NCBI GenBank assembly: GCA_043804035.1
Contig: JAZDJJ010000144.1
Span: 1 to 52,447 of the forward strand
DNA: 52,447 nt
Direction: 5' to 3'
From: Bacteroidota bacterium
GTDB taxonomy: Bacteria; Bacteroidota; Bacteroidia; Palsa-948
Of the stretch, positions 1 through 52,447 are shown piece after piece (within the stretch, counting starts at the first letter, position 1; the number at the start of each line of letters is the position of its first letter). Under the pieces are notes generated by a model that was given only the letters and a program-made list of their open reading frames with translations, ran no database searches and was not told the origin of the DNA. A program made the position numbers and the translations under genes.

Positions 1-1
1 T

Positions 2-370
2 TTGATAAATCTTCTTAAAGCAAGAGGAATAGATATATCTAATACTTTTTGTCGTAATACATATAACTATGAAGGGCAAAACGGAGAAATAGATATTATT
101 GCTGCTAATGGAAAAGATGCAGTAGTGGTTGAAGTCAAAACGACATTACGTCCTGATGATGTTACTAAATTTATGAAAGGTAATTTGCATTTATTTAAAA
201 AAGCATTTAAGCGATTTGCCGATTGCAATGTTTATGGAGCAGTTGCCTTTCTCAGATCAGAAAGTAATGCTCACATCATGGCAGAACGACAAGGACTTTA
301 TGTAATACGTGCAACAGGCAACAGCGCCGCTATTATCAACAAAAAAGAATTTAAGCCGAAAGAATTTTAA
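2..370 (+). CDS. C-terminal part of a PD-(D/E)XK (restriction-endonuclease fold) family protein; 5' end outside window
   Basis: ORF open to the left window edge. Segment GEIDIIAANGKDAVVVEVKT fits a D...E-x-K nuclease core. No finer family assignment possible by eye. Confidence 0.45.
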   Translation: MINLLKARGIDISNTFCRNTYNYEGQNGEIDIIAANGKDAVVVEVKTTLRPDDVTKFMKGNLHLFKKAFKRFADCNVYGAVAFLRSESNAHIMAERQGLYVIRATGNSAAIINKKEFKPKEF

Positions 371-430
371 TATGGAATAATTTATTTCGTTTTTAGTATA
401 ATTGTTTTATTTAATCTGAAACCCAAAATT

Positions 431-667
431 ATGTTACTTGAAATTATCACTCCCGACAAAAAGATTTACAGCGGAGAAATTAACTCTGTAAAACTACCCG
501 GCACTACAGGTTCATTTGGCGTTTTGAAAAATCACGCTCCTTTAATTTCTTCTCTCAAAAAGGGAAATGTAAAAGTTATTGACGAGCAGAAACAAAATCA
601 TTCATTCGCCATCAATGGCGGAATCGTGGAAGTTTTGAAAAACAAAATTACTGTTTTGACTGAATGA
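431..667 (+). CDS. atpC: F0F1 ATP synthase epsilon subunit (short, N-terminal beta-sandwich only)
   Basis: 78 aa. MLLEIITPDKKIYSGE...LPGTTGSFGVLKNHAPLIS...G.V matches the epsilon/delta N-terminal domain pattern. Stop overlaps the next start (ATGA). Confidence 0.85.
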   Translation: MLLEIITPDKKIYSGEINSVKLPGTTGSFGVLKNHAPLISSLKKGNVKVIDEQKQNHSFAINGGIVEVLKNKITVLTE

Positions 668-2490
668 AAAAAAAGAAACCAGCAGACAAATTTGTTTCTA
701 ATAAAAAAGACCGATTAATTTCATTTCTTGTTTTTGCTTTTGCATTTCTTCTTTATGCAAATACGCTAAATCACGGATATGTATTGGATGATGATATAGT
801 GTATCTGAAGAACAAAGATGTGCAGGCAGGATTCGGTGGAATTAAAAATATTCTCTCTCATAGTTTCATTTACGGTTTCACCGGGCATAACGACCAGTCC
901 TATCGTCCTGTCGTACTTATCATTTACGCAATTGAAAAAGAAATTTTCGGGAACAATCCTCATGCTGGACATTTCACTAATGTTTTGCTGTTTGCATTTT
1001 CGTGTTTGCTTCTCTACAAGTTATTGCAAAAAATGTTCATAAAAATACATGGTTTTTCTATATTTCATTCATCATTTGCAATTCGTGATTTGTCATTCAT
1101 CATTGCTCTTCTCTTTGTCTCTCATCCAATTCACACCGAAGCAGTGGCAAACATCAAAGGCAGAGATGATATTTTGAATTTTATTTTTCTGGAATTATCA
1201 CTTCTCTTCATTCTGAAATTTATTGATGAGAAAGCAAACAAACATTTGATATTAAGTGTTTTGTTTTTCTTTTTTTCGCTTCTCTGCAAAGAAATAGCAG
1301 TAACATTCATGGCAATTATTCCGCTCACGGTTTTCTTTTTTAGAGAAGTCCCAATTAAAAAAATCGCGATACTTTCTATTCCATTCGTTGTAACATTTGG
1401 AGTTTACATGCTCATCAGAAGTTCGGTACTAGAGACGATAACTTTCGCCGAGAAAATGAAAATAATAAATAATACACTCGTTGCTGCTACAAATGAATCA
1501 GATAGAATTGCAACTGCCATTTTTATCCTCGGAAAATATATTTCGCTTCTCTTTTTTCCTCTTCATTTGTCATGGGATTATTCTTACAATCAAATTCCCA
1601 TTATGGGATTTTCGGATGTAAAAGTGATAATTACTCTACTCGTTTTTGCAGGATTAGGATTTTATGTATTAAAAACTTTTCACAGAAAAGATGCAGTTGC
1701 TTATTGTATCCTTTTCTTTTTTATAACGATGTTGGTAGTATCAAATATTTTTATCATGATTGGAGCAACACTCGGCGAAAGATTTCTGTTTACTTCTTCT
1801 CTTGCATTTTGTATAGCCATTCCGATTTTACTGATGAGATTCGGGAAGAATGTATTTTATGGAATTGTTTGTGTTATGATATTTTTTTTCTCTTTCAAAA
1901 CATTTGACCGCAATAATGATTGGAAAGATAATTTTTCTCTCTTCACTTCTGGTGCCAAAGATTGTCCAAATAGTTCTCGTGTGCAAAGTGCGATGGGTTC
2001 TGCTTACCGCGAACAAGCAGAGCGGGAAACCGATAGGAACAAACGCATTATGCTGTTTCAGAAAGCCCTTGAGCATTACAATAAAGCAACTGCCATACTT
2101 CCTGAAAATACAGAAGCATTGTATAATGCAGGAGTTTCTTACTATGGAATAGGGGACGGAGAAAATGCACTACGTGTTTATCAGCAAACTTTGAAATATG
2201 AACCCGGCTATACATCAGCAGCAAATAATCTTGGCGTTATTTTTTTTGAAAGAAAAGATTATTCATCTGCGAAAAAATATTTTACTCAAGCAATTTCTTA
2301 CGATTCAAACAATGCAGATGCACTCGGAAATCTTGGAGCCATCAATCACAACTTGGGAGATTTAAAAACTGCTATTTCGTTTTATGAAAGAGCGTTGAAT
2401 TTAAATCCGAATAATCAAAATATTTTAAGTAATCTTCAGAAAGCAAAGACAAGTTTAAATTCCATGCAACAAAATCAATCCTTAAAATAG
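664..2490 (+). CDS. Polytopic membrane protein with C-terminal TPR repeats (DUF1736/TMTC-like, GT-C type glycosyltransferase-like)
   Basis: 608 aa. About 10 hydrophobic segments are followed by several 34-aa TPR units (e.g. ALYNAGVSYYGIGDGENALRVYQQTLKYEP, ADALGNLGAINHNLGDLKTAISFYERALNLNP). The N-terminal motif GYVLDDD is typical of this family. Confidence 0.6.
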   Translation: MKKKKPADKFVSNKKDRLISFLVFAFAFLLYANTLNHGYVLDDDIVYLKNKDVQAGFGGIKNILSHSFIYGFTGHNDQSYRPVVLIIYAIEKEIFGNNPHAGHFTNVLLFAFSCLLLYKLLQKMFIKIHGFSIFHSSFAIRDLSFIIALLFVSHPIHTEAVANIKGRDDILNFIFLELSLLFILKFIDEKANKHLILSVLFFFFSLLCKEIAVTFMAIIPLTVFFFREVPIKKIAILSIPFVVTFGVYMLIRSSVLETITFAEKMKIINNTLVAATNESDRIATAIFILGKYISLLFFPLHLSWDYSYNQIPIMGFSDVKVIITLLVFAGLGFYVLKTFHRKDAVAYCILFFFITMLVVSNIFIMIGATLGERFLFTSSLAFCIAIPILLMRFGKNVFYGIVCVMIFFFSFKTFDRNNDWKDNFSLFTSGAKDCPNSSRVQSAMGSAYREQAERETDRNKRIMLFQKALEHYNKATAILPENTEALYNAGVSYYGIGDGENALRVYQQTLKYEPGYTSAANNLGVIFFERKDYSSAKKYFTQAISYDSNNADALGNLGAINHNLGDLKTAISFYERALNLNPNNQNILSNLQKAKTSLNSMQQNQSLK

Positions 2491-2513
2491 TTTTTCTAAA
2501 TTCGCAAACTTTA

Positions 2514-2601
2514 GGAGAGATGTCCGAGTGGTTTAAGGAGCACGCCTGGAAAGTGTGTGTGCCTCAAAAGGGTACCGTGGGTTCGAATCCCACTCTCTCC
2601 G
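2514..2601 (+). tRNA. tRNA-Ser (anticodon GGA), class II with long variable arm
   Basis: Acceptor stem GGAGAGA/TCTCTCC plus discriminator G. Anticodon stem CACGC/GTGTG with loop CTGGAAA. Long variable arm and T-arm GGGTTCGAATCCC. No encoded CCA. Confidence 0.9.
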
Positions 2602-2638
2602 CTGAAAAAACTTTTTGAATGGATATAAAGATTTGACA

Positions 2639-3604
2639 TTAATAGCGAATTGTTCCTGATAAGTAATGTTGTATGTAATCAGATATTCCTTCTTCCATAG
2701 AGAAAAAGTTTTTGTCATAACTGATACTCCTGAGTTTTTCCATTTTCGCTTCGGTGAAATACTGGTATTTATTTCTGATGTCAGATGGTGTGTCAATAAA
2801 TTCTATTTGTGGTATTTTCCCGAGAGCAGAAAATACATTCTTTGCAAGATCCGAAAATGTTCTAGATTTCCCTGACCCAAGATTATAGATTCCTGAGTTT
2901 TTACGATGAAGCATGAACCAATGCAAAACTTCCATCACATCTTTCACATAAATAAAATCGCGCAACTGTTCACCATCTTTGTATTTTGGATTGTGTGAAC
3001 GGAATAATTTTACTTTTCCTGTTTCCTGAATTTGATTGAATGAATGAAATACCACCGAAGCCATTCTTCCTTTATGATATTCATTTGGTCCATACACATT
3101 AAAAAATTTAAGTCCTGCCCAGAAGTACGGTTTTCTCTCTTGCTTTAACGCCCATTTGTCAAATTCATTTTTTGATTCTCCATAAAGATTGAGGGGTATT
3201 AATTTTTCTATCACTTCGTGGTTATCTTCATAGCCAAATTCTCCTCCTCCATAAGTGGCAGCCGAAGAAGCATACACTAATGGAAGTCCGTATTCAACAC
3301 ATACATTCCAAACATCTTTAGAAAAGTTAAGATTGAGTTTATTAAAAATATTTTTGTCGGATTCAATAGTATCGGTTCTTGCACCAATGTGAAAAACAAA
3401 TTGCACAAAGCGATGATTTTCTCTAAGCCATTGCGGAAAGATATCGCGGTAAACTTCTTTTGAAAATATCTTACCGAAAAGATTTTTATTTTTCTCTTCT
3501 TTTGAAAAATCATCCACTACAACAATGTCCTTGTATCCTTCCTCGTTAAGTTTTTTTACAAGGCAGGAACCAATAAATCCTGTGGCACCGGTAACTACAA
3601 TCAT
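2639..3604 (-). CDS. hldD: ADP-L-glycero-D-manno-heptose 6-epimerase-like NAD-dependent epimerase
   Basis: 321 aa. N-terminal Rossmann motif VTGATGFIGS. YASSAATYG, FNVYGPNEYHKGRMASVVFH and RDFIYVKDV align with E. coli HldD/RfaD blocks recalled from memory. Confidence 0.8.
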   Translation of the reverse strand: MIVVTGATGFIGSCLVKKLNEEGYKDIVVVDDFSKEEKNKNLFGKIFSKEVYRDIFPQWLRENHRFVQFVFHIGARTDTIESDKNIFNKLNLNFSKDVWNVCVEYGLPLVYASSAATYGGGEFGYEDNHEVIEKLIPLNLYGESKNEFDKWALKQERKPYFWAGLKFFNVYGPNEYHKGRMASVVFHSFNQIQETGKVKLFRSHNPKYKDGEQLRDFIYVKDVMEVLHWFMLHRKNSGIYNLGSGKSRTFSDLAKNVFSALGKIPQIEFIDTPSDIRNKYQYFTEAKMEKLRSISYDKNFFSMEEGISDYIQHYLSGTIRY

Positions 3605-3608
3605 ACTC

Positions 3609-3692
3609 TATGAATTATGAATTACGAATTACGAATTATGAATTATGAATTACGAATTATGAATTATGAATTATGAATTATGAATTACGAAT
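3609..3692. repeat. Perfectly phased tandem array of 12 heptamers TAYGAAT (Y pattern T,T,C,C,T,T,C,T,T,T,T,C)
   Basis: Counted directly in the sequence, 84 bp. It lies between the lipoprotein gene stop (3759) and the hldD-like start codon (3602-3604 on the minus strand), ending 5 nt from that start. Confidence 0.95.
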
Positions 3693-3758
3693 ATAGAAAA
3701 AAATGCACTCTATAATTTGTTAATCAAAAACTATTCTCCTCTATGAATGAACGTGGCT

Positions 3759-4187
3759 TTAATTAAAAATATGCAATACAGTTCCGTCAAAAATAACTTG
3801 GTAGTATTTAAGCGGAATAGTTGCTGGTCCTTGATTTGCAGAACCATCAGTGATAAGAAATTTTGAACCGCAGACAGCATCAGTTGCAATAAGATTTGAT
3901 GCATCAATCGCCACTTGATTTGCATCAGAAGTTTTATAGGTACAATGACGGTCGTAAGCCATAAATTCGGTCTGTGATTTTCTGAACACGATAATTCCTT
4001 TGGACCCACCTGAAATATAAATCCATCCTCCGATAGCGTTCAACTGTAAAAAATCAGGATCAGTGGAATACAAATAAATGTCAACATATACATTGGGTAC
4101 TTCGTCTCTATCTTTCTTGCATCCTATGAAAATAAAAAGGAGCAGCAAAGCCAAAGAAATATTATTATACCGGAAATATCTGTTCAT
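3759..4187 (-). CDS. Small lipoprotein, possibly a degenerate Rieske-fold domain
   Basis: 142 aa. Lipobox LLLFIFIGC. The C-terminal pattern GGSKGIIVFR...AYDRHCTY...AVCGSKFLITDG...GPA resembles Rieske-like domains but lacks the full 2Cys+2His ligand set. Confidence 0.5.
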   Translation of the reverse strand: MNRYFRYNNISLALLLLFIFIGCKKDRDEVPNVYVDIYLYSTDPDFLQLNAIGGWIYISGGSKGIIVFRKSQTEFMAYDRHCTYKTSDANQVAIDASNLIATDAVCGSKFLITDGSANQGPATIPLKYYQVIFDGTVLHIFN

Positions 4188-4196
4188 TTTGGTTTA

Positions 4197-4619
4197 TTAT
4201 TGATCTATTATATCGTTGTAATCAACAGATATATTCATCTTAGAAGTAATAGTTAGTCGAATATTTTTAGCAATAGAAATAGATTTTTCGACTTTCTCAT
4301 TAGATAAATTTATTGTTTCGTTGGGGTATCTTATTTCAACTGCATAACTTTGTAATTCTAATAAATCATCATAATATTTTTGAATTTCAGGATCCTTTGG
4401 AGTTATCAATTCAAGCAAATATATCAAGTCATGATATCTTTTGAATTCTATATCAAGAAAAATCAAATATCCTTTTAAATACTTCTCTACTGCTTGCTGA
4501 CAATGAAATGTTGTCGTATCTAAGTAATCCGGTATATGCAAATGGGTTACCTTAGCCGTTCCCAGGTCATGGTCAGCTTTAATAATCCACTGAATTATTT
4601 CATTATTTTTCTCGTTCAT
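4197..4619 (-). CDS. HEPN domain protein (toxin-like partner of a HEPN/MNT pair)
   Basis: 140 aa. A..DL..A......Y....F.CQQAVEKYLKGYL...HDLIYLLE...EIRYP is the classic HEPN (Pfam PF05168-type) pattern. It overlaps the upstream MNT gene by 17 nt. Confidence 0.8.
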   Translation of the reverse strand: MNEKNNEIIQWIIKADHDLGTAKVTHLHIPDYLDTTTFHCQQAVEKYLKGYLIFLDIEFKRYHDLIYLLELITPKDPEIQKYYDDLLELQSYAVEIRYPNETINLSNEKVEKSISIAKNIRLTITSKMNISVDYNDIIDQ

Positions 4620-4923
4620 ATAGGGTTTTTCCGGTATTTAATACTTCATAAACAAAGCTATATTTGTTCTCTTTTGATTCTTCAATTTCTTTTGGAGTAT
4701 AAACAATTAAATCTATTGGAATCATTGCTCCCCATAATAATTTCCTAACATGGATTGATCGCTGGGGCCTTGAAATATCTGTGTCTTTTATTACAAACAA
4801 ATCAAGATCACTATTTTCATTCGGATTCCCATTTGCATAAGAACCGAATAAAATAATTTTCTCCGGATTGTAGGAGTATACAATCTTATTTACAATCTCC
4901 GATATCTTATCTTGTTTGATCAT
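4603..4923 (-). CDS. Minimal nucleotidyltransferase (MNT) domain protein
   Basis: 106 aa. LFGSYANGNPNENSDLDLFV carries the G-S...D-x-D Pol-beta-type nucleotidyltransferase signature. Confidence 0.8.
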   Translation of the reverse strand: MIKQDKISEIVNKIVYSYNPEKIILFGSYANGNPNENSDLDLFVIKDTDISRPQRSIHVRKLLWGAMIPIDLIVYTPKEIEESKENKYSFVYEVLNTGKTLYEREK

Positions 4924-5150
4924 ACTTTTTTGCTAAAATACTATTTTTTTATTGAATTTATTTATATGCCTGATTTTTTGGCTTGGCGGTAACGTTCCGC
5001 AGGTTTATGGCAATACGGGAATGAATCTCCCCGTAGCAAGCCGAGTAGTATTTTATTGATAAAAACAAACTTATACTTTTTTATTATCATTTTTTTTACA
5101 CTCGGATTACGTTTTGCTAAATCCGAGAGAGCGGGAGTAGTATTTTATTG

Positions 5151-5828
5151 TCAGAACACATACCCAATCTTAAGACTTATTGGAATGTTGTAGGTAAATC
5201 GTCTTCCTTGCTCAATCGTCTCGTATGAATAACCTTTATGCCAAATAGCACCAAGTTTGTCTGATTGGTTTATTCTGCCGTCATGTGTAATGTCCCAACG
5301 CTTAGCACCAATACCTGCGGAAAGATCAATTATTAAATGTATGATTGATATTTGCAAGCCCCATCTAAGATTGAAACTTACGCCAGTTCTATTAACTAAA
5401 ATAGAGTCCAAGTAACTATTTGCATAAGATACTGAGTCACGTAACCAAGTCTGAGAACCAAATCTCTCGATTGTATTGAATGTCGATTTGTCATAGGTCA
5501 AGTCAGAAGCAAAGTACTGTCTAACTATTGAGTTGGCTGTATAAAAATATTTTCCTGCAATCGAAAGTCTGCCACCATGAATGTTTGTGTGTTCATTAAA
5601 ATTCATTTTGAATAAGTCAACGAAGTACATTGCGGAAATTTCGGCAGAAACTTTTTTGGAAAATAATCTTTCATAACTTAATTCAAGTCCATTGTCAAAA
5701 AAATTAACCGTCGCTGAAGGAGAAAACTTAATTTGATTCTTAAAAGTTGCACTACTGTCCTGTCCATCTATGAAATGAACCTGAAAAAATAAAGCAATTA
5801 ATGGTAATATGTAAATTTGTCTTTTCAA
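5151..5828 (-). CDS. Putative outer-membrane beta-barrel protein
   Basis: 225 aa. Signal peptide MKRQIYILPLIALFF, alternating hydrophobic pattern, C-terminal ...LKIGYVF ending in an aromatic residue. Confidence 0.5.
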   Translation of the reverse strand: MKRQIYILPLIALFFQVHFIDGQDSSATFKNQIKFSPSATVNFFDNGLELSYERLFSKKVSAEISAMYFVDLFKMNFNEHTNIHGGRLSIAGKYFYTANSIVRQYFASDLTYDKSTFNTIERFGSQTWLRDSVSYANSYLDSILVNRTGVSFNLRWGLQISIIHLIIDLSAGIGAKRWDITHDGRINQSDKLGAIWHKGYSYETIEQGRRFTYNIPISLKIGYVF

Positions 5829-5955
5829 TAAAATTGGCTATAACTTGTTTCTCGCTCACCTTTGTGGTGATATATTCATTGTTTTTGGGTAGATTGCTAC
5901 ACCTTTTGTGCTCAATCCTACAAATCGAAATTGTCTGCGGAATTCTTTATATTCT

Positions 5956-6126
5956 TAGGACTTATGCACAAATGTAAAAATATAATTAGAATACATGCCG
6001 ATTTTTCGGACTGTGCTGTGGCGTGATAGAAAAATTTACACAAAAAAAATATTTTTAGTGGTGGTTTTTTATTGATGGCGGGTCAATCCCGCCATGACGA
6101 AAGTTGTTCTTTTTGCGTAAGTCCTA
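5956..6126. repeat. 171-bp element bounded by 13-bp inverted termini TAGGACTTAYGCA / TGCGTAAGTCCTA, containing a REP-like hairpin
   Basis: Termini at 5956-5968 and 6114-6126 match 12/13 as reverse complements. Internal hairpin ATGGCGGG-tcaat-CCCGCCAT at 6076-6096 is followed by GACGAA. Confidence 0.6.
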
Positions 6127-6144
6127 TTATATTTTTGTCTATAC

Positions 6145-6492
6145 TTGTCAACAATGAAATTACTCATCAGAATATTTATTTTCTTTTTTGTGCTTTTTTC
6201 CATCCCTGTTTTTTCGCAGGAGAAAACAGATGAGACAAAAACAGAAAAGAAACAGGATGTGGAAAGCAGAAAGGCAAAACGGAAAAAGGCAAGAAAAGAA
6301 TGGAAGGAAAAAAGAGAAGGATTACGGATTGAACGTAAAGCCATTCGCCAGCATGAAAAACGTTTGCAGACCAAAGAAACACGTAAGCGATTAAGAAAGA
6401 ACAAGCAGAAAGCCGACAGAGTGAATCGGAATAAGAAAGAATTTTTTCTAATACGTTTGTTTAAGCCAAAGCCGAAAACAGGAACGTGGTAA
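6145..6492 (+). CDS. Secreted, extremely lysine/arginine-rich small protein (hypothetical)
   Basis: 115 aa. Signal-like N-terminus (MKLLIRIFIFFFVLFSIPVFSQE), then about 80 aa dominated by K/R/E. Mirror-strand ORFs here are artefacts of the low-complexity composition. Confidence 0.45.
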   Translation: MSTMKLLIRIFIFFFVLFSIPVFSQEKTDETKTEKKQDVESRKAKRKKARKEWKEKREGLRIERKAIRQHEKRLQTKETRKRLRKNKQKADRVNRNKKEFFLIRLFKPKPKTGTW

Positions 6493-7689
6493 CTAATTTA
6501 TCAACTCTTTTATTTTTTCTTCAAGAGAAGGTCCTCTTAATTTTTTACCAACAATTTTTCCTTCACGGTCAATAAGACAAGTGAAAGGAATGGCATTAAA
6601 ATCGTAAAGTTTGGTAATCGGAGAATTCCACTGTTTGAGATCGCTCACATGATTTTTCCAAGAAAGTTTATCTTTTGCAATGGCTTCTATCCATGCTTTT
6701 TTATTAAGGTCCAATGATACACTAAAAATATCGAATCCTTTGTCTTTATATTTATTGTAAATCTTCACCACAAAAGGATTATCTGCCCTACATGGTTTGC
6801 ACCATGATGCCCAAAAATCAATCAACACAATTTTTCCTTTAAGTGAAGAAAGTGATAACGGTTTTCCATCAGGAGTGTTCATTGTTATATCAGGAGCCAT
6901 AGCACCAACGGAAAGCCGTTTTGCATCCTGCACATAATTGTAAAATCCTTTCAGCCGCTCCATGTTCGGATATTTTTTTGTAAGTGCATCAACAACTTTT
7001 TCATAGTAAGAAATATTTTCATCAAGGTTCATCATTTGAATAGCAGAGAGCGTGGCAAAGGAGCCAAGATTTTCGTCAATAAATTTTTTGAGAAACACAT
7101 TATGCTCGTCAGAGATTTTTTGAATCTTTTCTGAAAATTTATTAAAGGTTGGTTCCAAAATTTTAGAGAGCGAATCAATACTAACTGAATCTTTTGTTGT
7201 ATTCAGGAATACTTCAAAAACTTTGCGAATAGAATCTTGTTTTTGTTTGAGCACATCCACTTTCTTAAAATTCTTTTCCGACTGCTCGTTGAACTTCAGG
7301 AATATTTCAGAATCCTTTGAGCCCGATACTTTATAGGTTTTGGCAAGATTAGTGGCATCTGCTTCAAATGTTAATTTTTCAGTGCTGTCAAGGATGATGG
7401 TAGCGAAATCGGTCTGACTGATTTTTATGTTGTAAAAACCTTTTTCAGGAACTTTTTTTAGAAAATAAAATTCACCATTTTCATTTGCTATTACAGAATC
7501 AATGACTTCCATTTGTGAAGTGTTCATATTCACCAACAGAAACATCAATCCTTTGCCATTTGTAATTTTTCCATGTATCTGATAATTTGATTTTTCTTTC
7601 TCACTTCCGCAAGAAAAAACAATGGCAAGGACAAACGTTAATACTGCAAGATATGAAGAAGAAGAAAAAAATAGTTTAGTGTTTTTCAT
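6493..7689 (-). CDS. TlpA-like thiol:disulfide oxidoreductase lipoprotein (thioredoxin fold, AhpC/TSA-type)
   Basis: 398 aa. Lipobox VFSCGS. The C-terminal domain has KIVLIDFWASWCKPCRADNP with a CxxC active site. Confidence 0.8.
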   Translation of the reverse strand: MKNTKLFFSSSSYLAVLTFVLAIVFSCGSEKEKSNYQIHGKITNGKGLMFLLVNMNTSQMEVIDSVIANENGEFYFLKKVPEKGFYNIKISQTDFATIILDSTEKLTFEADATNLAKTYKVSGSKDSEIFLKFNEQSEKNFKKVDVLKQKQDSIRKVFEVFLNTTKDSVSIDSLSKILEPTFNKFSEKIQKISDEHNVFLKKFIDENLGSFATLSAIQMMNLDENISYYEKVVDALTKKYPNMERLKGFYNYVQDAKRLSVGAMAPDITMNTPDGKPLSLSSLKGKIVLIDFWASWCKPCRADNPFVVKIYNKYKDKGFDIFSVSLDLNKKAWIEAIAKDKLSWKNHVSDLKQWNSPITKLYDFNAIPFTCLIDREGKIVGKKLRGPSLEEKIKELIN

Positions 7690-7971
7690 TTGTTCTTTAA
7701 AATTATATTGATCTTTTTAGTTGGTGAATAAATTACATAAGCAACTTTTCCGATTAAACAAACTTACATGAAATTTTCAATTACACATGAACGAAATAAA
7801 AATCGGCTAATTCTTATGATAAGGTGCTGGAAAAATAATTGTCTTGCAGTATCTTCGTCCGTCAGTTGGCTGATGATTTAAAAAACCTTATCTTTTTCTG
7901 ATAACCTTAGTAGAAATTAAGATACGATAGCAATAATTCAACCTTATTACCTTTAGGACTTACGCACTGAT

Positions 7972-8030
7972 GTCATTGCGTAGGAGAAATGAAGATTGCT
8001 TCCTGCTTCGTGCCTCGCAGTCGCAATGAC
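7972..8030. repeat. Palindromic intergenic element GTCATTGCG...CGCAATGAC
   Basis: 9-bp perfect inverted termini, with internal AGATTGCTTC shared with the 25732-25883 element. Confidence 0.7.
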
Positions 8031-8113
8031 GATACGGAAATAAAAAAGATGACGTGTCAAGCCCGCCATTCTTTGCGACTTTGCGTCTTGGCGAGAGAAG
8101 ATAATTGATTGAG

Positions 8114-8141
8114 GTGGCGTGTCAATCCCGCCATGACGAAC
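8114..8141. repeat. REP-like hairpin copy (GTGGCGTGTCAATCCCGCCATGACGAAC)
   Basis: Same family as 6074-6102 and 23153-23220. A further degenerate copy lies at about 8049-8070. Confidence 0.7.
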
Positions 8142-8190
8142 TAAGGAGATAATTTATTGTAATAGGACTTACGCAGAGTTTTCTTATTCT

Positions 8191-8269
8191 GCCACAAAGA
8201 TTCACAAAGAAATTCTTGCGAATTATTCTCTTGCAAAGCAAAAACTTGGTGTCTTTGGATCTTAGTGGC
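8191..8269. repeat. Imperfect palindromic element GCCACAAAGATTCACAAAG ... CTTTGGATCTTAGTGGC
   Basis: The arms at 8191-8209 and 8253-8269 are near reverse complements. Confidence 0.55.
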
Positions 8270-8321
8270 ATAAATTTTAATTTATAAATGAATGTTTGCG
8301 TAAGTTGTGAAAAAATTATTT

Positions 8322-10073
8322 CTACCTCATAAACTCCGCCTTGTAGATACTAATATTATTTTTTTCATCCACAACTTCTATCTGAAAAATGTGATTACCT
8401 TTCTCTATCCGTTCATCAAATTCATAAAACAGCAATGCTTTCTTCGGTTCGTATTCCATCAGTATCCATTTGTCATCAATCGTAGGGCGGTAAGATTTTA
8501 TTCCTGTAAGATTGTCTGAAATAATTACTGAAATTGTTTTCGCATGGCTCATGTTCTTACCATTATATATATTATATGGTTTGATTGATGGGGGCACTGT
8601 ATCAATTGCAACAGTGAACCTACCGAAATATTTTGTTTGAGTAGTAATCCATCCGTCTTTGTATTCTCCTTTCTGATTGGTCATATAATTTTTTCCGTCC
8701 AGCAAAACGATGGTTACTTTTGACTGATATTTTTCGGGAATAGGTTTTGTTTTGATAGAAAGAGAATAGTTTGTATGCAATGGAACATTTGATTTGTGAA
8801 TGGTGTGAACGGGAGCAAATTTGTGTGGCAAAGTATCTTCCGATATGGAATAATCAAAATTAAGATTCTTGTACAATGCACGTGGAGGAATTTCTATTTT
8901 AATATTTTGAGTTTTGTATTTATTCAATTCGTTGCACTTAAAAAAAATTCCTTGGCTTTTATCCTCAATACCTTTTCCAAAAGAAATTGAAGTTTGTTGT
9001 AAACTTTGAACTTTAAATTCCAACACAGAAGAGTTTTTGAAAAAATCTTTCACAATGAATTTCACAAGATGAGATGAAGTATCATCAAAGCGAAATAATC
9101 CTTCATTTAAAATACACTGATAGATAGAAAGATTGTTGTTTTCATCCCTAAAACATTTCTGAATTTGTTTTCTGCTCCTCATGTTTTCTGCATAATCAAT
9201 ATGTGAATTGATATAGCGGGATTCGTCAAAAGAAATTTTATTCAGTTCGTGATAATAAATTCTTTGTCCGTCAATGTATAAATCAATTGAATATGCACCA
9301 AGTTTTCCTGCTTCGGGAATATTTGCATAATCATAAGTTTCTATTCCAAAGCCGATGTCGCCATGTACAGTAATTTTTTCAGCCGAAGAAATTTTATATT
9401 TTCCTTTATTTCCATAAACACCTATTTTTCTCAAAACATTTTTTCCATTGACAGAAGAGAAATCATTTGCAGGATAAATTGCAAGTGTCGGAATTTTCGG
9501 AGGAAAAGAATCATTCAGTTTATAGCCGAAAAGAAACGGGTTGTATGCACATTCTATCTTTGCATCGCGTATTTCAAAATGAAGATGAGGTGCTTGTGAG
9601 CCACCTGTATTTCCTGAAAGAGCAACTGTATCATGTTGTCTCACCAAAAGCAAATTTGAATCAGGAAAAAGTTCTACATCATACATTTCTGCTTTATACT
9701 GTTCCAGTTTTATATACTTCGCAATCTTTCCGTAAAAACGTTGAAGATGTGAGTACAGGGTTACATATCCGTTTGGATGCGTGATGTAAATGCATTTACC
9801 ATATCCATAAGGAGAAATTTTTATACGCGAAACATATCCATCAGCAGCAGATAAAATATAAACGCCTTCTCTTCCACCTGTTTTTATATCAAGTCCTGCA
9901 TGAAAATGGTTTGGACGTATCTCTCCGAAATTTCCCGCAATCTTCAGAGATGAATCGGTTGGCTCAACAAAATATCCTTGCGGAAATTGGGTTATGGTCG
10001 TTGGCTTTAGTTCTTTGTTTTGTCCAAAAATATTTGTAACACAAAAAAAGAAGAAAAAAAAATAAGTTTGCAT
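8322..10073 (-). CDS. M23 family metallopeptidase (peptidoglycan endopeptidase-like)
   Basis: HFHAGLDI (HxxxD) and GNTGGSQAPHLHFEI (HxH) motifs. I prefer the ATG at 10073 (MQTYFFFFFFCVTNIFGQ, signal-like). The tracked start at 10142 would overlap the divergent gene at 10120. Confidence 0.85.
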   Translation of the reverse strand: MQTYFFFFFFCVTNIFGQNKELKPTTITQFPQGYFVEPTDSSLKIAGNFGEIRPNHFHAGLDIKTGGREGVYILSAADGYVSRIKISPYGYGKCIYITHPNGYVTLYSHLQRFYGKIAKYIKLEQYKAEMYDVELFPDSNLLLVRQHDTVALSGNTGGSQAPHLHFEIRDAKIECAYNPFLFGYKLNDSFPPKIPTLAIYPANDFSSVNGKNVLRKIGVYGNKGKYKISSAEKITVHGDIGFGIETYDYANIPEAGKLGAYSIDLYIDGQRIYYHELNKISFDESRYINSHIDYAENMRSRKQIQKCFRDENNNLSIYQCILNEGLFRFDDTSSHLVKFIVKDFFKNSSVLEFKVQSLQQTSISFGKGIEDKSQGIFFKCNELNKYKTQNIKIEIPPRALYKNLNFDYSISEDTLPHKFAPVHTIHKSNVPLHTNYSLSIKTKPIPEKYQSKVTIVLLDGKNYMTNQKGEYKDGWITTQTKYFGRFTVAIDTVPPSIKPYNIYNGKNMSHAKTISVIISDNLTGIKSYRPTIDDKWILMEYEPKKALLFYEFDERIEKGNHIFQIEVVDEKNNISIYKAEFMR

Positions 10074-10119
10074 AATTCGTGATGAATCGTATTTTTGTAA
10101 ATAAAATTTTTCTAAAAAA

Positions 10120-10410
10120 ATGAGTAACATAAAACTTGTCATTACTTTAATTGAAGCGAAAATAAAAAAATTAGTAGATTTGCATTTTCAATATAAAAAA
10201 GAACTCACTGAACTTAAAAATCAAAATAACGAATTTAAACAAAACATAAAACAATTAAAACAAATTAATAAAGACCTTGAAGAAAAAAATAAGATATTAA
10301 AATTATCCAAGTTAATATCAGGCACAAACGAAAACACCTATGAACTTAAATTAAAAATTAACGAACAGGTCCGGGAAGTCGACAAGTGTATTGCACTATT
10401 AAATAAGTAG
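10120..10410 (+). CDS. Small coiled-coil protein upstream of zapA (hypothetical, division-associated by context)
   Basis: 96 aa with heptad-rich K/E/L/N composition. Sits 15 nt upstream of zapA. Confidence 0.5.
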   Translation: MSNIKLVITLIEAKIKKLVDLHFQYKKELTELKNQNNEFKQNIKQLKQINKDLEEKNKILKLSKLISGTNENTYELKLKINEQVREVDKCIALLNK

Positions 10411-10425
10411 TCAAAAGAATTAAAA

Positions 10426-10713
10426 ATGAAAGACCAACTGTCTATAAAAGTTATGCTTGCAGGAAGAAGTTATCCTCTTACCATTGAAAAACATGAAGAG
10501 GAAAGCATACGAAAAGCGGTGAAACATATAAACGAAAAAGTAAGTGAATACGAAAAAAAATACAATCTAAAAGACAGAGAGTATTTATTAGGAATGATTT
10601 CGCTTTTTTTTGCTTCTCAATATCTTGAATTGCAACATACTTCCGAATGTAATAACAGTAGCATGACCGACAAGTTGGAAAAAATTGATAAACTTATTTC
10701 ATCTGTCATTTGA
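10426..10713 (+). CDS. zapA: Cell division protein ZapA
   Basis: 95 aa. Pattern I.V.LAGRSYPLTIE..EEESIRKAVKHINEKV is typical ZapA, and position just before rny is common in Bacteroidota. Confidence 0.7.
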   Translation: MKDQLSIKVMLAGRSYPLTIEKHEEESIRKAVKHINEKVSEYEKKYNLKDREYLLGMISLFFASQYLELQHTSECNNSSMTDKLEKIDKLISSVI

Positions 10714-10750
10714 CGGAGAAAAGAGTAATTCGCTGACGAAATATTTTCAT

Positions 10751-10791
10751 CCCGTACTTGTTCATAGAAATGAACTTGTATGGGTTTTTTT
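10751..10791 (+). terminator. Intrinsic terminator-like hairpin after zapA
   Basis: CCCGTACTTGTTCAT-agaa-ATGAACTTGTATGGG pairs at 13 of 15 positions including one G-U. It is followed by TTTTTTT. Confidence 0.55.
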
Positions 10792-10840
10792 ATACCTAAA
10801 TTAAACAACCAATAACGAAAACAATCAATTATTAATATAT

Positions 10841-12394
10841 ATGAACTCTTACATAATACTGCTTTTACTCTCTCTTGCTGCTGTAGGCGGAATAGGATTA
10901 GGAATTTTATTTACCACTACTGTTCTCAAAAATACTCTTCTGAAAAAAAGTCAGATTAAAATAAAAGAAGATGATATAGAAGCCGAAAAAATGAGAAACG
11001 ACAAACTCCTTCAGGCAAGAGAAAAGTTTCTTCAACTGAAATCGGAACATGATAATTTCATTAATGAAAAGAACAGGTCTATTAATATTTTAGAATCTCG
11101 GGCAAAACAAAAAGAACAACAACTATCGCAACGATTAGAACAGGTGCAGCGAAAAGAAAAAGAACTGGAAACTCTTCGCAGTAATCTTTCCGGACAATTA
11201 GAAATAATAGAAAAGAAAAAAACAGAACTTGATAAAGGATTGCAAAAACAAATAGCCGGTCTTGAAATCGTTGCAAAACTTTCAGAGGAAGAAGCAAAAG
11301 CACAATTAGTAGAATCACTTAAAACGAAAGCACAAGCCGAAGCTATGTCTTTTGTTAAACAGGCAATAGATGAAGCAAAACTTTCTGCAAGTAAAGAAGC
11401 CAAGAGGATTGTAATTCAAACCATTCAGCGCGTTCCTACCGAACACGCCATTGAAAATTCGGTTACTGTATTTAATATTGAGAACGATGACATGAAAGGA
11501 AGAATTATTGGACGTGAAGGCAGGAACATTCGCACATTGGAATCATTAACGGGCGTTGAACTTATTGTTGACGATACTCCTGAAGCTATTGTTCTTTCCT
11601 GTTTTGATCCTATACGTAGAGAAATTGCCCGACTTTCTCTTCATCATCTTGTTGCAGATGGGCGTATTCATCCCGCACGGATAGAAGAAGTTGTTGAGAA
11701 AATAAAAAAACAAGTTGAAGAAGAAATTATTGAAATCGGAAAACGTACTACTATTGATATGGGTGTTCATGGTTTGCATCCTGAATTAGTTCGTTGTGTA
11801 GGAAGAATGAAATACCGTTCATCTTACGGACAAAATCTTTTGCAGCATTCCCGCGAAGTTGCTAATCTATGTGCTATTATATCTGCCGAACTCGGACTAA
11901 ATCCAAAAGTTGCTAAACGTGCCGGACTTCTACACGACATTGGTAAAGTGATGGAAGAAGATATTGAACTTCCTCACGCTATTGCCGGAATGAAATTTAT
12001 TGAGAAGTACAAAGAGAAACCGGAAATATGCAATGCCGTAGGATCTCACCACGATGAAATAGAAATGACATCTATATTTGCTCCTATCGTGCAAATATGC
12101 GATGCGATTTCAGGAGCACGACCAGGCGCAAGACGTGAAATTCATCAACAATATATTCAACGTTTGAAGGATATGGAAAACCTTGCTCTTGCACAAAACG
12201 GTGTAGAAAAAGCTTTTGCAATACAAGCAGGCAGAGAATTGCGTGTGATTGTTTCCAGCGATAAAATGTCAGACAAAGATGTAGAAACACTTTCGTTTAA
12301 CATCGCCAATAAGATTCAAACAGAAATGACTTATCCCGGACAAGTGAAGGTAACAGTGATTCGCGAAACAAGAGCGGTAAATATTGCGAAGTAA
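10841..12394 (+). CDS. rny: Ribonuclease Y
   Basis: 517 aa. N-terminal TM helix, long coiled coil, KH domain ([13 protein letters not shown]) and HD domain (LLHDIGK, GSHHDE). Confidence 0.95.
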
Positions 12395-12406
12395 GTTTTA
12401 TTAGTA

Positions 12407-13255
12407 ATGAAATCTGTAAAAAAAAATCAAATTATCATAGAGGCAAATGTCTCATCAAAAAATTATTGGAAAGATATTTGGAGTTTCCGAGAGTTGTTTT
12501 ATTTTTTTGCTTGGCGCGATATTCTTGTTCGCTACAAACAAACTGTAATTGGAGTTGCATGGAGTATTATCCGTCCGTTGCTGGCTATTTTTATTTTTTC
12601 ATTCTTGGGATATTTGTTTGGCATAAGTAATCAAGGCACAAATAGAATCCTGATGGTAACAGCCGCCATTTTACCCTGGCAATTTTTTTCAAGTGCATTT
12701 AGCGAAGCAAGTGGTTCGCTCGTTGCTAACTCCGGACTCATTTCAAAAATTTATTTTCCACGACTAATTATTCCTGCAAGTTCTGTAATTGTTTGTTTGT
12801 TTGATCTTATTATATCGTTTGTGATTCTGATTATTTTCATGATTTGCTTTAAACAAATTCCCGGAGTAAATATTCTTTTTCTGCCATTATTTATATTACA
12901 GGCAATAGTCACAACATTCGGATTGAGTTTGTTTATTGCTGCGATGAACGTGAAATACAGAGATTTCAGATATGTCATTCCTTTCATCGTTCAAATCGGT
13001 TATTTTATTTCTCCATTGATGTTCAGCAGCGACGAAATTTATAACAGCACCAAAATACCTCAACTTATCAAAGTGCTTTACTCAATGAATCCGATGGTCG
13101 GTGTAATTGATGGATTCCGATGGAGTATTTTGGGAGATAAAATGAATATTTATACTGCCGGATTTTTGATTTCAATCGGCATCAGTTTGTTTTTTCTTTT
13201 TGTAGGAATAATATATTTTCGAAAAGTTGAAAAAAGTTTCGCAGATTTTATCTAA
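12407..13255 (+). CDS. wzm: ABC-2 type polysaccharide/O-antigen export permease
   Basis: 282 aa with six hydrophobic segments. N-terminal W.YRELF.F.AWRDI.VRYKQT is characteristic of Wzm/TagG/KpsM permeases. Confidence 0.8.
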
Positions 13256-14448
13256 TGGAAACAATTATTAAAGTTGAACAAATAAGTAAAAGTTATGTGC
13301 TTAGGCATGAAAAACAAGCACGATATATTGCATTAAGAGATGTCATTACGAATAAAACCAAACAACTATTTCAGAAAGAAAAAAATATTCCTTCCAAAGA
13401 AATTTTTTGGGCGTTGAACAATGTTAGTTTCGAGATCAAAGAAAGAGAACGACTCGGAATAATCGGAAGAAATGGTGCTGGTAAATCTACACTGCTTAAA
13501 ATTCTCAGCCGCATTGTTGAGCCAACAAAAGGACGAATTACTATCAACGGTCGTATTGCCAGTTTACTTGAAGTTGGAACAGGTTTTCATCCGGAACTCA
13601 CAGGCAGAGAAAATATCTTTTTAAATGGTGCTATACTCGGAATGAGCAAATCAGAAATTTTGAGGAAGTTTGATGAAATAGTTGCATTTGCCGAAATAGA
13701 AAAATTTCTTGACACTCCTGTAAAAAGATATTCATCAGGAATGTATGTACGTCTTGCATTTGCAGTTGCCGCACATTTGGAACCAGAAATTCTTATTGTA
13801 GATGAAGTGTTGGCGGTTGGCGATGCCGAGTTTCAGAAAAAATGTCTTGGCAAAATGAAAGATGCAAGCAGAAATGAAGGGAGGACAGTTATTTTTGTAA
13901 GTCATAATATGAGTGCTATTCGTTCCATTTGCACAAGAGCAATTCTTTTAGAAGACGGAAAAATAAATTGTATAGGCGATGTTAATGAGGTCTTGCCTTT
14001 TTATCTTGGGTTAAGCAATACGAAAAGTATTAAAGGATTTAAAATTGCTGCAATCCCATTATCTTCAACCGGTGAATGGGAAATTGGTACAGATATAGAA
14101 ATATCTGTGAGTTGGGAAAAATATAAATATGCTCCCGGATGGCATTGTGATATTGCATGCTATACTTTAGATGGTTCAAAAATATTTGCTTTGGAAAGTC
14201 ATAAGTTTAAAGATTTCTTTTCAAATGATAAAGAGTACAACGGTATTAAATTTATTGTGAGAAATATAGGTTTTAATTCTGATGATTTGCGTATTGATGT
14301 AGGAGTAAAAAGAGCAGCTGCAGAATCCTACTTTGTGGTTTTAGAAAACTGTATTATTTTAACTCCAAGTAATAAAAATATTCCCGATTACAAACGTGAA
14401 GATGTCATTATAGTTCCTCCATCCCAATGTCAGGCAATAAAAAATTAA
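13255..14448 (+). CDS. wzt: Polysaccharide/O-antigen ABC exporter ATP-binding protein with extra C-terminal domain
   Basis: 397 aa. Walker [10 protein letters not shown], signature [12 protein letters not shown], Walker [13 protein letters not shown]. About 150 aa follow the NBD, as in Wzt/TagH. Start overlaps the wzm stop (TAATG). Confidence 0.8.
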
Positions 14449-15206
14449 ATACAGAAAATAATTTAGTTAGTCGGAACTACTGGGATAATTCCTACGAAAA
14501 TTATCAATTTGTTTTGCCTCCAACGAATGATAAAGTCAGACAATGGATTGAGCAATATATTCCTCCGGGGAAAGATAAATCATGCTTTGAAATCGGTTGT
14601 TTCCCGGGCAGATATTTATCAGTATTTGGTCAATTAGGTTATGAGTTGAATGGCATTGATATTACTTCGCGGGTGGAAAATGATTTACAAGATTGGTTGA
14701 TAAAATCCAATTTTAAAGTAGGAGAAATTTTCAAGATGAATGTTTTTGATTATCGCTCTCCGAAACTTTTTGATATAGTTTGTTCATTTGGTTTTATTGA
14801 ACATTTTAAAAACTGGGAAGAAGTGCTTATCATTCATGCACAATTGGTAAAACAGAATGGATTTTTAATAATTGAAACACCCAATTTCCGTGGATTTATT
14901 CAGCATGCAATTCATTATGTTTTAGACCATGAAAATTTAGAACGACATTTTCTTGCCGCTATGAATCCATATAAGTGGAAACGAGTATTGGAACAATTAG
15001 GTTTTGAAATTATTTATTGTGGTTACTTTTCTGAATTTGAATACTGGTTAGATAAGTCACCAACAGGTTTTTGGAAAAAAATTCTTTGTAGTGGATTATC
15101 AAAAGCAAAAAGTTGCATGAAATTATTGCCGCCAAATAATTCTGTTTATAGTCCTTATTGCGGACTTATTGCAAAAAAAAGTGGCTCACTTTCTTATGGC
15201 ATATAA
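14427..15206 (+). CDS. Class I SAM-dependent methyltransferase
   Basis: 259 aa. Motif I-like [11 protein letters not shown], then [12 protein letters not shown] and [10 protein letters not shown]. Overlaps wzt by 22 nt. Confidence 0.7.
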
Positions 15207-15209
15207 CCA

Positions 15210-16757
15210 TTAAATTTCTATTTCCTCTTCATTCTTATTAAAAAAATGATACTCTAATATATGATGAGAAGTAACCGCTTTCACTTTGATTTTCCTGCGA
15301 TATTTCAAAAACCATTTATGCCGTATGGTTGGCAATCCTTTGTTTAAATAAGCGTCAATAAACGGATGTACTGTGAGTAAAATACCTCGCTGATTCTGTT
15401 CTTTGACCAAATAATTCAAGTCCTTTTCTATTTGATCAAGCAAAAGAATACTTGACTGTACTTCACCGCTCCCACCACAAGAAGGACATTTTTCTGTGGT
15501 TTTCATGCTCAACTGCGGACGTATTCGCTCACGTGTTATCTGCACCAACCCGAAACGGCTCGGAGGTAAAACCGTATGAGTAGCAGGATCAGTATGCATC
15601 GCCTCTTTCATTTTATTGTACAAATCTCGCTTGTTGCTTGTGTTGCGCAAATCAATAAAATCTACCACAATGATTCCACCAATATCTCGCAACCGTAACT
15701 GTCTCGCCACTTCTTCTGCCGCTTCCATGTTTACAGTAAGAGCATTACTTTCCTGATCTTTATTAGAGTGTGTTCTTCCGCTGTTCACATCAATTACATG
15801 CAGAGCTTCTGTGTGTTCAATGATAAGATATCCACCCGATTTCAAACTCACGGTTTTACCAAATGAAGATTTTATCTGCTTATCAATTCCAAAATGTTCA
15901 AAGATGGGAGTTACTCCTTTATAATGTTTTACAATACTCACTTTATCGGGAGCAATGGTTTGCAAATAAGATTTTATCTCGTTGTAAAGTTTTTGATTGT
16001 CAATATAAATATTCTGAAAAGATGCGTTAAGTATATCCCGCAAAACAACCATGGAACGATTCATTTCTCCAAGCACAACCTTCGGAGGTATTGCGCCTTT
16101 AAGTGCCTCCCACATCTTGTTCCACTTTTCCATAAGGTCTTTAAGGTCTGTATCCAATTCCATTACATTTTGATTTTCGGCAACAGTACGAATAATGACG
16201 CCAAAATTCTTCGGCTTGATTGACTCTACGAGTTGCCTGAGACGGTCACGTTCAACTAATTTTCTTATTTTCTGTGAAATGGAAATATTATCGGCAAAAG
16301 GCATCAACACTAAAAATCTTCCGGGCAATGTGATATGCGAAGTAAGACGCGGACCTTTATTGGAAATTGGCTCTTTCATAATCTGCACTAAAACTTTTTG
16401 ATTTAATGAAAGAACTTTAGCAATCTTTCCTGTCTTTGCAATATCTTTTTCCATCTGAAAGTCGTCTATGGAAGAATTTTTCATCTCCCCGGAAACAGAA
16501 AGATTAACAAATTTGTTGAAAGACAGAATTTTGGAACCAAGGTCAAGGTAATGCAGGAAAGCATCTTTCTCGTGACCCACGTCAATGAAAGACGCATTGA
16601 GCCCTGACAAGTTTTTTTTTACACTGCCAAGCAGAATATCACCCACGGCAAATCCTGCATTCACTTTTTCGCGATGCATTTCAATGAGCCGTTTATCAGC
16701 AAGAAGTGCTATAATAACTTCCGAAGAAGAAAAGGTAATGATAAGTTCGTTGTTCAT
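15210..16757 (-). CDS. rng: Ribonuclease E/G family endoribonuclease
   Basis: 515 aa. S1 domain (GDILLGSVKKNLSGLNASFIDVG), catalytic core (IIVVDFIDL) and Zn-link CPSCGGSG. Confidence 0.9.
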   Translation of the reverse strand: MNNELIITFSSSEVIIALLADKRLIEMHREKVNAGFAVGDILLGSVKKNLSGLNASFIDVGHEKDAFLHYLDLGSKILSFNKFVNLSVSGEMKNSSIDDFQMEKDIAKTGKIAKVLSLNQKVLVQIMKEPISNKGPRLTSHITLPGRFLVLMPFADNISISQKIRKLVERDRLRQLVESIKPKNFGVIIRTVAENQNVMELDTDLKDLMEKWNKMWEALKGAIPPKVVLGEMNRSMVVLRDILNASFQNIYIDNQKLYNEIKSYLQTIAPDKVSIVKHYKGVTPIFEHFGIDKQIKSSFGKTVSLKSGGYLIIEHTEALHVIDVNSGRTHSNKDQESNALTVNMEAAEEVARQLRLRDIGGIIVVDFIDLRNTSNKRDLYNKMKEAMHTDPATHTVLPPSRFGLVQITRERIRPQLSMKTTEKCPSCGGSGEVQSSILLLDQIEKDLNYLVKEQNQRGILLTVHPFIDAYLNKGLPTIRHKWFLKYRRKIKVKAVTSHHILEYHFFNKNEEEIEI

Positions 16758-16775
16758 TTAAATATAGATTAAAGT

Positions 16776-17010
16776 TTACTGTTTAGGTCATTTATTTGGT
16801 TATCTGCCTGTGCCCTGCAGACAGGTGTGAAAATAGAAAATGGTATAGAAAAAAGAAATAAGTAATTAGAAAATAGAAAAATTCAGTTCTTGAAATATCT
16901 GAATAAATGTTTTCTTTCCATTCTCTTTTTTTACATTGCTACTTTCCATACTATTTTCCATTTTCTTCTAACGAATTAAAAAAAATTTATTACCCATCTT
17001 AAATAGTAAC
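16776..17010. repeat. Copy A of a ~230-bp mosaic repeat (inverted partner at 44829-45057)
   Basis: Hand alignment with the reverse complement of 44829-45057. A 52-nt block is identical (16835-16886 = rc 44948-44999) and flanked by similar sequence on both sides. The arms GAAAATAGAAAATGGTATAGAAAA and CTTTCCATACTATTTTCCATTTTC are near reverse complements of each other. Confidence 0.8.
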
Positions 17011-17229
17011 AATCAAAGTTTATCTGACAAAATCCTGTCTCCACATATAAATTATGTACAGGATGTCGGAATGTATTATCGTAGAAGAATGGGGAAACAA
17101 TAAAAGAAAAGAAAATGTTTTATCAAATAAAAAAATAATTCTATTCAGGGCAATAGAAATAAAAAGAATAGCAAACGATAGAACATACAAACATTCTACC
17201 ATTCTCTACTATTCCACCAACTACAAAGA

Positions 17230-17325
17230 TTAATGATCTTTCTTTTTATGACGATTCTTGCGTAAACGTTTCTTGCGCTTATGCGTGTTCATCTTTTTCC
17301 GTTTTCTTTTTTTTCCACTTGGCAT
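17230..17325 (-). CDS. 31-aa hyperbasic protein MPSGKKRKRKKMNTHKRKKRLRKNRHKKKDH, bS22-like ribosomal protein candidate
   Basis: Hand-translated ATG...TAA ORF below the track's size cut-off. The K/R pattern (KKRKRKKM..HKRKKRLRKNR) resembles mycobacterial bS22 (…[20 protein letters not shown]…) as I recall it. Confidence 0.5.
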   Translation of the reverse strand: MPSGKKRKRKKMNTHKRKKRLRKNRHKKKDH

Positions 17326-17627
17326 AGTAATAAAAGTTTTAAGTCCCTCCTACCCTACCCTATCTGTCGGCAGGTACTCTCTTTCCATAAGAAAAGATTT
17401 TTATTCCATATTTATCATCAATGGAAAGAGTTAGGAAAAGACGGTTAATTTTTTAATATATTGTTTTTATTATTTTTGATAATCAATGTGTTGTTGGTCA
17501 AATATTTATCTCTCACATAAATATTACATAAAATAAAATTTGTCAAAAGTAATAATATTTTAATTATCTTTATTATGTTTAATGCAAATATAAATTTTAT
17601 AGCGATAAAATATCTACGCACTGCTTC

Positions 17628-20600
17628 ATGTACAAATCCGATTACCAGATATTGTTAGAAAAATTAGATGAGTTCATTCGGAAGTATTACAAGAACCATC
17701 TCATTCGCGGTGTATTGTATTCAACTGGAATGATGTTGCTATTTTATCTTTCCGTTACCATCCCCGAATATTTTGGACATTTTAATACAACGGTTCGTAC
17801 TGTTTTGTTTTATCTTTTTGTATTCACCAACTGTTGCATCCTTGCAAAGTTCATCATCATTCCGCTTTCCAAACTTAATAAACTTGGAAAAATAATTTCT
17901 AATGAACAAGCCGCACAAATAATTGGCAAACACTTTTCAAATGTGCAAGACAAACTTTTAAATGTTTTGCAATTAAAGAATCTACAATCTGCCAACCTGC
18001 CATTCCCTCAATCTGCTATTCTGATAGAGGCAAGCATCAATCAGAAAATAAAAGAACTTCGACTCATTCCATTTTCCGCTGCCATTGACCTGTGGCAGAA
18101 TAAAAAGTATTTTAAATATGCGTTAATTCCACTTTTGCTTTTTACATTTGTATTTCTTTCTAACTCAAACATTCTTACCGAAAGCACCAATCGTTTGCTG
18201 AATCATAGAACTTATTTTGAAAAGGAAGCACCCTTTCAGTTTATCATTCAAAATAAAGAAATGAAAATACCTCAACTTGATGACTTCACGCTCATTATGA
18301 AAGTGGCAGGAACAGAAATTCCTGAAGAAGTTTTTATTGAAATAAACAACAGTGAATATAAACTCGCCAAAGAAAACAAAACCATATTCAATTTTCTTTT
18401 CAGAAATGTGCAGAAAAATATTCCTTTCCGTTTTTCCGCTGATGGATTTGTTTCTAAAGAATATAAATTAATTGTGCTTCCTAAACCAATTTTATTAGAT
18501 TTTAATATTTTACTCAACTATCCAAAATACATCGGTAAAAAAGATGAAACAATAAAAAATACAGGCGACATGGTACTTCCTGTCGGAACAAAAGTTACAT
18601 GGAACTTTAACACACAAAATGCAAAACAATTAAAAATGCATTTGTCCGATACGACTTTTTCAGTACTATTGGTTGATGAAAACAAATTTTCATGCTCACA
18701 AATTTTCATGCACGACCAATCCTATTCTGTTTCATCTTCCAATGAATTTTTACAGAACAGAGATTCGCTTACATATTCCGTAAATATAATTCCAGATTTG
18801 TTTCCTGCCATTCAGGTTGAAGAAAAAAAGGACTCTGTTTTGCTCAAGCAAATTTATTTCATGGGTAACATCAAAGACGATTATGGTTTCAATCATCTTA
18901 CTTTCATCTCTCGTTTCCTCAATAAAAAAGATTCTTCTCTCATCAATACTCAAATTGTTCCCATTAGCAAATCAATCACACAGCAATCATTTTATTATTT
19001 CTGGGATATGTCGGTAATGAATATTGCTCCGAGTGATGAGATAGAATATTATTTTGAAGTATGGGATAATGATGGTGTGAATGGCAGCAAGGCAGCACGC
19101 ACTCAGCATTTGATATATCGTGCTCCTTCCAAAAAAGAAATTACTGAATCGGCTTCCCAAAAGAATACACGGATAAAAAATGAGATTGACGAAAGTATTC
19201 AACAGGCAAAAGCACTGCAAAAAGAATTAGATGATATCTATAAAAAAATATTGGATAAAAAAAATCTTTCTTGGGAAGAGAAAAAGAAAATGGAAGATTT
19301 GATACAGAAGCAGAAAGAACTTCAGGAAAGAATAGAAAAAATAAAAAATGAAAATTCCAACAATAATCAAATGCAATCGGAATTTTTAAAGCCCGATGAG
19401 AATATTGTAGAAAAGCAGAAACAACTTCAGGAACTATTTAATAATGTGATGACAGAAGATATGAAAAAGATATTTGAAGAAATGCAAAAGTTGATAGAGA
19501 AATTGGATAAGAATAAAATTCAGGAACAATTAGAAAAAATGAAACTCTCTAATAAAGATATAGAGAAAGAACTTGACCGTACATTAGAAATCTTTAAGCA
19601 GATAGAGTTTGAACAAAAGATGGAACAAACAATTGAGCAATTGAAAGAACTTGCCAAAGAACAAGATAAGTTGTCGCAGAAATCAGAAGAAAAAAATTTC
19701 GGTGAAAAAAAAGACGAGATAAAACAAAAACAAGATTTGCTGAACAAAGATTTTCAGGATATTCGTAAATCAATAGATGAGTTGGAGAAAAAAAACAACG
19801 AATTAGAACAACCAAATCCCATGCAGAACACCGAGCAGAAAGAACAGGAAATTCAGCAGGAACAACAAAACAGCAGCCAACAACTGAATGAAGGGAAAAA
19901 TAAAAAAGCATCGCAATCACAAAAAAATGCTTCACAGAAAATGAACCAACTTTCGCGGCAGATGCAGGAAATGATGGAACAAATGAATTCAGAACAACAA
20001 GAAGAAGATGAACGCGCACTGCGGGATATTCTGAACAATCTCATCCAACTTTCTTTTGACCAGGAAGCATTGATGAAAGAAACGAATAAAGTAAAATCCG
20101 AAAATCCGCAATATGTAAAACATACACAGCAGCAGAAAAAACTTAAAGACGATGCCGCAATGATAGAAGACAGTTTGCTTGCTCTCAGCAAACGACAGGC
20201 ATCTATACAAAGTGTGGTGAACAGAGAGATAAGTGCCATCAACATGAACATGGATAAATCCATTTATCTAATGTCAAAACGAGATAATCACTTTTCGCCA
20301 GATATAAGTTCCCGACAGCAATTCTCTATGACATCCATTAATAATCTTGCTCTGCTACTCAGTGAAACTCTCAACCAGATGCAGAACAATTGTAAATCGT
20401 CAAAGAGTGGGCAATGTTCCAAACCGGGCTCTTGCAAAAAACCGGGACATGGAAAAAAACCATCGTTTTCTTCTATGAGACAAATGCAAGAAGAACTAAA
20501 TAAAAGAATACGGGAACTTAAAAAATCTTTAGAAAAAGGACAAAATCCCAACGGACAGAAACAAGGCAATCAGCAGGGAACCGGAAGCATGAGCGAAGAA

Positions 20601-20978
20601 CTGGTAAAAATTGCTGCACAGCAAGAAGCCCTCAAACAAATGATGATGCAAATGATGAAAGAAGGTGGCATGGCGCCAGGAGATGCAAAGAACACATTAA
20701 AGATGATGGAAGAAACGCAGAAAGATATGGTAAATAAAATGCTCAACGAAAAAACTATCATACGACAACAACAGATACTGGAAAAATTATTGGACTATGA
20801 AAAAGCAGAAAGAGAACGTGATACCGAACAAAAAAGACAAGCGAAAGAAGCAAGAGATGAGCCGAAACGTAATCTTTCAGAATTTATGGAATACAATATG
20901 CGTAAAAAAAAAAGAAACCGAATTATTAAAAACTATTCCTCCTTCTTTCAGAAGTTTTTACAAGAACAAAGTATCTGA
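17628..20978 (+). CDS. Large membrane-anchored protein with long Q/E/K-rich coiled-coil region (DUF4175-like)
   Basis: 1116 aa. Two or three N-terminal TM segments, a beta-rich middle (…YYFEVWDNDGVNGSKAARTQ…), then about 600 aa of charged low-complexity coiled coil with a Cys/Lys cluster (CKSSKSGQCSKPGSCKKPGHGKK). The 3' end is uncertain because of the A10 tract at 20904-20913. Confidence 0.6.
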   Translation: MYKSDYQILLEKLDEFIRKYYKNHLIRGVLYSTGMMLLFYLSVTIPEYFGHFNTTVRTVLFYLFVFTNCCILAKFIIIPLSKLNKLGKIISNEQAAQIIGKHFSNVQDKLLNVLQLKNLQSANLPFPQSAILIEASINQKIKELRLIPFSAAIDLWQNKKYFKYALIPLLLFTFVFLSNSNILTESTNRLLNHRTYFEKEAPFQFIIQNKEMKIPQLDDFTLIMKVAGTEIPEEVFIEINNSEYKLAKENKTIFNFLFRNVQKNIPFRFSADGFVSKEYKLIVLPKPILLDFNILLNYPKYIGKKDETIKNTGDMVLPVGTKVTWNFNTQNAKQLKMHLSDTTFSVLLVDENKFSCSQIFMHDQSYSVSSSNEFLQNRDSLTYSVNIIPDLFPAIQVEEKKDSVLLKQIYFMGNIKDDYGFNHLTFISRFLNKKDSSLINTQIVPISKSITQQSFYYFWDMSVMNIAPSDEIEYYFEVWDNDGVNGSKAARTQHLIYRAPSKKEITESASQKNTRIKNEIDESIQQAKALQKELDDIYKKILDKKNLSWEEKKKMEDLIQKQKELQERIEKIKNENSNNNQMQSEFLKPDENIVEKQKQLQELFNNVMTEDMKKIFEEMQKLIEKLDKNKIQEQLEKMKLSNKDIEKELDRTLEIFKQIEFEQKMEQTIEQLKELAKEQDKLSQKSEEKNFGEKKDEIKQKQDLLNKDFQDIRKSIDELEKKNNELEQPNPMQNTEQKEQEIQQEQQNSSQQLNEGKNKKASQSQKNASQKMNQLSRQMQEMMEQMNSEQQEEDERALRDILNNLIQLSFDQEALMKETNKVKSENPQYVKHTQQQKKLKDDAAMIEDSLLALSKRQASIQSVVNREISAINMNMDKSIYLMSKRDNHFSPDISSRQQFSMTSINNLALLLSETLNQMQNNCKSSKSGQCSKPGSCKKPGHGKKPSFSSMRQMQEELNKRIRELKKSLEKGQNPNGQKQGNQQGTGSMSEELVKIAAQQEALKQMMMQMMKEGGMAPGDAKNTLKMMEETQKDMVNKMLNEKTIIRQQQILEKLLDYEKAERERDTEQKRQAKEARDEPKRNLSEFMEYNMRKKKRNRIIKNYSSFFQKFLQEQSI

Positions 20979-21014
20979 ATATTTTAACAATTACGCAACT
21001 CAATAATCAATACA

Positions 21015-21419
21015 ATGATACCAGAAAATCAAAAACTCCTAATCCCTTCCAAATCGGAAAATATCGTACTGATTGAAAAATTAGTGGATGATATATGCGA
21101 TCTTTATAACATAAAAGAAGAAGCATACGGAAATATTTTAGTAACGATTACCGAAGCCACCAACAATGCAATTCGGCATGGCAATAAATTAGATTCTAAA
21201 AAAAATATTGAAATTTCCTTTGAAGTAAAAGACGGTAAACTATTTTTTACAGTGATAGACCAAGGACCTGGTTTTGATCACCTTCATATTCCCGATCCTA
21301 CCGACCCGAAGAACATTGAAAAACCTACAGGACGAGGCATCTATTTAATGAGACACCTTGCCAATAAAATTGTTTTTGAAAATAATGGAAGCAAGGTGAT
21401 AATTGAGTTTGAACTTTAA
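21015..21419 (+). CDS. SpoIIAB/RsbW-like anti-sigma factor serine kinase (GHKL ATPase domain only)
   Basis: 134 aa. N-box EATNNAIRHGN, G1 DQGPGFD, G2 GRGIYLMRHLA. Confidence 0.75.
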   Translation: MIPENQKLLIPSKSENIVLIEKLVDDICDLYNIKEEAYGNILVTITEATNNAIRHGNKLDSKKNIEISFEVKDGKLFFTVIDQGPGFDHLHIPDPTDPKNIEKPTGRGIYLMRHLANKIVFENNGSKVIIEFEL

Positions 21420-21475
21420 AATGAACTACCACAACCTGCAAGGAATTCTTTTGAATAAAGAAATTTTACAATTCA

Positions 21476-22048
21476 TCATTTTTTTTCAATCGCTTCACAA
21501 AGATTTACAAAAATATTCTCAATACCGCCTACTCCTTTTATGCTTTTCAGTTTTCCTTGTTTTGCATAAAATTCTTTCAGCGGAGAAGTTTTTTTATTGT
21601 ATTCATTTATCCTGTTTCCGATAATCGTTTTATCCACATCATCACTTCTGCCTGAAGTTTGCCCGCGCAAAAGAATTCGTTTAATTAACTCTTCATCTTC
21701 AACTTCAAGAGAGAGAGTCATTGTGATAGAAAGATTTTTTGTGGAAAGAAATTCATCTAATTTGTCTGCCTGCGCAATAGTACGCGGAAAGCCATCAAAG
21801 ATAAATCCTTTTGCATCAAGATTTTTACTGACATCAAATTCAAGCATACTGATTGTTACTTCATCTGGAACAAGTTCGCCTTTGTCCATAAATCCTTTTG
21901 CTTGTCTTCCGAGTTCAGTTCCACCTTTTATATTAGCACGAAAAATATCACCGGTGGAAAGATGAATCAATTGATATTTTTTGGCTATTTTTTCTGCTTG
22001 GGTGCCTTTGCCCGCACCAGGAGGACCAAAGATTACGATGTTTAACAT
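21476..22048 (-). CDS. adk: Adenylate kinase (short lid type)
   Basis: 190 aa. P-loop GPPGAGKGTQ, then LSTGDIFRA and DGFPRT. Confidence 0.95.
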   Translation of the reverse strand: MLNIVIFGPPGAGKGTQAEKIAKKYQLIHLSTGDIFRANIKGGTELGRQAKGFMDKGELVPDEVTISMLEFDVSKNLDAKGFIFDGFPRTIAQADKLDEFLSTKNLSITMTLSLEVEDEELIKRILLRGQTSGRSDDVDKTIIGNRINEYNKKTSPLKEFYAKQGKLKSIKGVGGIENIFVNLCEAIEKK

Positions 22049-22413
22049 AAATTTTAAATTTTAAATTGTTATTACTGAATTTAAATTTGAAGTGCAACAA
22101 ACGTACATAAAATTTTTAATTACACCGAACAGAAATAGATTTTCGGATTTTTGCAAACAATCTTCCTGCATATTTTCCGAAAAATTAAATTCTTTTGAGT
22201 ATACACATAAACGGGATAAAAATCAAAAAGGGTTTATGGAAGAAATTTATGTAAAAATTTTCAATCTACTACTATCCCTGCACTGACACAAGACCCGTGT
22301 TACCGCTTGTGCTGTTTTGTCGTCTGTGTCCCAATAAATTATCCGTAAATGTTGAGTTTTAAAGTGTCTACCGAATGTGCGTTATTTATATTCCCCATTA
22401 CTGTCATCTTACT

Positions 22414-22929
22414 TTAACCACTTTTAAATCCTATCCGCTTACGTTTTCTGTAAATTGTTTCCTGCTTATCTTTTTTTATCAAGTAATTTAATGCTTCGTA
22501 AACATTTCTGAATTGATGATTATACTTGCGTTCTAATTTTTTTAATTTTTCCGTTAAATCTTTGTGTGTGAGAGCATACTGCCGAATGAAAACAAAAGCC
22601 CGCATAATGTAAATATTCACCTCAACCGCTTTTTTGCTTTTCAATACGCTGGAAAGCATTGCTACGCCCTGTTCGGTAAAAGCAAACGGCGTTGAGGGAC
22701 TAAACCTTTCCGGCAGGTTATCCCAATTTGGGATAAGTTCCTGCCATTCTTGCTTTGTTATCTGAAACATAAAGTCATCTGGGAACCGGTCAAGGTTTCT
22801 TCGTACAGCCCGTTTTAATAATCGTGTTTCTGTTTCATACAATGTAGCAATGTCATAGTCCAGAATTACTTTCTGCCCTCTTATTTCGTAAATCTTGCGT
22901 TGTATTATTTGAAGTTGCATATCAGTCAA
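22414..22929 (-). CDS. ORF6N domain-containing (KilA-N-related DNA-binding) protein
   Basis: 171 aa. IYEIRGQKVILDYDIATLYETETRLLKRAVRRNLDRFPDDFMFQIT is the typical ORF6N N-terminal domain. Confidence 0.75.
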   Translation of the reverse strand: MTDMQLQIIQRKIYEIRGQKVILDYDIATLYETETRLLKRAVRRNLDRFPDDFMFQITKQEWQELIPNWDNLPERFSPSTPFAFTEQGVAMLSSVLKSKKAVEVNIYIMRAFVFIRQYALTHKDLTEKLKKLERKYNHQFRNVYEALNYLIKKDKQETIYRKRKRIGFKSG

Positions 22930-23152
22930 GTTATTTTATTTGAAGTTGCAAAGATACAACTTAACAATGGATATTTCTATTCTTTTTTCTTCGTTAATGG
23001 ATGAAAAAAATAAAATTTTCAATTACACATATTTTCGGCAAGTGCTCAAATACCAATATTTCGGCAAATTTCGGCTATTTCGGCAAGCTCAATAACCTGC
23101 TCAATTACCAAGCTCAATACGAGAACGGGATAAAAATTAAAAAGGATTTATA

Positions 23153-23220
23153 GATGGCGGGTCAAAGCCCGCCATGACGAACTAATGATGGAGGGTCAAA
23201 GCCCGCCATGACGAACTAAT
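23153..23220. repeat. Two tandem 34-bp REP-like units GATGG(C/A)GGGTCAAAGCCCGCCATGACGAACTAAT
   Basis: Direct reading shows one mismatch between the units. Each holds a GGCGGG/CCCGCC hairpin. They lie 24 nt downstream of the ggt stop. Confidence 0.9.
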
Positions 23221-23243
23221 AAGTGAGCAAACATATTTCGTTG

Positions 23244-24959
23244 TTAATATCCTTCTGCTGTATCATCTCCTCTTTTATCAGCACCTCCTTCTAATTTTCC
23301 GTTTGGCAAAATTAAAATTGCATCAGTTCTTCCTATGGGATTTCGCTTTATTACATGATGTCCTTTCTTTTTAAGAGAGATAACTGTTAAACTATCCAGA
23401 GCATTTTCTTCAGCAAAAATAGTATCCGGATGCCATTGATGATGAAATTTTTTTGCGTTCACTGCTTCCTGCATTGTCATTCCGTGTTCAACAACATTCA
23501 TAATAGTTTGAAAAATAGAAGTGATAATTGTTGAACCACCCGGTGTTCCTACAACCATAAAAAGTTTTCCATCTTTTTCAATAATAGTTGGAGCCATAGA
23601 ACTCAACATTCTTTTTCCGGGGGCAATAGCATTTGCATCCGACCCGATGAGTCCGTAAGCATTAGAAATTCCGGGCTTGGAACTGAAATCATCCATCTCG
23701 TTGTTCAACAAAAATCCTGAACCGGGGACAAAAATTAATGAACCATAAGAGCCATTTAACGTTGTGGTAACAGCAACTGCATTGCGCCATTTGTCAACGA
23801 TAGAAAAATGAGTGGTTTGTTCTTTTTCTGTTTTCCCAAAAAAAGATGGAGCAATGTTTTTGCTTTTTGATGCAATATCAGGAGTAAAATTTTTCATCCG
23901 CGAAATAATATAATCAGAATCAAGTAGATTATTAACAGGAACCGGATAAAAATCAGGGTCGCCAAGATGTTCTGCACGGTCGGCATAAACTCTTTTTTCG
24001 GCTTCCACCATCAGGTGAACATTTTTTTCTTTGTTCCATCCCCAATCTTTCAGAGAATACTTTTCAATCATATTTAGTAACTGCACGAGAGCAATTCCTC
24101 CACTGGAAGGAGGTGGCATAGAAATGATATGATAGTTTTTGTAATATCCTGTTACGGGAGTTCGCCAAACAGATTCATAGTTTTCTAAATCAACTGTTGT
24201 TATCAATCCTTTTCCTCTTTGCATTTCTGATAAAATATTTTCAGCCGTTTCTCCTGAATAAAATCCTTTTCTTCCTTTATCACGAATGAGCGTCAACGTT
24301 TTTGCAAGTTCTTTTTGTATGAGCGTGTCGCCCGCTTTCCAGTTCTGATTTTTCACAAGAGGCACGGCATAACTCATGTCGTTGTATTTCAAAAAATCTT
24401 TTTTCAGTTTATTCAGTTCTTTTGCTTGTCGTTCGGTGATAGAGAATCCTTTTTCCGCAAGATCAATTGATGGCTGAATTAAATCTTTCCAGGGAAGTTT
24501 ACCATATTTCTGATGTGCTTTTACCATTCCATCCACAGTTCCCGGAACACCAACAGAAAGATTTCCGTAAAAACTCAACCCGTCAATCACATTTCCATTT
24601 TTATCAAGATACATATTGCGAGTTGCTTTCATCGGTGCTTTCTCGCGGAAGTCAAGAGAATTTATTTTTCCATTACTCATTCGCAAAACCATAAATCCAC
24701 CGCCACCAATATTTCCTGCATTCGGATAAACAACTGCCAATGCAAATTGAACCGCGACAGTTGCGTCAACTGCATTTCCACCTTTTTTCAAAATTTTAAT
24801 TCCGACTTTTGATGCCTCCTGATGTGCAGAAACCACCATACAGGAATCAGTTATTAGCCCTATGTTTTCTACTTGCTTAACAGAATTTTCTTTAGAAGGA
24901 TTACAAGAAAGAAAAGTTATAAAAACAAACAGAAATAATATTTTTAAAAATATTTTCAT
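23244..24959 (-). CDS. ggt: Gamma-glutamyltransferase
   Basis: 571 aa. Lipoprotein-like signal (FLSCN), autoprocessing/nucleophile site [10 protein letters not shown], and GGSTIITS. Confidence 0.9.
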
Positions 24960-25045
24960 AAGTCAGCAAAACTAATATTTTTGTTTGTGACTTTTTATCC
25001 CTATATTTTTATTTTTTCATTACACAAATTCTGTATCTTTGCAGA

Positions 25046-25396
25046 GTGAACAAAAAACAAAAGCATAGGATTATAATTTTTTACAAGAACTATTTTCAAG
25101 AGTTTTTCATAAAACAACAAGACAAAGTGAAAGATAAATTTATCTGGACCTTTAACTTGATAGAAGAACTACAAAGAGTACCTGAAACGTATCTTAAACA
25201 CATAAAGAATACGGATGGACTTTTTGAAATTAGGGTGCAACAAGGTAGCGACATTTTTCGTGTTTTCTGTTTTTTTGCTCAAGGGCACTTGATTATTTTA
25301 ATAAATGGGTTTCAAAAGAAAACTCAAAAAACACCAAAACAAGAAATTAAAAAGGCACTTAAAATAAAAGAAGAATATGAAAACGAAAAAAAGTAA
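25046..25396 (+). CDS. RelE/HigB-type toxin (phage Gp49-like, DUF891)
   Basis: 116 aa, GTG start. LFEIRVQQGSDIFRVFCFFAQGHLIILINGFQKKTQKTPKQEIKKA is the typical Gp49/HigB core. The toxin gene comes first, as in higBA. Confidence 0.7.
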   Translation: MNKKQKHRIIIFYKNYFQEFFIKQQDKVKDKFIWTFNLIEELQRVPETYLKHIKNTDGLFEIRVQQGSDIFRVFCFFAQGHLIILINGFQKKTQKTPKQEIKKALKIKEEYENEKK

Positions 25397-25682
25397 TATT
25401 ATGACACTTGACCAGTTCAAGGAAAAACATTATGGCAAATCTGGGACAGAAAAACGAGACCAACTTGATGAAGGTTACGAAGATTTTAAAATTGGTGCTT
25501 TAATTCACGATGCACGACTTGAAAAGGGCTTAACACAAGAAGAACTTGCCGTGAAAATTGGAACAACAAAATCTTATATCTCTAAAATAGAAAATAATGT
25601 TAACGAAATACGTTTTTCTACACTTAAAAAAATTATAGAATTTGGGTTGGGGGGACAATTACAGCTCTCAATTAAATTTTGA
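25377..25682 (+). CDS. XRE-family helix-turn-helix antitoxin (HigA-like)
   Basis: 101 aa. HTH LTQEELAVKIGTTKSYISKIEN. Overlaps the toxin gene by 20 nt. Confidence 0.7.
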   Translation: MKTKKSNIMTLDQFKEKHYGKSGTEKRDQLDEGYEDFKIGALIHDARLEKGLTQEELAVKIGTTKSYISKIENNVNEIRFSTLKKIIEFGLGGQLQLSIKF

Positions 25683-25731
25683 TGCATCTTTTTTATCTGA
25701 TGGAATTTAGGGCAGTCCCAAAAATTGGTTT

Positions 25732-25883
25732 CGTCATTGCGACATGAAGCGAAGCGAAATGGAAGCAATCTCTAATCTGCCTGTGCTGACTTGTCTGCGT
25801 GCGGACGCACAGGCAGAACACGGCAGACAGGTAGCAGGGACAAAGATTGCTTCGGGTTGCTTAAAGCAACCCTCGCAATGACG
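25732..25883. repeat. Three-layer nested palindromic element
   Basis: Outer arms CGTCATTGCGA (25732-42) / TCGCAATGACG (25873-83). Middle arms GAAGCAATCT (25762-71) / AGATTGCTTC (25844-53). Inner arms CTGCCTGTGC (25777-86) / GCACAGGCAG (25807-16). All three pairs are perfect reverse complements. Confidence 0.9.
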
Positions 25884-25999
25884 TTTATTTGTATTTTTAG
25901 AACTGCCCTTTATTGAGTTTTTCATGTTCTTTATGAAATGACTTTGTGTGATCGTGGTAAAAAATCAATTTTTGGAATCACTCATAAATCTTACAAATA

Positions 26000-26512
26000 A
26001 TGTTACCAAAAGTTTCAATCGTAATGGGTAGCACATCGGACTGGCCGGTGATGCAGAAAGCCGCAGAAATTCTTAACCAGTTTAAAATTCCTTTTGAAGT
26101 AAATGCTCTCTCGGCTCACCGTGTTCCCGAACAGGTTGCAGAGTTTGCGAAAAATGTTTCTTCACGCGGAGTGAAAGTGATTATTGCAGGTGCAGGAGGC
26201 GCAGCACATTTACCCGGAGTGATTGCATCATTTACAACTTGTCCTGTCATCGGTGTTCCCTGCAAATCATCCATCTCGCTTGACGGATGGGATTCCCTTC
26301 TTTCCATCGTGCAGATGCCTCCCGGTGTTCCTGTTGCTACTGTGGGAATTGATGGAGGACAAAACGCAGGTATTCTTGCTGTGCAAATTCTCGGAGCGGG
26401 AGATGAAAAAATTTCTGCTGAATTAAAAAAATTCAAAGAGAAACTGAAAGAAAAAGTGCTGAAAGCAAACAAAGAAATGAAACAGCATAAGTTTGATTAC
26501 AGAGTTTCTTGA
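26000..26512 (+). CDS. purE: N5-carboxyaminoimidazole ribonucleotide mutase (class I PurE)
   Basis: 170 aa. VSIVMGSTSDWPVM, SAHR and AGGAAHLPG motifs. Confidence 0.95.
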   Translation: MLPKVSIVMGSTSDWPVMQKAAEILNQFKIPFEVNALSAHRVPEQVAEFAKNVSSRGVKVIIAGAGGAAHLPGVIASFTTCPVIGVPCKSSISLDGWDSLLSIVQMPPGVPVATVGIDGGQNAGILAVQILGAGDEKISAELKKFKEKLKEKVLKANKEMKQHKFDYRVS

Positions 26513-26519
26513 AAAAATA

Positions 26520-28670
26520 TCAGCGAATCAATTTCATTTCCTGAACAAGGTGTAAAGCGCCTGCAAATTTGTCAATGATAAAAAGTGCATAGCGAATATC
26601 TAAAATAATATTTCGTCCCTGTTCTTCATCATACATAATGTCGTTTTGCGTACCTTCCCAATTACGGTCAAAGTTTACACCAACCAGATTACCATAAGCA
26701 TCCAGCACAGGGCTTCCTGAATTTCCGCCAGTAGTATGCTGACTTGCAGTAAATGCTACATGAATTTTTCCATCATTATCGGCATACTGACCAAAATTCT
26801 TTTGTTGATATAATTCTTTTAATTTTTTCGGAACTATAAATTCCGAATTAGTTGAGTCCTCTTTTTCTATGATGCCATCAAGGGTAGTGAAAAAATTATA
26901 TTTGATAGCATCTCTTCCATCATAACCGTTCACTTTTCCAAAAGACACACGCAACGTGCTGTTAGCATCAGGATAATATTTTTTATCAGGAAACACTTCT
27001 TTGAGTCCGGTAATATAAATTCTGTCCAGACGATCTATGGTTTGCTGTAAGGAATTATACTCAGGTGAAATTTTCTTTTCAAAAAAAGAATAAGAAGATT
27101 TTGCTATTCGAAATGCAGGATCTTTCTTGAGATTGACAATGTCTGATGATGAATAATTATTCAACAACTCCATAACTTTTGTCTCGGAAACAAAAATTGA
27201 CTTATGATAAACCTTCTCTGCAAATTTTTCAAAGTTCATTTTATATTTTGATTCTATCATCTTAAAAAAATCGGGATGCATATTTTTATCAACTTCTTTG
27301 TAATACATAGAAAGCATAGCAATAAAAATTTTCTTGTCGGTGGAAGGATTGTAATTTTTATAAAATAATTTACAACTTGTCTTCAATGTTTCTATTTTCT
27401 TTTTTATTTCATCTTGTTCTTTTATTTCTGTTAAGGAGACAAAGTTATTTGCAAAACGAATAATCTCTATAGCAGATATGGTTTCCCAAAAGTAATCCAT
27501 TGTTTTTTGTAGTGGAAGAATATTTTGATACATTTTTTGATAATCATTCAGTATGTTGCCATATTGTTTATTCCAGAGAGGATTTTTTTTCACTCGTTCC
27601 GAAAATATTTTTTCCTGCTGTTGTTTTTTTTGTATCGCTTCTGATTTTTTCAATCCATATATTTCGCCTTTCCATTTTTTATAATAATTGCTCACACCTG
27701 CATACTTTGCTGCATACTTAATTTGCACTTCTTTGTTTTGCTTCATATCTGTACTTATAATTTCCAGACGTTCTTTACGAATTTTTATACGAATTGGGTC
27801 CAAAATATTTTGAGTGATATCAACTGCGTAAGAGGGAAGATATTCAGTTGTGTTTCCTGGGAAACCAAATACAAGCGTAAAATCATTATCCGATACTCCT
27901 TTTAATGAAATAGGAAAATAGTATCGTGGTTTGAAAGGAACATTATCGGGAGAATATTCAGCAGGATTATTGTCTTTGTCAGCATAAATTCTAAAAAGAG
28001 AAAAATCGCCTGTATGACGGGGCCATACCCAGTTGTCGGTATTGCCACCAAATTTTCCTATTGATTCGGGAGGAGTACCAACAAGCCGAACATCTTTAAA
28101 TCTTTCAGCAATAAAAAGATAAAAATCATTTCCATTAAAGAACGGATGAATTTTTGCTTCGTAATGTGTTCCTTTAATTGCATCTTTTTTTATTTTTTCA
28201 CTTCTGGCAGTAATGATGGAGTCCCTTTTTGTTTCGCTCATCTCATTTGTAATACTGTCCAGAATTTTTGCAGTTACATCTTCAATGCGGATAATGAATG
28301 TTACTGTGAGACCGGGATTAGAAAGTTCCTCTTTTTTATTCATCGCCCAGAAGCCGTTTGCCAGCAGGTTGTTCTGCACAGAACTATGCGACTGGATACG
28401 ACCGTATCCGCAATGATGATTGGTGAGGATGAGTCCATCCGGAGAAATTACCTCTGCTGTACATCCGCCTCCAAACTGAACTACTGCATCTTTCATGCTT
28501 GATTTATTGATGCTGTAAATATCTTCTGCTGTAAGTTTGAATCCTGCTTTCTGCATATCCGCTTCATTCAATTGTTTCAGAAGAATTGGAATCCACATGC
28601 CTTCGTCAGCACGACAAAAAGTAAAAACAGAACTGACAATAAGAAACAGAATAAAAATTATTTTTTTCAT
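26520..28670 (-). CDS. S46 family dipeptidyl-peptidase (DPP7/DPP11-like)
   Basis: 716 aa. Signal peptide then ADEGMWIP, catalytic TNHHCG (His) and GGNSGSPV (Ser). Confidence 0.9.
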   Translation of the reverse strand: MKKIIFILFLIVSSVFTFCRADEGMWIPILLKQLNEADMQKAGFKLTAEDIYSINKSSMKDAVVQFGGGCTAEVISPDGLILTNHHCGYGRIQSHSSVQNNLLANGFWAMNKKEELSNPGLTVTFIIRIEDVTAKILDSITNEMSETKRDSIITARSEKIKKDAIKGTHYEAKIHPFFNGNDFYLFIAERFKDVRLVGTPPESIGKFGGNTDNWVWPRHTGDFSLFRIYADKDNNPAEYSPDNVPFKPRYYFPISLKGVSDNDFTLVFGFPGNTTEYLPSYAVDITQNILDPIRIKIRKERLEIISTDMKQNKEVQIKYAAKYAGVSNYYKKWKGEIYGLKKSEAIQKKQQQEKIFSERVKKNPLWNKQYGNILNDYQKMYQNILPLQKTMDYFWETISAIEIIRFANNFVSLTEIKEQDEIKKKIETLKTSCKLFYKNYNPSTDKKIFIAMLSMYYKEVDKNMHPDFFKMIESKYKMNFEKFAEKVYHKSIFVSETKVMELLNNYSSSDIVNLKKDPAFRIAKSSYSFFEKKISPEYNSLQQTIDRLDRIYITGLKEVFPDKKYYPDANSTLRVSFGKVNGYDGRDAIKYNFFTTLDGIIEKEDSTNSEFIVPKKLKELYQQKNFGQYADNDGKIHVAFTASQHTTGGNSGSPVLDAYGNLVGVNFDRNWEGTQNDIMYDEEQGRNIILDIRYALFIIDKFAGALHLVQEMKLIR

Positions 28671-28703
28671 AAAATTGTTATTGATTATTATGTTGTTCTT
28701 CTT

Positions 28704-30404
28704 TTAATTAGGTGTGCAACTTACTCTCGTTATATTCGTATCAGCAAGTGCTTTCTTTGCTTTTTCGTTTGATGGTTCCATTTCTTTAACTTTTTGCCAA
28801 TGGCATTTTGATTTTGCATAATCCTTTTGAACGAAATAATAAAAGCCAAGATATTCGTTGGATTGGATAACATTGTTTTTGTTTTTCTCTATTTCTTCTG
28901 GTTTTAGTTTATTCAGAAATTCTTCAAAGAATGGTTTGGCTAAAAACTTTTCGTTTTTCGGATCTATCATAAAATTTGCTTTGGCGCGCCACAAATATCC
29001 GGTTGAAATATCCGGACGAAGTATAATGATTTGCATAAATGCCGTATCGGCTTTACCAAACTGTGTGGTGTAGATATATGCTCTGCCAAGATTATAGTAA
29101 TCATTTACATCAATGCCCTGTCCGCCTTTTATTTTTTTGTTGTAATTGTCAATTGCTTCGGGATATTTTTTCATCTTCATATAACTACTTCCTATCTCTC
29201 CATTCAATTCGGTTTTAGAAGTATCCTGCTGAATGGCAATTTTTAATTTTTCTATAGCCAGAGAATCTTTTCCCAATTTAAAAAGCAATTTGCCATAGTA
29301 TTCATAATCAGAAGCGAGGATTTTTTTTTCTGATGTTTTGGCAAAAAATTGTTCTATCGCTGTAAGTCCGTCAGCATAATTATCGGTTTCAAAATAAGAA
29401 TAGGCAAGGATGCGATACAAAAATGGAATATCCTGATTTTGTTTTTGAATCTCTTTTATATTTGTTACTGTCTCTGTATATTTCTTACTCAAAAAAAGAA
29501 AAGAAGAATAACGTACTCTTGCGCTAATACTTCCGTTGTTCAGTTCAAGATATTTTTTATAGTTGGTAATAGCAGCATCGTATTGATTTACACGGTAGTA
29601 CAGTTCAGCAATTTCACGATAAGCGGGAGCAAAATTCGGATCTATTTTCAATGCTTCCTGATAATTTCTTAATGCTTCGGAAAGATTTTTTGCTCTTCCG
29701 TATAACTGCCCGATACGTTGCAATGCTTTTGTAGATTTTTTATCAAGGTCAAATGCTTTTTTGTACTGTGCGATTGCTTGTGTGGCGTCACCGGGATTTT
29801 GTTCTAATGTGGCATCACCAATCAGAATATAAGTTTCCGGGTTGTTGGGATCTTCCTGTAAAGATTTGTTCAGCAGATTGATGGCTTCTTGCAGGTCTTT
29901 AGTTTTTGCTTTCGTGTAGCACTCGGCAATTTTTAAATACACGAGTGCTTTTTGTTTTTTTGTGAAGGAAGCCGTTTTGTTTGTAGGAGAAATAATTTGC
30001 ACAGCATCATAAAATTTCTTTTTGGCTTCAGATGAATTCTCTTTGTACCAAAAAATTTTCCCAAGTCCGACATAATTAATCGGATTGCCCGGATTTTTTT
30101 GGATACCTTTTTCATAAAGCAATTGAGCAGAATCAAGGTCAATAGGTTCAAATGAAGAGTTAATCAATTCTTGTATAAAATAATTTTCGCCATAGAAAAA
30201 ATAATTATCACCATTGGTAAGTTCGTTCTGGATGAGTAACTTATATGTATCAGCAGCTTTTTCAAATTGCTCGCTCTCTGTTAGTTTAATTGCGTCCGAA
30301 AGAGATTGAGCCAAAACTCCACCCCAATTTTCTCCAAAGGGAAGTGAGTTTGGGAACAAAAAGAAAAATAATAATTGCAAAAAGAAAAATGATAATCGTT
30401 TCAT
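28704..30404 (-). CDS. Secreted tetratricopeptide-repeat protein
   Basis: 566 aa. Signal peptide plus many TPR units (e.g. ALRNYQEALKIDPNFAPAYREIAELYYRVNQYDAAI). Confidence 0.7.
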   Translation of the reverse strand: MKRLSFFFLQLLFFFLFPNSLPFGENWGGVLAQSLSDAIKLTESEQFEKAADTYKLLIQNELTNGDNYFFYGENYFIQELINSSFEPIDLDSAQLLYEKGIQKNPGNPINYVGLGKIFWYKENSSEAKKKFYDAVQIISPTNKTASFTKKQKALVYLKIAECYTKAKTKDLQEAINLLNKSLQEDPNNPETYILIGDATLEQNPGDATQAIAQYKKAFDLDKKSTKALQRIGQLYGRAKNLSEALRNYQEALKIDPNFAPAYREIAELYYRVNQYDAAITNYKKYLELNNGSISARVRYSSFLFLSKKYTETVTNIKEIQKQNQDIPFLYRILAYSYFETDNYADGLTAIEQFFAKTSEKKILASDYEYYGKLLFKLGKDSLAIEKLKIAIQQDTSKTELNGEIGSSYMKMKKYPEAIDNYNKKIKGGQGIDVNDYYNLGRAYIYTTQFGKADTAFMQIIILRPDISTGYLWRAKANFMIDPKNEKFLAKPFFEEFLNKLKPEEIEKNKNNVIQSNEYLGFYYFVQKDYAKSKCHWQKVKEMEPSNEKAKKALADTNITRVSCTPN

Positions 30405-30411
30405 ATTAATT

Positions 30412-31347
30412 TTAGTTGTTTGTTACATTTACAATTCTCACAGGCATAGTTGCAGGAACCATACCGGCTTTCAGAATAATTAATTGTCCTTTTTCTCCTG
30501 CCACGAAAGCCACAAATCCTGTTCCAAGTCCTGTGCGCCCTTCGCGATTAATGATATACACTTCACGGCAGAGAGGATATTGTTTGTTTGCAATGTACGC
30601 TTGGTACGGCTGAAAAAATTCTTTTGTATTTTTTATAGATGAAATTCCAAGCACATTTACTTTCTTTAAAAAACTTCTTGTAAGTGTATCCTCTTTGTCG
30701 CTGATCCAATTAACACTAATAATGCCAAGAGCATTTTTGTTTTGGCTTACATAATCAATCACATCAGGATTTGTTTTTACGGCATAGCAGTTTTGAGGGA
30801 ACAAACCGCCATGGAGTAATGTGTTTTTAATGTAACGTACATTGCCTGATTTTTTATTGTCAAAAACGATAGTGATATTTTTTTCTTCTTTTTGTTTTGC
30901 AGAGGAATCCAAAATATTCCATGTAGTAATTTCGCCTTTGAATATTTTCAAAAGTTGTTCAAAAGTAAGATTAGATATTTGATTTTCTTTATGTGTGATA
31001 AACCCTACAGCATCAAAGGCAATTTTTGTTGAAACGGGAAATGATTTTTTGTTATTAAAATATTTTTTTTCATTTTCAGTCAAGTCCCTTCCAATGACAA
31101 TCACACGAACCGAATCATTTTTGAAATCTTGCATCACTTCATCTTCTGACTTGTACAGAACTTCAATATCGGAATATTTATAAATAGATTCAAAGGCATC
31201 AATTTGCGCATCAAAAAGTTGAGTATATGATTCATCAATACATAATTTTTGTTTTCCATGAGTAGGATTACTTTCTTCATTTCCACAACTTGATAAGAAA
31301 GCAAAGATGTAAAATAATAAATGGAAAAATTGTTTTTGTAGGTTCAT
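30412..31347 (-). CDS. PstS-family (PBP-like) substrate-binding lipoprotein
   Basis: I prefer the start MNLQKQFFHLLFYIFAFLSSCGNEE (lipobox) at 31347. FEQLLKIFKGEITTWN and ALGIISVNWI resemble PstS/PBP_like_2. The tracked start at 31431 would add a non-signal extension. Confidence 0.6.
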   Translation of the reverse strand: MNLQKQFFHLLFYIFAFLSSCGNEESNPTHGKQKLCIDESYTQLFDAQIDAFESIYKYSDIEVLYKSEDEVMQDFKNDSVRVIVIGRDLTENEKKYFNNKKSFPVSTKIAFDAVGFITHKENQISNLTFEQLLKIFKGEITTWNILDSSAKQKEEKNITIVFDNKKSGNVRYIKNTLLHGGLFPQNCYAVKTNPDVIDYVSQNKNALGIISVNWISDKEDTLTRSFLKKVNVLGISSIKNTKEFFQPYQAYIANKQYPLCREVYIINREGRTGLGTGFVAFVAGEKGQLIILKAGMVPATMPVRIVNVTNN

Positions 31348-31601
31348 TTTTTTCTTTTTAACTTTCTTACTAAAAAAACAATTCTGAAAATTCCATATAA
31401 TATCAACACAATGCCCATGACATTTCGCCATAGTATTTCAGATAATAAATCATCAGCAAAGTTTGTTGAAATAAAGAGAATGCCCAACAAAATATAAGTA
31501 ACACTCATCACTATACTGAAAATACGAATAGGAAGTGGTTGCATGAAATTTGTTTTTTTATTCAACAAAATTATTCTTTTTTTGATGATACCTTTCATCA
31601 T
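31344..31601 (-). CDS. Small two-TM membrane protein (hypothetical)
   Basis: 85 aa (or 66 aa from the MQPLP start at 31544) with two hydrophobic helices. Its stop overlaps the PstS-like start (ATGA). Confidence 0.45.
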   Translation of the reverse strand: MMKGIIKKRIILLNKKTNFMQPLPIRIFSIVMSVTYILLGILFISTNFADDLLSEILWRNVMGIVLILYGIFRIVFLVRKLKRKK

Positions 31602-31693
31602 ATTTAATATTATTTATATTTGCAACCCTATAAATAACAAATATATTTTCATATCTGTCATCATATTATAAATCTTAAACATTTCAAACTACT

Positions 31694-34600
31694 ATGCAAA
31701 ACAAAGGTGCTATTCGTCTTTTTGCAATCCTGATGGGAATTGCCTGTTTGTTCTATCTTTCTTTTTCCTGGATCACCCGAAAGGTTGAAACAGAAGCAAA
31801 AGAATTTGCGGTAAACTATACTATCAAGCCGGAAATAATAAAACTGGCAAAACAACAAACAAGCGGGAATGCCGAAAAAGAAAAATTATTTCTTGATTCC
31901 ATCCGCACAAAAATAGAATACATCTTTCTTGATTCTGTTAAAAAAATGCCCGTGGATTTTCCTGTTTACAAATCTCTTTTTACTTATGAAGATTGTAAAG
32001 AGCATGAAATAAATCTCGGATTGGATTTGAAAGGCGGAATGAATGTTACGTTGGAAATATCAGTGCAGGATATCATTCGCAACATGTCAGCCAGACCTAA
32101 TGACCAGAAATTAAATCTTGCTCTTGCAAATGCACGCGTTATGGAACGCAACGACAAACGTCATTTTGCGGAGTTGTTTGCCGAAGCATTAAAAAAAATT
32201 GACCCCGGAGCATCACTTGCCAGTTATTTTCGCACTATTGAACTGAAAGGAAAAGTTGATTTTAATACAACCGATGAAAAAATTATTTCGCTCATTAAAG
32301 AACGTGTGGATGAAGCTATTACTACTTCTGAAAAGACATTGCGCGCACGTATTGATAAATTTGGTGTTGTTCAACCTAACATACAAAAGTTAGAAGCATC
32401 CGGAAGAATACTCATAGAACTTCCGGGTGTAAACGATAAAGATCGTGTGCGTAAACTTTTACAGGGAACTGCTAATCTGGAATTTTGGGAAACTTATGAT
32501 AACGAAGAAATTATCGGCAAACTTATGGACGCTGATAAACGACTTGCCGAAATTCTTACTCCACTTGATTTGAAAGATACGACTGCTGTTGATTCTTCTA
32601 AAATAGTTGCTAATGATTCAACAAAGTTATTTGCAAAAAATAATTTATCCAAAACAAAAGTTGATTCTACAAAAAAAGATACTTCTTCTGTCTTTTCTAA
32701 ATTATCTTTGAATGATACATCCAAAAAAGATACGAAGACGCAGGATACTTCGGCAATAACAAAATATCAACGCGAACATCCTCTCTTTTTCCTGCTTCAA
32801 CCTTTTATTGATCAAAAAGGTAAAACTATTCCCGGTCCTATTGTCGGCAGAGCGCTGATAAAAGATACTGCCAAAGTAATGGCATATTTGATGAATGAAA
32901 AAATAAAACGTGTTCTTCCCGATAATGCAAAGTTTGCATGGACATACAAACCGTTGAAAGGCGCAGAATCTGTTACACAACTTATTGCACTAAAAATAAC
33001 TAAGCGCGATAAGAAAGCTGCGCTATGGGGCGACATTATCATTGATGCCAGCAAAGAATTTGATCAACGTCAGCAGGGACGTCCGCATATTTCTATGATT
33101 ATGACAGATGAAGCGTCTCAAACATGGTCTACGCTTACAGGAGATAATGTAGGAAAAAGTGTTGCTATTGTTCTTGATAATTATGTGTATTCCTATCCTG
33201 TTGTTCAGCAGAAAATTTCAGGCGGACAATCTCAGATTACCGGCGACTTCACTACTCGCGAAGCTGATGACCTTGTTAATATTCTCAAAGCCGGAAAAAT
33301 GCCGGCACCTGCACGTATCGTAGAAGAAACAATAGTTGGTCCTACGCTTGGCACAGAATCCATTCAATCAGGAGTCAATTCGTTTGCTATTGCGCTGTTG
33401 GTAGTGTTTATCTTCATGATTTTTTACTATAATAAATCCGGGTTAGTTGCCGACATTGCTCTGTTAGTAAATACGTTTTTCATTATGGGAGTACTGGCTT
33501 CGCTTGGTGCAGTGCTTACACTTCCGGGTATCGCGGGTATTGTTCTCGTAGTGGGAATGTCGGTGGATGCCAACATCCTGATTTTTGAACGTATCCGTGA
33601 AGAACTTCGTGCCGGAAAAGGATTGCAAATGGCTGTGGCTGAGGGTTACAAACGTGCTATGTCATCTATTTTGGACTCAAATATTACCTCTCTCCTGCTT
33701 GGATTCGTTTTGTATGCTTATGGGTCAGGACCTGTGCAGGGATTTGCCACCACGCTTATCATCGGCATTTTGAGTTCGCTGTTTTGCTCCATCTTTATTT
33801 CACGACTCATCTTTGAAGCGATGCTTGCCCGAAAAAAAGAAATTAGTTTTTCTATTCCTCTTACACAAAATATTTTAAAGAATGTGAATATTGATTTCAT
33901 CAAAAAAAGAAAGTGGTATTATCTCTTTTCCGGTACCATTATTCTTATCGGAATCATCTTTTTCTTTTATCGTGGGGGATTTACAATGGGTGTTGATTTC
34001 AAAGGAGGAAGAAGCTATTATGTGAGGTTTGAAAATAAAGTGCTGACAGAAGATGTGGGCAATGTGCTGCGAAAAAGTTTTGGCATAAGACCTGAAGTGA
34101 AAACCTTTGGTGCCGACAATCAGGTGCGCATCACCACTTCATATATGATTGATGACACTAGTCAGACAGCTGAAACAACTGTGGAAGAAAAATTGAACAG
34201 GGGATTGAATTCGTTAAACAATAAATATATTATTATGCAGTCACAAAAAATGGGAGGAACCATTTCACGCGACCTTCGTAATAATGCTGTATGGGCAATA
34301 TTGCTTTCATTAGTAATTATATTCTTTTACATCCTCTTACGTTTTAAGGGATGGCAATATGGGTTAGGGGCAATCGTAGCACTTTTACATGATGTGCTGG
34401 TGGTGCTTTCGTGTTTCATAATCCTTGACGGCATCGTTCCTTTTTCGTTAGATATCAATCAGGATTTTATAGCGGCAATACTTACAGTAATGGGTTATTC
34501 AATAAACGATACTGTAATTGTGTTTGATAGAATACGCGAATACCTTTCTCAAAAAGGAAAAAGTTCTCTCATCTCCGGTGAAGAAAAAAACAACACTATC

Positions 34601-34822
34601 AACTATGCACTCAATAGCACTTTGAGCCGAACAATACTTACATCGCTCACTATTTTCTTTGTATTGGCAGCGATATTTTTCTTTGGCGGTGAAGTGATTC
34701 GTTCATTTGCTTTTGCGATGCTCATTGGCATTGTCATCGGAACATATTCTTCTATCTGTATTGCCACTCCAATAGTTGTTGATTTTGGCAGAAAGAAAAA
34801 AGGTATTGCCAAAAAAGTATAG
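31694..34822 (+). CDS. secDF: Fused protein translocase subunit SecDF
   Basis: 1042 aa. SecD hallmark LGLDLKGG, two 6-TM RND-like modules, and a SecF part (GVDFKGG, INDTVIVFDRIRE). Confidence 0.95.
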   Translation: MQNKGAIRLFAILMGIACLFYLSFSWITRKVETEAKEFAVNYTIKPEIIKLAKQQTSGNAEKEKLFLDSIRTKIEYIFLDSVKKMPVDFPVYKSLFTYEDCKEHEINLGLDLKGGMNVTLEISVQDIIRNMSARPNDQKLNLALANARVMERNDKRHFAELFAEALKKIDPGASLASYFRTIELKGKVDFNTTDEKIISLIKERVDEAITTSEKTLRARIDKFGVVQPNIQKLEASGRILIELPGVNDKDRVRKLLQGTANLEFWETYDNEEIIGKLMDADKRLAEILTPLDLKDTTAVDSSKIVANDSTKLFAKNNLSKTKVDSTKKDTSSVFSKLSLNDTSKKDTKTQDTSAITKYQREHPLFFLLQPFIDQKGKTIPGPIVGRALIKDTAKVMAYLMNEKIKRVLPDNAKFAWTYKPLKGAESVTQLIALKITKRDKKAALWGDIIIDASKEFDQRQQGRPHISMIMTDEASQTWSTLTGDNVGKSVAIVLDNYVYSYPVVQQKISGGQSQITGDFTTREADDLVNILKAGKMPAPARIVEETIVGPTLGTESIQSGVNSFAIALLVVFIFMIFYYNKSGLVADIALLVNTFFIMGVLASLGAVLTLPGIAGIVLVVGMSVDANILIFERIREELRAGKGLQMAVAEGYKRAMSSILDSNITSLLLGFVLYAYGSGPVQGFATTLIIGILSSLFCSIFISRLIFEAMLARKKEISFSIPLTQNILKNVNIDFIKKRKWYYLFSGTIILIGIIFFFYRGGFTMGVDFKGGRSYYVRFENKVLTEDVGNVLRKSFGIRPEVKTFGADNQVRITTSYMIDDTSQTAETTVEEKLNRGLNSLNNKYIIMQSQKMGGTISRDLRNNAVWAILLSLVIIFFYILLRFKGWQYGLGAIVALLHDVLVVLSCFIILDGIVPFSLDINQDFIAAILTVMGYSINDTVIVFDRIREYLSQKGKSSLISGEEKNNTINYALNSTLSRTILTSLTIFFVLAAIFFFGGEVIRSFAFAMLIGIVIGTYSSICIATPIVVDFGRKKKGIAKKV

Positions 34823-35106
34823 ATTTTATTATTTTTGCCGTAACTAAAAAATAATAGTATACTAAAACATTTTCTGGCACGATTAAGAAGAAAAACAAAG
34901 TGCTATTCAAAGTCAACGGAAATGCTCAAATTTTTCTTGTTGTTATTGTTTGAAAATTGGAATAATAGGTTATCTATACTAAATTAGCAATGCCGGAACT
35001 TCAAACACATCGTAAACTTAAAACGGATTAGAGGATATAATTCCGTTAATCTGAAAAATAATTACACAATGCTTGAAATCAGAACACCAAAAGAAATTTT
35101 AGAATT

Positions 35107-35277
35107 ATGAATACCAAGACAACCACAAAAGAAAAAAACTTTGACGCTGTAAAAATAATGCGTGATATCCGGGACCAATTGAGCAAGGAAATCATGAACA
35201 TGACTTTTGCAGAGGAGAAGGCGTATTTAAAAAAGTTGTTGGCGAAAAAGATAGTAACTGCTTCGTGGGAAAAGTAG
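35107..35277 (+). CDS. 56-aa conserved-looking small protein (hypothetical)
   Basis: Hand-translated as MNTKTTTKEKNFDAVKIMRDIRDQLSKEIMNMTFAEEKAYLKKLLAKKIVTASWEK. It is below the track cut-off. The FDAVK.MR.IRD..S motif recalls small Bacteroidota proteins I have seen. The antisense 69-aa ORF in the track looks spurious. Confidence 0.4.
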   Translation: MNTKTTTKEKNFDAVKIMRDIRDQLSKEIMNMTFAEEKAYLKKLLAKKIVTASWEK

Positions 35278-35382
35278 CACGAGTGCAAACATATAGTAGG
35301 GTTTGTCGTAAAGTACTTGTATTTATGATAAAAACTGGCTTCAAATCATAAATGCAACTTTCGAGGGAAAAGACAATTTCTT

Positions 35383-35482
35383 TACTTCGGCAAGCTCAAT
35401 GCCCGAAGCTCAATTGCAATCTCAATACCAAAACGGGCTCAAAATCAAAAAGGATTTATGGTATACTGAGCTTGCCGAAGTA
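35383..35482. repeat. 100-bp element with perfect 16-bp inverted termini TACTTCGGCAAGCTCA / TGAGCTTGCCGAAGTA
   Basis: Arms at 35383-35398 and 35467-35482. The interior (…GCTCAAT…AACGGG.T.AAAAT.AAAAAGGATTTAT.G) has a paralogue at about 23085-23150 and a partial one at about 22205-22245. Confidence 0.8.
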
Positions 35483-35522
35483 TAGAAGAAAGATAAAAAA
35501 ACATTTTTACCTTTGTCGCATA

Positions 35523-35564
35523 ATGAAACTTTTCTTAAATAATTGGTGGTGGCTGTTCTCATAA
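35523..35564 (+). CDS. trpL: trp operon leader peptide MKLFLNNWWWLFS
   Basis: 13 codons with three consecutive TGG codons (35544-35552). It lies 84 nt upstream of trpE and is followed by alternative hairpins and a terminator. Confidence 0.8.
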   Translation: MKLFLNNWWWLFS

Positions 35565-35642
35565 ATAGCGAACAGCATTGTCATTATTTTAACTTAACAA
35601 TAACAAAAAGGCCTGCTGTTCTCAGTGGGCTTTTTTATTTTT
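35552..35642 (+). promoter_or_regulatory. Transcription attenuator (segments 1-4) of the trp operon
   Basis: Segment 1 is GCTGTTC (35552-58, inside the leader ORF just after WWW). Segment 2 is GAACAGCA (35570-77). Segment 3 is TGCTGTTC (35614-21). Segment 4 is CAGTGGGC (35623-30). 1:2 and 2:3 are perfect complements, and 3:4 forms the terminator. GCTGTTCTCA is directly repeated at 35552 and 35615. Confidence 0.75.
35611..35642 (+). terminator. Attenuator terminator hairpin plus T-tract
   Basis: GCCTGCTG-ttct-CAGTGGGC forms 8 bp including 2 G-U pairs, followed by TTTTTTATTTTT. It ends 5 nt before the trpE ATG. Confidence 0.7.
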
Positions 35643-35647
35643 GACAA

Positions 35648-37063
35648 ATGAAATATAAATTACATACAAATCATAAAAAATTTCTTGCCGACATTTATAC
35701 TCCGGTAGGAATTTATCTGAAACTCCGCGACAAGTTTCCGAATAGTATTTTGTTGGAGAGTTCTGATTATCATGGCAATGAGAATAGTTTTTCTTTCATC
35801 TGCTGTCAGCCAATTGCTACTATCAAAATAGAAAACGGAATAATCATAGAATCATTTCCTGATGATAAAATTGTAAAAACTCCGATTACAAAATCCATTT
35901 CCGTTTCTCAAAAACTATTTGAATTTGCATCAAGGTTTGAAATAATAAATTCTTCCACTTTGGAGAAGTTAGAAAGCAACTTTGGACTTTTTGGCTATAC
36001 TTCCTACGATGCGGTAAAATATTTTGAAGATATTGAAATCAATTCGCAAAAGAAAGAAGAAAAAGAAATTCCTGATTTGATTTATTCGGTTTACCGTTAT
36101 ACGATAGCGATAAATCATTTTAAAGATGAATTATTTTTATTTGAACATCTGATTGATGGCGAAAAATCTTCACTTGAAAATATGGAATCAATAATCAATC
36201 AACGCGAATTTGCACAGTATAAATTTTCGCTTTCAGGAGAAGAAGAATCAAGCCATTCAGATGAGGAATATATTGAAATGGTAAAAAAAGGGAAAGAGGA
36301 ATGTAAAAAGGGAAATGTTTTTCAGATTGTTTTGTCTAGGGAGTTTATGCAAAAATTCAGAGGAGATGAATTTAATTTGTATCGTGCTTTACGTTCGGTG
36401 AATCCTTCTCCATATTTATTTTATTTTGATTACGGAAATTTCAAAATCTTTGGCTCGTCTCCTGAATCGCAGTTGATAGTAAAAAATCATATCGGAACAA
36501 TTTATCCGATTGCCGGAACTTTCCACAGAACGAATGATGAGAAGCAAGATGCAAAACTTGCAAAAAAACTTCGCCATGATAAAAAAGAAAAATCCGAACA
36601 TGTGATGCTTGTTGATTTAGCAAGAAATGATTTAAGCAGAAATTGTTCAGATGTAAAAGTTGATGTGTTTGCCGAAACACAATATTACTCTCATGTGATT
36701 CATCTGGTTTCTAAAGTTTCCGGAAAGTTGAAATCAAACACAAACAGCATTCAGGTTTTTGCAAATACTTTTCCTGCTGGCACATTGAGTGGTGCGCCTA
36801 AAGTGAGAGCGATGCAGATAATTGATTTTTACGAAAATGACAGCCGCGGATATTATGGAGGATGCATTGGCTTCATCAGTTTTAACGGTAACTTTAATCA
36901 TGCAATTATCATTCGTTCATTTTTGAGTAAGAACAATAAATTATTTTACCGTGCAGGTGCGGGAGTAGTGATTGCATCAAAAGAAGAAAATGAATTGCAG
37001 GAAGTGAATAATAAACTAATGGCACTTAAATCGGCAATAGAATTGGCAAAAGAAATAATATAG
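35648..37063 (+). CDS. trpE: Anthranilate synthase component I
   Basis: 471 aa. NPSPYLFYF, TLSGAPKVRAMQII and GGCIGF motifs. Confidence 0.95.
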   Translation: MKYKLHTNHKKFLADIYTPVGIYLKLRDKFPNSILLESSDYHGNENSFSFICCQPIATIKIENGIIIESFPDDKIVKTPITKSISVSQKLFEFASRFEIINSSTLEKLESNFGLFGYTSYDAVKYFEDIEINSQKKEEKEIPDLIYSVYRYTIAINHFKDELFLFEHLIDGEKSSLENMESIINQREFAQYKFSLSGEEESSHSDEEYIEMVKKGKEECKKGNVFQIVLSREFMQKFRGDEFNLYRALRSVNPSPYLFYFDYGNFKIFGSSPESQLIVKNHIGTIYPIAGTFHRTNDEKQDAKLAKKLRHDKKEKSEHVMLVDLARNDLSRNCSDVKVDVFAETQYYSHVIHLVSKVSGKLKSNTNSIQVFANTFPAGTLSGAPKVRAMQIIDFYENDSRGYYGGCIGFISFNGNFNHAIIIRSFLSKNNKLFYRAGAGVVIASKEENELQEVNNKLMALKSAIELAKEII

Positions 37064-37091
37064 AGCAAATATTCATAACTCGCAAATTTAT

Positions 37092-37664
37092 ATGGCTATG
37101 AAAATTCTTGTTTTTGATAATTACGATTCGTTCACTTACAACCTTGTTCACTATCTTGAAAAAGTGAGCGATGCAAAAGTGGATGTAATCCGCAACGATA
37201 AAATTTCTCTTGAAGAAATAAATAAATATGACAAGATTCTTCTTTCTCCGGGACCAGGTATTCCAAGTGAAGCAGGAATTCTTTTAGATGTAATTCGCAA
37301 TTACGCTCCGAAGAAAAGCATTTTTGGTGTTTGTCTTGGTCAGCAAGCAATTGGAGAAGTTTTTGGAGGGAGATTAGTTAATCTTGATTCGGTTTATCAT
37401 GGTGTAGCAACAGAAATGGAGATAGTAAAAGATGATGTGTTGTTCAAAGGGATTCCAAAAAAATTCAAAGCCGGACGTTATCATTCATGGGTAGTTGATG
37501 AGAAAAATTTTCCAAGCGAATTAGAAATTACTGTGAAAGATAAAAATGGATATGTAATGGGATTACGTCATAAAAAATTTGATGTTCGCGGTGTGCAGTT
37601 TCATCCCGAAAGTGTTTTAACTGAACACGGATTGAAGATGATAAAGAACTGGACATCCTATTAA
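37092..37664 (+). CDS. trpG: Anthranilate synthase component II (glutamine amidotransferase)
   Basis: 190 aa. DNYDSFTYNL, catalytic GVCLGQQ, and VQFHPES. Confidence 0.95.
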   Translation: MAMKILVFDNYDSFTYNLVHYLEKVSDAKVDVIRNDKISLEEINKYDKILLSPGPGIPSEAGILLDVIRNYAPKKSIFGVCLGQQAIGEVFGGRLVNLDSVYHGVATEMEIVKDDVLFKGIPKKFKAGRYHSWVVDEKNFPSELEITVKDKNGYVMGLRHKKFDVRGVQFHPESVLTEHGLKMIKNWTSY

Positions 37665-37675
37665 TTAGCAGAGCG

Positions 37676-38656
37676 ATGAAAAACATTTTAAACATATTAT
37701 TTGAACACAAAACACTTTCTTACGAACAAGCGAAAGAAGTGCTGATAAATATTGCATCTGCGAAATATAATTTTTCGCAAGTAGCAGCATTTATGTCAGT
37801 GTTTTTGATGCGTCCAATTACTGTGGAAGAATTATCTGGTTTTAGAGATGCGATGTTGGATTTGTGTTTAAGAATTGATTTTGATACTAATGAAACCATT
37901 GACATTGTCGGGACAGGCGGTGATAAAAAAAATACTTTTAATATTTCCACGCTCTCTTGTTTTGTTGCAGCAGGAGCAGGAATAAAAATTACTAAGCATG
38001 GCAATTACGGAGTGAGTTCGGTGAGCGGGTCCTCAAATGTTTTAGAGGCAATCGGTTATAAATTCACAAATGACAAAAATATTTTACAGAAGCAATTGGA
38101 TGAAGCAGGATTATGTTTCATGCATGCACCATTGTTTCACCCTGCTATGAAAAATGTTGCACCAATTAGAAAAGAACTTGGCGTACGAACTTTTTTCAAT
38201 ATACTCGGACCAATTGTGAATCCCTGTTTTCCAAAATATCAATTGCTCGGTGTCTACAATTTAGAAATAGCTCGCTTGTACAATTATCTTTTGCAAAATA
38301 CTTTGAATGAATATGTAATTGTTTACTCATTTGATGGATATGATGAAATTTCTCTCACGGGAAATTATAAAATAATTTTAAGAGATAAAGAGCAGATTAT
38401 TGAACCGAAAATAAAACTGAAGCAGAAAGATTTGTTTGGAGGAAAATCAGTAGATGAGTCAGCAAAAATATTTATTAACATTTTGAAAGGCGAAGGAACC
38501 AAAGCGCAAAATGAAGTGGTGATGGCAAATGCAGGAATGGCAATTTATTGTGTGAAGAAAAATTCATTAAATGATTGTATTGCCGAAGCAAGAGAATCTC
38601 TTGAATCAAAAAAAGCATTTACCATTTATAAAAAACTAATTGACTCTAATTTGTAA
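37676..38656 (+). CDS. trpD: Anthranilate phosphoribosyltransferase
   Basis: 326 aa. DIVGTGGDKKNTFNIST, KHGN and FFNILGP. Confidence 0.95.
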   Translation: MKNILNILFEHKTLSYEQAKEVLINIASAKYNFSQVAAFMSVFLMRPITVEELSGFRDAMLDLCLRIDFDTNETIDIVGTGGDKKNTFNISTLSCFVAAGAGIKITKHGNYGVSSVSGSSNVLEAIGYKFTNDKNILQKQLDEAGLCFMHAPLFHPAMKNVAPIRKELGVRTFFNILGPIVNPCFPKYQLLGVYNLEIARLYNYLLQNTLNEYVIVYSFDGYDEISLTGNYKIILRDKEQIIEPKIKLKQKDLFGGKSVDESAKIFINILKGEGTKAQNEVVMANAGMAIYCVKKNSLNDCIAEARESLESKKAFTIYKKLIDSNL

Positions 38657-38667
38657 TTCATAGTACT

Positions 38668-39480
38668 ATGAACATACTTAACAAAATAATCGGGCATAAG
38701 AAAAAGGAAGTTGCTGAGAAAAAATCACTTTACCCAGTAAAACTTTTGGAAAAATCCATTTACTTCAATTCTCCGACTGTGTCGTTGAAGAAATATCTTT
38801 TGCGTAAAGATAAGGTTGGCATCATTGCAGAATTCAAACGCAAATCACCATCAAAAGGAATTATTAATCAATATACACCTATTGATCGTACTTCAATTGG
38901 ATATATGCAGGCAGGAGCAAGTGCGTTATCGGTTTTGACAGATTTTGAATTTTTTGGAGGAAAGAATAATGACTTGATTACGGCACGAAAATTTAATTAC
39001 TGCCCGATTCTCCGAAAGGATTTTATCATTGACGAATATCAAATCATTGAAGCAAAATCAATTGGTGCTGATGCGATTCTTTTATTGGCGAATGTTTTAT
39101 CTGCGAAAGAAATAAAAATATTTACGAAAATTGCAAAGTCGTTTGGAATGGATGTCTTGCTTGAAATCAAAGACAAACAGGAATTAAAATCCATAAATGA
39201 TAATGTTGATGCTATCGGTGTTAACAATCGTAATCTAAAAGATTTTTCTCTGAATGTGAAGCAATCATTTGATTTGGTGGATTTAATTCCAAATGATTTT
39301 GTAAAAATTTCTGAAAGCGGAATAGATTCAGTAAAAATAATTAATGAGTTGAAAGATGCTGGATTCAATGGATTTCTCATAGGAGAAACGTTTATGAAAC
39401 ACAGTCGTCCAGAAATTGCTTGTGCAAATTTTATTCGTTCATTACTAATAACGAATGAGCGAATTACGAATAAATCATAA
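38668..39480 (+). CDS. trpC: Indole-3-glycerol phosphate synthase
   Basis: 270 aa. IIAEFKRKSPSKG, LRKDFIID and GVNNRNL. The last ~12 codons (…LLITNERITNKS) run into heptamer-repeat-like DNA. Confidence 0.9.
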   Translation: MNILNKIIGHKKKEVAEKKSLYPVKLLEKSIYFNSPTVSLKKYLLRKDKVGIIAEFKRKSPSKGIINQYTPIDRTSIGYMQAGASALSVLTDFEFFGGKNNDLITARKFNYCPILRKDFIIDEYQIIEAKSIGADAILLLANVLSAKEIKIFTKIAKSFGMDVLLEIKDKQELKSINDNVDAIGVNNRNLKDFSLNVKQSFDLVDLIPNDFVKISESGIDSVKIINELKDAGFNGFLIGETFMKHSRPEIACANFIRSLLITNERITNKS

Positions 39481-39547
39481 CCATATCGTTCATAATAAAT
39501 TAATTCGTTCCACCAAATCGGGATTAGAAATAATAATTCATAGGATT

Positions 39548-40180
39548 ATGAAACTGAAAATTTGCGGAATGAAATATGCCGATAACATCAGAGAGGTTGC
39601 AAAACTTTCTCCCGATTTTATGGGTTTTATTTTTTATCCTTACTCAAAAAGATTTGTCGGATATAATTTTGTGATGCCTGAAATTACTTTTTCAATTAAA
39701 AAAGTCGGAGTGTTTGTAAATGATTCAATAGAAAACATTCTCAATAAAGTAAAAAAATACAAACTTGATTTTGTACAACTGCATGGAAATGAATCAGTTG
39801 AATTTTGTAAAAGAACAGGAGAGAAAGTAAAAATTATAAAAGCATTTGGTATTGATGAACAATTTAATTTTTCTGCTTTGAATGAATACGAAAACTGTTG
39901 TGAATATTTTTTGTTAGATACGAAAACAAAAGAGTATGGAGGAAGTGGAAAAAGTTTTGACAAAAATTTCTTGAAACATTATAAGTCACAAAAACCATTT
40001 TTTCTCAGCGGGGGAATTGATTTAGAAGAAGTATCAATACTCAATACTTCAAATCTGTTTGCAATTGATGTAAACAGCAAATTTGAAATCAGTCCGGGAG
40101 TGAAAGATATTAATAAATTATCTCTGCTAATTATGAATATGCAAATTACGAATAAGGATAGAACAATTCGTAATTCGTAA
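39548..40180 (+). CDS. trpF: Phosphoribosylanthranilate isomerase
   Basis: I prefer the start [10 protein letters not shown] at 39548, since the tracked 39455 start adds 31 aa read from repeat-like DNA. QLHG and FLSGGI are present. The C-terminal ~15 codons (…[16 protein letters not shown]) run through a repeat hairpin. Confidence 0.85.
40144..40175. repeat. Perfect 10-bp hairpin built from opposed heptamer-family units (AATTACGAAT / ATTCGTAATT)
   Basis: Arms at 40144-40153 and 40166-40175 with a 12-nt loop. It lies at the extreme 3' end of trpF, 23 nt before the trpB start. Confidence 0.8.
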
Positions 40181-40197
40181 AAACAAAACAATTAGAA

Positions 40198-41382
40198 ATG
40201 AAATATCAAATTGACAAAAAAGGATATTATGGCAATTTCGGTGGAGCATACATTCCTGAGATGCTCGTGCCGAATGTGGAAGAACTCAAAGAGAATTATT
40301 TGAAAATTATTTCTTCGGAAAAATTTCAGAATGAGTTTCGGGATTTGCTTCGCAATTATGCGGGCAGACCCACACCTTTATATTTCGCAAAACGATTATC
40401 TGAAAAATACAAGACAAATATTTTTCTCAAACGTGAGGACTTACTTCACACAGGCGCTCATAAAATTAACAATACGCTCGGGCAAATTCTTCTTGCAAAA
40501 AAATTAAACAAAACCAGAATTATTGCTGAAACAGGAGCAGGTCAGCACGGAGTGGCAACTGCTACGGTTTGCGCGTTGATGGGATTGGAATGCATAGTAT
40601 ATATGGGTGATGTGGATATTGAACGTCAATCTCCTAATGTATCGCGTATGAAATTACTCGGAGCAAAAGTTGTTTCTGTAAAATCAGGAAGCCAAACATT
40701 AAAAGATGCTACCAATGAAGCAATTCGCGATTGGATAAATAATCCTGTGAATACACATTATATTATCGGTTCAGTGGTTGGTCCGCATCCGTATCCCGAT
40801 ATGGTGGCGAAGTTTCAAAGTATAATTAGTGAAGAAATAAAAAAACAGTTGAGAGAAAAACTCAGAAAAGAAAATCCTGATTATATTGTTGCATGTGTGG
40901 GAGGTGGAAGTAATGCTATCGGTGCGTTCTATCATTTTTTAGATAATGAACGAGTGAAATTGATTGCAGTGGAAGCCGCAGGAAAAGGAGTAGAATCGGG
41001 GTACACTGCTGCTACGATGGTGAAAGGAAAGCCAGGAATTATTCACGGAAGCAAAACAATGTTGATGCAGAACGATGATGGACAAATTATTGAGCCATAT
41101 AGCATTTCGGCAGGATTAGATTATCCGGGAGTTGGACCTGTTCATTCGCATTTGTTTGAAACGAAACGAGTGAAGTATGTGAATGCAACTGATGATGAAG
41201 CGTTGCGGGCAGGATTTCTTCTTGCGAAATTAGAAGGAATAATTCCTGCCCTTGAAAGTGCGCACGCTTTGGCATATCTGGAAAAACTACAAGTAAAAAA
41301 AAATGATATTGTGATAGTAAATTTGTCGGGAAGAGGAGATAAAGATTTGGCAACTTATATAAAAAAATATGAGCAAAAATAA
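40198..41382 (+). CDS. trpB: Tryptophan synthase beta chain
   Basis: 394 aa. HTGAHKINN (PLP lysine) and GGGSNAIG. Confidence 0.97.
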
Positions 41383-42172
41383 AATTGATACTCTATTTAA
41401 CAAACCGCTTTCCACTTTCCGGAGAAAAGGAAATGAGATGAAGAAAAATATTTTTTCTATTTATTTTACTGCAGGTTTTCCGAATTTAAAAGACACAAAT
41501 TTGATTTTGAATGAACTGGAAAAAACCGGAGCAGATATGATTGAAATCGGAATGCCATTCTCCGACCCATTAGCAGACGGACCAATTATTCAGCACTCAA
41601 ACAAAGTTGCTCTTAAGAACGGAATGAATCTTAAACTACTTTTTAAACAACTGTCAACTGCCAACTGCCAACTACCAATTCTTTTAATGGGTTACTTAAA
41701 TCCTGTTCTGCAATTTGGTGTGAAGAGTTTTTGCAAATGCGCAAGTGAAGTGGGAGTCAGCGGAGTAATCATTCCCGATTTACCGATGGAGGAATATCTT
41801 AATGATTACAAATTTATTTTTAATAAATATGATATAAAAAATATTTTTTTGATAACTCCACAAACATCCGAAGCAAGAATAAAAATGATTGACGATAATA
41901 CCGATGGATTTATTTATTTGGTTTCTTCTGCCAGCACTACCGGCACGAATACTGAAATGAATGACGAAAAAGAAAAATATTTTTCTCGGATAAAAAAAAT
42001 GAATCTTAAAAATCCTTTGATGATTGGGTTTGGGATTTCTAATAAAAAAAGTTTTGCGAAAGCATGTGAGTATGCAAACGGAGCGATTATCGGGAGTGCG
42101 TTTATCAGAGCAATTGAAAATAATAACAACTTAAATAAAAGCATCAATCATTTTATAAAAACAATACGATGA
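41369..42172 (+). CDS. trpA: Tryptophan synthase alpha chain
   Basis: 267 aa. KIDTLF…[26 protein letters not shown] and [10 protein letters not shown]. Overlaps trpB by 14 nt. Confidence 0.9.
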
Positions 42173-43188
42173 TAATTCAATTAGAGGAAAAACTATCTAA
42201 GAAAAAGAAAGAAAATATTCTTTCTAAAATAAAATCCATTGGTTACAAACCAACTGATGTAAAAACCCAGCGGGCAGAATATTTAGTATGTATTGGGAAA
42301 AAAGAATTTGATATACGTCTCATTGGTTCCCTTGAAGGTGTTCGGGATGTTCATCGTGTTTCCGATTCATATAAACTTGTTTCTAAAAAATGGAAAGTGG
42401 GTTATTCTACAATAAATCTTGGTGATGGAATTTCCATAGGAGGTAACGGGCTGAGTATCATGGCAGGACCTTGCAGTATTGAAAGCGAAGAGCAGATAAA
42501 AAAAATCGCTGCACATCTGAAGCAGAACGGAATAAAAATTATCCGTGGAGGAGTTTTCAAACCGCGCAGTTCGCCTTATGCATTTCGTGGAATTGGAATG
42601 GAAGGATTGAAAATGGTTCACCGTATTTGCAGTGAACACGGAATAAAAATCATTACCGAAGTGATGCAAGTTTCACAAATTGAACCGATGTATGATTATG
42701 TGGATATTTATCAAGTGGGTGCGCGTAATTCACAAAATTTTAATTTATTAGATGCACTCGGCAAGATAGATAAGCCCGTTCTGCTCAAGCGCGGAATGAG
42801 TGGAACAATTGATGAACTTCTGCAATCAGCAGAATATATTTTTTCTAACGGCAACGAAAAACTTTTGCTTTGCGAACGCGGAATCCGTACTTATGAAACT
42901 GCTTATAGAAATACTTTTGATATAAATGCTATTGCTGTTTTAAAAGAAAAGACACATCTGCCCGTGATTGCTGACCCTTCACACGGAATTGGTCTGCGCG
43001 AGTTTGTGCCTCATATTGCATTGGCTGCTGCTATCGCCGGCGCTGATGGAATTATTTACGAAGTGCACGAAAAACCAGAAGAAGCAATGAGTGATGGACA
43101 ACAGACCTTGAATTTTGCGGAGAGCAATGAATTAATTAGAAGATTAAATTCCTTATTTCAGTGTTCTACGATTGAACATCAAGTTTGA
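42169..43188 (+). CDS. 3-deoxy-7-phosphoheptulonate (DAHP) synthase, type I-beta with N-terminal ferredoxin-like regulatory domain
   Basis: 339 aa. About 80 aa of N-terminal extension, then MAGPCSIES, KPRSSPYAFRG, KRG and DPSHG. Its start overlaps the trpA stop (ATGA). Confidence 0.85.
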   Translation: MIIQLEEKLSKKKKENILSKIKSIGYKPTDVKTQRAEYLVCIGKKEFDIRLIGSLEGVRDVHRVSDSYKLVSKKWKVGYSTINLGDGISIGGNGLSIMAGPCSIESEEQIKKIAAHLKQNGIKIIRGGVFKPRSSPYAFRGIGMEGLKMVHRICSEHGIKIITEVMQVSQIEPMYDYVDIYQVGARNSQNFNLLDALGKIDKPVLLKRGMSGTIDELLQSAEYIFSNGNEKLLLCERGIRTYETAYRNTFDINAIAVLKEKTHLPVIADPSHGIGLREFVPHIALAAAIAGADGIIYEVHEKPEEAMSDGQQTLNFAESNELIRRLNSLFQCSTIEHQV

Positions 43189-43402
43189 AATAATTCAGAT
43201 TTAATCATTGCGTATTTCAAAAACATCCTAATGAAAAATTGGAACACGCACCAGTTGTTGATTGAATAGAAGAAAAAGATGAATTATAAATTGTTTAAAA
43301 CTGTCCCATCCTAAAATATATCAATATTTTCGACTACGCTCAATAATCATAAATTTGCAGACGGACACTAAAAAAAACTAATCACATCTTTATAGTCAAG
43401 AT

Positions 43403-44788
43403 ATGTTCTACGATATTATCATCATCGGCTCCGGACCTGGCGGATATGTTGCCGCCATTCGTGCTTCGCAACTTGGAATGAAAACTGCCATCGTTGAACA
43501 TGCTGAACTTGGAGGCATTTGTTTGAACTGGGGATGCATTCCCACCAAAGCACTTTTGAAATCTGCACAAGTGTTTGAATATTTGAAACATGCTTCCGAC
43601 TATGGAATAAAAGTGAATGGCAGCGAAATAGATTTTGCCACAGTGATAAAACGTTCTCGCGATGTAGCAAATGGAATGAGTAAAGGTGTTGGGTTTTTGA
43701 TGAAGAAAAATAAAATTGATGTGATAAAAGGATTTGGAAAAGTGAATACAGAAAAAAAAGTTGAAGTAAAAAATGACGCAGGGGAAACAACAATATACAA
43801 TTCAAAAAATATCATCATTGCCGTTGGCGCACACGCTCGCCAACTTCCGAATATTCCATTTACAGAAGGAAAAATTATCGGCTACCGCGAAGCAATGACT
43901 CTTCCGAACCTTCCAAAGTCAATGGTGGTGGTTGGTTCAGGTGCTATAGGAAGTGAGTTTGCTTATTTCTATTCAGCAATGGGAACAAAAGTTACACTTG
44001 TAGAATTCTTACCTGCTGTTGTCCCGCTTGAAGACGAAGACATTTCAAAACAATTAGAACGTTCATTCAAAAGAATGGGAATGACTGTGATGACTTCTTC
44101 CGAAGTTATTTCTGTAGATACAAAAGATATTTGTAAAGTAAAAATAAAAACTCCCAAAGGAGAACAAACCGTAGAGTGCGATATTGTTTTTTCAGCAGTG
44201 GGAATTGCTGCCAATTTATCAAATATTGGATTGGAAGAAGTGGGCATCGCTACCGACAAAGGAAAAATTCTTACCAATCAATATTATCAAACTAATATTC
44301 CGGGATATTATGCGATTGGTGATTGTGTTGGCGGACAAGCCCTTGCACATGTTGCATCAGCAGAAGGAATTATTTGTGTTGAAAAAATTGCGGGACATAA
44401 TCCCGAACCGCTTAATTACGACAACATTCCTTGCTGCACTTACACCTTGCCTGAAATTGCTTCTGTTGGCTACACCGAAAAACAGGCGAAAGAAAAAGGA
44501 TTTGAAATTAAAGCAGGAAAGTTTCCATTCTCGGCTTCGGGTAAAGCAAGTGCAGCAGGACACAGAGATGGTTTTGTAAAAATTATTTTTGACGCCAAAG
44601 ATGAAAAAATTCTTGGCGCACACATGATTGGCTACAATGTAACCGAAATGATTGCCGAAATTGTGGTTGCTCGCAAATTAAAAACCACAGGTAACGAAAT
44701 ATTAAGAAGTGTTCATCCGCATCCAACTATGTCAGAAGCAATAATGGAAGCAACAGCAAATGCTTATGGGGAAGCGATACATTTATAA
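43403..44788 (+). CDS. lpdA: Dihydrolipoyl dehydrogenase
   Basis: 461 aa. GSGPGGY, redox-active GGICLNWGCIPTK, and HPHPTMSE. Confidence 0.95.
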   Translation: MFYDIIIIGSGPGGYVAAIRASQLGMKTAIVEHAELGGICLNWGCIPTKALLKSAQVFEYLKHASDYGIKVNGSEIDFATVIKRSRDVANGMSKGVGFLMKKNKIDVIKGFGKVNTEKKVEVKNDAGETTIYNSKNIIIAVGAHARQLPNIPFTEGKIIGYREAMTLPNLPKSMVVVGSGAIGSEFAYFYSAMGTKVTLVEFLPAVVPLEDEDISKQLERSFKRMGMTVMTSSEVISVDTKDICKVKIKTPKGEQTVECDIVFSAVGIAANLSNIGLEEVGIATDKGKILTNQYYQTNIPGYYAIGDCVGGQALAHVASAEGIICVEKIAGHNPEPLNYDNIPCCTYTLPEIASVGYTEKQAKEKGFEIKAGKFPFSASGKASAAGHRDGFVKIIFDAKDEKILGAHMIGYNVTEMIAEIVVARKLKTTGNEILRSVHPHPTMSEAIMEATANAYGEAIHL

Positions 44789-44828
44789 ACTAATTTTTTG
44801 AAGTAGGAACTATCTTTTTTAAATTTTT

Positions 44829-45057
44829 GGTTACTATTTAGAATGGTTAACAAAAAAAATTTAATTCGTCAGGAGAAAATGGAAAATAGTATGGAAGCAA
44901 TGTGAAAAAAGAAAATAAAAAAAACCACTATCCGGACATTTCAATATCTGAATTTTTCTATTTTCTAATTACTTATTTCTTTTTTCTATACCATTTTCTG
45001 TTTTCACATAACCAAATACTTGTATTGAGCTTGCCGAAATAAATGACCTAACAGTAA
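44829..45057. repeat. Copy B (inverted) of the ~230-bp mosaic repeat
   Basis: Its reverse complement aligns with 16776-17010, including the 52-nt identical core at 44948-44999. Its last ~10 nt overlap the stop and final codons of the bioF-like gene. Confidence 0.8.
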
Positions 45058-46199
45058 CAATTTTTCACAATAGAAGTCAGTAGCCCATTCAAGTCCTGTT
45101 CTGTATTAAATGTGTGAAGACAAATCCGTATCCGTTCTTTTCCTTTTGGAACTGTGGGACTTAAAATTGGACGTACATCAAAGCCATCTCTTTGAATCAG
45201 GGAAGATAATCTTTTTGTGTTTTCATTTCCAACCGAAACAAGATATTGAACAGGACTAAAACTATTTCCAAAACCTAATGATTTATGTTCTTCTATATTT
45301 TGTTTAAATATCTTTATTAAGTTGTTGATATGCAGTATTTTATCTTTTGATTTTTTGAGTAATTCATAAGACGATTTTATTGCGATTAAATTATGAATCG
45401 GAAGTGCTGTTGTGTAAATAAACGAACGAGAAAAATTGATAAGAAAATTTCTAAGTGTTTGACTGCCCAAAACGATTGCTCCATGACAACCGAGTGCCTT
45501 TCCGAAAGTATGAACACGGGCAAAAACTTTTTCATAAAGATTCAATTCAACAACTCTTCCTTCTCCTTTACTTCCAAAAATTCCGGTAGCGTGTGCTTCA
45601 TCAACAATCAGATTTGTTTTATACTCTTCACACAAAGAAACAATTTCTTTCAGGGGAGCAAAATCCCCACCCATTGAGTAAACACTTTCAACAATAATAA
45701 AACATGATGAGTTTTCTTTTCTATTGTTTCGGAAAAATTTCTGACGCTCTTCAAGATGAATTAAATCATTATGGCGAAAAGGAAATGATTCTGCTTTGGA
45801 AAGACGAATCCCATCATAAATAGAAGCGTGAGAAAGTTCATCATATAAAATAATATCATTCTTCTGCGCCACAGAAGAAATCAAACCAATGTTAGCATCA
45901 TATCCTGAATTAAAAATCAATCCTGCTTCGGCTTTATGAAAACCGGCAATAAATGTTTCTAATTCTTCAGCATACTGAGAATTTCCTGTGAGAAGACGAG
46001 AACCAGTTGAACCAGAAAAATTGAATGTTGGATATTGAATAATTTCCGAATCAATAAGGTTTTTCAATTCTTTACATCTTGCAAAACCTAAATAGTCGTT
46101 AGAGCAAAAATCAATCAATTTACCAGAAGAAGAAAGGGAACGAAAATTTGCATTTTGCTTTCTTTCATCTAAATATTTTTGAAGGAATATATCTTTCAA
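45048..46199 (-). CDS. bioF: 8-amino-7-oxononanoate synthase-like PLP-dependent alpha-oxoamine synthase
   Basis: 383 aa. DEAHATG and HTFGKALG (PLP lysine). No other bio genes lie nearby, so a different acyl-CoA:amino-acid ligase role (KBL/SPT-like) cannot be excluded. Confidence 0.7.
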   Translation of the reverse strand: MKDIFLQKYLDERKQNANFRSLSSSGKLIDFCSNDYLGFARCKELKNLIDSEIIQYPTFNFSGSTGSRLLTGNSQYAEELETFIAGFHKAEAGLIFNSGYDANIGLISSVAQKNDIILYDELSHASIYDGIRLSKAESFPFRHNDLIHLEERQKFFRNNRKENSSCFIIVESVYSMGGDFAPLKEIVSLCEEYKTNLIVDEAHATGIFGSKGEGRVVELNLYEKVFARVHTFGKALGCHGAIVLGSQTLRNFLINFSRSFIYTTALPIHNLIAIKSSYELLKKSKDKILHINNLIKIFKQNIEEHKSLGFGNSFSPVQYLVSVGNENTKRLSSLIQRDGFDVRPILSPTVPKGKERIRICLHTFNTEQDLNGLLTSIVKNCYC

Positions 46200-46220
46200 G
46201 AAAAGGAATTTATAATTGAA

Positions 46221-46946
46221 TTATTGAGCAAAGTTAACGCGTATTCCGCTAATGATGCTAACAGAAAAAACACGATGAATAATTTCAACGGGTCCTTCTG
46301 TATCGGCATTATTATAATATTTATATTCAAAACTAGGAGTTAGGAAAATAAAAACCCGCGGATACACTTCATAATCGGCTGTAATTCCTGTATTTAAAAG
46401 AAAACAAAATGGCCATGTACGGTCGTCAATGAAATTAAACCGTTTAACATTTGTGTATCCAAACCAGCCAAGATGGGTATTCAAATTGAAAGAATATTTT
46501 TTATTAGAATCATATTTAAACGGCACCTCCATCTGAAAAAACATTTTATCAAATCTTAATCCTTCGTCAAACAAAATAAATTTTTCTCCTCGTTCAGAAT
46601 AAACCTCCAGTTCGGCGAGATAGTGCATCTCAAAAGAAATTCCCATTCCTAATCGTACTTTTTTAATTGGAGCCATAACATTTACTTCATAATGCTGAGT
46701 GGGGCTGTTGGCTCGGAATTTGAAATCTTCTGTACTCATCACCGAACCGTTTTTATTGTAAAACTCAGTACTTTTAAAAGACGAATTCCATCGTGCAGTT
46801 CCTATTCCATATCCGAGAGCAATAAGGTATTTATCTCTTTTATTCTTTTTACCGAAATACATGGTGGTTGGGAGTTGAGAAAATACAAAAGTTGTAGAAA
46901 AAAGAAAGCAAATTATAATAAAGAAAAATTTCATTTGAATTTGCAA
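46221..46946 (-). CDS. Secreted / outer-membrane hypothetical protein
   Basis: 241 aa. Signal peptide (MKFFFIIICFLFSTTFVFSQ) and beta-strand-like alternation. Sits between nadK and the bioF-like gene in an apparent operon. Confidence 0.45.
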   Translation of the reverse strand: MQIQMKFFFIIICFLFSTTFVFSQLPTTMYFGKKNKRDKYLIALGYGIGTARWNSSFKSTEFYNKNGSVMSTEDFKFRANSPTQHYEVNVMAPIKKVRLGMGISFEMHYLAELEVYSERGEKFILFDEGLRFDKMFFQMEVPFKYDSNKKYSFNLNTHLGWFGYTNVKRFNFIDDRTWPFCFLLNTGITADYEVYPRVFIFLTPSFEYKYYNNADTEGPVEIIHRVFSVSIISGIRVNFAQ

Positions 46947-46954
46947 TAAAGTTA

Positions 46955-47833
46955 TTAATTTCTTCTATCCATACCCCACATCAGTTTGTTTCGGATAGTG
47001 GAAAGAAAATTATAATTTTCAAGTTTGATGAGTGAAATACAAAAATCGGCTTTTTTAATGATTAGTTCAACAGAAGTCGGAACGGTTGCGAAACGTGAAT
47101 CTAATGAAACAAGAAATCCTGCACTTCTGCTATTTACCTTCAGCATAATTGATTCATCAGAAGAAATTATGATTGGCCGAACATTCAGATTATGCGGGGC
47201 AATTGGCGTGATGATAAAATTATCAGAGTTTGGCATAACGATAGGACCGCCACAACTGAGTGAGTAAGCTGTGGATCCTGTTGGTGAAGCAACAATAAGT
47301 CCGTCTGCCCAATAGGAATTTAGAAACTTTTCATCTAAATATGTGTGAATGGTAATCATAGAAGAAGAATCTTTTTTTTGAACACTAATATCATTGAGCG
47401 CAAAATTTTCTTCTCCGAAAACTTTTTGTTTTGTTTCTAGTTCTAGTAAAATACGTTTATCTAACGAATATTTTTTATTGATTACTGCATCAACTACCAA
47501 TTCAACTTCTTCTTGCGAAACATCAGATAAAAATCCAAGCCGCCCTGTGTTTATTCCTATTATAGGGATATTAGAATCTCGCACAAGAGTAATAGTTTCC
47601 AATAATGTTCCATCACCTCCGATGCTGAAAAGAAATTCTACTTTACCTTTTATATCCTGATGAGAAACGAAAATATTTTTTTTATCCACTTTCACCAAAC
47701 CTTCAAGATGTTTCACGAATGGTTCATATACCAGCACATCAACACGGGAATTTTCTAATTTCAAAAAAAGCGATTGAATGACTTTTCCTAAAGTTTTAGG
47801 ATTAAATGCACGACCGTAAATTGCAATTTTCAT
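46955..47833 (-). CDS. nadK: NAD+ kinase
   Basis: 292 aa. GGDGTLL, INTGRLGFL and STAYSLS motifs. Confidence 0.93.
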   Translation of the reverse strand: MKIAIYGRAFNPKTLGKVIQSLFLKLENSRVDVLVYEPFVKHLEGLVKVDKKNIFVSHQDIKGKVEFLFSIGGDGTLLETITLVRDSNIPIIGINTGRLGFLSDVSQEEVELVVDAVINKKYSLDKRILLELETKQKVFGEENFALNDISVQKKDSSSMITIHTYLDEKFLNSYWADGLIVASPTGSTAYSLSCGGPIVMPNSDNFIITPIAPHNLNVRPIIISSDESIMLKVNSRSAGFLVSLDSRFATVPTSVELIIKKADFCISLIKLENYNFLSTIRNKLMWGMDRRN

Positions 47834-48003
47834 AGTATATGAAATATATATATTTACAAATGTACAAATGAAAACTTTAAATCAAATGTTTTTTAAAAAA
47901 TATAGGACTTTTCTTTTTTGCATCTTTGAGTTATTTTTAAGTAACCCATTTTCATTAACCACCAAATAAAAAAAATCAATCTGACAATTCATTAATCTAT
48001 CAA

Positions 48004-48834
48004 ATGCAATTACAGTTCAAAAATAGAACATTGTCTCTTGCTTCGCCAATTGTAATGGGCATCCTGAATGTTACACCGGATTCGTTTTTTGACGGAGGAA
48101 AATTTATAGATGAAAATTTTATTCTATCTCAAACAGAAAAGATGCTTAATGAAGGAGCAGATATTATTGATATTGGCGGATGTTCTACTCGCCCGGGAGT
48201 TCAAACTGTTAGTGAAGAAACAGAACTTACCCGACTGATTCCTGCAATCAAAATCATTCGGAATAAATTTCGTGACGCTATTATTTCTATAGACACATTC
48301 AGAAGTGATATTGCTGAAAAATCTATTGATGCAGGAGCCGACATGATAAATGATATTTCGGGTGGAACCATAGATAATAATATGTTTGATATAATTGCCA
48401 AACATAATGTTCCTTATGTATTAATGCACATTCAGGGAACTCCACAAACAATGCAACAAAATCCTCACTATGAAAATGTTGTTGAAGAAGTAAAAAAATA
48501 TTTTGCTGAAAAAATTATTCTGCTAAAAAATTCAGGGGTGAAACAAATTATCATTGATCCGGGATTTGGTTTTGGAAAAACTCTTGAACATAATTATTCT
48601 CTGTTAAACAATCTCTGCTCATTCAAATCATTCGGACTTCCATTGCTCGCTGGAGTTTCCAGAAAATCAATGATAAACAAAATTCTTGGCATAAAACCCG
48701 AAGAAGCATTGAACGGCACAACTGTAATAAACACAATTGCATTATTGAATGGAGCAAATATTTTGCGCGTGCACGATGTAAAAGAAGCAAAAGAAGTAAT
48801 CAAAATCTATAAGTTTAAAGTTTGGAGTGCATAA
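48004..48834 (+). CDS. folP: Dihydropteroate synthase
   Basis: 276 aa. GILNVTPDSFFDGG, DIGGCSTRPG, DPGFGFGK and RVHDV. Confidence 0.95.
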   Translation: MQLQFKNRTLSLASPIVMGILNVTPDSFFDGGKFIDENFILSQTEKMLNEGADIIDIGGCSTRPGVQTVSEETELTRLIPAIKIIRNKFRDAIISIDTFRSDIAEKSIDAGADMINDISGGTIDNNMFDIIAKHNVPYVLMHIQGTPQTMQQNPHYENVVEEVKKYFAEKIILLKNSGVKQIIIDPGFGFGKTLEHNYSLLNNLCSFKSFGLPLLAGVSRKSMINKILGIKPEEALNGTTVINTIALLNGANILRVHDVKEAKEVIKIYKFKVWSA

Positions 48835-48875
48835 AGTTTTTGATACAATCTTATTATTTTTTTAACTTGATAATT

Positions 48876-48895
48876 CCCTGCAGTTTGCCGCAGGG
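48876..48895. terminator. Weak GC-rich hairpin between convergent folP and S8 protease genes
   Basis: CCCTGC-agtttgcc-GCAGGG forms a 6-bp stem. The flanking T/A runs are poor, so function is uncertain. Confidence 0.3.
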
Positions 48896-48970
48896 TTGTT
48901 CATTACACAACAAAAGAATTTGATAATACAATAACGTGATGAAGCTAAACAGTATAAATATATACTCTCC

Positions 48971-51880
48971 TCATCTTACAATTGCAAATTTTTTCGTAAT
49001 AGTTGATTCACCATCTTTCAGTTGGTAGTAGTACATACCACTGCTGATTTTGGATACATCAAAAGTTTTTTCATGAATATCCCAAACAAGTTTTTCGGCA
49101 GTCATTACAACCTGACCAACTGAATTCATAATGGCAAGTGAGGTATTATTGTTTTTCGGAACATTATATCTGATGGTAATAAAATCAGAAGCAGGATTAG
49201 GATAATGCCATATTTCAAAATTATTATTTTCAATATCATTAACACTTACTATGCAGTTGTTATCGTATTTATATTGTGCAGCGCAGGCGCTTGTTTGAAT
49301 GTCGGCAAGATTATCTCCGGCAATAAGTGCAAAAGCAACTTCAATACTATCTCCGGCATTTATTGTAAAAGGACCGGTACTCACGCAATCAAACACATCT
49401 CCACCTCCTGCCGCCGCATAACCATCAGTAGCGCGATTAGTTGATAACACAGTAAATTTTTTTGCCGTAAAAAAATCAACGGGACTAACACCACCATTGC
49501 CATTCGGAACATTATCAATAGTATAATGAAGCGCAGGTCCGGTGGAAAGTAATTTTATGGCGGCATATTTTCCACCGGCAGCAGTATGCCAAACATATCC
49601 CATTTTATTTGCAGCATCATACGCTCCTTTATTTTGCCATGCATTAGTGATATCCCAATCTGCTATGATACCTGCATACAAAGTATCAAGTGTGCTGTTG
49701 TTAGTATTTTTTATTTTATATTTTACAAGGATAAACTTTCGGTAAGGAACTGTTGACCATGCATAAGCGCTATGATGCACTTCAACGGGAATAATTGATG
49801 TGGAAGACGAATCATTGAACTTTCCTTCAACATCAAAATCAGAAACCACAGCAGGATTATTTCGGCAAACGCGGGAAAGAGTTTTAAAATCATTGTTGGC
49901 GGTACTTGATTCGCGGAACATATCAGAAACTTTTGTTGGAGATGTTCCAATCATCAAGCTCATTTCATAGAGTAAATTTTCGGCAGTAGGTAATTGATAT
50001 TGAAACCCGATACCTTGCATCTGACCAAACAGATTGTAGCCAGTTCTTCCTCTACTTGTGATAGTAGTGAATACATCATTTACAGTAACATTAACAAAGT
50101 CAACATTCACAATAATATCAAAGTACTGGCTGCTGGAATAAGTACCATCGGTAATTGTTATTTTAAATTTCAAGTTTTGATTTATAGGTGCATTTGAGGC
50201 AATAGTAATCCGAAATGGATCTACATTATTGTTCCTCGTTCCAAGAGTAGCAAGTGCGCCTATTATTGTACTGCTGTCAACAAGAGCAGGCAAAGTTCCT
50301 GAGGAAACAGAAGCAACAGTGAGTGTAGCAATACAATTGCTGGATATTGCATCAAGATAGTTAGTAAAAACACCAGAAAAATATAAGGTTTCGCCGGGCA
50401 AAAAAATATTATCATTATTATCAGTAACAGTAATAGGATTCATTATTACCGATTTGGCTGCTTGCGTAAGAGCATTATACATATTTATTCTTCCTTTGCC
50501 GAGTTTGCCTTGTGAATAAAGTAATTGAGTATTATTATTATTACCTGTTAATATATTGCAAGTTTGTTTCAGTTTTTCAGCTGCCTGAAGACAGTTAGTA
50601 TAAGTATAATTAAAGTATGCTTGAATCAGTCCTGCAGCACCAGCAGAAACAGGGCAAGCCATAGAAGTTCCGCTCAATGCAGTATAACTACTGTTAGCCC
50701 AAGTGGAATAGATGCCGTCTCCGGGAGCACTCCAGTCAACATCATTTCCGTGATCAGAAAAATTAGATCTGGAATCATCATTTGTTGAAGAAGCAACACG
50801 ATAAACATTATTAGAAGAAGAAGGATATACTTGCTGATTAATACCACCATTTCCAGCAGAAGCGAACACCGCAACATTTTTATTTATTACAGCATAATCA
50901 ATAATACTTTGTTCATAATCGCCACCGCCGGGTGTTCCCCAAGAGCAACTGATGATATTGCATCCATGGTCTGCAGCATATATTATACCTTGGTAAGCGG
51001 CAATTAATGATCCACTTGCATTAGCAACTTTTACGGGAAGAAATTTGGTATTGAATCCCGGGCTGGCAACGCCGGTTACATTGTTTGTTGCTGCACATGC
51101 ATCTCCAGAAGTGGCAACACCATGAGCATTGCCTTGCCATGTGGGATCGCGATCATTCATTCCAACATCCCATCCATAGTAGTTATCAATATATCCATCA
51201 CCATCATCGTCAATTCCATTCACAGCAGGACCATCGGCTGTATTATATTTTATGTCTGCTTGAAGGTCGGGATGGTTAAGTTGGAAGCCAGTGTCGGTAA
51301 TTCCTATTACAATACTTGCACTACCTGTGTACATAGTCCATGCATCAGTAGCGTTAATGCTTCCGGGAACATTTCCCCGTAGATGATACTGTGAAACCCA
51401 TCCTGTATCGCTTGGATTAAGATGAATTTTGGGGATATACCAAGGTTCAGCATATTCCACATAACCGAGTGAAAGCAATTGATTGATTACTTTATTCAGT
51501 GCAACATCAGCAGTGTACTTAAAAGAATAGATAAGCGAAAGGTCAACCATTTGTTGTTCCATTGAATTTCTTTCATGCACCGGTGCTTCGTGGTTGGGAT
51601 ATATTTTAGCAAGATTTTGCTCCCCGATAAAATTCATAAAATCATTTATCGCAAAAAGATTATCAATAGAATTGACTCTGCAGTTCTGCCGATACTGTGG
51701 TTTTACTTTGAAGATGATAGTTTTAGAAAGATAATCTTCACCATCTTTTAAATTCTCCGGTATTTTGTAGAATTTTTTTGCGGGATTATTCGGAATGATG
51801 ACTCTCGCATTGTTTCCGGCAAATACAAATATGAAACTACATGTAATTGTAGCGCAAAGAAGTAATAATTTTTTTTTCAT
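48971..51880 (-). CDS. S8 (subtilisin-like) serine protease with T9SS C-terminal sorting domain
   Basis: 969 aa. Signal peptide, catalytic triad contexts GITDTGF (Asp), AHGVATSG (His) and GTSMACP (Ser). The last ~80 aa (YPNPASDFITIRY…GMYYYQLKDG…KKFAIVR) form a Por/T9SS type A CTD. Confidence 0.9.
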   Translation of the reverse strand: MKKKLLLLCATITCSFIFVFAGNNARVIIPNNPAKKFYKIPENLKDGEDYLSKTIIFKVKPQYRQNCRVNSIDNLFAINDFMNFIGEQNLAKIYPNHEAPVHERNSMEQQMVDLSLIYSFKYTADVALNKVINQLLSLGYVEYAEPWYIPKIHLNPSDTGWVSQYHLRGNVPGSINATDAWTMYTGSASIVIGITDTGFQLNHPDLQADIKYNTADGPAVNGIDDDGDGYIDNYYGWDVGMNDRDPTWQGNAHGVATSGDACAATNNVTGVASPGFNTKFLPVKVANASGSLIAAYQGIIYAADHGCNIISCSWGTPGGGDYEQSIIDYAVINKNVAVFASAGNGGINQQVYPSSSNNVYRVASSTNDDSRSNFSDHGNDVDWSAPGDGIYSTWANSSYTALSGTSMACPVSAGAAGLIQAYFNYTYTNCLQAAEKLKQTCNILTGNNNNTQLLYSQGKLGKGRINMYNALTQAAKSVIMNPITVTDNNDNIFLPGETLYFSGVFTNYLDAISSNCIATLTVASVSSGTLPALVDSSTIIGALATLGTRNNNVDPFRITIASNAPINQNLKFKITITDGTYSSSQYFDIIVNVDFVNVTVNDVFTTITSRGRTGYNLFGQMQGIGFQYQLPTAENLLYEMSLMIGTSPTKVSDMFRESSTANNDFKTLSRVCRNNPAVVSDFDVEGKFNDSSSTSIIPVEVHHSAYAWSTVPYRKFILVKYKIKNTNNSTLDTLYAGIIADWDITNAWQNKGAYDAANKMGYVWHTAAGGKYAAIKLLSTGPALHYTIDNVPNGNGGVSPVDFFTAKKFTVLSTNRATDGYAAAGGGDVFDCVSTGPFTINAGDSIEVAFALIAGDNLADIQTSACAAQYKYDNNCIVSVNDIENNNFEIWHYPNPASDFITIRYNVPKNNNTSLAIMNSVGQVVMTAEKLVWDIHEKTFDVSKISSGMYYYQLKDGESTITKKFAIVR

Positions 51881-52336
51881 TTATTTATCAGGTAAATTTT
51901 TTACGAAGTTAAAGGTATTATTTTTATAATCAATCTTGCAACAAAAATGTTTCAAGCCATTAGTAACAGTAAGATATTCGGCTTTTTTCCCTTTACCTAT
52001 ATTATACATAGCAACTTGGTGAAATGCGTCTTGTGTAATTTTTATCGTTGGCGATTTACACTCAATAATCATCCATATATTTCCGGTTTTATTAAAAACA
52101 ATAATATCACTTCGCTTTTTCAAACGATTGTATTTCAATCCGCTTTCAACGGCAATCAACGATGCGGGATATTTTTTCTTTTGAATCAAATATTGAATAA
52201 AATTTTGCCTGACCCATTCTTCGGGAGTGAGTGCAACAAATTTTTTTCGGACGGAATCAAAAATCTGAATTCCTTTTTCTGATTTCTGAATACGGAATTT
52301 ATATTCGGGAAGATTGAGTTTAAGCATGCTTATCAA
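51881..52336 (-). CDS. HsdR N-terminal (PD-(D/E)XK-like) domain-containing protein
   Basis: 151 aa. LTPEEWVRQNFIQYL…RSDIIVFNKTGNIWMIIECKSP matches the 'type I restriction enzyme R protein N-terminus' family common in Bacteroidota. Its stop directly abuts the S8 start codon. Confidence 0.65.
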   Translation of the reverse strand: MISMLKLNLPEYKFRIQKSEKGIQIFDSVRKKFVALTPEEWVRQNFIQYLIQKKKYPASLIAVESGLKYNRLKKRSDIIVFNKTGNIWMIIECKSPTIKITQDAFHQVAMYNIGKGKKAEYLTVTNGLKHFCCKIDYKNNTFNFVKNLPDK

Positions 52337-52388
52337 ATAATTATATTACATTTGCCAACATCAAAAATAATCTTTAACCTTAATTTCT

Positions 52389-52447
52389 ATGAAAACACTT
52401 ACTTCTTTATCAATCGTTGCAGCAGTAGCATTTTGCTTTTCTGTAGC
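52389..52447 (+). CDS. 5' end of a secreted protein gene (signal peptide only; runs off window)
   Basis: ATG followed by KTLTSLSIVAAVAFCFSV, open to the window end. Confidence 0.3.
   Translation, partial: MKTLTSLSIVAAVAFCFSV

What the first reader, a model, noticed from the sequence alone, without database searches (positions are those of the whole stretch)
3609..3692. Twelve phased TAYGAAT heptamers abutting the start codon of the heptose epimerase gene
An 84-bp head-to-tail array of a 7-nt unit ends 5 nt from the hldD-like ATG. It therefore fills the region where the 5' UTR and core promoter of an LPS-core gene should be. The only variation is C/T at unit position 3. Short tandem repeats upstream of surface-structure genes are classic slipped-strand contingency loci, and copy-number change would alter promoter or UTR spacing in 7-nt steps. 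In one frame the array reads I(T/M)NYELR, which is why such arrays are sometimes called as phantom ORFs.
Basis: partly seen in the sequence, partly recalled or inferred. Interest (0 to 1): 0.6.

Follow-up and report, generated by a model that had tools for sequence, protein, structure and literature searches.

The report
Heptamer microsatellite before hldD start
A real run of twelve 7-base repeats sits just in front of a cell-envelope sugar gene in an uncultured Bacteroidota bacterium, but it is an ordinary member of a known class of bacterial 7-base repeats, and nothing shows that it is a dedicated on/off switch.

Summary
Twelve gap-free TAYGAAT units lie at 3609-3692. They end 4 nt (not 5) from the ATG of a bona fide hldD gene on the minus strand, where the array reads (ATTCRTA)12-GAGT-ATG.

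The unit itself is not special. A scrambled control heptamer forms arrays in as many genomes of the same phyla. What stands out is the period of 7, which is already known (Mrazek 2007; Rehm 2015; MacGregor 2015).

In the two nearest relatives (hldD 80-81% identical), the upstream 142-aa lipoprotein gene and hldD are only 3 nt apart. The array, with 66 nt of unique DNA, is therefore a lineage-specific insertion or expansion in a once-tight operon junction. It is not a conserved promoter.

Two other relatives carry a hairpin cassette built from related TACGAA words at this same junction. In the window, single ATTCRTA units precede four trp gene starts.

All six frames of the array are closed, and the leader RNA is unstructured.

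Copy-number variation could not be tested.

Best reading: a slippage-made AU-rich intercistronic leader that may drift in 7-nt steps. A contingency switch remains possible but has no support.

The parts
3609..3692 (-). Heptanucleotide array. It is 12 x TAYGAAT on the + strand and (ATTCRTA)12 in the sense of hldD. There are 4 C/G-type and 8 T/A-type units, and the longest pure run is 4 units.
   Evidence: All six frames are closed.
3605..3608 (-). A 4-nt gap (GAGT in gene sense) between the last unit and the hldD ATG. There is no Shine-Dalgarno sequence.
2639..3604 (-). hldD, ADP-L-glycero-D-manno-heptose 6-epimerase, 321 aa. The start is fixed by homology (MIVVTGA..).
   Evidence: TIGR02197 at 372.8 bits against a cut-off of 274.6; Pfam Epimerase; orthologue starts.
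3693..3758 (-). The 66-nt non-repeat part of the spacer. It holds one solitary ATTCATAGAG copy (3748-3739) just after the upstream stop and a weak hairpin. It has no other copy in the window.
   Evidence: Only a sub-threshold Rfam hit.
3759..4187 (-). A 142-aa predicted lipoprotein gene (signal peptide plus Cys), the conserved upstream partner of hldD. In relatives its stop lies 3 nt from the hldD ATG.
38649..38670 (+). Short relic of the same word: ATTTGTA ATTCATA G TACT ATG. It supplies the trpD stop (TAA) and precedes the trpC start.
39430..39550 (+). The trpC/trpF junction, made of degenerate units in both orientations. It ends ATTCATAGGATT ATG at the trpF start.
40132..40200 (+). The trpF/trpB junction. 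AATTACGAAT and ATTCGTAATT form a 10-bp inverted pair. ATTCGTA x2 supplies the trpF stop and lies 17 nt before the trpB ATG.

Best explanation
The array is a lineage-specific heptanucleotide long simple-sequence repeat.

**Origin (inferred).** An ATTCGTA/ATTCATA seed belongs to the TACGAA-word spacer vocabulary of this group of uncultured Bacteroidota. Replication slippage expanded it to 12 units inside a junction that was once only 3 nt long, between a lipoprotein gene and hldD.

**Current role (inferred).** It is most likely transcribed with the upstream gene as an intercistronic leader. As RNA it is AU-rich and unstructured, with TAA stops in every frame. It therefore ends any read-through translation and leaves an open landing site for Shine-Dalgarno-independent initiation at the ATG 4 nt downstream.

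**Dynamics (inferred).** Unit number probably drifts in 7-nt steps. Any effect on hldD output would be graded at most. It is not a dedicated phase-variation switch.

**Shown here:** the anatomy, the insertion relative to sister genomes, the lack of RNA structure, and the fact that the unit is not special.

**Not shown:** slippage as the origin, co-transcription, and any effect on translation.
For: - **Anatomy:**
- **Insertion into a tight junction.** The nearest relatives L426 (hldD 81% identical) and L428 (80%) have TAAattATG and TGAattATG at the orthologous junction. L014 has an overlap of 1 nt. The window has 154 nt.
- **Lineage-specific.** None of the 80 hldD loci from species genomes carries the repeat.
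- **The unit is not special.**
  - Five or more units occur in at least 120 contigs, about 49 from Bacteroidota, 41 from cyanobacteria and 30 from 10 or more other groups.
  - In viral contigs the target has 26 hits, the controls 11, 10 and 33, and TAAYTGA 26.
- **The period is special.**
  - In the fetched loci, arrays of 3 or more exact copies number 240 for period 7, of which 97 are other units. Periods 5, 6, 8 and 9 have 1, 6, 7 and 1.
  - In the unbiased hldD loci the counts are 5 against 0-1.
  - This matches Mrazek 2007, as summarised in PMC4679880 and PMC4692102.
- **Placement.**
  - Arrays are almost always intergenic (8 of 138 lie inside ORFs).
  - They show no orientation bias across phyla (27 vs 23 in co-directional gene pairs).
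  - They have no recurrent neighbouring gene family.
- **RNA structure.** The leader folds no better than shuffles (z = +0.96; 172 of 200 shuffles fold at least as well).
- **Leader-like use in this genome.**
  - ATTCRTA in sense lies within 40 nt upstream of 5 of 44 starts (hldD, trpG, trpC, trpF, trpB) and never in antisense.
  - 3 of the 5 ATTCATAG 8-mers in the window sit 3-5 nt before an ATG.
Against: - No transcript data exist, so co-transcription and the transcription start are inferred.
- A promoter in the 66-nt unique part cannot be excluded. A near-consensus Bacteroidota -7 box, TAGTTTTTG, lies at 3733-3725. The MNT-HEPN insertion upstream may have displaced the ancestral operon promoter.
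- Four of the five leader cases lie in one operon, so the enrichment rests on few independent events.
- Slippage was not observed directly.
- The mixed C/T pattern means the array is neither young nor maximally unstable.
- The counts from public collections are capped at 120 rows, so they show that the target is no commoner than a control. They are not exact frequencies.
Confidence: 0.6

Rival explanations
1. Contingency locus. Slipped-strand changes in unit number switch or tune hldD expression and so vary the LPS core. The model is the (ATCTTTC)n repeat in the 5' UTR of H. influenzae hmw1A.
For: - The array is a 12-unit heptamer repeat directly upstream of an envelope-sugar gene.
- In hmw1A, a transcribed heptamer repeat lowers expression as it lengthens (PMC8262952, PMC12721329).
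- Heptamer arrays differ by 7-nt indels between close strains elsewhere (PMC4679880, Cyanothece 8801 vs 8802).
Against: - At 84 bp the array is too long to be a promoter spacer.
- It has no complementary arm or stable hairpin, which the hmw mechanism requires.
- Its units are interrupted, with a longest pure run of 4.
- The same word precedes housekeeping trp genes.
- Arrays of this and of a scrambled unit lie next to unrelated genes in many phyla.
- The array is absent from all relatives' hldD loci.
- No variation data exist.
Confidence: 0.12
2. Expanded remnant of one arm of a junction-seeking palindromic cassette. A small non-coding hairpin element with arms made of TACGAA/TTCGTA words inserted between the stop and the start. 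The start-proximal arm later grew by slippage, and the rest decayed.
For: - At exactly this junction, L427 has 40-nt inverted arms that are 83% complementary, and L001 has an inverted pair 366 nt apart.
- The left arms of L427 and L001 are homologous.
- The hldD-proximal arm of L001 reads AATTCGTAATTTCGTA, in the same orientation as the window's array.
- The arm 21-mer is dispersed: 9 stretches in 6 MAGs, single or in inverted pairs, at gene ends.
- The window has a matching 10-bp hairpin at the trpF/trpB junction.
Against: - The window's spacer does not align with the cassette beyond the short word.
- The 21-mer arm is absent from the window even with 3 mismatches allowed.
- No inverted partner of the array exists in the spacer.
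- L426 and L428 have clean 3-nt junctions, so either insertions were independent or excision was precise.
- No mobilising gene is linked. A four-helix-bundle gene lies next to only 2 of 120 arrays.
Confidence: 0.18
3. Dedicated translation leader. (AUUCRUA)n is the binding array for a trans-acting RNA-binding protein (S1- or cold-shock-like, one protein per heptamer) or a small RNA that sets hldD translation, as proposed for TAACTGA repeats.
For: - The array is in sense orientation 4 nt from the ATG and has no Shine-Dalgarno sequence.
- ATTCATAG plus 3-5 nt plus ATG recurs at three starts.
- ATTCRTA precedes five starts in sense and none in antisense.
- The RNA is unstructured.
- PMC4679880 proposes this role for TAACTGA.
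Against: - Across phyla the same unit has no orientation preference and is as common behind stop codons and between convergent genes.
- In L433 the related module lies upstream of starts in the opposite orientation.
- No candidate binding factor has been identified.
- Twelve units are far more than a ribosome site needs.
Confidence: 0.08
4. Assembly artefact. The copy number, or the array itself, was produced by mis-assembly of short reads in a metagenome bin.
For: - The window is a whole 52,447-bp MAG contig.
- Many other organisms in metagenomes carry the same repeat words, which could confuse an assembler.
Against: - The array is interior to the contig, 3.6 kb from its end, and is flanked by unique sequence on both sides.
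- At 84 bp it can be spanned by single 150-nt reads.
- The irregular C/T pattern gives it internal anchors.
Confidence: 0.02

Closest known systems
Heptanucleotide long simple-sequence repeats (LSSRs) of prokaryotes (Mrazek, Guo & Shah 2007), including the cyanobacterial STRR heptamers and the Xanthomonas GGGAATC / Nostoc GGGGAYT repeats (Rehm et al. 2015, PMC4692102)
   Same: - Period 7.
- Intergenic placement.
- Close to a gene end.
- Found on either strand.
- Differs between related genomes.
- Function unknown.
- The excess of period 7 over periods 5, 6, 8 and 9 was reproduced here.
   Different: - The unit is AT-rich (ATTCRTA), so it has no G-quadruplex potential.
- The host is an uncultured Bacteroidota bacterium.
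- The array sits inside a former 3-nt operon junction.
TAACTGA intergenic direct repeats of marine Beggiatoaceae, some cyanobacteria and five Bacteroidetes (MacGregor 2015, PMC4679880)
   Same: - The unit has the same base composition (A3 T2 C1 G1) and contains a stop codon.
- Arrays lie a few nt upstream of start codons in 'forward' orientation, without a Shine-Dalgarno sequence.
- They occur next to genes of unrelated function, including housekeeping operons.
- The phyletic pattern is patchy, spanning cyanobacteria and Bacteroidetes.
- TAAYTGA and TAYGAAT arrays are equally frequent in viral contigs, at 26 each.
   Different: - The unit sequence is different.
- Only one long array and four short relics were seen in 52 kb. 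The genome-wide count is unknown.
- Horizontal spread, as argued for TAACTGA, is not needed here, because a scrambled control unit has the same distribution.
(ATCTTTC)n phase-variable repeat in the 5' UTR of Haemophilus influenzae hmw1A/hmw2A (PMC8262952, PMC12721329)
   Same: - A heptamer array of more than 10 units lies upstream of a surface-structure gene.
- It is probably transcribed as part of the leader.
   Different: - hmw needs a long hairpin between ten repeats and a G-rich arm, plus RNase III. This leader has no complementary arm.
- hmw arrays are pure and vary between isolates. This one is interrupted, and no variation data exist.
- hmw lies between two mapped promoters. This array lies in a former operon junction.

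Membership tests
Heptanucleotide long SSR (LSSR / STRR-like) | Head-to-tail copies of a 7-nt unit, without indels, far beyond chance | tested here: met
   There are 12.0 copies with 0% indels and a score of 140. None of 100 shuffles reached the observed count.
Heptanucleotide long SSR (LSSR / STRR-like) | Intergenic location near a gene end, with the same kind of array at many unrelated loci and in many genomes | tested here: met
   The array is intergenic, 4 nt from the hldD start. In other genomes 130 of 138 arrays are intergenic, and there is no recurrent neighbouring gene family.
Heptanucleotide long SSR (LSSR / STRR-like) | Copy number differs between close strains (slippage) | not testable with these tools
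   There is no relative above 81% identity. The exact proteins are not on record. No sequencing run holds the locus.
TAACTGA-type start-proximal heptamer repeats (MacGregor 2015) | Repeats in forward orientation within a few nt of start codons, at many genes of one genome | tested here: inconclusive
   Five of 44 starts in the window have ATTCRTA in sense and none in antisense, but four of the five lie in the trp operon. The rest of the genome could not be searched.
TAACTGA-type start-proximal heptamer repeats (MacGregor 2015) | Related or scrambled heptamers are rarely found as repeats (unit specificity) | tested here: not met
   Across public genomes the scrambled unit TAGYAAT is as widespread as the target. 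In viral contigs the controls gave 10-33 hits against 26 for the target. Within-genome specificity could not be tested.
Phase-variable contingency locus (promoter or UTR SSR) | Reversible changes in repeat number within populations or between strains | not testable with these tools
   
Phase-variable contingency locus (promoter or UTR SSR) | The repeat lies where length changes expression: between promoter elements, or within a structured 5' UTR element | tested here: not met
   At 84 bp the array exceeds any -33/-7 or -35/-10 spacer. There is no stable hairpin (z = +0.96). The ancestral junction is 3 nt long and has no promoter.
Phase-variable contingency locus (promoter or UTR SSR) | Uninterrupted (pure) repeat tract | tested here: not met
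   The units read T T C C T T C T T T T C, and the longest pure run is 4 units.
Palindromic hairpin cassette / MITE-like junction element | Two inverted arms bounding the element | tested here: not met
   This is met in the relatives L427 and L001. In the window's spacer there is no inverted partner, and the arm 21-mer is absent.

The most novel reading that the evidence does not exclude
The 7-nt arrays and the word-built hairpin cassettes that occupy stop/start junctions would be products of one undescribed process. That process would be period-specific and would not depend on the unit sequence. It would write or mobilise 7-nt arrays into intercistronic junctions of Bacteroidota, cyanobacteria and other phyla. 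The arrays would then be kept because they serve as Shine-Dalgarno-free ribosome landing pads. On this reading the hldD array would be a recent, still expanding product of that process at a junction that was hit independently in three sister lineages.
Probability: 0.07. Interest if true: 0.8.

Novelty: new member of a known kind. Interest (0 to 1): 0.27.

Why it matters
As it stands this is a clean, well-anchored example of the unexplained heptamer repeats of bacteria. Sister genomes give the empty site: a 3-nt stop/start junction. The locus therefore shows that such arrays can be inserted into a tight operon junction without destroying either gene. It also gives a simple test bed for asking whether an AU-rich heptamer array helps, hinders or is neutral for translation in bacteria that lack Shine-Dalgarno pairing. 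If unit number did tune hldD, it would be the first heptamer-based envelope switch outside Haemophilus, but nothing here points that way. The negative control result also matters for the scan: finding the same heptamer in many phyla is not evidence of a shared element.

Tried and rejected
2. **Copy-number heterogeneity.**
   - No sequencing run holds the locus. The best share of sampled words was 0.08-0.09, and laying the contigs showed only other organisms' repeat words plus one identical 192-nt contig inside hldD.
   - The exact hldD and lipoprotein proteins are not on record.
   - A junction 28-mer gave 0 hits in metagenome contigs.
   - The nearest hldD among 5.8 billion protein clusters is 81% identical.
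3. **Conserved cross-phylum element.** Rejected. The scrambled control TAGYAAT x5 saturates the same scan in the same phyla, and the viral-contig counts are comparable.
4. **Arrays mark a particular neighbouring gene.** Rejected. An all-against-all comparison of 353 flanking ORFs gave no cluster larger than 6, and those clusters were common families (response regulators, ABC ATPases). Four-helix-bundle '23S IVS' proteins lie next to 2 target arrays and 1 control array.
5. **Universal orientation rule.** Rejected. Counts were 27 vs 23 in co-directional pairs, with 17 convergent and 5 divergent contexts. The first distance statistics are biased, because the array supplies stop codons that set ORF limits.
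6. **Sigma-70-like promoters created by the repeat.** TTCATA-N17-CATAAT occurs four times in phase. I set this aside because the primary sigma factor of Bacteroidota recognises TTTG / TAnnTTTG (my own knowledge), and the scan's total of 7 sites is close to the shuffle mean of 4.4.
7. **Bacteroidota-type promoter in the spacer.** Only a one-base-off -7 box at 3733-3725 was found, with no -33 TTTG. Inconclusive.
8. **Known RNA family.** Only a sub-threshold hit was found (S4-Flavobacteria leader, 19.8 bits against a gathering score of 35.2, E = 0.58).
9. **The 66-nt unique part as a dispersed repeat.** No other copy exists in the window.
10. **Single units enriched in the window.** They are not (TACGAAT 11 and TATGAAT 17, close to the permutation means). 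Hexamer words are not enriched in spacers beyond the AT bias.
11. **Literature search for the repeat sequence itself.** It gave 0 papers.

Full report
**1. The observation**

- Reading the window at 3300-4000 and running Tandem Repeats Finder confirm an 84-bp array at 3609-3692. It has period 7, 12.0 copies, no indels and 93% matches.
- The units are TAYGAAT, and position 3 reads T T C C T T C T T T T C.
- A two-unit pattern has 13 matches in the window. 100 dinucleotide-preserving shuffles gave a mean of 0.37, and none reached 13.
- The neighbouring ORF, 2639..3604 on the minus strand, is a true ADP-glycero-manno-heptose 6-epimerase. It scores 372.8 bits on TIGR02197, against a cut-off of 274.6 (Pfam).
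- In gene sense the locus reads (ATTCRTA)12-GAGT-ATG. The gap is therefore 4 nt, not 5, and there is no Shine-Dalgarno sequence.
- All six reading frames through the array are closed. T units give TGA on one strand, and every unit gives TAA on the other. The 'phantom ORF' remark does not apply here, and no ORF of 40 aa or more crosses the array.

**2. Is this heptamer special?**

By record title, about 49 are Bacteroidota, 41 cyanobacteria and 30 come from ten or more other groups. These include Lentisphaerae, Chloroflexi, Treponema, Ignavibacteria, Vibrio and Planctomycetes.
- On its own this looks like a conserved cross-phylum element, so I ran controls with permuted units of the same composition.
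  - In viral contigs, where no scan saturates, the target has 26 hits. The permuted units have 11, 10 and 33, and the published TAACTGA-type unit has 26.
  - The sequence of the unit is therefore not special.
- The period is special. In the fetched loci, arrays of three or more exact copies number 240 for period 7, of which 97 are units other than the target. Periods 5, 6, 8 and 9 have 1, 6, 7 and 1. In the 0.52 Mb of hldD loci, which were not chosen for repeats, the counts are 5 against 0-1.
- This reproduces what Mrazek and colleagues reported in 2007, as summarised in PMC4679880 and PMC4692102. Heptanucleotide repeats are the most abundant long SSR class in many bacteria, possibly because of the footprint of the replicative polymerase.

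**3. Where such arrays sit in other genomes**

- Of 138 arrays of four or more units, 130 are intergenic.
- Between co-directional genes the two orientations are equally common (27 vs 23). Seventeen arrays lie between convergent genes and only five between divergent genes.
- An all-against-all comparison of 353 flanking ORFs, from both target and control loci, found no recurrent neighbouring family. The largest clusters have six members and are response regulators and ABC ATPases. Small four-helix-bundle proteins lie next to two target arrays and one control array.
- These properties match the Xanthomonas and Nostoc heptamers described by Rehm et al..

**4. What happened at this locus**

- The window's hldD is a singleton among 5.8 billion protein clusters, and the nearest relative is 81% identical.
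- Three of the closest contigs keep the gene order: thioredoxin-like gene, 112-aa gene, 142-aa lipoprotein gene, hldD. The lipoprotein genes are orthologous, at 59-63% identity with the same C-terminus.
- In L426 and L428 the lipoprotein stop and the hldD ATG are 3 nt apart, reading TAAattATG and TGAattATG. In L014 the two genes overlap by one base.
- The window has 154 nt at this junction: 66 nt of unique sequence, the 84-nt array and GAGT. The array is therefore a lineage-specific insertion or expansion in a formerly tight, presumably translationally coupled, operon junction. It is not a conserved promoter or regulatory region.
- None of the 80 closest hldD loci from species genomes has the repeat.

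**5. A related occupant of the same junction**

- In L427 (179-nt spacer) and L001 (415-nt spacer), the junction holds a hairpin cassette.
  - Its arms are strings of CGAA-anchored words of 7-10 nt.
  - In L427 the arms are 40 nt long and 83% complementary. In L001 an inverted pair lies 366 nt apart.
  - The left arms of the two cassettes are homologous.
  - In L001 the hldD-proximal arm reads AATTCGTAATTTCGTA, in the same orientation as the window's array.
- The arm 21-mer is dispersed. It occurs in nine stretches in six uncultured Bacteroidetes MAGs and in up to three contigs per MAG. It is single or in inverted pairs and lies at stop or start codons.
- The window lacks that 21-mer, and its spacer does not align with the cassette. 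Common descent is therefore possible but not shown.
- Within the window the same word family appears at four consecutive trp junctions. At trpF/trpB it forms a 10-bp hairpin.
- ATTCRTA lies in sense within 40 nt upstream of 5 of 44 starts and never in antisense. Three of the five ATTCATAG 8-mers in the window sit 3-5 nt before an ATG.
- Single units are not otherwise enriched.

**6. Mechanism**

- The leader RNA (3760-3575, minus strand) folds no better than shuffles (z = +0.96). No Rfam family reaches threshold.
- The array cannot be a promoter spacer at 84 bp. The spacer has only a one-base-off Bacteroidota -7 box and no -33 element.
- The in-phase sigma-70-like hexamers created by the repeat do not match the promoter type of this phylum. 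This last point rests on my own knowledge.
- The most economical reading is an AU-rich, unstructured intercistronic leader. It stops read-through in all frames and leaves the start codon accessible for Shine-Dalgarno-independent initiation. Unit number would drift by slippage.
- The one heptamer repeat with a worked-out switching mechanism is (ATCTTTC)n of H. influenzae hmw1A. It needs a long hairpin with a complementary G-rich arm and RNase III. That arm is absent here.
- The array is also interrupted, with a longest pure run of four units, which lowers slippage rates.

**7. What could not be done**

  - No sequencing run holds the locus. Runs share only the repeat words of other organisms, plus one identical 192-nt contig inside hldD.
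  - The exact proteins are not on record.
  - A junction-spanning pattern gave no match in metagenome contigs.

**8. Verdict**

The array is a slippage-prone repeat in the hldD leader, but nothing indicates a dedicated contingency switch, and several features argue against one.
- It is a new member of a known kind (heptanucleotide LSSRs, closest to the TAACTGA-type start-proximal repeats).
- Its one useful feature is that sister genomes preserve the empty 3-nt site.
- Earlier notes of this scan on other genomes describe the same class. I used them as leads only and tested two of their claims here. Linkage to a cassette is weak for this unit. The pushing apart of a tight junction is seen here too.

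Noticed in passing
L427:3817-4000; L001:2590-2995; L429-L437: A dispersed hairpin cassette has arms made of CGAA-anchored words (CGAAAAACGAATTTGTACGAAnnTACGAA). It sits exactly between the lipoprotein stop and the hldD ATG in two sister MAGs. It recurs, single or in inverted pairs, at gene ends in six uncultured Bacteroidetes MAGs.
   Followed up: partly
window 4197-5828: Relative to L426 and L428, a 225-aa ORF plus an MNT (4603-4923) / HEPN (4197-4619) toxin-antitoxin-like pair is inserted. It lies between the 112/115-aa gene and the lipoprotein gene, which removes the ancestral 55-nt divergent promoter region of the lipoprotein-hldD pair.
   Followed up: partly
window 38656-38670, 39536-39550, 3602-3616: The word ATTCATAG followed by 3-5 nt and ATG recurs at the trpC, trpF and hldD starts. 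These are 3 of the 5 copies of that 8-mer in the window.
   Followed up: partly
window 40144-40175: AATTACGAAT and ATTCGTAATT form a perfect 10-bp inverted repeat, 12 nt apart, at the trpF/trpB junction. The second arm supplies the trpF stop codon.
   Followed up: partly
window 16829-16880 and 44954-44989; 41648-41678: There are other period-7 arrays in the window. GAAAATA x7.7 and its inverse TTTTCTA x5.1 lie 28 kb apart. CAACTGC x4.4 lies inside the trpA reading frame.
   Followed up: no
L123:417-7842: A Dolichospermum contig has nine TACGAAT arrays in 8 kb. Five of them lie inside one 1335-codon open frame, where they would read YELRITN. This is either a phantom ORF or a repeat protein.
   Followed up: no
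window 3759-4187: The conserved 142-aa partner of hldD is a predicted lipoprotein with invariant Cys and His residues (DRHC, and C106). It has a faint Rieske-like match (NCBIfam E = 0.0028). Its function is unknown, and it is linked to hldD only in this lineage.
   Followed up: no

Follow-up and report, generated by a model that had tools for sequence, protein, structure and literature searches.

TrpL, the leader peptide of the enterobacterial trp attenuator in Escherichia coli, is 14 amino acids long, and attenuation of this type follows from alternative pairings between successive RNA segments (1:2, 2:3 and 3:4). Trp-codon leader-peptide attenuators upstream of trpE are also known elsewhere, with experimental support cited for Corynebacterium glutamicum and Streptomyces venezuelae (PMC4833913); these actinobacterial leaders, like the one reported here, lie outside Proteobacteria, but in an unrelated phylum and in G+C-rich sequences. 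TRAP of Bacillus subtilis and T-box leaders make the same choice between terminator and antiterminator upstream of trpE, the sensor being a protein or a tRNA, respectively, as opposed to the translating ribosome proposed for the present locus; the B. subtilis TRAP site is described as eleven (G/U)AG repeats (PMC3064811).

The closest described system is Bacteroid-trp (Rfam RF01692), predicted in Bacteroidota by Weinberg et al. in 2010 (Genome Biol 11:R31), who placed it 5' of tryptophan biosynthesis genes (trpE or trpB) and proposed the same function (PMC2864571). Both that description and the Rfam model consist of the hairpin only, without antiterminator, terminator pairing or promoter. A 2019 paper placed a Bacteroid-trp element upstream of the Flavobacterium psychrophilum trp operon, citing the 2010 prediction; we found no experimental test of any member in the searchable literature.

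Here we analyze a leader upstream of trpE in a stretch of DNA of 52,447 nt (the window, taken at its full length), which is very probably a ribosome-mediated transcription attenuator of the trp operon and a divergent member of Bacteroid-trp. The element is an ordinary one of a known family, with a function that is predicted for the window and the family alike; a first-pass annotation of this DNA had implied that enterobacterial logic in Bacteroidota without Shine-Dalgarno signals was new, which it is not, given RF01692. What is added here is an explicit antiterminator, placed at the leader stop codon or overlapping it, support for the promoter call, which implies a leaderless or near-leaderless mRNA, and the finding that the Rfam seed is too narrow.

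Results

A tryptophan-codon leader ORF and three exclusive pairings upstream of trpE

The leader sequence was read directly over positions 35500-35650, and the features below were assigned (A1 and A2 are the alignments described further on).

35508-35515, + strand: -7 box TACCTTTG, matching the consensus TAnnTTTG / TAHHTTTG of sigma-ABfr (sequence and conservation)
35523-35564, + strand: leader peptide ORF MKLFLNNWWWLFS, 13 codons plus TAA (direct sequence reading, ORF list, homologues)
35544-35552, + strand: three successive Trp (TGG) codons, the putative sensing site (near-invariant or invariant columns in A1 and A2)
35537-35558, + strand: segment 1, the 5' strand of the 1:2 hairpin, which holds the Trp codons (MFE and centroid structures; matches the conserved hairpin of RF01692)
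35570-35589, + strand: segment 2, able to form the 1:2 hairpin or, by way of GAACAGCA (35570-77) and GUC (35580-82), the antiterminator with the 5' arm and loop of the terminator
35605-35636, + strand: predicted intrinsic terminator hairpin, segments 3 and 4 (terminator scan, energy, compensatory changes)
35614-35621, + strand: core of segment 3, UGCUGUUC (DNA TGCTGTTC), the partner of segment 2
35631-35642, + strand: terminator T-tract TTTTTTATTTTT (direct sequence reading and terminator scan)

The mini-ORF runs from an ATG at 35523 to a TAA at 35562-64 (ATG AAA CTT TTC TTA AAT AAT TGG TGG TGG CTG TTC TCA TAA), so that the 13 codons and the three Trp codons reported in the first-pass annotation are present at the same coordinates. 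TGGTGGTGG occurs 2 times in the 52-kb window against 0.05 expected; the other copy, at 43923, is out of frame within a 461-aa ORF and was set aside.

The pairing segments were then compared. GCTGTTC (35552-58) and GAACAGC (35570-76) are perfectly complementary, and GAACAGCA (35570-77) is complementary to TGCTGTTC (35614-21), giving an 8-bp 2:3 antiterminator; both complementarities had been claimed before and are present at the positions given. The 1:2 helix exists as well, although the 7 bp first ascribed to it were too few: 20 pairs join 35537-58 to 35570-89 (-12.5 kcal/mol) and span all three Trp codons. Likewise, a hairpin and a T-tract do lie just ahead of the trpE ATG as described, but with a longer stem than first drawn, since A-U pairs extend it to 14 pairs (35605-18 / 35623-36; loop TTCT at 35619-22; G+C-rich core 35610-18 / 35623-31). 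This hairpin, GCCTGCTG/CAGTGGGC, contains two G-U pairs, reads GGCCTGCTG-TTCT-CAGTGGGC in the DNA, ends 11 nt ahead of the trpE ATG (35648) and was the only terminator-like site found within 34800-36000.

The terminator (3:4) has a predicted energy of -17.8 kcal/mol, of which the G+C-rich core alone gives -13.5, compared to -9.0 kcal/mol for the antiterminator (2:3), or -11.7 with the additional pairing GUC(35580-82):GGC(35610-12). The antiterminator occupies 11 nt of the terminator 5' arm and loop and, as in E. coli, is less stable than the terminator. An exact 10-nt direct repeat, GCTGTTCTCA, is found at 35552-61 in segment 1 and at 35615-24 in segment 3, as expected if both segments must pair with the same segment 2. 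Folding, a check proposed with the initial reading, placed the 1:2 hairpin in the minimum-energy structure, and the 128-nt leader folded at -32.3 kcal/mol compared to -20.3 ± 2.7 for shuffled sequences (z = -4.4), with 0 of 200 shuffles as good.

The leader scores as a divergent relative of Bacteroid-trp

At the gathering threshold, an Rfam search returned no match in the leader region, the cut-off of RF01692 being 49 bits. When the search was made permissive, the best match was to RF01692, "Bacteroidete tryptophan peptide leader RNA," at 40.3 bits (E = 0.0023 in a 451-nt search), with model positions 1-131, i.e., its full length, aligned to 35501-35617. The consensus stem of the model falls on 35537-58 / 35570-89, with four non-standard pairs flagged by cmscan. 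Apart from the score, the locus has the makeup of this family: it lies 5' of a Bacteroidota trpE and contains an ORF with consecutive UGG codons, a loosely conserved hairpin that encloses them and an intrinsic terminator thereafter. Placement in Bacteroidota is evident by the nearest TrpE relatives, which are Bacteroidia/Bacteroidota at up to 72% identity, and by the Bacteroidota-type -7 box.

When the 20 loci closest to the window were scored against RF01692, six exceeded the cut-off, at 61-68 bits, all of them from Flavobacteriaceae; none of the 12 nearest (L001-L012) did. With the window and all 12 of its closest relatives below the cut-off, the RF01692 seed appears too narrow, and because the gene context is orthologous and intermediate sequences are continuous, we read the low score as limited seed diversity and not as non-homology. 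The enterobacterial Trp_leader model RF00513 gave 24.6 bits (E = 0.0086; cut-off, 41 bits), a weak match driven mostly by the terminator, and the leader is not a member of that family.

The leader reading frame is conserved among relatives

A scan with the TrpE protein, limited to one genome per species, returned 80 loci, all from Bacteroidota and with 57-72% identity, 79 of which could be evaluated for the upstream sequence (L062 is truncated). A WW or WWW mini-ORF lies upstream of trpE in 78 of these 79, in genomes assigned to Flavobacteriales, Cytophagales-like, Chitinophaga-labelled and Bacteroidia lineages; the exception, L004, is without a leader, and one relative starts its leader with TTG. 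Each mini-ORF is followed after 20-53 nt by a terminator hairpin of -12 to -23 kcal/mol and a T-run. The comparison of relatives that had been suggested with the initial reading thus bears it out, in that the WW(W) mini-ORF recurs and the terminator stem covaries (see below).

The mini-ORF is also the 3' end of a same-frame 70-aa ORF (35352-35564) in the ORF list, which might suggest that it is part of a real gene of that length, if not, together with the hairpins, a chance feature of an AT-rich spacer. The probability of either is negligible. The fold z-score of -4.4 speaks against chance, and the conservation of the arrangement in 78 of 79 loci already refutes it; a Pfam search with the 70-aa ORF found no match, its span includes the conserved promoter box, and in relatives the short ATG is the start. 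This longer ORF is spurious and, as had been noted, hides the mini-ORF in the ORF track.

We also considered whether the conserved leader RNA could respond to tryptophan independently of translation, through a TRAP-like protein, uncharged tRNA or a ligand, with the UGG run as a structural or binding element. The run does sit inside a conserved hairpin, and its conservation could therefore be structural. An ATG-initiated open frame passes through the TGG run in the Trp frame of 78 of 79 loci, however, compared to 1 and 5 loci for the other two frames, which is direct evidence for selection on the reading frame, beyond the RNA alone. Moreover, no T-box or other riboswitch family matched in the permissive Rfam search even at E ≤ 10, and the leader has one UAG and no GAG, hence nothing like the repeat array of a TRAP site. 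Sensing by such a route is most unlikely.

Outside N-N-(T)-W-W-W, a stretch that also forms segment 1, the leader peptide is poorly conserved among relatives. This bears on the idea that the main product acts in trans, as the terminated RNA or the 13-aa peptide, with cis control of trpE being secondary. A terminated RNA of ~120 nt is the predicted default product, and rnTrpL/peTrpL in Sinorhizobium, from another phylum, provide a precedent (PMC6614838, PMC7298713). The poor conservation of the peptide nevertheless counts against it, as does the position of the element, which in every case adjoins trpE on its 5' side or has no more than an inserted small ORF in between. A main role in trans is thus very improbable, while trans action as such is compatible with attenuation.

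Pairing partners differ between clades while the pairings are maintained

Two alignments were used: A1, a MAFFT alignment of 78 leaders, and A2, a 15-sequence alignment of the subfamily to which the window belongs. RNAalifold on A1 recovered the terminator alone; the leaders vary too much in length between Trp codons and terminator to be aligned by sequence alone, and the 1:2 and 2:3 pairings were therefore tested on A2. Compensatory changes were found at 7 of the 10 predicted terminator pairs in A1 and at 6 of 14 in A2. On A2, 85.5% of terminator cells are paired, and the covariation score of 0.35, against 0.19, was reached by 0 of 500 shuffles. For the 1:2 helix, 70% of cells are paired compared to 36-58% in slid registers, and four pairs change on both sides. 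For 2:3, the corresponding values are 80% and 33-64%; variation here is mostly one-sided (G-C/G-U/A-U), with one two-sided pair and a covariation score of 0.21 against 0.19. The 2:3 pairing is conserved in these sequences, and its covariation support is weak.

Across the family, the stretch between Trp codons and terminator is complementary to the apical part of the terminator of its own locus (mean z of -2.2 compared to shuffles; p ≤ 0.05 in 51 of 79), and the complementary stretch sits at or over the leader stop codon. The register is specific to the clade. G(A/U)GAAC... has the 5' arm and a GUUC(U/A)C loop as its partner in the window and its relatives, whereas the conserved GUCGUGA of Flavobacteriaceae, which contains the Ser and stop codons, pairs with UCACGAC in the loop and upper 3' arm, with weaker pairing to the 5' arm. 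The leaders of Flavobacteriaceae (L013-L080) end in UCG UGA inside GUCGUGA (A1 columns 101-110 and 175-192), and the terminating ribosome would there sit directly on the antiterminator; in the window, the stop codon lies in the 1:2 hairpin loop, 5 nt before the antiterminator core, and three codons follow the Trp run compared to 5-9 in most Flavobacteriaceae members. In Bacteroidales-labelled L050, the three partners have all changed in concert (ACCGUGA, GGCUUACC and UCACGGUAAGCC).

A first test for the antiterminator, which considered the 5' arm and loop only and compared the total fold energy with shuffles, gave no signal in Flavobacteriaceae (median z, -0.35); this is accounted for by the duplex test, in which segment 2 of this clade paired chiefly with the terminator loop and the upper end of the 3' arm. 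A swap test that set segment 2 against foreign terminators was noisy, with the diagonal as row minimum in 4 of 16 groups, and displayed specificity solely between the window-like GUUC(U/A)C and the Flavobacteriaceae UUGUC..UCACGAC terminator types.

In relatives, the leader usually lies 70-180 nt from trpE (~460-510 nt in three loci, owing to the inserted GIY-YIG-like ORF described below), and the gap between terminator end and trpE, 11 nt in the window, is mostly 14-30 nt. Initiation in Bacteroidota depends on unstructured A-rich leaders. With the stem this close to the trpE AUG, the hairpin and T-tract might thus act mainly on trpE translation, leader translation modulating access to the start, and tuning of initiation by mRNA secondary structure is reported for Flavobacterium (PMC6847099). 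The hairpin has, however, every feature of an intrinsic terminator, i.e., a G+C-rich stem and an uninterrupted T-run, and its distance to trpE is 140-410 nt in some relatives, which makes occlusion impossible there. Such an account of the element is highly unlikely, and an effect on trpE translation would at most be a layer added to transcription attenuation.

A conserved promoter box close to the leader start codon

The initial reading included a -7 box upstream of the leader and a nearly leaderless mRNA, and the promoter call was then described as weak; the relatives now strengthen both points, since the box is near-invariant and the gap that follows is short. Of the 79 loci, 72 have an exact TAnnTTTG in the 29 nt that precede the leader start codon, and in A1 conservation of the TTTG columns reaches 90% or more. 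The window has 7 nt between box and ATG; in 41 of these 72 loci the gap measures 4-9 nt, among them 24 with 5 nt. The 5-nt gap belongs mostly to Flagellimonas and its relatives, but short ones are also seen in Gillisia, Zunongwangia, Winogradskyella and the clade of the window itself.

Transcripts of Flavobacterium johnsoniae start 4-5 nt past the -7 box, and their leaders exceed 10 nt in 87% of cases (PMC6847099); in Bacteroides thetaiotaomicron, 5' UTRs of less than 10 nt make up only ~3.7% of the total (PMC7366714). Applying the F. johnsoniae spacing to the window predicts a start at ~35520-35521 and a 5' UTR of 2-3 nt, and by the same spacing the leader mRNA of many relatives would be truly leaderless. 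Whether the leader-peptide mRNA is leaderless or nearly so, with a 5' UTR of 0-4 nt across the window and the short-gap relatives, is in our estimate an even bet. We found no description of a leaderless start for the Bacteroid-trp family in the literature. If it holds, Trp attenuation in many Bacteroidota that lack Shine-Dalgarno signals relies on initiation at a 5'-terminal AUG, and the first ribosome would load once the 5' end leaves the polymerase, which would synchronize lead ribosome and RNA polymerase without a Shine-Dalgarno sequence.

A second -7-like box, TATTTTTG, lies at 35636-43, at the end of the T-tract and 4 nt before the trpE ATG, and could in principle yield a leaderless trpE transcript independent of attenuation. 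No box of this type was present at the same position in any of the relatives examined, and it is therefore probably a by-product of the T-tract.

Position of the ribosome and the predicted choice of structure

The effect of a translating ribosome on these pairings was modeled codon by codon: a footprint reaching from 15 nt upstream of the A-site codon to 11-14 nt downstream of the first base of that codon was set on the transcript, which was folded as far as the terminator loop. The antiterminator is the minimum-energy fold when W1, W2 or W3 occupies the A site; when the stop codon does, it weakens to -2.9 kcal/mol or vanishes. The constrained folds thus reveal mutually exclusive 1:2, 2:3 and 3:4 pairings and a stop codon position from which segment 2 is masked, as in ribosome-mediated attenuators. 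For transcripts that end at 35621-25 and carry no ribosome, 1:2 (-13.2 kcal/mol) is slightly disfavored at equilibrium relative to 2:3 with a small hairpin (-15.7 to -16.8 kcal/mol), and termination without translation would accordingly hinge on kinetics, i.e., on 1:2 forming first.

We infer the following sequence of events. Transcription would begin a few nucleotides before the leader AUG, and a ribosome would translate the 13-codon leader as RNA polymerase proceeds. When charged tRNA-Trp is abundant, the ribosome should reach the UAA at 35562 and mask the start of segment 2 (35570-77), the antiterminator would not form, and the hairpin at 35605-36 with its U-tract would stop transcription 11 nt short of trpE. 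Under a shortage of charged tRNA-Trp, the ribosome would stall at the three UGG codons (35544-52), covering segment 1 and leaving segment 2 free to pair with the emerging 35610-12 and 35614-21, the top of the terminator 5' arm and the loop; the antiterminator would then block the terminator and permit read-through into trpEGDCFBA and the DAHP synthase gene. In the absence of a ribosome, the 1:2 hairpin would form first and sequester segment 2, favoring termination. The 1:2 / 2:3 / 3:4 logic claimed in the first-pass annotation is thus upheld by the anatomy of the leader, its geometry, the downstream trp operon and conservation.

This arrangement shares its pairing logic with enterobacterial trpL and has a leader of comparable size, with 13 codons, three of them between the Trp run and the stop. 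Unlike trpL, it has three Trp codons instead of two and no Shine-Dalgarno sequence, its promoter is of the sigma-ABfr type and lies 7 nt before the AUG, making the leader mRNA probably nearly leaderless, and its terminator ends just 11 nt before trpE. To our knowledge, coupling between lead ribosome and RNA polymerase has not been demonstrated in Bacteroidota. Bacteroid-trp provides a natural case for studying ribosome-polymerase coupling in a phylum without Shine-Dalgarno pairing and for asking whether coupling can start from a 5'-terminal AUG; tractable relatives include Flavobacterium johnsoniae and a Flagellimonas strain with the 5-nt spacing.

The downstream operon

The genes that the leader would control were identified by NCBIfam matches.

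35648-43188, + strand: putative regulated operon, trpE to DAHP synthase (NCBIfam matches)
35648-37063, + strand: trpE, 471-aa ORF (413 bits to TIGR00564, under the equivalog cut-off but unambiguous)
37092-37664, + strand: trpG (above the curated cut-off, subfamily model)
37676-38656, + strand: trpD (above the curated NCBIfam cut-off)
38668-39480, + strand: trpC (above the curated NCBIfam cut-off)
39455-40180, + strand: trpF (160 bits to NF002298, under the equivalog cut-off but unambiguous)
40198-41382, + strand: trpB (above the curated NCBIfam cut-off)
41369-42172, + strand: trpA (above the curated NCBIfam cut-off)
42169-43188, + strand: DAHP synthase, 3-deoxy-7-phosphoheptulonate synthase (413 bits to NF006421, above the curated cut-off)

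The start of the DAHP synthase gene overlaps the trpA stop codon, and this gene is probably the last of the attenuated operon, which would put the entry to the common aromatic pathway under Trp-specific control. Upstream, secDF ends at 34822 and leaves a 700-nt spacer to the trp leader. The trp operon of an uncultured Bacteroidota lineage thus has an attenuator that standard Rfam annotation misses by 9 bits, and the 78 loci collected here could broaden RF01692 and add the terminator and antiterminator to the model.

Other features of the window and its relatives

The secDF-trp leader spacer contains a 56-aa ORF, MNTKTTTKEKNFDAVKIMRDIRDQLSKEIMNMTFAEEKAYLKKLLAKKIVTASWEK (35107-35277), for which a Pfam search found no match. 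The window also carries a dispersed intergenic repeat of ~90 nt, TTCGGCAAGCTCAAT...CTCAATAC..AAACGGG.T.AAAAT.AAAAAGGATTTAT, with copies at 35378-35487, 23060-23151, 22209-22237 and, on the minus strand, 45026-45039, i.e., at least three or four compared to 0-0.2 expected. The copy just upstream of the trp leader promoter is bracketed by a 21-nt inverted repeat (35378-98 / 35467-87; 95% complementary), and the repeat could be a MITE-like element or a small RNA. Directly after another copy, tandem palindromic units GATGGCGGGTCAAAGCCCGCCATGACGAA occur at 23153-23181 and 23187-23215, and a hairpin similar to these units, GATGGCGGGTCAATCCCGCCATGACGAA (~6110-6135), follows a short ORF at 5995-6075; both look REP-like. 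That ORF, which encodes LVVV and adjoins the repeat hairpin, came up when the whole window was scanned for other short ORFs with amino acid runs and a terminator, a scan that returned nothing convincing. In three Flavobacteriaceae relatives (L026, L057 and L072), a small GIY-YIG-like ORF (…IYIGYTNDLKKRMYRHK…), flanked by a TTCCGC…GCGGAAA hairpin, lies between terminator and trpE in a spacer of ~380-410 nt and resembles a mobile insertion into this spacer. A tRNA gene at 2514-2601 is the sole Rfam match at the gathering threshold in the whole window.
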